This document shows, one piece after another, positions 1 to 38,039 of a DNA stretch of 38,039 nt (its first letter is position 1; each line of letters opens with the position of its first letter). Made by a program: the position numbers and the translations under genes. The stretch lies in assembly GCF_000760515.2 (NCBI RefSeq), contig NW_013546367.1, forward strand, positions 1 to 38,039. The letters are read 5' to 3'. Under the pieces are notes generated by a model. The model was not told the origin of the DNA. It saw only the letters and a program-made list of their open reading frames with translations, and made no database searches. The DNA is from Mitosporidium daphniae. Lineage: Eukaryota.

Positions 1-319
1 GTATACTCATCAGTTTAGATTTACTATTGCTTTTTGTAGTGTGCTTGGATATTTTTTTAATTATACGTTTAACTAACCCACTTTCGTGGCTCAAGACTCA
101 ACACGGTACTCTTCAGGTCCTTTCAAAATGGGATGGCATCAAATTTGCTATTTATCGCAGCTTTCCAAAGACAGTCGGGAGTGAATTAAATGATTGAGGC
201 AAGGAATATATCCCTTTGGTCCATCTTTAGAATTTGTGAGAATACGAAGTTTTTGAAAATGCTCTTACCTCGTTATTTTGAAATACGCATTTGTCTCGCC
301 TCAGAATTTAAGGGGATCC

Positions 320-483
320 AACCCTAACACTAACCCTAAATTTGCTTAATCTAATTCCGCTTTCGCTCCGATCTGCCCTTCCAAAGCCTGTTTTGCATCT
401 TCAGCTGCATCTAGCGTTGAGATCAGGGTTTCTTTTCCATGATCCCGCTTATTAAAATAAAAACCATAGTAAACCCTAACCCT
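320..483. repeat. Cluster of telomere-repeat-like (TAACCC) motifs
   Basis: aaccctaacactaaccctaaa at 320-340 and aaaccctaaccct at 471-483. Confidence 0.6.
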
Positions 484-611
484 GAATAAAGCAACCTCAA
501 AAGAGATATCTGCCACACACATTCAATTATCCACATGAAAAACGGATCCAAACAGGCCTATATGGCTATTTTGATGAGTAAATCTGATGGGAATCACAGA
601 TAAGTTTATTT

Positions 612-2280
612 TCAACAGTTCATATTCACATAAAAAAGCCTAGCTTCCTCCGTTGCAGATTCATTGGTAATTTCAAATTGATTGTGAGGCGGGATTCTGA
701 ACTCGGCTCCATCAACGGCTATGAACGATGTAGTATGTATTGTGACCTTACATACTCCGGAGCAAAGGAAAAAAATCTAAAATGAAACCAAAAATGTGTA
801 CGATTGACATCGGGCCTGAATTTGAATTGGGCTTTTTCCCACACCGAGCAGGCAGCACAAGGGAACCAGATGAAAATGCCCCCTCTTGTGTAAATGTAGA
901 TGCCACAAAAAATCGATCTTTCCTTGAACTTGAGGATACATCGATGTCGTTATGGCTTATCATTAGCTCTATGTCATGAGAATTGGAAAAGGTTACTTTG
1001 AGAAATCTCTGCTTTGGAGTGATCAGAATTGACAACAAATACGGGGCCCGAAACCTCCTTATGCTCTTCAAAACCAAGGCGCTCCAACCTATGAGCCAAG
1101 GACAAAATCTTCTTTTTCGGCAAATTCTTTCTACTCGCCGAAGAAATTGCCCCAGTACATGTTAACCTCCTTCTTTTTGTGCCCACTCGCTTGTTAGAAG
1201 CTTTGCTATCGTCCATTTCCGGGTACGTAATTACATCTAAAACTGCTGGAAGCGATAATTTGGCGCACGATTCACGACGCCCATAGACAACACGCTCGTT
1301 CTTCCAAAACTCCAATGGCCTATATTTCCTTCTATTTGACCGGCGAGGATGAGGCTTCAGGGATGCTTCCGTGATGTCCTCATAGTGATTTTCGTTGCTA
1401 TCTGAGTTGGTAGAAGATAACATGGTCTGCTCCTCATACTCAAAAAATTGTTCTTCCGGTACAATAATATGGCCCTCGGTATTGGATATTATGGCCTCTG
1501 TAGAAATCGTCTCTGGTGATAAAAGCTCCGAATCTGGGAATGGAAGCTCTGTGTAGGGATGAGGAGAATTGCTAGATTTGGCCGATCCAGACGGATCAAC
1601 GTCATGAGTGTCCACCGTGTTGATGCTTGTAAATGAGAGTTGAAAATAGGATTCTGAAACGTCCAAACACTGGACATCATCGATATTGGTGGTCAACTCT
1701 ACACGTTTATCAATGGCGTGGTCAACCAAACTAAGACTTTCCTTGTTTGAAAAATCATCCCCAATCACATGGATGGCATCTCCTCCATTAATCGATAATG
1801 TAGAGGCAGTTACTTGCTGTGTTGCATCAAAGGTGGGCAAGGAACTTGGAAATTTGCCATCACTGAGTGTATCGTTTTCAAGTTCAAGTTGATTAGAAAA
1901 AAATGCATCAACAGAGCAGTTGGTCTCAACAGAGCGATTTGTGTCAACAGCGACACCTTGAATAGGCTCAATCCTACTGGTAAATCTGACCTTCGGATTG
2001 GGGGATTTTGCTGCATTCCAGTATGCCTCTACGTTCTCGAGGTTGTGGTCATTCAATGGGATGTTCTTTGGCATCTCTATGCCGGTCCTACGTCCCGCGT
2101 CTGAGGGCGACAGCAGGGAAGCGATGGCTCCCTCCGAAAAGCCTCCAGAAGGCAAAGCTACAAAATCTGTTCGTGATGCTTCTTTCAACGTCCTCTATGG
2201 ATTTAGAAAAGAGGGGTTACTCGGGTTGATATAATCGAGTCAAGGGTCGCCTTTGACGGCTGAACTGATAATTCGTCCAT
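612..2280 (-). CDS. MIF2: Centromere protein C (CENP-C/Mif2), 4 exons
   Basis: CENP-C motif RRSNRRKYRPLEFWKNERVVY. Removing GT-AG introns 2195-2220, 969-996 and 777-801 gives one frame ending in a Mif2-type cupin (GSLVLPARCGKKPNSNSGPMSIIFFLCSGVCKVTIHTTSFIAVDGAEFRIPPHNQFEITNESATEEARLFYV). Confidence 0.9.
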
Positions 2281-2399
2281 GAATTTAAATTTCGGATTTA
2301 ATGTCAATTTTAATGCAATTTTTCATTTAGCGGTTTTGGATCGACTGTTTAAATATGGTGGCGAGCAGTCGTTTGAAGGGGTATTGATATTGACTGCCA

Positions 2400-3054
2400 T
2401 TAGAACACACGTTCCGATCGAGCGGTGCGTTTTCGCTTTCTCTTTGCGGATGATTCTATAATTGAAATGTTCGGGATTTCCAAAAACCCCGCGGAGCCTC
2501 TAAAATCAGCCTGGCTATTTTGAAAAGATGTTGACCTGTTTCCTAGGAAATCCGAAGCAAGGCCCAAGTAACCATACCTGGATGCCGGCTCGATATATGC
2601 TCTCTGGGTTTCCCGTGGCAATTTTGCGATGCTTTTAACGCTTGATTTAGCGCCGTAATTTTGAACTCCAAATATAACTGCTGCTGACGGGCCTGGTAAT
2701 TCCAGAACGATAAGGCTCTATTAGCAACATCGAGAATGGTGGACGGCGAAAGACCGGCCAAAACCATCTATCTGCTAAGTCCTCCGTACATCTACTGATT
2801 TCCATTCGGTTTCTGGATCGAGGTTTGTAAAAAAGATATCCTTTTCTGCAAACAAGTCTGAATTGCAGGCTGGACATCGCAATTTGGACGTGAAAAACTT
2901 GGTTCCGCACTCTTCGCATATGATATCTAAATTGCTTATTGATGTCAAACCTACGAGAACACGAAGTTATGTATGCTCGGTCGGTGAGAAAAAGCTTCCC
3001 GCACGCAACGACATTGCAATAGAGCGAAACAAATTCATCCCCACTACAATTCAT
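2400..3054 (-). CDS. HEI10: HEI10/CCNB1IP1 meiotic RING E3 ligase, about 187 aa, 4 exons
   Basis: Introns 2927-2954, 2768-2795 and 2543-2577. Spliced protein YCNVVACGK..ITSCSHIICEEC..RCPACNSDL..DIFFTNLDP..MVLAGLSPSTILDVANRALSFWNYQ matches the HEI10 RING plus its LAGLxP..RALSFWxYQ signature. Confidence 0.85.
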
Positions 3055-3120
3055 GGCACCAGATAAAATTTCAAATAATGCATAAAATTTTTAACTTCAA
3101 TTTGATTTCCAATCTTTCAG

Positions 3121-3858
3121 ATGTTTAAAAACTCTGCCCGGTTCTACAATCATTTGCTAAACCGCTACACATATCCCGTACAAATGGCGTCTGCCGGCAT
3201 GCTTTGGTTTTCGGGTGATGTCCTCTGCCAATACTTGGTTTGGCACGCCAGCTCGGGCACCGAGCTTTCCTGCTGTACGTCTGCCACATGCCCAGAGTGC
3301 ATTTGCGATTCTACAATGACACCTGTGCAGCGGGAGCGCTCCACATTTACTCAGCAAATCGACTGGCCAAGATCTGTTCGAATGACTTTGTATGGAACGT
3401 TTTTTTCTGCGCCAATTTATACATTCTGGTTTACCCTTTTAGAAAAGCTTTCAACACACACGTTCAAATCCTACCCGAGCTCCGTGATACCCTCAAAGCT
3501 GCTCAAAACTCCCTCCCATCTTCAAAGCGCAAAAGTTTCCAACGCAACATCCAGATTGCTAAAAATAACTGCCTTCAAGACTTTCCTTGACGTAATCGTA
3601 TTTGATCCTTTCTATTTGTCGTTCTTTTTTACCGTCTCCGGCTGCATGGAAAATAGGTCAAAAGAGGATATCAAAAAAAAGCTGCATGACGAGCTTTCCA
3701 CAACGTATTTGACTGGCGTTGCTGTGTGGCTTCCAATTCAATTCGCCAACTTCCGATACATTCCGGTCCCTTATCAACCCTTGATCGTCCAAGGTGTAAA
3801 TCTTTTTTGGAATTCTTTCCTTTCTTGGGTCCAACACAAAGAATCTAGGAATCATTAA
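3121..3858 (+). CDS. Mpv17/PMP22 family membrane protein (Sym1-like)
   Basis: GDVLCQ, DWPRSVRMTLYG, WLPIQFANFRYIPVPYQ and VNLFWNSFLSW are Mpv17/PMP22 motifs. Confidence 0.88.
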   Translation: MFKNSARFYNHLLNRYTYPVQMASAGMLWFSGDVLCQYLVWHASSGTELSCCTSATCPECICDSTMTPVQRERSTFTQQIDWPRSVRMTLYGTFFSAPIYTFWFTLLEKLSTHTFKSYPSSVIPSKLLKTPSHLQSAKVSNATSRLLKITAFKTFLDVIVFDPFYLSFFFTVSGCMENRSKEDIKKKLHDELSTTYLTGVAVWLPIQFANFRYIPVPYQPLIVQGVNLFWNSFLSWVQHKESRNH

Positions 3859-3991
3859 GAACCCATCGCTTATAGAGTGAAGCATTGTGCCTCTTATTTA
3901 TTAATAAATTTATTTTGTACGCCAAATTTGTTTCATTGCACGTCCAATGGAATTTTCTCCTATTTGAGCATAATTCCGCGCACTGCACTTG

Positions 3992-4214
3992 ATGGAATAT
4001 AAGGAGCTTCCGGCAATTCTCTTTCCTTTCTCGCTCAATGGTACCAAATTTCTGCTGATTTAGTTTAGAAATGCAATTAAGAACACTGGTGGAGGAGCAG
4101 TCGATTTTATTTATCATTCACATGCTCATAGTGCTGATAATTGTTTGCATTTTTCTCATCGGCCTTACCATTGGATATCTAACGCAAGGACCAAAATCAG
4201 ACCCTAGAAAATAA
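3992..4214 (+). CDS. Putative 64-aa single-pass membrane microprotein (2 exons)
   Basis: ATG 3992, 28-nt GTACC..TTTAG intron 4041-4068, stop 4212-4214. Product MEYKELPAILFPFSLNEMQLRTLVEEQSILFIIHMLIVLIIVCIFLIGLTIGYLTQGPKSDPRK. It fills an otherwise empty gap. Confidence 0.4.
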
Positions 4215-4217
4215 ATG

Positions 4218-5458
4218 TCACCTCCGGTTTATTAGGGTATTTGAGGGCTTAAGGCCTAAATTAAGTGTAACCCTCGTGTTCAATAGGTCTGTGCCATTAT
4301 CAGCCATTCGATTGTGTGCGTTTAAGGCTGCCAGAGGCGTAGCCTTTGCCAAGCACCCCTGAAATGGGCCGGTAGATTCACCGCTTTTTGGCCCTTTAAA
4401 AAAGCTAGAAAGCTTCCGCTGGCCACAACTTGGAATCGCATCAGCTTGCTTGTGCATTTTTGCCTTCTTGACCTCCACTGTCCTGCATTCAACACTGCTG
4501 CCAAGCTCAGAAATCGTTGGAACAGGCCACTCTATTTCAATAGCATGTTCTTGCAGGATTTTTTCGCACGTCGACCAAGAAAAACGAATCAAGTCAGCAA
4601 AGCCAAAAAACGGCTGAATATTATTATTCAGCCAACCGATGGTTACTGGATCTGAAAGTCAGTTTGAAAAGCAGGCAGTTACCTCCCGGGTATCCCGATC
4701 CAAACTTTTTGTTTTGAAACCGATCTGTTTTAGCGTTGCTGGCAAAATCCCAGTTTTCCAAGCAAACATCTCTGAAAACCTGAAGATTAGCGCGACACAA
4801 GGCACCTTAGCAAGAATGCTGGCCGCAGATACCATTGGATATAAAGAATCTGCCTTTGGCGAGACCGTGAATTTGATTTTTGGAAATTTAGACGAAAGAA
4901 ATCTCTCCAGTGAGGCGGGCACGCCCACAGTATCGATCCAAAGCTATGGAAAATAAAATCGCCATCTTTACGGTAGTGATATTTATTCCCTTGGAAAGAA
5001 CACGCTCGATCAATTCTACTATTGCTAGATGCGATAGCGTATTAAGGTTGATCTTGTTCCTAATATTGTTGCTCATTAAAAGCGACCTACTTTTTTAGCA
5101 TGGCTTGCGATATTTCAACAGCAGAGATTGGTTTGATCAACCAACCAAACTCTGCTGAAGCTCTGGCACTAGTCAGCGATTTGATAAAGTTGTTTCTTTG
5201 GTCTGCAGAAAGTGTCTTCGAATCTAACATTAAGACTGCAACATGATGGATACCTTGGACCCCCAATTGCTTTATATTCGCCTCCTCGTGTAAAGGGCAA
5301 AATGCTATGGAATATACAAGAGGACCTTTCAAGTTACTTGAAGTGAACATACCAAGAACCGGCCCCCTTCCGGCCTCATCGATGCCCCCACAAAATGGCG
5401 CCATCCCACTTTTCACTTGTTTGGGAAACGCCTCAACAGGCGGCAACAACGCAGCCAT
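4218..5458 (-). CDS. RNH201: Ribonuclease H2 catalytic subunit A, 6 short introns
   Basis: GIDEAGRGPVLGPLVY, DSKTL, IDTVG, KADSLYPMVSAASILAKV, FGSGYPGDP and IRFSWST are recovered after splicing. Confidence 0.93.
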
Positions 5459-5487
5459 TGATGGAACCAAAATATTTATTTGAATTT

Positions 5488-6561
5488 TTACACCCCAAAA
5501 AACCAATTTAAAAGATTGTCAAAATAACTGCCAAGTTCTTGGGTTTGTTCCACCCTTAACGGAAACAAGGCCTCGTCGGCGTGATTTTGTTTGTAATCTA
5601 AAAAGATATTTTCAGTATTCTGGATGGAGGAAGATGGCGTGTTTTGGCGCTTAAGCTTCACCGGGCTACATGACCAAATTACATCCTCGGCACAAATGGA
5701 ATTTAACTTGGCCCTTGCCGTATCAAATGGAATGACCCCAAGCATATATTGTACATCTGTGCCATCAGCCAACGTTGCAAACATTAAAGTTCCTTGCTTT
5801 TCTAATGCTTTTGAAGCATCCAATGGGGAAGCCCATTCTACATGGATCCAAGACGGACCAGCGGAACAGTTATCAAACGGATCCCTGAACGTGCTGCTAG
5901 ATTTGGGTTCGATGGGATTAAGGCTTTTAATAAACTTCACAGTTCCTATCGTTTTAAAATATGAGATGATCACATCCAACTCTGCCGGTGGAAATCCAAA
6001 TATAGTTGTCATCGTACAAATAGGAAACTCTCTGTTCCTAATGGAGGAGAACGGGGTTATTGGGGACTGTGCAAGCATAGCATTTTCGACACCTCCTGAA
6101 GATGGTGTTGGAGTACAGGGTGTATGTGCTACAGAATCCGACAGCGATTCCCTAGGCGGACTGCCAAGAAGACCAGAGCTAGGAACTGCATCTGCAAAAG
6201 AAGAAGAAGAGCTAGAGGCAATTATTTGATTTAAATTATCGATAGATATCGTATCCCGGAGTGGAGAGAAAGTTCTCCGCTCCAAATGAACTTGGTTCGC
6301 GGAGACATTGTTTTTGCCAGCATGAAAGAAGGATGGCGGTGTGCCTTTGGACGGTGAAGATGTGAGTGGTAAATTTCTTAATGGGTCTGGAGAAGAGGCC
6401 TGACCCAATAAATATTGTGGGAGATACATGGAGGTGCATGGCGATTTGACAGCAGAAGAAGAAGAAGAAGCCTCGGAATTCTCTGATGAAAATTGCCTCC
6501 CAGAGGCTGTAGGTTGGGTTCCCCATTCATATGTGGCTGAGGAGGTGTGTGTTTGAGACAT
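5488..6561 (-). CDS. NUP53: Nucleoporin Nup53/Nup35
   Basis: S/P-rich N-terminus (LPQYLLG), RRM-like TIFGFPP..WIHVEWASPLDASKALEKQG, and C-terminal amphipathic helix YFDNLLNWFFGV. Confidence 0.85.
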   Translation of the reverse strand: MSQTHTSSATYEWGTQPTASGRQFSSENSEASSSSSAVKSPCTSMYLPQYLLGQASSPDPLRNLPLTSSPSKGTPPSFFHAGKNNVSANQVHLERRTFSPLRDTISIDNLNQIIASSSSSSFADAVPSSGLLGSPPRESLSDSVAHTPCTPTPSSGGVENAMLAQSPITPFSSIRNREFPICTMTTIFGFPPAELDVIISYFKTIGTVKFIKSLNPIEPKSSSTFRDPFDNCSAGPSWIHVEWASPLDASKALEKQGTLMFATLADGTDVQYMLGVIPFDTARAKLNSICAEDVIWSCSPVKLKRQNTPSSSIQNTENIFLDYKQNHADEALFPLRVEQTQELGSYFDNLLNWFFGV

Positions 6562-6716
6562 TTGAATAAAATAATGAAGGATGTAAAAATTAAATTAAAA
6601 ATTATCTTCAATTAATCAGCATGCACTTAAATGGAAAGTCAATGTTTGATCTTTGATCATGCATCAAAGCCAGTAATTTTCCAAACTTTACTTGAAGTCA
6701 AACCGCATTGAAGCGT

Positions 6717-8828
6717 ATGGGATTTTTTTCTGTCATAACTCGGGCGTTGAACCCGGCATTCGGTATTTGTGTGATGCTAATTAGCAGAGAAAGATATTCT
6801 GACGGCCATTATAACGCAGTTTTATGAGTTTTCTGTAGATTTCCTGTCGTTTTGGTACAAGGTTGGATTTTCCTGCTGATTTTAGATCATTTATGGAAGG
6901 TTAATGGACCAAGTGCTCATTAAAAACGAGCTGATGCTTGGCATGAACAATGCCACGAATTATTCCGAATGGCTTCAGTTTGCCTCGCAATTGGATATCT
7001 TGGAAGGTAAAAATGCAGCGTTGCTAACGCAGCACTTTAGGCCAACATTTATGGCGACTTCAAGACACCTCGTCCGTGTATGATTATGAACTGCTTTCTC
7101 GCCGATTGGAAGAAATGCAAAGCGCCTACTCTTGGGCAGATGTCAATGCTGTCGCATTTTTGCTTCGAACAAGCATGTCAAGAAATATCGGCAACATTGG
7201 CGCAAAAGAGCTGTACCGGTACTCTAGAATAGGCACGAAATCATTGATCGAAAAATACTTGAAGCAAACGTCTTCGCTGATTGATTATGTGGTGTCGCAA
7301 GAGTCTTATTTTCAAAACATCTCGCCGCCACAGCTGGACGGCCGAATACATGGGCTACCTTTATATTTGCCTTCAGAAGCCACGGAAGTTTCTTCCGTTT
7401 CAAGATCCCCAATTCCTGCGTCCGGCAAAAACGATTCGTTTCACAACATTTCCTCTGCCGACCTGATAATGAGGCAGCTATCTTTCTTTTCTGACTTGCG
7501 ACATACACTTGGAAACTCTGCATTGATGTTATCCGGCGGCGCTACGCTTGGCATCCATCATATTGGCGTACTCAAATGCTTGTATGAGCAAAAAATGCTA
7601 CCTCGCATCCTATGTGGGTCGTCAGCGGGGGCCATCGTGGCCTCCATGGTAGCTATTCGTTTGGATTCTGAACTTCAAGAAATCCTTGCATCCCTTGACG
7701 ACGTTTCTTGGCATTTCTTTGAAGGCCCAGATCAACACCTCAAACATACCACCTTTCCGTTGGCCAGATTCGCCAGGCAGCTTATCCGGCTCATACGAGA
7801 TGGCGCCGTTTTCGATAGCGACGTTCTCTCCGAATTTTTGCGTGAACATGTCGGTGCAACGGTCACCTTTCTAGAGGCCTACAATCGCACCCGACGCGTT
7901 TTGAATGTTGCCGTGTCATCGACCACGCCATATGAAATGCCTCGCCTTTTGAATTATTTGACATCACCATATGTGCTGATTTGGACGGCAGTTGCTGCGT
8001 CTTGTGCAGCTCCAACTCTCTTTAAATCCAGTAGGATTCTTGTAAAAACCCCGTCTGGGGAAATCATCCCATGGTCGGGCTCGGATGATGCAACTTGGAT
8101 GGACGGGTCTGTTGAAAATGACCTTCCAATATCCAGAATTGCACACCTGTTTAATGTAAACTTTTTCATCGTATCGCAGGTTTCCATTTTGGGGCTTATT
8201 TTAGGTTAATCCACACGTGGTCCCTTTTCTCACAAAGGGCGGTATCCGCGAATCAAGGCTTGATTCGTTTAAACGCATTGTGTGCCATGTGTTGAGGGAA
8301 GAAATCCTTTTTAGGCTCCCAATGCTGATTGATTTTGGCCTTGTTCCCAGACGGCTGGGCGTCTTTTTAAGAAACATCCTCTCTCAAAAGTACGAAGGCG
8401 ATGTGACAATTGTTCCAAGCACCATAGCCTTGACAGACTTGCTGAATATTTTTACGGCTCCCACTTCAGACAGGGTCCATTCAGCGGTTTTACGAGGCGA
8501 GCATGCCACTTGGCCATATCTTGCCTTCATCCGTTCCCAGACCTATGTGGAGATGAAATTAGACAGGGTACTTTATGCGCTAAAGTGCAGATTGTTAGAG
8601 CAGTCTTGGAGCCGTGCCCCACGGGAGCTTCTGAGGCCGATTGGGTTCACCCCATCAGCCGAGCTTGACAAAAATGGGTCTCCAAGCAACTCGAATGCAA
8701 ACGACAGCTCTGTTGTATGGAACGAAGAGGCCGCCGTGCCTCCTCTGTTGGGTGAACTGGGTTGGAAATACCCTAGCAATCGAATTTCGCCTTTTCTTAA
8801 CCACACCAGCTATCCAAGGAGTAGATAG
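6717..8828 (+). CDS. Patatin-family triacylglycerol lipase (Tgl3/4/5, SDP1-like)
   Basis: SGGATLG oxyanion motif, GSSAG nucleophile, WMDGSVENDLP, FNVNFFIVSQ|VNPHV. Three small 5' introns join ATG 6717 to the main ORF, and one intron lies near 8181-8204. Confidence 0.9.
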
Positions 8829-8925
8829 TGCATGTGCGTCCGCGTCCTCTTGCATGTTATCCAAGTAAATTGTAAAAAAATTTATAGAGAAACCTTGATA
8901 CATAACTCGTAATTTTGCCATTAAG

Positions 8926-10310
8926 CTATGGCATCAGAATCCCCATCCGTCCTGAAGACGAAATTGATACGGAAGGCGCACCGGAAGGCAAAGCCACGGA
9001 GGTGCTTTTTCGGCCATAGGACAGCTTTTCTGTTCGAAGCTTCACAACGGACGGTACCCACATAAAACGTTTGTTCTGAAACTTCTCAATGTCCGCTGCA
9101 ACCCGGCGCTCACGGGTGCCTTCATAAACATGGACAACTTGCTCCTCTTCAGAAACAAGAGAGCCACAGGCCTCCCCAGAGTATGTGGCTGTAGGATCGA
9201 CAGATCGGATTTCTCTAAGATATATCAGAAATGGCGTATTATCATCAGGGCCCAATGAATAAAACTCGTCCCTGGAGGCCACCTTTAGAGCCGCATCACG
9301 GGGCCATCTATTTTTATAAACAAAGCCGCTAACCTATTCTGGAAGATGTGAAAGTTGGAAGCGGCAGTACGATACGGTGCGTGGGACTCGTCCAAAAGAA
9401 TATACCGTCTTATCTCTGCAAATTAGAAAAATTGTTGCGCAAGGTCAAAGCCAGAGCAAGGCAAAAGTAAAAGCAATCGTACCGTGATCAGACCAGGGAA
9501 CGAATGTTTCCAAGTTTCGCCACTTGTCTTTCAGGTCTACGGAAGACCTATCCTTGAATTTGAATGCCGGGTCCGAAAGGATAGCCTTCCACTTTCCTTT
9601 TCCATATTTCCTGACACCCTCCTTCAAATATCTAAATAAAAGAATTGGTATTAGATGGTGATAAATAATTGGCAATCACAGGGAAAGGCCGGCAACTTAC
9701 TCCGTTTCTTCTTCATCCCAAAAACACCGATGCTTCCAAAGGTGCTCCCCAGACGCTCTTTTAGCCCTGCGAGTTTCTGAATTTGCCAATGGTGGTGTGG
9801 CAATGGCAGAGCTCTTCGCAGACTTGGATGTCCGTTTCCTCAATGGGGCAAGTTCTGAAGAAAGAGATTCAAACTCGTCATTTGAAGCCTCTTTTTCGGC
9901 CTCTTCATCCTCCATCATGCTAGAAAGCTGATGAAATGGGGTCGATGTTCCGGCCGTAGAGTTCAACAGATGCGAGTGCGAATTATGGATAGAAACGATG
10001 GTGTTGTGGCTTTGAGGATGGTCTAAATTGGACGCGTGATTATCGCCCAACATTTCATTAGCCTCCTTCCTTGGTAGACGCCCCTTTCGCCGAGCGGTAA
10101 GATCGGGGATCGCGCTGGACGGGAAGTGTTCTTGCGCGGGACTTGAATCAGAATGTGTTTCTCGTACCATCTAAGTGCGTAAGATTCGCATAAGAAATGG
10201 CCCGTGTGATAACAATGAATATGGAAAATGATTATTGGACTTACCTGTGATAATAGGGTTGGTGAATGACGGTGTAAACCTAAACAAAAAGTAGGGTTAA
10301 TTTGTGCCAT
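8926..10310 (-). CDS. Telobox/TRF-type Myb domain fused to a C-terminal MC1-like chromosomal protein domain (about 360-382 aa, 5 exons)
   Basis: Introns 10171-10244, 9632-9700, 9416-9482 and 9308-9333. Myb: [41 protein letters not shown]1-like: [53 protein letters not shown]. The start is either ATG 10310 or ATG 10170. Confidence 0.85.
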
Positions 10311-10370
10311 GGGGCCAATGTAAATGATGTGCTTGTTGGGGGGGGGGTAATTTTAATTTTACTTAATTTT

Positions 10371-11160
10371 ATGGTGAGGCTCTCTTTGGATTTGATTGAG
10401 CACTCTCCGGTATTCACAAATGCCATTGGCGATCGAGAGCTTGACTTGCGGGGTATCCTTGTGTGCTGCTTACAGATTAGGTTGTAAAATTGTGGCAATT
10501 GAAAATCTGTCTTCGACCCGTGATCTCCACGATACCATTGATCTTTCGGACAACGAAATACGGGAGTTGGACAATGTTCCTCCTCTCTTCAGGTTGAAGC
10601 ACCTGTATCTCTCAAACAACAAAATATCAAAAATAGACCCTGCCCTTGCGCAACGGGTTCCGTTTCTGCACACGCTTATTCTAAGCGGAAATAATATTTC
10701 GGAGCTTACAGACCTGGTCCCTCTGGCCGGATGGTCTGATTTGAGGCATAAAAACACCTATTACAAACCCCAATTAGAGGGGCTTTCGTTGATCGATAAT
10801 CCAGTCTGCAAAAAACCCAACTACAGACATTTTCTGATTTCGCTGATCCCAAGCTTAAGGGTTTTGGATTATTGTAAGGTTACAGACAAGGTACGTTACG
10901 CCAACTTTTTCCAAGGAACGCAAATATGTGCAAGAATTGTTGCAATCTGGCGTTCTTTCCGCTTCAGATTCCTCCACCGCAGTTCTTGTCAAAAAACAAG
11001 ACGAATATTCGCAGCAGAAGAAGGAGCGGATGAAGGTATTTATTTGTGCGTCGGATTTATATTCTAGGCTGCCATTGCACAGGCAACGTCGCTCAGTGAG
11101 ATAAGGCATTTGGAACGCGCTTTCGCATCCGGCTACATTCCAGATGACCTCGCTAGCTGA
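10371..11160 (+). CDS. LEA1: U2 snRNP A' leucine-rich repeat protein
   Basis: MVRLSLDLIE..DRELDLRG|CKIVAIENL..DTIDLSDNEI..DNPVCKKPNYR..LRVLDY..KVTDK|ER, and C-terminal AAIAQATSLSEIRHLERAFASG after three short introns. Confidence 0.9.
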
Positions 11161-11224
11161 TAAACTTTAAAATTGCCAGCCCAGCCTTGTTTTTAATAAT
11201 ACACTTCTAAAATCAGACCGGCTT

Positions 11225-13413
11225 ATGATCTTGTTGTGCAAAAATATTTTTTCTTGCACCCGACAATATTCAGTGATGTCCACTCGTGCTTTTTTCAATG
11301 GCTTCCATCATATCGATGGGAGGGATATTAAGGTAGACTTTTCGCTTGATGCAAATGGCATCAAAGACAAGTGCAGGGATCTCATTTCTGCGGCCCAGAT
11401 GGCATACGATTCCATTTCGTCGCTTTCCGACACGTCGAGAACGTTTGAAAACACGGCAGAACCCATTTCACTTGTGGAGGGATATCTGGCTACTTTTTCT
11501 TCCTCGCTCACATTTCCCCAATATGTTTCTACAGATAAAAAGGTGCGAGACGCCTCCGTTGAGGCCAATAAGGCCATCGACGATTTTCTGGTCGAAGTAA
11601 GCATGCGCGAAGATTTGTATGCTGCCATTAAGGCCATCCCAGACGTCGAGCTGTGCAATGCAACGGATAAGCGTTTAGTTTCCCATATGCTTCGACGCTT
11701 TCGCCGCTCCGGGCTTGACCTTTCCGAAAAAAGCGATAGGGATCTGCTCAAGGAATGGAAAAAGCGAATTGCTGCCATGTCGATTGAGTTTTCCGCCACT
11801 ATTGGAGAAGATACGACCTCGTTGACCTTCACTCGAGCGCAACTAGATGGTCTTAGCGACAATCAGCTTTCTGCTTTTGAAAAGCATGGAGAGCTCTTTG
11901 TGGTTACCATGAAATACCCAGACTACAATGCCGTGCTAAAATACTGCAAGGTGGAAGATACTCGGAAGGCAATGAATTTGGCTTATTCAAGTCGCTGTAT
12001 TGAAAATGGGGAGCGCATCGTGGAGACCTTGAAACTGAGACACAAGTGTGCCACTCTGTTGAAGTACCCAGATCACGCTTCGTTTCAATTGGAAGAAAAA
12101 ATGGCCAAAAGCCCCGCTGAAGTGATGTCTTTTTTGGAAAAGATTTCGAAGCGCCTTACCCCACTGATTGAGCAGGAGCGCCTGTTGCTTCTCAAAGAAA
12201 AAGAGGCCGAAAAAGGGCCCTCGCCCGATCTAACCCTGGAGGCTCATGACTTTGCATATTACAACCGCATCCAGGCCGAGAAAATTGGCATCAATGAGGA
12301 AGAAATTTCAAAGCATTTTCCGCTCACCAAAGTTCTTTTGAAGATGCTTGAAATCTACGAGCGCGTGCTGTGTTTTCGCTTCAAAGAGATTCCAGCAGAC
12401 CATCTATCTTGGCATCCTGATGTTCGTCTGTATCAGGTCGGGGTTTCCTAATATAATTGATAGGCTTTGGACGGGAAAACAAACAATGTCATGGGATATT
12501 TCTTCATTGATCTTTTTCCACGAGAAGGCAAGTACAGTCATGCAGCTTGTTTTCCCCTCCAGCCTGGAATGATCGACATTTACGGCGAAAAGGACTCGAC
12601 GCCTCACTATCAGACTCCCGTTGCGGCAATGGTTGCCAATTTCACCAAACCAGATTCGGAAGGAGAGTCCCTTTTGAAGCATCAGGAGGTGGTCACGCTG
12701 TTCCACGAATTGGGGCACACAATGCACCACATCTGCTCTAAAAGCCGCTACTCAACATTCCATGGCTTTTCTGTTGAGGGAGATTTCGTGGAAGCCCCAT
12801 CCCAGATGCTGGAAAATTGGTGCTGGAACTCGCAATCCCTTTCATTCCTCACTGAAGACTCGCTGCTGGAATCGAGCTTGAAGGCTCTTTTGGCATCTAA
12901 AAACTTGAATACTGGGTTCCATTATCGGAGACAAATTTTCTTTGCAATATTTGATATGTCCCTGCATTCTATTTTTCCTGATGGCATTTCTCCGGATGGT
13001 TGGACCTATGCTTTGCTTGTAAAGCACTGGAAGGACCTTCGATTCGCCCTTACGGGAATCAAAGAAGATAAAGAAAGCTTTGGTGCAAACACCTTTGGCC
13101 ATCTGATGAGCGGATGTATTTTTGAGGATTACTTTAGCTTTTTTTAGATGATGCCGGCTATTATGGATATCTGTGGAGCCTTGTTATTTCGGAGGATTTG
13201 TTTGCAACTAAATTTAGCCATCCCGGCGCTGTGTTTGATGGCGAAGTTGGCCTTTCCTACCGCACTGAAATTTTGGAGCCTGGGTCGAACAAGTAGGCTT
13301 TTCTTCGCCCTTAACTTATCAGGGATGCTGCCGAAATGGTAAAATCGTTCTTGGGACGTCCGTTCAATGAAGCCGCTTTTTGCAAGTCTCTCGGAATCCC
13401 ATTAGATAATTAG
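11225..13413 (+). CDS. M3A metallopeptidase (thimet oligopeptidase/saccharolysin Prd1-like)
   Basis: FIDLFPREGKYSHAA, TLFHELGHTMH (HExxH), DFVEAPSQMLENW, FGHLMSG..AGYYGYLWS, SFLGRPFNEAAF. Three short introns. Confidence 0.92.
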
Positions 13414-13626
13414 CAGCCACCCTGAAGACACGGCCGCTATATGTTTCCAGTAAAGAATTCCATACACTTTCTTGAAAATGTCGATGCCTATCATCGGCAA
13501 CTATTTGGTTAAAGCTACGGTCGCCCATGCGCGAAACACACGTCAGACATGCATTGTCATTTGCCGATTGTCATTTGCCGCTAGCTGCACGCAGTTGTGG
13601 ATTTAGTTTATTCAAATTACTTTGCT

Positions 13627-16600
13627 TCAGTTGATACGCATGGAATCTCCTGGACGCGCCCACGAAGACGCCGATGCGGGCGAGATTGGCTGAGATACAG
13701 AGGGCGTCTGCGAAAACCGAGAAAAAGAGCCTATCTCCCTGATAGGCAATGGCGATCGTTCTGGATGCTCTATTGCAAGAAGATCAAGATCTTTGTCAAA
13801 GCGATTGCTTTCTAGATTGATATACTCATATAACGAATCTTCAGCAGAAAGTACGGGTGCCGCTGCATTAGGGTCGGCTGCCGGCGAAGCGGTTGCGATA
13901 AGTCTTTCAGAGGATTCGTTTTGGCCTCCCAATGGACGGATGTGGTGGATTTTTAAAGAGCCTCTCCCAAAAGCTACATCGAATTCGGTAACTCCCGGCA
14001 CTGTCCGGGCAAGTCGCTTCATGGTTGCCTCCATTGATTCTCCAGGATGGACAACAAAAAGCGATGGAACCCCAAAATATGATCGCGCTGTTGAGAACGA
14101 CGATGTCCTTGATGAGGGCATTAAAGAGAACTTTGAGGATGATGACGATGACGGCGATGAAGATGACGATGAAGACTGTGATGGCACATGTAGAGCGATC
14201 GCAGCACCAGCGGAAGGTCTGCTGTGCACTATTCGAATAATGTGATTAGAGCCATCATGATGCCGAAGGTCGACCAAATAAAGCAACGAACGCCCCCCAA
14301 CCACATCCAGTTTGTCCTCATGGCCAAATACGCGGACAACCATCCCATTCACGGTCTCCAAAAGCTTCAGGGATGACATTTCAGATGGGAGAAAGCTGGG
14401 AATAAAATCGATCAGCGAAAAGGTGTCGTGACAATCTTTAAAAGAGCACTTTACACGCTTGCGCAATTGAACCAGATAGTTGAGGGACATTTCAAGCGTA
14501 TCTTTGCCCAGAGAGGCACAAACAAACTCTCTGTGTGTCTGCCGGTAAAATAACACCTCCTGCCCAGAAGGCGGCACCGCAGTGGTGATTTGAATGCCCG
14601 ATTTCCGACGCGAAAGAATCCCCTTATACCCTGCCATAAAGACAACATCTCGGACACTAATTTTGTGCAAATTTTGATGAGGGAGCGTAATCCATTCATT
14701 GGACTGTGAAAGCAATTTAACATCGCCGACATCAGGAGCTGCCCCGTCAATCAGCAGCGGGAAAGAGGCAAAATCGAGCTTGCAAAGAAGATCACCTACA
14801 ATCAATAAATAAGCGTACCCAGTTGGACGGAGAGCGGAAAATGCACGTTCTCAATAATAGGCACTTCAACGCCCATATTTACCAAGGCCTCGCCAAAAAG
14901 CACCGAAAGACAAACGGTCGAAAATTGACGCTCAAAGGAGGACAAATCCATTCTGTTGAGAATTATAAGCACAACGCCGTCCATGCTAGACTCATCCAGC
15001 TGCGTGCCAATCGGCACGCAGGGATCGACAAAGCAAGAAGAGAGGGGGTCTCCGGCATCAATTTTTGCCTCCTCTACAAGAAGCCAATCAGATAGGTCTT
15101 CAATTTCGAGAGCAGATCGAATGGAATTCCCAATGGCGGAGTGTTTCCCCACCACCATGGAGGCCTGGAACCGCAACGAGCCATCCTGCACATCAAATGA
15201 CTTGATGAACAGCAAAACCTGGCCGGCTCGCTCAAGATTCTTTGGAGACCCCTCTCCTTGCGGAAAAAGAAGCTCTTCAGATCGAGGAACGTCATACTCG
15301 ATGCCATCATCTAAGGGACAGGCGCCATTTTTGCGATTGGATCCATCATCGCCACTGGATTGATCTGAATCCCCATCTATTTTACAGGTAAGATAGAGAA
15401 ACGCATTTGCGAGCTCCCCAAACGAGGTACCAAGGGATGTGATGGGTTGGATTTTTCTCTGCGCACCTTCTGCTCCTCCATGAGCCTCAATGAGATAGAA
15501 CAGCTGGCAGGAAACTGGAATTCCATATTCCTGCTCTAACTCCATGGCGAATGAGCCAAGCAGCTCAGAGGAGGGCTAAAAGTAAGAAAATGCGGGAAAA
15601 CCTTTGTGATGATGGTGGAAGACTCTAAAGCACTGTCAAGAGGAAGCCCGCGGTCCGAATATTCGCCAACCTCTCTTAGAACGGTGTCTGTGAGGAGCCT
15701 AACACTTGCAAGGGATTGATTTTGGTGCCGCCGTACGGTCTCCTCTTCGCAGGAAGATGAGTTTGATGGTGTAAGAACATGGTCTGGAGCTCTCGGGATA
15801 CCTCCGACCATTTCAATCCATCTAGATTCAAGGACATAGACGAGCATATACGCACTGGTGTGCCTCTTTATCATCACGCTGGCAGACATCTTGGATGAAG
15901 AATCTGCGCCAGAATGGGTCCCCAGCACCGATTGGGAGTTTCCAAAGTTTTCATCAATGGCCTCTTTGGCGGACACCGGATAAACGTTCTCATCATCGAA
16001 ACGTAGCCAACGACCCCACGATGAATTCGAATCATCACTAGAGGCTCCGCCTCGAATGAATGCATAATAGTGGCCTCCACCGACATCTCCAGAGTGTACC
16101 AATACTGCGTGCAGACGATACCGAAGCGAAGACTTTGGTGAATCGGAACATGGCGGTACCGCGGCTAAATTGGATGATTTCTGCATAGCCATGGAAGAAG
16201 CAGATGCACCATTGCCCAGCATGACAAAAGGAGCCATGTCAAGCACTTCTGGAAACTCGAACCGATCGTTGATCTAAATTGAGGAGGCCATCGCGGTACC
16301 TTGACCACTCGATCGCGTTCAAAATCGTACTCAAATCGCTTCAGCTGGATGTGCAGCACGGGAGGCAGCGTGGCAAACACAACTCCAAGCTTTGCCTCTT
16401 GAAGCCCATAGCCTTCGGCATTGTATGAATTTTCGCCAACCAGAAACTCTGGCTCCACAAAAGCGGCAAGGGAGCGCTCGAGTGATGGCATTCCTTTAAC
16501 GGTCACTGCGACATCGTAAAAAGGCTCTTTCCCCGTGCTCTCAAAAGGCACATTGAGACACCGCACATAGCGAAGCGTCTCGCCCCTGAAGATCTCGTCG

Positions 16601-18123
16601 AGCGCCTTTTCGACAGGTGTATCTTTCATCTTGCGCTCAAGAGCATCCATCAGTAAGCGCGAAAACTCTTGCACATCCTACAATAAAAAAGGCACCAATA
16701 CTCGCTGGTAAAACGATTCGATCGATTTCCATCCAAAGGAACGCGTGAGCTCCGTCGTCGAAACGGCCCCCTCTGCGACTTGAAGTGAATAGAAAAGTCG
16801 TTGCAGTGCCAGAGGAATATTGCTGGTATCGGCACAAGCTGTCTCTGTGACCGGAATTCCAAATGTAGCCGCGCGAAACGCCGTAACCATGAATAGCGAC
16901 TGGAGCAATGAGTTCATGTAGCACGTGGCACCCTGATTTCGCAACCCAACATAGCCACATTCGCGCCTCGAATCGTAAGAAAGCGGGTCAATCCAAAGAT
17001 TACCAACCGGGTCATTAATGGTTCGGATCAGGGCCACAACTTTAAGCTCGCATTGCGGCTCTGCTCTGCAGCAAACTCGCAAAAGACGCGCCGTCGGAAC
17101 AAAGGAAAGATATCCCCAATCCTGACAATCTAAAAAGGAAGTTTGAAGCACTGAAGCAGATGCGTGAGAACCAGATGATGTCATAGACAAGGCAGGGTGC
17201 GCTACAGAAGCCCCGATAAATCGGTGGTTGTTTGTACGTTGCAGAAGCACCTCTGATGCAGAAGGTACCACAATGGAAAGGCTGAACTGCACACATAGTG
17301 TCGCTTTATCTGCAGTCGTTGGGGCCCGCTGAGGGACCACGCGCATCAAATACAGCGACACCTGAGATGCGCTTGTGGATGCACTTGGCCCAGAGCGTGG
17401 ATACAAAAGCAGCTTCCAGTATGAATCGTCGTCCATTTTAAAGACGGGCGAGCAAAGCTCTTTGTGTTTGAAGAGGGAAAGAAAGTTCGGAATCGACCAC
17501 ACAAAGTAGCCTTCTGAGGATACCTCCAAAGAGTCGTCACCGATTGGCGGCAATTCTATTGTATTATAAGCATGCGCCTCACCGCTGATAGGACAATGGT
17601 CTTTCTCCAGCGTCTGCATCAAATTACGGCCATATGTGGAGATCAGCCCAGATTCCAGTTTGCTCTCAAGCATTGGGATACGCAAAAGAGCCTCGACCTC
17701 ATCATTGCCGGCCTTGAACCCCTTTTCTTGATCGTCCTGAACGTCCTCAATGTCAGACTCTGAAGAGGAGAGGACCATTTGAGCTTGATTGTGGTCTTGG
17801 ACGCCTGATTCTTGAGCAGCATATGACCGAGATTCTTGTGTGTGTTGCCGCTTCGGAGATCCAAGCTCCATGCCCCTGCAATATGAAGGAACAAAAGAGG
17901 ATGGAATCTCCGCCTCCGCCTCCCAACTGACGCCATTGTGGAGATATGTTGCGAGTCCCGCATTTGATTGAGGCAATCCAGTCCCGGGAAGATCTTGTGG
18001 CGAAACTGCGCCGTCAAAAGCACCATTTTCTGCTATTTTGGCTGTATTTGGAACATTGCCCTCTGCCTGTCGATTCTTGTGGGAAGAGAAATTGTCGCCG
18101 TGATAAGAATTTGATGGGGGCAT
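13627..18123 (-). CDS. UBP15: Ubiquitin-specific protease USP7/Ubp15 (MATH + USP catalytic + C-terminal UBL region), several introns
   Basis: MATH (FVWSIPNF..WKLLLYPR..DWGYLSF), GYVGLRNQGATCYMNSLLQ, LPPVLHIQLKRFEYD, LHAVLVHSGDVGGGHYY, WLRFDD, SAYMLVY. The downstream ORFs are joined by short introns. Confidence 0.9.
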
Positions 18124-18191
18124 GCCCAGAAATTGAGTAATTAAAAATAAAGTTTAGCGAAAATTTAACTTTTCGGCCAATTTTTCAGGTT

Positions 18192-21100
18192 ATGCAGTCG
18201 CCGGCATCATCGGCATCATCGGCATCATCGGCTGTTGATCTTGCCTCGAAAGTGCAAGGGGAGGCTGCAGATGAAGAGACAAATTCCGAAGATGTTTATT
18301 TGGTAGAGCGAATTTTGGATGAAATTTCTGATGATGACGGGGTTATTTATTTCCTTGTCAAGTGGCAGGGATATCCAACGGAAGACGCTACATGGGAGCC
18401 GCAAGAGAACATCATCGACGAGGGCCTGATTGCAGAATGGAGATCCAGAAAGGCGCCTCCAAGTTCTGCAGCGTCTAAGAGATTCTGCCTCGACAACGAC
18501 CTCAACACTGTTAAAAAGAAAAAAAACAAGCATATTACGAGGGAGCAAAGAAAGTTTGATGCTCGATCAGAAAAAAAAGCCGCCATCAAGCTGAAAGAAG
18601 AGATTCCGGGTATGAAACAAAAAACTCCACAACCTGTCAGCTCACCGGATTCGAATAACACCATAAATGAACAGCACGAAATATCGAAAGCCCAAATGTC
18701 TACGCATTCTCAAGAATCCTCGCAAAGGGATAGCGAAAAGGTTCCACGGCACCTTTCACTCGCCATCTCCGTAAACATGGACCCAGTAAAGTGGATTTCC
18801 GAGGTCAGGCAAGCTTCCAATGCATCCATTGGCATGATCTCTTTTCTCGACGCAAAAAGTAGACACGAATCCAAGTTCAAGGAATGGGTCGCCTGCCAAT
18901 CCGCCAAGATACTCATTTTTTGTCCAACATCGCTGATGGAAGAGTGGCGCGTCGTGTCGCGATCGTCGTCGGCATCCTGTCGCCTTCGTATAGAACCTCC
19001 TTCAGCGGCATTTTCTCTCTCTTCGATGCAGAAAAAATGGGAATTTATTGTCCTGGTAGATCCGGCGTTGAAACTTATTAACCGGCCCAGTTTTGATGAA
19101 ATTCTTTCTATCAAGCACGGCTTTCTTTTGGTTGTCACAAAAATTCCAATTGCAGAGCAGGAGCTGCTGATAGACGATCCTGCGATCGCCAAACTTACTT
19201 CTACTTTTTGTCAGCTTCCATTGTTAAGGTTTTTGCCGCAAAAAATCAAGACTTCCAAGAAAGCCCCTAAATTGGAACATACATCTTCTGCATCTTCACA
19301 ATCATCCTCTGGAGGTGACATGCACATGCCCGAAACATTAAAAGTCTCTTCTTTCAAAACGCCATTGCATACGCAAAGTCAAACTTCAGACACACACAAC
19401 ACAAGGTCTAAACCCCAAGAGTCGGGCATCAAGCAACAGCCGCCAAAAAAGCTTCCTCCCCTGCTCACTGCAGAGCTAGCAGAGCTATTTTCTCAGTGTG
19501 ACGACAGCCAAGATTCACCTTCCAGAATTGCACTGCCAAATAGCGGATTGGAAATTCCAAAAGCATCTTTCCCTTTTCACGAAATATCTGTCGACAAGGA
19601 CTGTGATTCCGAGCCTCCCCCTCTTCCAAAAACCTCCAATCAACAACAGACCGCACAAAATGGTACTAAAATTACCACTTTACAGCAGGAAACCTCTCCG
19701 CTTTCTCTTCCTAAAGAATTATTGGTCCCAAGCTTCCGGGATCAACCAGCTACCGTGCTGCCAACACAATCCTCAATACTGCCACCGACACAAATACAAA
19801 TTCCAACAGAGGATCAAATCAACCAAAGCATTCCACGAGCATTTTCTGAAATTCCAAAAACACATTGCTCAACCGTGACGCCCATTAACCCAACAGGCTC
19901 AACCGTGACGCCCATTAACCCAACAGGCTCAACAGTATCTACGGATGCAATATCGCCTGGCGAACAAGCAGTAATGAAAGCTACATCTGTTTCGATGAGC
20001 TCAAATGCTTTAGCATTACTCTGTGCACGCCCGGAAAATCCGACTGCAGCATGCAACTCTTTGCAGATTTTGACCTTTTCTCCAGTAGCACTGGCCGATT
20101 ACATCAATCGTGCAAAGCAAATCTCAGAAGATGCCAAGAAGGCTCTGTTGATGATCATCAATCCACAAGAAGGTGCATGGACCCTTTCCTTGCAGCCGAT
20201 CGCAATTGCTGAGCTTCCGTCAATTCTTTTTCAATTCATCTCGCAAGCACAACGGAGACAAGCCCAGGGTTGGCTTTTTCTTGCCCTACACACTAAAACC
20301 GAAACATTTCGCGCTGTTTTCATACCCAAAGAGCTTCTCAACGATTTGCGCCTGACGGCCATTGGTACCCAATCGACCGCGATTCCACAGATTCTCTCTT
20401 CATCTGCTCATCAAATTTTGACCGCACCATCATCAAAACTTCCCGTTTCTGCCGAAAAAAATACACATGTTCCTGCCCAGGACACTGGTGTACCTTCAAA
20501 GCGATCTGGGACTTGGCCTTCATCCCCACGTTCCATACCAGCCCCCATGACCCCGTTATGCGTGGACGATACTGTACCATCTCAAGTCGGCACCCCTTTA
20601 AAAGCTTGCTCGATGCAGTCATTGAAGACAAAGCCGGCGCCTCTCGCTCCTACGTCCTCATCTCTTCCACAAAGTGAATCCGTCCACGTGGTGAGAAATC
20701 AAGGGCATGCAAAACCCCTTAACATTCCTATTGAAACACCTGTGGCTCCAAAGTACCCGCATCATATTGAAGAGCTACTCCCACAGGCGCGTATTGTTGC
20801 CTCTGTATCTACACTGGCGTGTACGTCTGTCGAGCCCCTCATGCCGGTGGCAAGTGAAAATCACCATGCACCAGCTGTAATTAGTACTATATTGCCGCCC
20901 CCAGTAGTGGCGCATCCTGCCTCAACTGCTGTTGAGGCGGAAATATTGCCCTCGCCGACGCCGATAACGTCAAAAACAAAAATTTCAGAACGTAAGTTGC
21001 CGCACAAATGCCACTGGATTGGATGCTACTTTTCCACAGCCCATTGGAATCTTCTCAAGGAGCACATGGGGCTTCATCTACCCGTATCGCCGCCATGCCA

Positions 21101-21296
21101 ACTTGATGGAGAAGGCGTTAATAGATATGTGTCTGAGCCTCCAGAGTCGCTTCTGGCGCTTCAGGCAAGATGCCTGGCTACTTATCAACAATGGTCTCTG
21201 CAGCTGCTGACCGAAAATGACCGGCTTAAGTGCTCAATTGATATTTTAAAGACTCAAGTTGCTTCTCTTCTTGCCCGATCGCAAAGCAAACGTTAG
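18192..21296 (+). CDS. Large chromodomain protein with a degenerate SNF2-like segment, low-complexity middle, C2H2 finger and C-terminal coiled coil
   Basis: Chromodomain YLVERILDE..YFLVKWQGYPTEDATWEPQENI. C2H2-like CHWIGCYFSTAHWNLLKEHMGLH. Uninterrupted 1034-aa ORF. Confidence 0.8.
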   Translation: MQSPASSASSASSAVDLASKVQGEAADEETNSEDVYLVERILDEISDDDGVIYFLVKWQGYPTEDATWEPQENIIDEGLIAEWRSRKAPPSSAASKRFCLDNDLNTVKKKKNKHITREQRKFDARSEKKAAIKLKEEIPGMKQKTPQPVSSPDSNNTINEQHEISKAQMSTHSQESSQRDSEKVPRHLSLAISVNMDPVKWISEVRQASNASIGMISFLDAKSRHESKFKEWVACQSAKILIFCPTSLMEEWRVVSRSSSASCRLRIEPPSAAFSLSSMQKKWEFIVLVDPALKLINRPSFDEILSIKHGFLLVVTKIPIAEQELLIDDPAIAKLTSTFCQLPLLRFLPQKIKTSKKAPKLEHTSSASSQSSSGGDMHMPETLKVSSFKTPLHTQSQTSDTHNTRSKPQESGIKQQPPKKLPPLLTAELAELFSQCDDSQDSPSRIALPNSGLEIPKASFPFHEISVDKDCDSEPPPLPKTSNQQQTAQNGTKITTLQQETSPLSLPKELLVPSFRDQPATVLPTQSSILPPTQIQIPTEDQINQSIPRAFSEIPKTHCSTVTPINPTGSTVTPINPTGSTVSTDAISPGEQAVMKATSVSMSSNALALLCARPENPTAACNSLQILTFSPVALADYINRAKQISEDAKKALLMIINPQEGAWTLSLQPIAIAELPSILFQFISQAQRRQAQGWLFLALHTKTETFRAVFIPKELLNDLRLTAIGTQSTAIPQILSSSAHQILTAPSSKLPVSAEKNTHVPAQDTGVPSKRSGTWPSSPRSIPAPMTPLCVDDTVPSQVGTPLKACSMQSLKTKPAPLAPTSSSLPQSESVHVVRNQGHAKPLNIPIETPVAPKYPHHIEELLPQARIVASVSTLACTSVEPLMPVASENHHAPAVISTILPPPVVAHPASTAVEAEILPSPTPITSKTKISERKLPHKCHWIGCYFSTAHWNLLKEHMGLHLPVSPPCQLDGEGVNRYVSEPPESLLALQARCLATYQQWSLQLLTENDRLKCSIDILKTQVASLLARSQSKR
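19867..19933 (+). repeat. Perfect 30-nt coding tandem duplication (STVTPINPTG x2)
   Basis: gctcaaccgtgacgcccattaacccaacag occurs twice plus a partial third copy. Confidence 0.95.
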
Positions 21297-21472
21297 ACCA
21301 CCCCCTGTACCTTAACCTTGTGGAATTTGATTCAAATATATTTTGAACGACCTCGCAATTTTATGTGGCCACGCCTCCCCTGTTGCAAAGCCACTAGAGT
21401 GGGGAGGGTTAGGGTTAACGCTAAATTTATATTTTGTATCCATAAGTGTATTAGATAGATGGTGTGGACTTG

Positions 21473-23443
21473 TTAGTCGACCTCTTCAATGGTTGGGCCG
21501 TTGGCATCTGCAGCAGCAGATCCAGAAGCTCCAGGGGCACCTGGGAAGCCACCGGCGGGGAAGCCACCAGGCATACCACCTTCTGGCATGCCTCCAGTTG
21601 CACCGTAAATTTTGGAAAGAATGGGATTAGCAATTTCTTCCAACTCTTTCTTTTTATCTTCATAAGCATCCTTCTCAAGCGTTTGGTTTTGGTCCAGCCA
21701 CTTGACGGCCTCATCGATGGCAGAGTCAAGGGTTTTCCTTTCGTCGGCAGAAAGCTTTTCCGAAATGTTTTTCTCCTGGAGAGAGTTCTTGAGACTGTAA
21801 GTGTATGACTCGAGCGAATTGCGGGAAGTAACGCGATCAGCGACCGCCTCATCTTCTTTGCGGAACTTTTCGGCTTCGCTAATCATGCGCTCAATTTCAT
21901 CCTTGGAAAGACGGCCCTTATCGTTGGTGATAACGATCTTGTTAGAGCGACCGGTGGTCTTATCAACGGCAGAGACATTGAGAATGCCATTAGCATCGAT
22001 GTCGAATGAAACCTCAATTTGGGGCACACCACGGGGGGCTGGTGGAATACCGTCCAACTCGAACTTGCCCAGCAAATGATTGTCTTTGGTCATGGTGCGC
22101 TCGCCTTCAAAGACTTGAATAAGAACTCCGGGTTGGTTGTCAGAATACGTGGAAAATACCTGGGCTTTTTTCGTAGGAATCGTTGTGTTGCGAGTGATAA
22201 GGGGGGTCATGACACCTCCGGCAGTCTCGATACCGAGAGACAAGGGAGCGACATCCAAAAGCAAGATATCTTGGGTCTTTTCCGAAATATCGCCATTAAG
22301 GATGGAAGCCTGGACGGCTGCACCATAAGCAACAGCCTCGTCAGGATTGATGCTCTTGTTGAGCTCCTTTCCATTGAAAAAGTCTTGCACCAGCTTCTGG
22401 ATTCTGGGAATGCGGGTGGAGCCACCGACAAGGACAATTTCGTCAACCTGATTTTTGGACTTTTGAGAATCCTTAAGAACCTTTTCCACGGGATCAAGCG
22501 TAGAGCGGAAGAGGTCCTGGCAAAGCTCCTCAAAGCGAGCACGAGTGATGGAGGTGTAGAAATCAATGCCCTCAAATAGAGAGTCGATTTCAACGGAAGC
22601 GGTTGTGGCTGAGGACAAGGTGCGCTTAGCACGCTCGCAGGCTGTACGAAGACGGCGGATGGCACGTGCGTTTCCAGAGATGTCTTTTTTGTGCTTGCGC
22701 TTGAATTCCTCGACAAAATGGCTAACCATTCTGGAATCAAAGTCTTCTCCTCCAAGATGCGTGTCACCAGCGGTTGCCTTTACTTCAAAGACACCACCTT
22801 CCATGGAGAGCAAAGAAACATCAAAAGTACCACCACCCAAATCAAAGATCAGCACAATACGCTCGGTCTTGTCAGATTGTTTATCGAGACCATAAGCGAT
22901 GGCTGCAGCGGTGGGCTCGTTGATGATGCGGAGCACATTGAGACCGGCAATAGCACCGGCATCCTTGGTTGCTTGGCGCTGAGAATCGTTGAAATAGGCA
23001 GGAACCGTGATCACAGCATTGGTGATCGTAGTACCGAGATATGCTTCAGCAGTCTCCTTCATTTTGATGAGGATCATGGAAGAAAGCTCTTCGGGAGTAA
23101 ACTCCTTCTTTTCGCTCTTGAATTCAACGCTAATCTTGGGCTTGGTGTTGGCATCAACGACCTTGAATGGCCAATGCTTCATATCAGACTGGACAATTGG
23201 ATCGTCAAAACGACGGCCAATCAGACGCTTAGCGTCGAAGACTGTATTTTCTGGGTTCATGGCAGCCTGATTTTTGGCACCATCTCCGATAAGACGCTCA
23301 GTGTCTGTGAATGCGACATAGGAGGGAGTTGTCCTGTTTCCCTGATCATTTGCAATGATCTCGACGTGATCTCCAATAAGGACACCAACGCAGGAGTAGG
23401 TGGTTCCCAAATCAATACCAATAGCGGGCGATTTTTTTGACAT
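21473..23443 (-). CDS. HSP70: Cytosolic Hsp70 (Ssa-type), intronless
   Basis: [22 protein letters not shown]-terminal [14 protein letters not shown]. The likely start is MSKKSPAIG at 23443. Confidence 0.98.
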
Positions 23444-23629
23444 AGCGAGTAATGAAAAGCAAAAACGCAACGCAAAGCTTTTATATGAAATTTTGCCGTT
23501 TTCGGGAATATTCCAGCATTTTCTACATTTCGGAGTAATTTTAAAATTAATCTGAAATTAAAAGCCACCCCCTCGCCCTGCGCCTGTAAAACTTAACCTC
23601 AGCATTTACAAAATTTAATTTTGTGCCAT

Positions 23630-25331
23630 TCATTTCCCGGAAATCATGATGGGGGCGATTCGCTTTATCGGGGCCCGTTCTGAATGTGTGTTTGGTTGCA
23701 CATTTGCAGGCTGCAAATTCTCCTTTTCAACAGGATAGCTTTTCTCTGCACTCGCATCTTCAACCGTAGGCATAGCGTGCAAAGTTGGGATTTCCCGTCT
23801 GTGTGGCACATTATGCTCCTGCATAGCGCCAGTTCCCGAAATCAAGGGCGTTATTGCGCGTTTTTTCTTCTTTTTAAACATCAAAGAGAGATCAAGAATC
23901 ACGTCATGTCGCTCTATCATTCTAAATGTGCTTGTAAGGTTATCGATTATAAGCCCATCTTTTTGGGGACAAATTTTGGAATCGATTGCAAATAAATTCA
24001 TAAACGGCCGCATAGAAAACGAGGATAAATATAGGCTGTCTTGCTCAGAAGTTTGCCCAAGCGAAGAGTAGATCCTGGGCACGCCGTTCAAGGTGGGGTT
24101 CGACTGACCATCGGCCCGCCAAGAGTCCTGAAGACGTTTACGCGAAACAGGGTCATTCATATCTTGGTCGAGCGAAAATACATCCCTTTCATCCCTTTCG
24201 TCACACATCAGTTCGTCATCGGATAAATATCCATGAGGTACAAGCCAAGAGGAATCTTCCTCTTCTTCTTCACCTTCGCCCTCGTCATCTTCGGAGCCCG
24301 AGTCGCTTTGATCGGTGTCTGAGATGTTTTCAATTTCGCCCTCAAGCTCATCGCAGTCATCCTCCCATTCATTGTCAGACTCAACGGAATAATCCAGCTC
24401 GAGCTCCTTTGATAGGTCTTTGGCAAATGGACGACGGCCACTTATGATAAGGGACTGCTTAGAGAAGGTTCCAAAATAGCAAGGCCGGATATTTTCGGCA
24501 AAATGGAATAATTTAAAGCGGACCATAGGAAGCAGCGAAAGCTGTTCGATTTCTTTAGATGATCGCCGATTGTTGTTTTCATTTGTCGTCTCAATGGTTG
24601 CACCGGTGTTCCTTGTCTTTTGGAGCAGACTTTCAAATTTCGCCATCTTGACATTGGGCTTTACAAAAAACGTTGGAAAGTAGGACCAAAATCCGCTAGA
24701 AGACGAATGGGTTTGACTCTCCAGCAACATGGGATGCTCGCTAGAGCCTCCTTGATAACCGGATTCGTTTTCTTTTCGAACAATTGAAAAAAAATTTGAA
24801 AGCACAGGGCCAGAAGAAATCGAGGAGCTTTTCGGGGTGAAAGCCTTTCGTGCAGCCTTTTTCGGCGATGAAGTAATGGCCTTCGAAATCGGGCGAAGCT
24901 CTGCTGCTGCTGCGTCAACAACAATATCAAGAGGCTCTATCGTATCTGTTGTGGGCGAAGAGGCCATCTCTGGACTGTGCTCTGTAGCCGCCTGAAGTTT
25001 CCTTTTTGATTTGGCTTTGATTTTTGCTTTCTTTACAAGGCAAGAATGACATGCAAGCGAGGAAATTTTTTCTAAAAGACTTGCTCTGAGGAATTATAGT
25101 GAACGAATACCTTTTTTGTGCACAATCAATAGCCTCGTTCAAATCGCAAACCAAACCTTCAATGATCTTGACATGGTCTCTGGCAAGCTCTGGAGCAACA
25201 ATGCACTCACTGTGCACAAAAGGCTCTATATCTAGTTCTTTGCGTGTCTCAATGGAAGCATTCTGTGCATGTTGTTCTAACCTGAGTACGCTTGCGGTCA
25301 CGTAAAGGCCCTGCCGAATCAGATCTTCCAT
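23630..25331 (-). CDS. CAC1: Chromatin assembly factor 1 subunit A (Cac1/CHAF1A)
   Basis: KLFHFAENIRPCYFGT..RRPFAKD..LDYSVESDNEWED..acidic tract..WLVPHGYLSDDE. A 25-nt intron at 25086-25110 joins ORF 24927-25331 in frame. Confidence 0.88.
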
Positions 25332-25830
25332 TAGAGGGAAATTAAATTGTTGGTCGATAAATTAAATTGGTGGTTTGGTGAGTAAATTTGAATTTTTTGG
25401 GCCATTAAGGCGATTATTCCAAAAAGCTTCCAAAGGCATTTAAAAGCTACACGGAAACTCGCACATGGCCAACTTTTTCTACATTTTGACTTGGGCCAAG
25501 TTGAGCGCTAAAATTTGAAATTTTAAATGCAGCTGTGATTGGCTCGCGTGCTCTGCTGCTTTTGCAAATGGAGTTGTTTATTGTCAAAGATAGTAGGTAA
25601 TTATTACCGTACTCAAGTCATATGCTCACACCTTGTGTACTGCATGTTATGAAAAGCAGGGACGATTCAAGCGTTGTAAACCAACCTGGTCTCAAGCATA
25701 TTGTTTCATTAATTGCACTTTAAGGCCAAATTTCCCCAATATTATTGGATGTGCGGTGATATGACTACTGATCTTATTTTGGGGTATATTTTGCACACTA
25801 GCCATAAATCAAGACCACGCTACAACTTCT

Positions 25831-27362
25831 ATGGAAGAGGCAAAGCGACTTGACTTGGAAAACCCTTCATTTAGATCCAAGTTTTTGATTCCCTTCGATG
25901 CGACATCTGGGAAGGAGAAGATATATCTTTGTGGGCATAGCCTTGGTTTACAACCAAAAGAGACCGCCGCTCGGGTTGCTGAAATGCTGCAGATCTGGGC
26001 TAACGAGTGCCTCCGCAATCTCTAACATCTTTAGTGCAAATTTGGGACATTATTCCGAAAATGGCTGGGGAGCTCTTGAGGACCAATGCGCTTTACTGAT
26101 GGAGCCGTTAATTTTTTCACCGCTACATGGCGAGATGAAGGGAACCATTGGAATAGGAAATACGCTCACCGTAAATCTCCATCTACTTTTGGCCAAGTTC
26201 TATTGTCCCACCCAAACGCATCATAAAGTTTTAGTAGAAATGCACATTTTCCCCTCCGATTTGGTAATGTATCTCGGTTTTATTGTAGTATGCTATCCGC
26301 TCGCACATATCATTCCATGGGTATGACCCTGACAGCTCTATTGTTTTTCTTGATGATCCCTCGTCCACGGAACATATCCTTGCATCGTTAGACCGAATAG
26401 AGGGTATTGCGCTTTTTTTGTTAGGAAACATCCAATTTCTTACGGGGCAAGCGTTCGAGCTAGGAAAGATTTTTTCGCATGCCAGAAAAAGAGGTTTGTT
26501 TATAAGCCAACACTTTTCTTGTCAGAATGTCTGCCACACCATCTTGATACTTTCTTGCGATCTTTACACCCCTAACCTGTATCCATCGCTTCATAGTTTT
26601 TATTTACACACGTGTTCGCTTTGTTAGCATACTAATGGGAATAGGTAAATGCTTATTGATAAATTTTGGCATCCCTGCTATTGGAGCTGACCTTGCCCAT
26701 GCGGTTGGAAATATCCCTTTAGCGCTTAACGAATGGGATGTCGACTTTGCCGTGTGGTGCACTTACAAGTACCTCAATGCAGGCCCTGGCTCTATCGGTG
26801 GGTATTACATAAACAAAAGGCATCTCGACAAAGATGACAAACTCCCAGCGTATGCATTTACTTGTTTTCATTGCAAGGCTACTGGGCTGGTGGGGAAATG
26901 AGCGATCTTCTCGGTTTCTGATGCTGCCCGGTATTGATTCGCTCCAATTTTGTAGATTTTCATCCAAGAGGCGATGCCGGGCGATATCTTGTATCCAACC
27001 CGCCCATTCTAAGTTTGGTCCCGGTCAAGGTTTCCCTGCAGCTGTTTCGTGATACGGGAGGCATTATCCCGCTTCGAGAACGATCCACGAAACTCACATC
27101 ATACTTGAGAAGCCTATTGGTGGAGCGGATCGGCCCACCAACGATCACCATCATTACGCCAGAAGGCCAATGCGGAGCTCAGCTTTCCATCTCCATCACC
27201 GTCATCCCAATTGATGAAGTTGCCAAACAGCTTCTGCTGGAAGGAATTGTTGTCGATACTAGGCGCCCAAATGTACTGAGGGTAGCTCCAACGGCTCTTT
27301 ATAATACGTTTGTGGATTGTTTCCTTTTTGTAAAGGCTCTTGCAAAAATTTTGTGCAAGTAA
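25831..27362 (+). CDS. BNA5: Kynureninase (PLP-dependent, de novo NAD pathway)
   Basis: [76 protein letters not shown]. Several short introns and one anomalous long intron. Confidence 0.92.
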
Positions 27363-27462
27363 GGGCTTTTGGGAAATAAACCATCTTTTTGACATCGCTT
27401 TGGCCGAAAATTGGCCATTTGGACGTTCCAACTTTTTAAAACTACAATTTTAGCAGAGCCCC

Positions 27463-28509
27463 ATGATAGCATCTGTTCCAGCAGCGGTGTTTACAAAGCC
27501 CCCATGCTTCAAAAGGCTGCTTTCAACTGCGCAGACCATCAAGCCAGCCTTGAAACCCATAATTCCTCCTTTTCTTTTAAAGCTATCAGCGCGCTTTCCA
27601 GAATTTTCCGAGCCTGATCGCTCGCTTCTTGTCGAAAAAATCAATGATGGTTCGATTTTGTCTACGCTTCAGCCAAAGCAATATAAAACCATACTCTTAT
27701 TGATGAAGTTGAACAAAAAGATACCGCCCCACATGCGCTGTAAGGATCTAACCCTAATTCCGCCAGCGGGCCTGCCCCCGAAGCACCTTACAGCCACAAA
27801 GAAGCGCCATTCGGGTCGCAACTACACCGGGCAGATTGTTGTTCGGCACAAAGGAGGCGGGGAACGTCACAGATATCGTTTGATTGACTTTAAAAGAACC
27901 GAGGCGTTCAGTCCGCTGCTTTTGGGTGTCAAATCTCAACCCCCATCTAATACCGGACCGCCGATCCAACGAGTCGTTCGCATTGAAAAAGATCCGAATA
28001 GGACATCCCATATTGCGCTGCTCCAAAGAGAGGCCGATAACTCTCTTTCGTATATTGTGGCACCAGATGGCCTAAAGGTCGGAGATACCATTAAAAACGA
28101 CGGGACTCCCGGACTTGGCGAGTATTTACCTCTATCCTTTATTCCGGTGGGGTCCTCTGTTCACAATGTCGAGCTGAAGCCAGGAAAAGGGCCCCAGCTG
28201 GCAAGGTCTGCTGGAACTCGGGCTATTTTTGAAGGAATGGATCTTTCCGGAGAAAAGGCAATCATTATCATGCCCTCCAAAAGGAAGGTGCTTGTAGATC
28301 GAAACTGCAAGGCAGCCATTGGTCAGGTTTCAAATATTTCTTGGGGATCGACACCCTTGGGCAAGGCCGGTGTAAATAGGCGGCGAGGCATACGGCCGAC
28401 AGTTAGAGGCATGGCCATGAATCCTGTAGACCACCCTCATGGCGGTGGAAAGGGCGGTAGAAACAAGGGCCATCATTCGCGCTCACCTTGGGGCAAGATT
28501 GCAAAGTGA
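27463..28509 (+). CDS. RML2: Mitochondrial ribosomal protein uL2m
   Basis: SGRNYTGQIVVRHKGGG, DPNRTSHIAL, HNVELKPGKG..ARSAG, RPTVRGMAMNPVDHPHGGG. Presequence-like N-terminal extension. Confidence 0.95.
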   Translation: MIASVPAAVFTKPPCFKRLLSTAQTIKPALKPIIPPFLLKLSARFPEFSEPDRSLLVEKINDGSILSTLQPKQYKTILLLMKLNKKIPPHMRCKDLTLIPPAGLPPKHLTATKKRHSGRNYTGQIVVRHKGGGERHRYRLIDFKRTEAFSPLLLGVKSQPPSNTGPPIQRVVRIEKDPNRTSHIALLQREADNSLSYIVAPDGLKVGDTIKNDGTPGLGEYLPLSFIPVGSSVHNVELKPGKGPQLARSAGTRAIFEGMDLSGEKAIIIMPSKRKVLVDRNCKAAIGQVSNISWGSTPLGKAGVNRRRGIRPTVRGMAMNPVDHPHGGGKGGRNKGHHSRSPWGKIAK

Positions 28510-28625
28510 TCACCACCGACCCACGCATCAGCCCATTAAGTTATTTGACGCTCAATAAATTTAATGATCTAATCAACCCCGTTTCAAAGGGCAATCAAAA
28601 CCCGTTCTCGGCGGCAATGATGGTG

Positions 28626-29009
28626 CTAAAAGGTGCACGAACACCCACTACACTTGACTTTGCAAGGACCGATCGGCTGAATGTGTTCTAATTTGGCGTC
28701 TAATAAGGAGGGAGTTGCATCGTTGTCTGCCATTTCATGCCTTTGTTCGATCTTCACCAAATACGTTGGATTAGATGCAAAAGAGCTCATATTGACCCCT
28801 TGAGCAATGTTTTTCAACAGAAAACGGGCCACCTCTCGCCCAAAGACAATCTGCTGCTCAATGTCTTGCTTATCTAAAAGGCTTCGGTTGCTCTCAAATG
28901 CGCTGCGAACCTTGATTTTGGCTGCCTTGATTACAGAAAGATCGTTTTTGAAAACCAAGTTTATGGCTCGCAAAAGCTCTCGATAAAGCTTCACCCCACT
29001 CTCATTCAT
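28626..29009 (-). CDS. LYR-motif protein, likely complex III assembly factor Mzm1/LYRM7
   Basis: LYRELLRAINLVFKNDLSVIKAAKIKVRSAF..REVARFLLKNIAQG. Confidence 0.75.
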   Translation of the reverse strand: MNESGVKLYRELLRAINLVFKNDLSVIKAAKIKVRSAFESNRSLLDKQDIEQQIVFGREVARFLLKNIAQGVNMSSFASNPTYLVKIEQRHEMADNDATPSLLDAKLEHIQPIGPCKVKCSGCSCTF

Positions 29010-29054
29010 ATTTAGAACGGTAAAAAAATTTAAAACGGCACATAGCATTGCGAT

Positions 29055-29586
29055 TTATGATAAAGTGGAAAATTTCAAAAGAAGTCCGGCCACTTCATCC
29101 TTTCCGAGCATTTGAGCTTCGTCCAGAGCCGTACGTCCGGCATTATTTTTTACATTGAAAATGGCCCCAAATGGAATGAACTTTTCATCTTCGGTTTCTT
29201 CTACCCCACCAGCAGCGATATCAGCCGGATCTTTTTGGAAAAGCGCGCAAAGAACGTCTTTATTTCCAGACATTGCGGCCCAATGGAGCACTGTATTTCC
29301 GCTTTTGTTTTGTCGGGCCAGCAAGGCATACTTGTCTTCATACCTTTCCATTTGTTCTAATATAAATGCAATAACATCTGAGGATGACAAAGAATAGGGT
29401 ACTTGAATGGCTATTTGCAGCAGCCATGTGCAGTGCTGTGTTCCCTGATTCGTAGTCTGACGCATTGATGAGTTTTTGCTTTAATTTTGGATAAATATCG
29501 GCGAGAATATGCTTTATCAAGTCTAGCTCGCCAAACCTAGCACACTGGAGCCATTCATGAACATCTTCTGTCGGAATTTCGTCCAT
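29055..29586 (-). CDS. Ankyrin-repeat protein, Yar1-like (Rps3 chaperone)
   Basis: CARFGELD..SGNTALHMAAANSH|..QNKSGNTVLHWAAMSG..KNNAGRTALDEA. One 25-nt intron near 29379-29403. Confidence 0.78.
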
Positions 29587-29593
29587 TGAAAAA

Positions 29594-30607
29594 TTAATTA
29601 AAATTTTTGCAGACCTCATAAAACGACTTACCGTCCATGGTCAAGTCCAGTTCATCACTCCTAGCGATCGCATCTGTGATAAATTCCTCTGAATAGCGTA
29701 GGCAATTTAACTGAATTACAGCATCTGAAAGTAATACAGCCTCCTTTTTATACACCAGTGGCTTCAGCATTGAGATAAGAAAGGACCGCTCCCTGTCTGC
29801 TAGCTTTTTGCTTTTGAAGTGGAAAGTAAATGCATCCGCTGGAGGGATGAATGGTGGAATCCGTGCCTTTTTTAATTGCAGGCTGATGGTGAAAGCTTGC
29901 GAACAACCTCCTGTAGCAGACATGCTTCCCTTACCAGGCAGGATTCCAATTTGCTCAAACTGGCAGTGACAGGCGATGTTTGGATCCACAAGATGGGAAC
30001 GGCACCAATGTCTAAATTCGGCCCTCGTCCACTCAAATTTGTGGTCTGGGTGTCGAAATCGTGTTGGTCCGCACGGCAAAAAAAGATTATATTCCGAGTT
30101 TGGCGTAGTAACGGTTGCCTTTGACAAAAAGTCTGACGAATAGCGGAAAAGCTCTGGAAAGGCCTCCAATTCGTCGGGAGCCAGGTGCTCAATGATCTCA
30201 ATCGCCGAGAGCCCATCAAAAAAAATATTCATTGCGGGTATTGCAGAAACTGGCCGCTGAATCAGTATTATCCTAACAGAGGGCCCGCTCAAGCGGCCAT
30301 CAATTCTGTAGCGAAGCTGTTCTAGTCTGAGCCTGGCGCTTGATATTTCTGATTTATCTGCATCTATCCCGATAAGTTCTACCTCTTCCATCATCAAAAG
30401 AGGTTCGGAAATTGATGGGAAAAGCAATTGGCCAAGAAAAAACTCCAAAAACTGTCCGCCTCCACACCCCACGTCCAAAATCTATTTTTAGAAATGGCGC
30501 CTAACCCTGGAGCACCCAGCGACCACTTCAAAGGCGCGTTTGTACCTTTGATAGGCAAGGGGGGGATCAAAAAGAGGCTCAAACATCAAATTGGATCTTG
30601 CAAGCAT
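29594..30607 (-). CDS. HEN1: HEN1 small-RNA 3'-terminal 2'-O-methyltransferase (about 329 aa)
   Basis: After removing the 24-nt intron 30482-30505: FDPPLAYQRY..ILDVGCGGG..IEIIEHL..TTPNSEYN..FRHPDHKFEWTRAEF, all diagnostic HEN1 motifs. Confidence 0.92.
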
Positions 30608-30695
30608 TTTTGTGACCCTAAATCAGTTGATTCGAGTTTAATTGAATGCGCGCGCAAACTTTGATAGCCTCAATTTAAATTTAATTATCAAACTA

Positions 30696-30696
30696 N
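30696..30696. other. Ambiguous base N (possible scaffold join)
   Basis: Single n in the sequence, at the left edge of the AT-rich TLC segment. Confidence 0.8.
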
Positions 30697-30796
30697 CAAA
30701 TGCACAAATGAACAAAATTTGTATGTGTCACATATGCACAGCCAATGATTATCGTCATATTGATAATCTAGATCACTCAATTTTGCTTTTTCAATC

Positions 30797-32001
30797 ATGG
30801 ATCTATCCACCTGTTTTGTTAATTTTTTAGGCTCTGTTTTGCGTCTATTTCCTCCTGCTTTGGTGACCTGTGTTAAAGCCTTCTCTCCAAAAAGTTTCAC
30901 TACCATTTCTTTTGTGCTATGTTTTGTTGTACAGATCGGGTTTAAATACATCTTTAAATTTGATTTCCTTAAGCAATCGGCATATTTCGTTGCCTTGATA
31001 CATGCGTGTATTTCAAGTATTGTATCTGTCCTCGTAATTTTCTCCACTCAAGTGCTTCGACCGAACTCTTTAGAAAAGCGGCTAGGTATTAATAACATTA
31101 GGGGGTTAGAGATTATTTCTTTTAACTTTTTAGGGATTGGTTTAGCACTTTGCCAATTTTAGAAGACATCAATAAGATCAATTTCGGCTATTTCATTTGG
31201 CAAACCATCATGTGTATCGTAATGCTTATACATAAGGAAAATATAACGGTATGGTATTTCGCCTATAGCATTTTCGGACTCGTTCTTTTTGGAATCTTTT
31301 CATATCCTATTGCGCCTTACATTGGCGTGCTTTTTCTTGTGTATGAAATTCCTATGATCTTTTTCAATCTCAAAAATATTTTTTTTCATAATTCTACAAA
31401 AGTAACCGTCAGTGATAATGATAAAAATGCAGGCACTGAATTCATTCTACATATTCTATTTATATCTTCTTTTTTTCTTTTTCAAATCATCCTTGGCCAA
31501 CCAATTTCGATCGAGCTTTTTAACCTACTTAGATATGGCCAAGATGAACTTGGAAAACTATCAAAGTACTCTATAATCTACGGTGGTATTATTATGAATA
31601 TATTAAATATATACTGGTTTTCATACGAGACTATCGAAACAGTAGTCGAAAAAAAAACACTTTTGATGATAATTATGGCCGTTTTAATGGCCCAATACTT
31701 TGTCGCCATATTTCTTGTCCCTTTAATGCCTCTGTTTAAAAAAAGATATCAATCTAAACGAAATCAATTGCAACATGAAGATGAACAAAGCGAAGATTCA
31801 GATAAAGGACACAATTCAGTTTTAGAAAACATGTTTCCATCTGACACATATAGCCGTCTAAACTCAAAGCAAAATGAACAAGACAGTTTAAATGAACAAG
31901 ACAGTTTAAATGAACAAGACAGTTTAAATGAAAAAAAAGACAGTTTAAATCAACAAGACGGAAATTCAGAAGAATCCGATAAAGTTACCTCTTCTCTGTA
32001 G
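30797..32001 (+). CDS. TLC (TRAM/LAG1/CLN8)-domain multipass membrane protein, divergent; 5' end uncertain
   Basis: VALIHA, GYFIWQT, YEIPMIFFNL, FFLFQII and ILNIYWF match TLC blocks. A 29-nt intron at 31105-31133 joins the two ORFs. Confidence 0.65.
31873..31959 (+). repeat. 18-nt coding tandem repeat (NEQDSL)n
   Basis: aatgaacaagacagttta x3 perfect plus two degenerate copies. Confidence 0.92.
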
Positions 32002-32148
32002 GTAATCTCGTAGGTGGATCATAAGGGCAGGCAGTAAATTAACCCTAAATAAATTTTCAATAAACTTTGACAAGTGCCGCTGATAGGAAAAATTGCAGCA
32101 AGTTCACACTTCGGGTTGGGGTTGGGGTTACCATGCCATGTCTACGCT

Positions 32149-32740
32149 TTATTGGTCTGACGCGGCTTTCCCCACATGGCTGCTCTCGATGCCCAGCGAA
32201 TCCAACAATGCCCTTAGCTCTCCGTCTGAAGAGGGAAGCTGTGCTTTCGGCAGGTAATTCGCAATGTCGATTGCAATGGCGTCAACTACCTTGAAAGCCT
32301 GGCCGCAGTCGACACAGCGCCCGATTTCGCCCTTTGCCACGTTGAACCATATTGTCTCGTGGCTAGTCCGTGGCGCCCCTATGCACATGCGGAGGGATTG
32401 CGAGCTACGTACCTGTACAGCCGATAATCCTTTCATCGCCAGTGGCCTCCACCAGAATGGGATCCCCATGTGTGCCAAACCGGTCGCCAGGAAGCCACTC
32501 GTTGTCAAAGATGTTGATGCCATGCGTTTTTGCAAGATACTCCAGTCGCTCCAGCCCAACGGACATGTCAAAATCGGTGTATGGCCGGTCTGCAGAGGGG
32601 CCGGGCCCAACGATAGGCCTATATTCGCCATTTTGGGCACCAGAAGAGGAGCCAAGGCAGCGCCAGGACACAAGCCTTCCGTGGTGACGACCACACCGGG
32701 CCAAGTGACGCATGCATGCTGCGGACGCAATTTCGAACAT
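32149..32740 (-). CDS. COX4: Cytochrome c oxidase subunit 4 (fungal Cox4 / animal 5B, Zn-binding)
   Basis: SVGLERLEYLAK..GTHGDPILV..ERIIGCTG|APRTSHETIW..RCVDCGQAFK. One intron and an Arg-rich presequence. Confidence 0.9.
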
Positions 32741-32786
32741 TTTAAAATAAATTGCGTTTGCGCTTGCGTTTACCTTTGGTCTGCTC

Positions 32787-33423
32787 ATGAACAACAGGGT
32801 TTTCAATTGGGCGTTTGCATTTGCGCATGTCATCCCCAGTCACAAGAAAATATTTACTTCCACCATCCAAAAAAACGAGGAGCTTCGTCGCCTTATTTTG
32901 GAGTTGAAGGAGACAAAAGGGAAGCTTTCTCGATTGGATTGGAATGCATATTCCAATGCTGCTATTTCGACACCCTTCATCAAGAAAGAAAATCCTGCCG
33001 CATTTATTGAAGATCTCCGAGCGAGTATTTCTTCCTTTTCGCCCAAAATTGACATTTCCATCGACAAGGAGTATGCTCTTATCGAGGCAGAGCGAAGTGC
33101 TCTGGTACCGCTTGTTTACCTACATTTAGATTGATGAAGCAACCGAAATAGAGAAAAAAGTGTCTGCAGAGATGGAGTTCACTTCTGATAAACTTGAACG
33201 TTACAACACGCTCACCAAGAAGCCGGTGGATGAATTTTGTGTATTGGTTTATTTTATTTTATCACAGGTTGATGATATATATTTTTTAGAGCCCGAGTTT
33301 AAGGAGGAGTTTTATCAGCTAGTTAAAGACGGATGCTGGACCGACTCTCCTCAAATCTACATGGAATGGAAGGCAAGACAGGCCGCCGCTGCCACCAATG
33401 GAGGTGCAGTTGCTCATCATTAG
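32787..33423 (+). CDS. ATP7: Mitochondrial ATP synthase subunit d
   Basis: FNWA..KNEELRR..LDWNAY..KKPVDEFC|VDDIYFLEPE..LVKDGCW follows the fungal Atp7 pattern. Two short introns. Confidence 0.75.
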
Positions 33424-33492
33424 GAACGACGATGCTTGGCAATTAAAATTTAAAGCCAAATTTTAAAATAATTTTTTTGCATTTTCCAGACG

Positions 33493-34364
33493 ATGGTTTA
33501 CACGTCCTCGGCGGTTACGTCTTCTTCTGGATCGATGGGATCGTCTGGCGAGTCTCTATTTTGTGGGCCTAATGCAGTGAGCAATCCATACTCATTTCTT
33601 CAAGAGCTTGGAAGCGGCGAAACATCCGAGGTACCTTCCCTTTGTTCATCAACCGAAACTCTTTCCGAGGAGACCCCAAATCTTTCCTCCATCTTAAACT
33701 CCTTACAAAAGGAAAAGGGCACCGATGCTCTTCAATTGAAAACAAAGCTACCTTATGCGTGGGTATTTTGGTACCTTCGCCCGCCTCAAGGTCTCAAGTC
33801 GACCCAATTAAACTTTGAATCGCTTTTGAAGTATATCGGGACCATGCAAACTTTACAAGAATTTTGGTCTATTTATTTGACATTGAAAAGACCGGATGAG
33901 CTTTCCGTCGGAACAACTGATTATTCGTTCTTCAAAGAAAATATCCGTCCCGTTTGGGAGGATCCGGCAAATCAGCATGGTGGAAAGCTTGTCATACGTC
34001 TGAGGAAGAACAGCTCTGTGTCAACCAGAATTTGGGAATTACTGCTCCTTGCCCTGATTGGAGATGAATTTTCGGATCTCCAAGAACATATTTGTGGCGT
34101 TGTTTTTTCCATTCGTCCATATGAAAACTTTATCGCCATTTGGATGCCAAAGTCTGATGATCTGCCCCAAATACAAAAACTAAGGTATGTTTTCCATGTT
34201 AACTTCAATGTAGAGATCGACTTCGTAGCCTTTTTGGCCTTGCTCCGGATACTCTTATTGAATATAAAGCTCACAATTACGCCAAAGAAGGCGTTGCTCC
34301 TTCAACAGCGCGATCAAAGGCGTCAATCGATGCACCCTCCAGTGTTCAGGCGAATAAAGAATAA
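33493..34364 (+). CDS. eIF4E-family cap-binding protein, 4EHP/eIF4E2-like
   Basis: WVFWY, EFWSIY..RP, YSFFKENIRPVWEDPANQHGGK, WELLLLALIGDEF, ICGVVFSIR, IAIW. An intron near 34185-34213 gives RDRLRSLFGLAPDTLIEYKAH. Confidence 0.88.
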
Positions 34365-34483
34365 ACATTAAGAAACTCTTGGCACAGTTGATGCTGAAAC
34401 CAGAATACCATATCGTGCCCACCGCGCACCATCAACCTTGCAGAGCGCTGATTTTAAATGGCTGATTTGTAAATTAATTTAAA

Positions 34484-35077
34484 ATGTCGCCCCCGGAAGT
34501 TCTGGGCTCCTCCACCTCGCCTTGTAGCGATGATGCCACTACTTGCTCCTCGACAGATCGGCTATGTGAGTCGCAATTTGTGAGAAATTTTATCAAGGAT
34601 TTCCTTTGCAAACATTGCTCCTGCACCCATTTCCTAGATACCCCTGTATCGTTCACTGGCGACTCCCCGTTAATCTTTGAAGACAAATATGCAGTCACCG
34701 TGAAGCAGTTGCATTTAGATATTCCGCTGCAGCTTCTTATGTGTTCCTCCTCCACTCTTGAAGACGTTATCGATGCATATGAGAGTGAAATGGATCGTCT
34801 TGGCCAAACCCCCATCCCGACTGGCGAGCAACGCTGGTTGCATAAAGGAAAGCCACTTTTGAATACCGCTATGCCACTGGCGTGTCTTTCTACAAGTAAG
34901 GAGATAACGCTACATCTCGTTCGTAAGGTCTCCACTATTCCAAGCAAATCTGAAATCGATTTATTTCAAGCGCTTTGTAGCTTTGAGCGCGACGCAAATT
35001 CTGGACACGGCCACACGTGCACGGATCCTCAATGTAAATCATCGGTCTCATTTCTTTTGAGCCATTTAAAGGAATAA
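34484..35077 (+). CDS. Ubiquitin-like domain protein (possibly Get5/Mdy2-like)
   Basis: VTVKQL..STLEDVIDAY..IPTGEQRWLHKGKPL..ITLHLVRK is a ubiquitin-fold pattern with no terminal GG. Confidence 0.6.
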   Translation: MSPPEVLGSSTSPCSDDATTCSSTDRLCESQFVRNFIKDFLCKHCSCTHFLDTPVSFTGDSPLIFEDKYAVTVKQLHLDIPLQLLMCSSSTLEDVIDAYESEMDRLGQTPIPTGEQRWLHKGKPLLNTAMPLACLSTSKEITLHLVRKVSTIPSKSEIDLFQALCSFERDANSGHGHTCTDPQCKSSVSFLLSHLKE

Positions 35078-36010
35078 TAAAATTTTATTTACAACGAGAA
35101 CCATTAATGCCGCCAGTAAGGAACATAAAGTAATGGACCTGCATGTCCATCTTATAAAGTTCCTGTTGTCGATTCCCACAATAACACGTTGGCTGCTGGT
35201 ATTTTTCAGACTCTCAGCAGGCCAATCGCATTTATCCTTCTCACCGGCGAACAAAAGGTGCCTATGACGGCTTGATGTGAACTTTTGGATGCTAATGTTT
35301 GAGGGGAGTCGACCATCTTCTAGACTGTTTACTGCTAAAGACGGATTGGAAGGGAGGATGTGCCCATTGGTATTTCCATTGATGTGTCCATTGATGTGTC
35401 CATTGATGTGTCCGTTGATGTGCCCATTGGTATTTGTCAGCTCTAAAGTGTTTTCTGAGCACACTGATAATGTGAAATCCTCCCGATCACGGCGGACTCG
35501 GAGAACAAAGAAAGAGAGAAGAGCACCTATCATAAAGACCCCATAGGACGAACCTTCTTTTGACGCAATCTCGCCAAATTGAACTAGGGATGAAGGAAAA
35601 CTTTGCGAATATATCGAGGCAAACGGACTGCTGTGGCCTTGTGCAGATAATCTGCAACCGTTTAAAAAGGTTCCATTTGAAGAGCCTATATCGCGTATAT
35701 ATATCTACACACTATTGGATGCTAAAACTACTGTATCATCTAGGATCAAAAGCTCTGCATGTCTTCGGCTCAAAAGTGCGCTGTTAAAAGGGCATTCTGG
35801 AGATTGCCTTCCAACTAAAAAGGGGATTCCCTCGTGGAGCATTAGTTCTATTTCGGTTTGAACGGATGAGTCTGCGTCAAGAGTGGTTTCTATACATGCG
35901 ATTTTGGCCCAATATTCCTTGGTGTTTTTTTTCGTGGGCGAAGAACAAAGCACCTGCTTGAATGGCGGAACAACAGGAACCATCCGCTGTTGTGAGATGA
36001 CGCTAACCAT
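35066..36010 (-). CDS. FHA-domain tail-anchored protein (SLMAP/Vps64/Far10-like)
   Basis: FLVGRQ..FNSALLSRRHA..|IYIRDIGSSNGTFLNGCRLS, and C-terminal hydrophobic ITLCSLLAALMVLVVNKILLFL. Confidence 0.78.
35357..35435 (-). repeat. 12-nt coding tandem repeat (NGHI)n
   Basis: ccattgatgtgt-type units encode NTNGHINGHINGHINGHINGNTNGHI. Confidence 0.9.
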
Positions 36011-36095
36011 TTCAAATTTAAACAATTTGTGGCCAAATTTAAAATTTCAATTATAAGAAACACACACTTCGACGGCAGTTCTATTTGCCTTGCCA

Positions 36096-37658
36096 TCAAG
36101 GCTCTAAATTTACGGAGGCATGAGAAAACCAATGGGGGGTCTCTTCAATTTCAGCCAAGATCTGGTCGAGAGACCTGGATTCGCAGAGTGCAGCCATGTC
36201 TATGCGATCGCCAAAAATAAAGGTCCTTCTAAGAGTTTCCCATAAATTGGTGGATATGTTTTTTGCAGGAGGTGGCATGCCTGGATGCAAATATTGCGCT
36301 TTTAGGGCGCGAATTAAATATTCCGCCGCTTCTTGGTAGCAGCCAACGTTCATGCAAGAAACACCCAAGTTATGCAGCGCCCTGATGAAGGAGGGCTTTA
36401 AAGATAAAGCCTTCTCATACATGGCAATTGCCTTTTCGCTTTGATGGTTATTTGCAAGAGTCGCGCCCAACCGATTCCACAGCAAATAATCGCTGGGAAA
36501 CATATTAACAGATGTTTGAAAACAATCGATGGATCGATCAAACTCGCCCATGCTGTAAAATAAAAGTCCGAGAGCCATTTGGAGATTGGAAGAGAACTTT
36601 TGATCCCACCCTCGTCGATTAATAACTTCAAGCAGTGCCGAAATAAGCGCGTCTCTTGATGCGGTCGTAGGGACAATAAACCCATCAACTGCAATGGCAA
36701 GCCATTTTGTAAGCACCTGAATAACCCTCTCATCATAAGCTTCATTTGTCAGCGACACCGCCAAGGCTAAAAGAGCGTCTGCATTTTTTGGGTCAATTGA
36801 AAGGGATTCCTCATAAGCGATAAGGGCAGCACCTTCTTTTTCATTCTCTGCTTGACAATTTCCGAGAAGAAACCACGCCTTAGAGAGTAGCTTTATGTCA
36901 TCGGAGGACGGCAAATAGCTTTGAATTGCAGCTTCAAAGGCAAGTGCAGCCTCAGTTAGCGATCCGGCGGGATTGGAAAAGATTTCCAGCCCAATTGAGA
37001 GGGGGTCACTTTCCTGCATGAAGGGATTATTTTCTTCAAAAGCATACTTTGACGAAGATGAGATCAAATTTGAGACCTTACTGTTCCACAGTGACTCGAA
37101 CATTTGAAAGTCAGAAGCAGTCTGATCAGTTACACTATCGTTGTTTGAAAACTCGTCCCTCCATGATTCTGATTGAGAGCTTTTGGAGTTGGAGCCATTC
37201 CAAAGTGATTCGAATTGGTCAAAAAGCTCATTTAACTGCTGTTGTTCATTAATGGGTAGCCGATTTTCCATTGCAGATTCAGCTTGGTCAAACTCTGCTG
37301 CCCAAAGGGCTTCAGGATTCTTTTCTTTTTCAAACGAAAATTCATTGATCCATGTACGAAAGTGAGCATTTGTTATTGAATCAAAATGTTTTTCTTGTTT
37401 TTTTGAAAAAGAGCATTCATCGGCAAGGAATTCAGAACTCCATGAAGCGGAAGAAGCGGAAGAAGCGGAAGCGGGATGCCTTCCACTAGCAAATGAGCTT
37501 TCCAGTTCAAAATCTTTCACCGTCGATGAAAGTTCTAAGCCAGTATTGAGAAGCTCTTTTCTTTTTATTTGAAACCCATTGTTCAGGTGGTCAATGAGCT
37601 TTGCCACAGGCTTGCTTGAAGCTGCCACTTCCTGGCATGAGAGATCAGTTGGGTTCAT
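36096..37658 (-). CDS. PEX5: Peroxisomal PTS1 receptor Pex5
   Basis: N-terminal Cys, WxxxF motifs (WSSEF, WINEF, WAAEF, WRDEF), YAFEENNPF, and TPRs with QAENEKE, AVSLTNE, LWNRLGATLAN, HNLGVSCMNVGCY. Confidence 0.95.
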   Translation of the reverse strand: MNPTDLSCQEVAASSKPVAKLIDHLNNGFQIKRKELLNTGLELSSTVKDFELESSFASGRHPASASSASSASWSSEFLADECSFSKKQEKHFDSITNAHFRTWINEFSFEKEKNPEALWAAEFDQAESAMENRLPINEQQQLNELFDQFESLWNGSNSKSSQSESWRDEFSNNDSVTDQTASDFQMFESLWNSKVSNLISSSSKYAFEENNPFMQESDPLSIGLEIFSNPAGSLTEAALAFEAAIQSYLPSSDDIKLLSKAWFLLGNCQAENEKEGAALIAYEESLSIDPKNADALLALAVSLTNEAYDERVIQVLTKWLAIAVDGFIVPTTASRDALISALLEVINRRGWDQKFSSNLQMALGLLFYSMGEFDRSIDCFQTSVNMFPSDYLLWNRLGATLANNHQSEKAIAMYEKALSLKPSFIRALHNLGVSCMNVGCYQEAAEYLIRALKAQYLHPGMPPPAKNISTNLWETLRRTFIFGDRIDMAALCESRSLDQILAEIEETPHWFSHASVNLEP

Positions 37659-37711
37659 CTATTTTTAAAAGTCATTGTTGCTTCAAACCCCAAATTTCAT
37701 TTTGCCATCCA

Positions 37712-37803
37712 TGCAACTTTGAGTCTTTTAGGGCTGCAATTTTGAGTCTTTTAAGGCTGCAACTTTGAATCTTTTAGCGCTGCAACTTTGAATCTTTTAG
37801 CGT
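37712..37803. repeat. Non-coding 23-nt minisatellite, 4 copies
   Basis: tgcaactttgagtcttttagggc / tgcaattttgagtcttttaaggc / tgcaactttgaatcttttagcgc / tgcaactttgaatcttttagcgt, head to tail with no spacers. Confidence 0.92.
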
Positions 37804-38039
37804 TGTAAAATTAAATTTGTCCAAAGTTGATTGGTAAACTTTTTTTAGTCCAATGCTTCTCTATAAAGATGTCATAACAAGTGAGTTTCATATTTCATCC
37901 ATCCTCTCCCTCTTTGTTTTTTATAATCCTCTTATACCTAGAGGATGAATTGGCCAGCGATTCTTTTTGCTTGAAAGACGAAGGGTTTTTCTATCGGATT
38001 CAAACCAACTATATCAACAAAGCTGGTTTAAAAATCGAT

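What the first reader, a model, noticed from the sequence alone, without database searches (positions are those of the whole stretch)
8926..10310. Hidden fusion of a telomere-repeat-binding Myb (telobox) domain with an archaeal/viral MC1 DNA-bending domain
Seen: four GT-AG introns join three apparently unrelated ORFs plus an 82-nt exon (9334-9415) absent from the ORF track. The Myb domain has the TRF1/TRF2/Tbf1/plant-TRB telobox recognition helix ([10 protein letters not shown]). It is followed directly by [65 protein letters not shown]. Knowledge: this aligns block by block with methanogen non-histone chromosomal protein MC1 as I recall it (RNFVLRD..HGVFTGKQPRQAALKAANR..IIRLRERGTKKVHVFKAWKE..KPFVKKERIEKL). 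MC1 is a DNA-bending/bridging protein of Euryarchaeota with homologs in giant viruses. No TRFH domain is evident and the N-terminus is low-complexity. Inference: a horizontally acquired, intron-domesticated MC1 (an intron interrupts it) is targeted to TTAGGG-type sites by the Myb domain, giving a non-canonical telomere or chromatin architectural factor. I recall MC1-like domains being annotated in some microsporidia, so novelty itself needs checking.
Basis: partly seen in the sequence, partly recalled or inferred. Interest (0 to 1): 0.88.

Follow-up and report, generated by a model that had tools for sequence, protein, structure and literature searches.

The report
Ancient telomere-Myb/archaeal MC1 fusion family
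This intron-split gene of a compact-genome eukaryote joins a telomere-type DNA-reading domain to a relative of the archaeal DNA-bending protein MC1, a pairing also found in single-celled relatives of animals and in rhizarian protists, so it is likely an old, overlooked eukaryotic protein family predicted to bind and bend telomere-type DNA.

Summary
The fusion is real. Four GT-AG introns give a 382-aa frame. Introns 2-4 rank first of 148 open splice combinations against a family profile, and a spliced homolog is gap-free across those junctions. No RNA was available, and exon 1 is unverified. The Myb is of the TRF1/TRF2 type with all four base-reading residues kept. The second domain is an MC1 homolog (HHalign 99% against archaeal MC1; 11 of 64 relatives pass Pfam's MC1 cut-off), although fold searches of the PDB did not return MC1. 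The gene is not a one-off: 67 clusters at 50% identity match, 48 with the telobox just upstream at nearly fixed spacing. Named members are Capsaspora, Pigoraptor, Sphaerothecum, Chromosphaera, Bigelowiella and Bonamia. The eukaryotic domains form one clade that resembles archaeal more than sampled giant-virus MC1, but AU tests exclude neither a viral sister group nor a split origin. A recent, lineage-specific transfer is therefore unlikely; this is an old family. DNA binding, bending and telomere location are untested, and the domain is much less basic than archaeal MC1. Ten paper searches found no description.

The parts
10245..10310 (-). Exon 1 (22 codons); coding status unverified, may be 5' untranslated with the start at 10170
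   Evidence: in frame, strong donor site; no homolog support
10171..10244 (-). Intron 1, 74 nt, GT-AG, unverified
9701..10170 (-). Exon 2: low-complexity N-terminal region with basic patches, then the Myb N-terminal arm and start of helix 1
   Evidence: no significant Pfam hit
9632..9700 (-). Intron 2, 69 nt, GT-AG, inside the Myb domain
9483..9631 (-). Exon 3: rest of the telobox Myb with the recognition helix, and the short linker
   Evidence: Pfam PF00249 26.5 bits; homolog's best PDB hits are TRF1 and TRF2
9416..9482 (-). Intron 3, 67 nt, GT-AG, at the Myb-MC1 boundary
9334..9415 (-). Exon 4 (82 nt): first two strands of the MC1-like domain
9308..9333 (-). Intron 4, 26 nt, GT-AG, just before the MC1 helix
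   Evidence: candidate introns of 23-27 nt in neighbouring genes
8926..9307 (-). Exon 5: MC1 helix, strands 3-5, variable insertion at 9142-9207, 30-aa tail at 8929-9018, stop
9508..9735 (-). Telobox Myb domain (about residues 168-220, split by intron 2)
9019..9413 (-). MC1-like domain (about residues 230-352, split by intron 4)

Best explanation
The gene, with splicing predicted from homologs, encodes a telobox Myb joined by a short conserved linker to an MC1-related domain, and the pair likely works as one unit that recognises TTAGGG-type double-stranded DNA and is predicted to bend it, most likely at chromosome ends. Shown: the two homologies, their fixed spacing, the family and its spread. 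Inferred: (1) the Myb reads the repeat through R170, K213, D214 and R217, the equivalents of TRF1 R380, K421, D422 and R425; (2) the linker holds the MC1 domain on the neighbouring DNA; (3) the MC1 domain grips the concave side, R259 (MC1 Arg25) neutralises crowded phosphates and F332 (MC1 Trp74) wedges into the minor groove; (4) this second contact gives the avidity that TRF proteins get from TRFH dimers, while the low charge makes the domain depend on the Myb for targeting, unlike the genome-wide archaeal MC1. The fusion arose once, before Holozoa and the lineage of this window split, and possibly before these and Rhizaria split.
For: Myb: top PDB sequence hits are TRF1/TRF2; a model of relative P0013 fits TRF1 at Z 10.2, rmsd 1.1 A over 52 residues; base-contact residues are taken from the table in PMC2377444 and all four are kept here. 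MC1: HHalign of 90 eukaryotic domains against 33 archaeal ones gives 99.07%, E 1.5e-18; a eukaryote-only profile hits PDB 1t23 at E 0.001, the only row among the 60 shown whose match lies in the MC1 half; the model has MC1's strand-strand-helix-strand-strand-strand order; named rows among the best viral fold hits are MC1-domain proteins of giant viruses; the ESM Atlas top three hits are MC1 clusters. MC1 Arg4, Lys22, Arg25, His56, Lys86 and an aromatic at Trp74 are kept in 77, 75, 70, 68, 74 and 64 of 77 rows (R or K counted together where basic). The two-domain model has pLDDT 92.5, pTM 0.78 and 94-96 over the linker. Spacing is 46-47 in 39 of 48.
Against: No binding, bending or localisation data. 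MC1 Gln26 is D or E in 77 of 77 rows, Ile89 is E in 57, Lys54 is mostly V or I, Pro72 is kept in 18. Net charge of the domain is 0 here (+5 without the insertion), median +4 in 74 relatives, against median +14 in 33 archaeal proteins. The window's own exon stays under Pfam's MC1 cut-off. The Trp74-to-Phe mapping lies in a poorly aligned loop. Rows were chosen by motifs that include D214, R217 and part of the MC1 helix, so those counts are partly built in. Telobox proteins such as Teb1 act mainly in transcription (PMC7952879). The telomere repeat of this organism is unknown.
Confidence: 0.55

Rival explanations
1. The MC1-like domain has lost DNA bending and serves as a protein-contact or dimerisation module, or as a structural extension of the Myb, as the histone-like domain of plant TRB proteins partly does.
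For: Acidic replacements at Gln26 and Ile89 and low net charge; no TRFH domain to dimerise; the TRB histone-like domain mediates complexes and POT1b binding (PMC4282523).
Against: Basic residues that contact DNA in MC1 (Arg4, Lys22, Arg25, Lys86) and His56 are among the best conserved positions.
Confidence: 0.25
2. The protein binds and shapes DNA as proposed but mainly at internal telobox-like promoter sites, acting as a general regulatory factor like Teb1 or Tbf1 rather than at telomeres.
For: Fungal telobox proteins switch between transcription and telomere roles (PMC7952879; PMC7857110). An earlier AI note reports five paralogs in one microsporidian (unchecked lead).
Against: The Myb is closest to TRF1/TRF2 and keeps all four base contacts; the Bigelowiella member also carries a BRCT domain, a domain found in telomere proteins.
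Confidence: 0.2
3. Origin rival: the MC1 domain came from a giant virus, or entered Rhizaria and opisthokonts separately or by transfer between eukaryotes, rather than being inherited from one deep ancestor.
For: AU tests do not reject eukaryotes plus giant viruses as one clade (p 0.094; p 0.374) or a split origin (p 0.124); only 99 columns; chlorovirus, pandoravirus, bacterial and Asgard sequences were not knowingly sampled; best fold hits in the viral library are giant-virus proteins; only two rhizarian members were seen.
Against: Eukaryotic domains are one clade at 100/98 and 99/98 and the four holozoans group at 99/98 and 100/97; profile similarity is 99% to archaea against 25% to 51 sampled giant-virus-type domains, and the gap persists without the motif used for selection (9-13 against 1-3 bits); both rhizarian proteins have the same Myb-then-MC1 order and the acidic residue at position 26.
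Confidence: 0.3
4. The Myb and MC1 exons are not joined in this organism; the splice model is an artefact.
For: No transcript was seen; the 26-nt intron is short and has a weak donor; the database holds no spliced copy of this window's protein.
Against: Best of 148 splice combinations, gap-free alignment to P0004, exact family spacing; similar short candidate introns in neighbouring genes.
Confidence: 0.04

Closest known systems
Archaeal chromosomal protein MC1 (Pfam PF05854; PDB 1t23, 2khl, 2nbj)
   Same: Homologous over the whole domain; same order of five strands and one helix; Arg4, Lys22, Arg25, His56, Lys86 and an aromatic at 74 kept.
   Different: Fused to a Myb rather than free; insertions after the helix and after strand 3; Gln23 to Trp, Gln26 to Asp, Lys54 to Val, Trp74 to Phe; far less basic.
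MC1-like proteins of giant viruses (Mimivirus gp275; bioRxiv 10.1101/2024.02.22.580433)
   Same: Same predicted fold.
   Different: More distant in sequence than archaeal MC1 in my sample; no Myb-fused form found in IMG/VR by motif scans.
TRF1/TRF2, Tbf1 and Tay1/Teb1 telobox proteins
   Same: Telobox Myb with the four TRF1 base contacts.
   Different: No TRFH hit; a single Myb followed by MC1; Tay1 has two Mybs and the review passages read hold no mention of MC1.
Plant TRB/SMH proteins (telobox Myb + histone-like domain + coiled coil; PMC4282523)
   Same: Same design: a telobox reader joined to a small chromatin-architectural domain. Closest functional analogue.
   Different: The partner is MC1, unrelated to linker histone; no coiled coil seen; different lineages.

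Membership tests
MC1 (PF05854) | Sequence match over Pfam cut-off (23 bits) | tested here: inconclusive
   Window exon 5 alone 19.1 bits; the spliced protein could not be scanned; 11 of 64 relatives pass, 34 of 64 hit at E<=0.01 with only the best five families shown
MC1 (PF05854) | Profile homology over the whole domain | tested here: met
   HHalign 99.07%, 87 columns; 1t23 residues 12-92 at E 0.001; Bonamia 47.5 bits
MC1 (PF05854) | Two strands, helix, three strands fold | tested here: inconclusive
   Order of elements matches in two models of relatives and viral MC1 models match; the solved MC1 was not listed by PDB fold searches
MC1 (PF05854) | Bending residues Arg25 and Lys86 | tested here: met
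   R259 and K345
MC1 (PF05854) | Pro72/Trp74 wedge and Gln23, Gln26, Ile89 contacts | tested here: not met
   E330, F332, W257, D260, T348; only the aromatic character of position 74 is kept
MC1 (PF05854) | Small, free-standing, strongly basic protein | tested here: not met
   Fused; net charge 0 against median +14
MC1 (PF05854) | Binds and sharply bends DNA | not testable with these tools
   needs biochemistry
Telobox Myb | Recognition helix motif and TRF1 base contacts R380, K421, D422, R425 | tested here: met
   R170, K213, D214, R217
Telobox Myb | Binds telomeric repeats | not testable with these tools
   needs EMSA or SELEX
TRF/Taz1/Tbf1 (TRFH + Myb) | TRFH dimerisation domain | tested here: not met
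   No Pfam TRFH hit in exon 2, in P0004 or among the families shown for 64 relatives; a very diverged copy is not excluded
Plant TRB/SMH | Histone-like domain after the Myb | tested here: not met
   No such Pfam hit; the domain is MC1-like

The most novel reading that the evidence does not exclude
The last common ancestor of eukaryotes, or nearly so, carried an archaeal nucleoid protein, MC1, welded to a telobox Myb as a telomere DNA-shaping factor. It survives in unicellular Holozoa, early fungal relatives and Rhizaria and was lost in animals, most fungi and plants, which is why model organisms missed it. It would be a third ancient design of duplex telomere protein beside TRFH-Myb and Myb-H1, and a non-histone archaeal chromatin protein retained in the nucleus.
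Probability: 0.3. Interest if true: 0.92.

Novelty: new variant of a known kind. Interest (0 to 1): 0.78.

Why it matters
In the papers I could search, MC1 is described from archaea and giant viruses only; the Mimivirus preprint reports finding no algal hits. A conserved nuclear family with MC1 across Holozoa, Rhizaria and many uncultured lineages extends the domain to cellular eukaryotes and offers a candidate duplex telomere protein for unicellular groups where, as the shelterin evolution paper says, the origins are unclear. It is directly testable: Capsaspora CAOG_05071 is a member in a culturable species.

Tried and rejected
No whole genome is held for the window, so paralogs, a separate TRFH protein and the telomere repeat could not be sought. 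No RNA holder was listed; four contig sets show only unspliced DNA. Two metagenome scans found no relative: 295 pattern matches failed tblastn and 4 of 4 motif hits were chance. Viral scans with eukaryotic profiles found no fused form; the one hit was a Myb without MC1; these are motif scans of low sensitivity. Foldseek and VIA searches of the PDB did not list MC1 for the single-domain model (best Z 4.2) or the two-domain model, where Myb hits filled the list; the second-look VIA search never ran because the machine was busy. Single-sequence and five-sequence searches of PDB sequences missed MC1. The Atlas gave no usable hit for the two-domain protein. Hsp70 against the PDB did not place the organism. 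Asgard and myxobacterial MC1 could not be reached. Low-Z matches to ADP-ribosyltransferase folds and a weak DUF3990 hit were taken as noise. P0067 was rejected as a false hit. Paper searches without a description of this family; the library lacks most subscription papers and no supplements were read.

Full report
Setting. The window is gene-dense eukaryotic DNA of 44.9% GC with ordinary nuclear genes. The gene lies between a convergent patatin lipase gene and a divergent leucine-rich-repeat gene. Compact genes, short introns and GC within the 34-47% range given for Rozellomycota and Microsporidia (PMC5701793, passages) suggest that group; this is inference, and an Hsp70 search did not place it.

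Gene model. Splicing by coordinates gives four GT-AG introns (74, 69, 67, 26 nt) and a 382-aa frame. Of 148 open-frame combinations of nearby GT and AG sites for introns 2-4, the proposed one scores best against a profile that omits this protein and its closest relative. That relative, P0004 (NCBI CAM6032185.1, labelled Sphagnum compactum; I infer a co-sequenced microbe), is gap-free across the three junctions. Frame-restoring introns of 23-27 nt are possible in two neighbouring genes, so the 26-nt intron is not odd here. Exon 1 has no outside support. No transcript data could be had.

The Myb. Best PDB matches of P0004 are TRF1 and TRF2. The TRF1 residues that read bases, R380, K421, D422 and R425 (table passage in PMC2377444), map to R170, K213, D214 and R217; all four are kept in 51 of 62 relatives that cover them, though two were part of the selection motif.

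The MC1 domain. Exon 5 alone gives a sub-threshold Pfam hit. I gathered 115 prokaryotic loci by motif (105 gave a full frame, 34 kept after thinning, one more dropped as frameshifted) and 135 viral loci (71 frames hit, 57 kept). The archaeal profile scores the spliced domain 28.4 bits, shuffles at most 6.3. With 90 eukaryotic domains HHalign gives 99.07% against archaea, 98.2% against 6 archaeal-virus-type and 24.8% against 51 giant-virus-type domains; the viral labels are my inference from contig names and similarity. A eukaryote-only profile finds the solved MC1 at E 0.001. Models of two natural relatives have the MC1 order of elements. The viral fold library returns MC1-like proteins first, with E 0.006 at best, and the Atlas agrees, with a recognition score just under its own guide value. 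The four PDB fold searches did not list MC1, so the fold match to the solved structure is not shown. Using the residue roles in PMC6776556 (passages) and the 1t23 numbering, Arg4, Lys22, Arg25, His56 and Lys86 are kept, Trp74 is Phe, and Gln23, Gln26, Lys54, Pro72 and Ile89 are changed. The domain is much less basic than archaeal MC1.

The family. A profile of the MC1 part alone found 67 clusters among 1.84 billion representatives. Forty-eight have a telobox motif upstream, at 46 residues in 31 and 47 in 8. Of the other 19, 17 begin inside or just before the MC1 domain and look like fragments, one has a variant Myb and one is a false hit. Of 64 scanned, 43 show a Pfam Myb and 11 pass the MC1 cut-off. 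I looked up sources for 20 of those 64; 5 named an organism: Capsaspora owczarzaki, Sphaerothecum destruens, Pigoraptor chileana, Chromosphaera perkinsii and Bigelowiella natans. A further search added Bonamia ostreae, whose record is already marked with both Pfam families. No animal, dikaryan or plant name appeared apart from the moss label, but most hits are unnamed, so absence is not shown. Whether the unnamed frames are intron-free genes or transcripts was not checked. A model of P0013 with 77 sequences is confident across the linker, which suggests a rigid two-domain unit.

Origin. In trees of 50 rows and 99 columns (7 long viral rows listed for removal, eukaryotes thinned to 16 of 38) the eukaryotic domains form one clade (100/98; 99/98 under a mixture model), with the two rhizarians outside the rest and the four holozoans together. 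They sit among archaeal sequences near DPANN-type ones, without firm support. AU tests reject neither a giant-virus sister group nor a split origin. My prokaryotic and viral sets were chosen by motifs and lack Asgard, myxobacterial and probably several viral groups. So the family is old and archaeal-like, and its donor is open.

Mechanism. Most likely the Myb selects TTAGGG-type DNA and the MC1 domain makes a second contact and bends it, in the way plant TRB proteins pair a telobox with a histone-like domain (PMC4282523, passages). The rivals are a protein-contact role for the MC1 part and action at internal sites (PMC7952879 and PMC7857110, passages). None is tested.

Literature. Ten searches (listings only) found no description of a eukaryotic MC1 domain. 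I read passages and section 5 of the Mimivirus preprint, passages of PMC8653790, which has no mention of MC1, of bioRxiv 2025.11.24.690127 and one figure legend of bioRxiv 2026.07.02.735847; PMC13053709 and PMC8867601 gave nothing relevant. Supplements and subscription papers were not seen and may hold domain lists with this pairing. Two earlier AI notes of this scan report the same architecture in other genomes; they are leads, not support.

Verdict. Observation confirmed, interpretation partly supported. A real and apparently undescribed family built from two known domains; new variant of a known kind; interest 0.78.

Noticed in passing
window 10310-10373: The divergent LRR gene (U2A'-like by recall; Pfam LRR_9) appears to start at 10371, only 60 bp from the proposed start at 10310; a run of C lies directly before that start and a longer C run between the two, which has one extra base in 3 of 4 assemblies.
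   Followed up: partly
window 9308-9339: Intron 4 ends with the same five bases as the exon before it, a short direct repeat of the kind left by intron gain.
   Followed up: no
window 12437, 14818, 15601, 16701: Candidate introns of 27, 23, 26 and 24 nt in the M3 peptidase and USP7-like genes; this genome seems to mix very short and about 70-nt introns.
   Followed up: partly
P0069 and P0105: Both rhizarian members have two Mybs before the MC1 domain; the Bigelowiella protein adds BRCT. The Bonamia domain is the most archaeal-like seen (47.5 bits).
   Followed up: partly
L255:3001-3144: A giant-virus MAG contig encodes a telobox Myb followed by basic repeats and no MC1.
   Followed up: partly
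L124, L137, L247 and Aenigmatarchaeota loci such as L028: These viral and archaeal MC1 proteins carry an insertion after strand 3, at the place of the eukaryotic insertion; Aenigmatarchaeota proteins score highest against the eukaryotic profile.
   Followed up: partly
L063 (G002): A Bacteroidales MAG holds a near-canonical MC1 gene (144.6 bits); transfer or mis-binning not checked.
   Followed up: no
P0013 residues 8-15: The model shows an extra strand before the Myb; a similar motif was found in 15 of 36 relatives and is not evident in the window's protein.
   Followed up: partly
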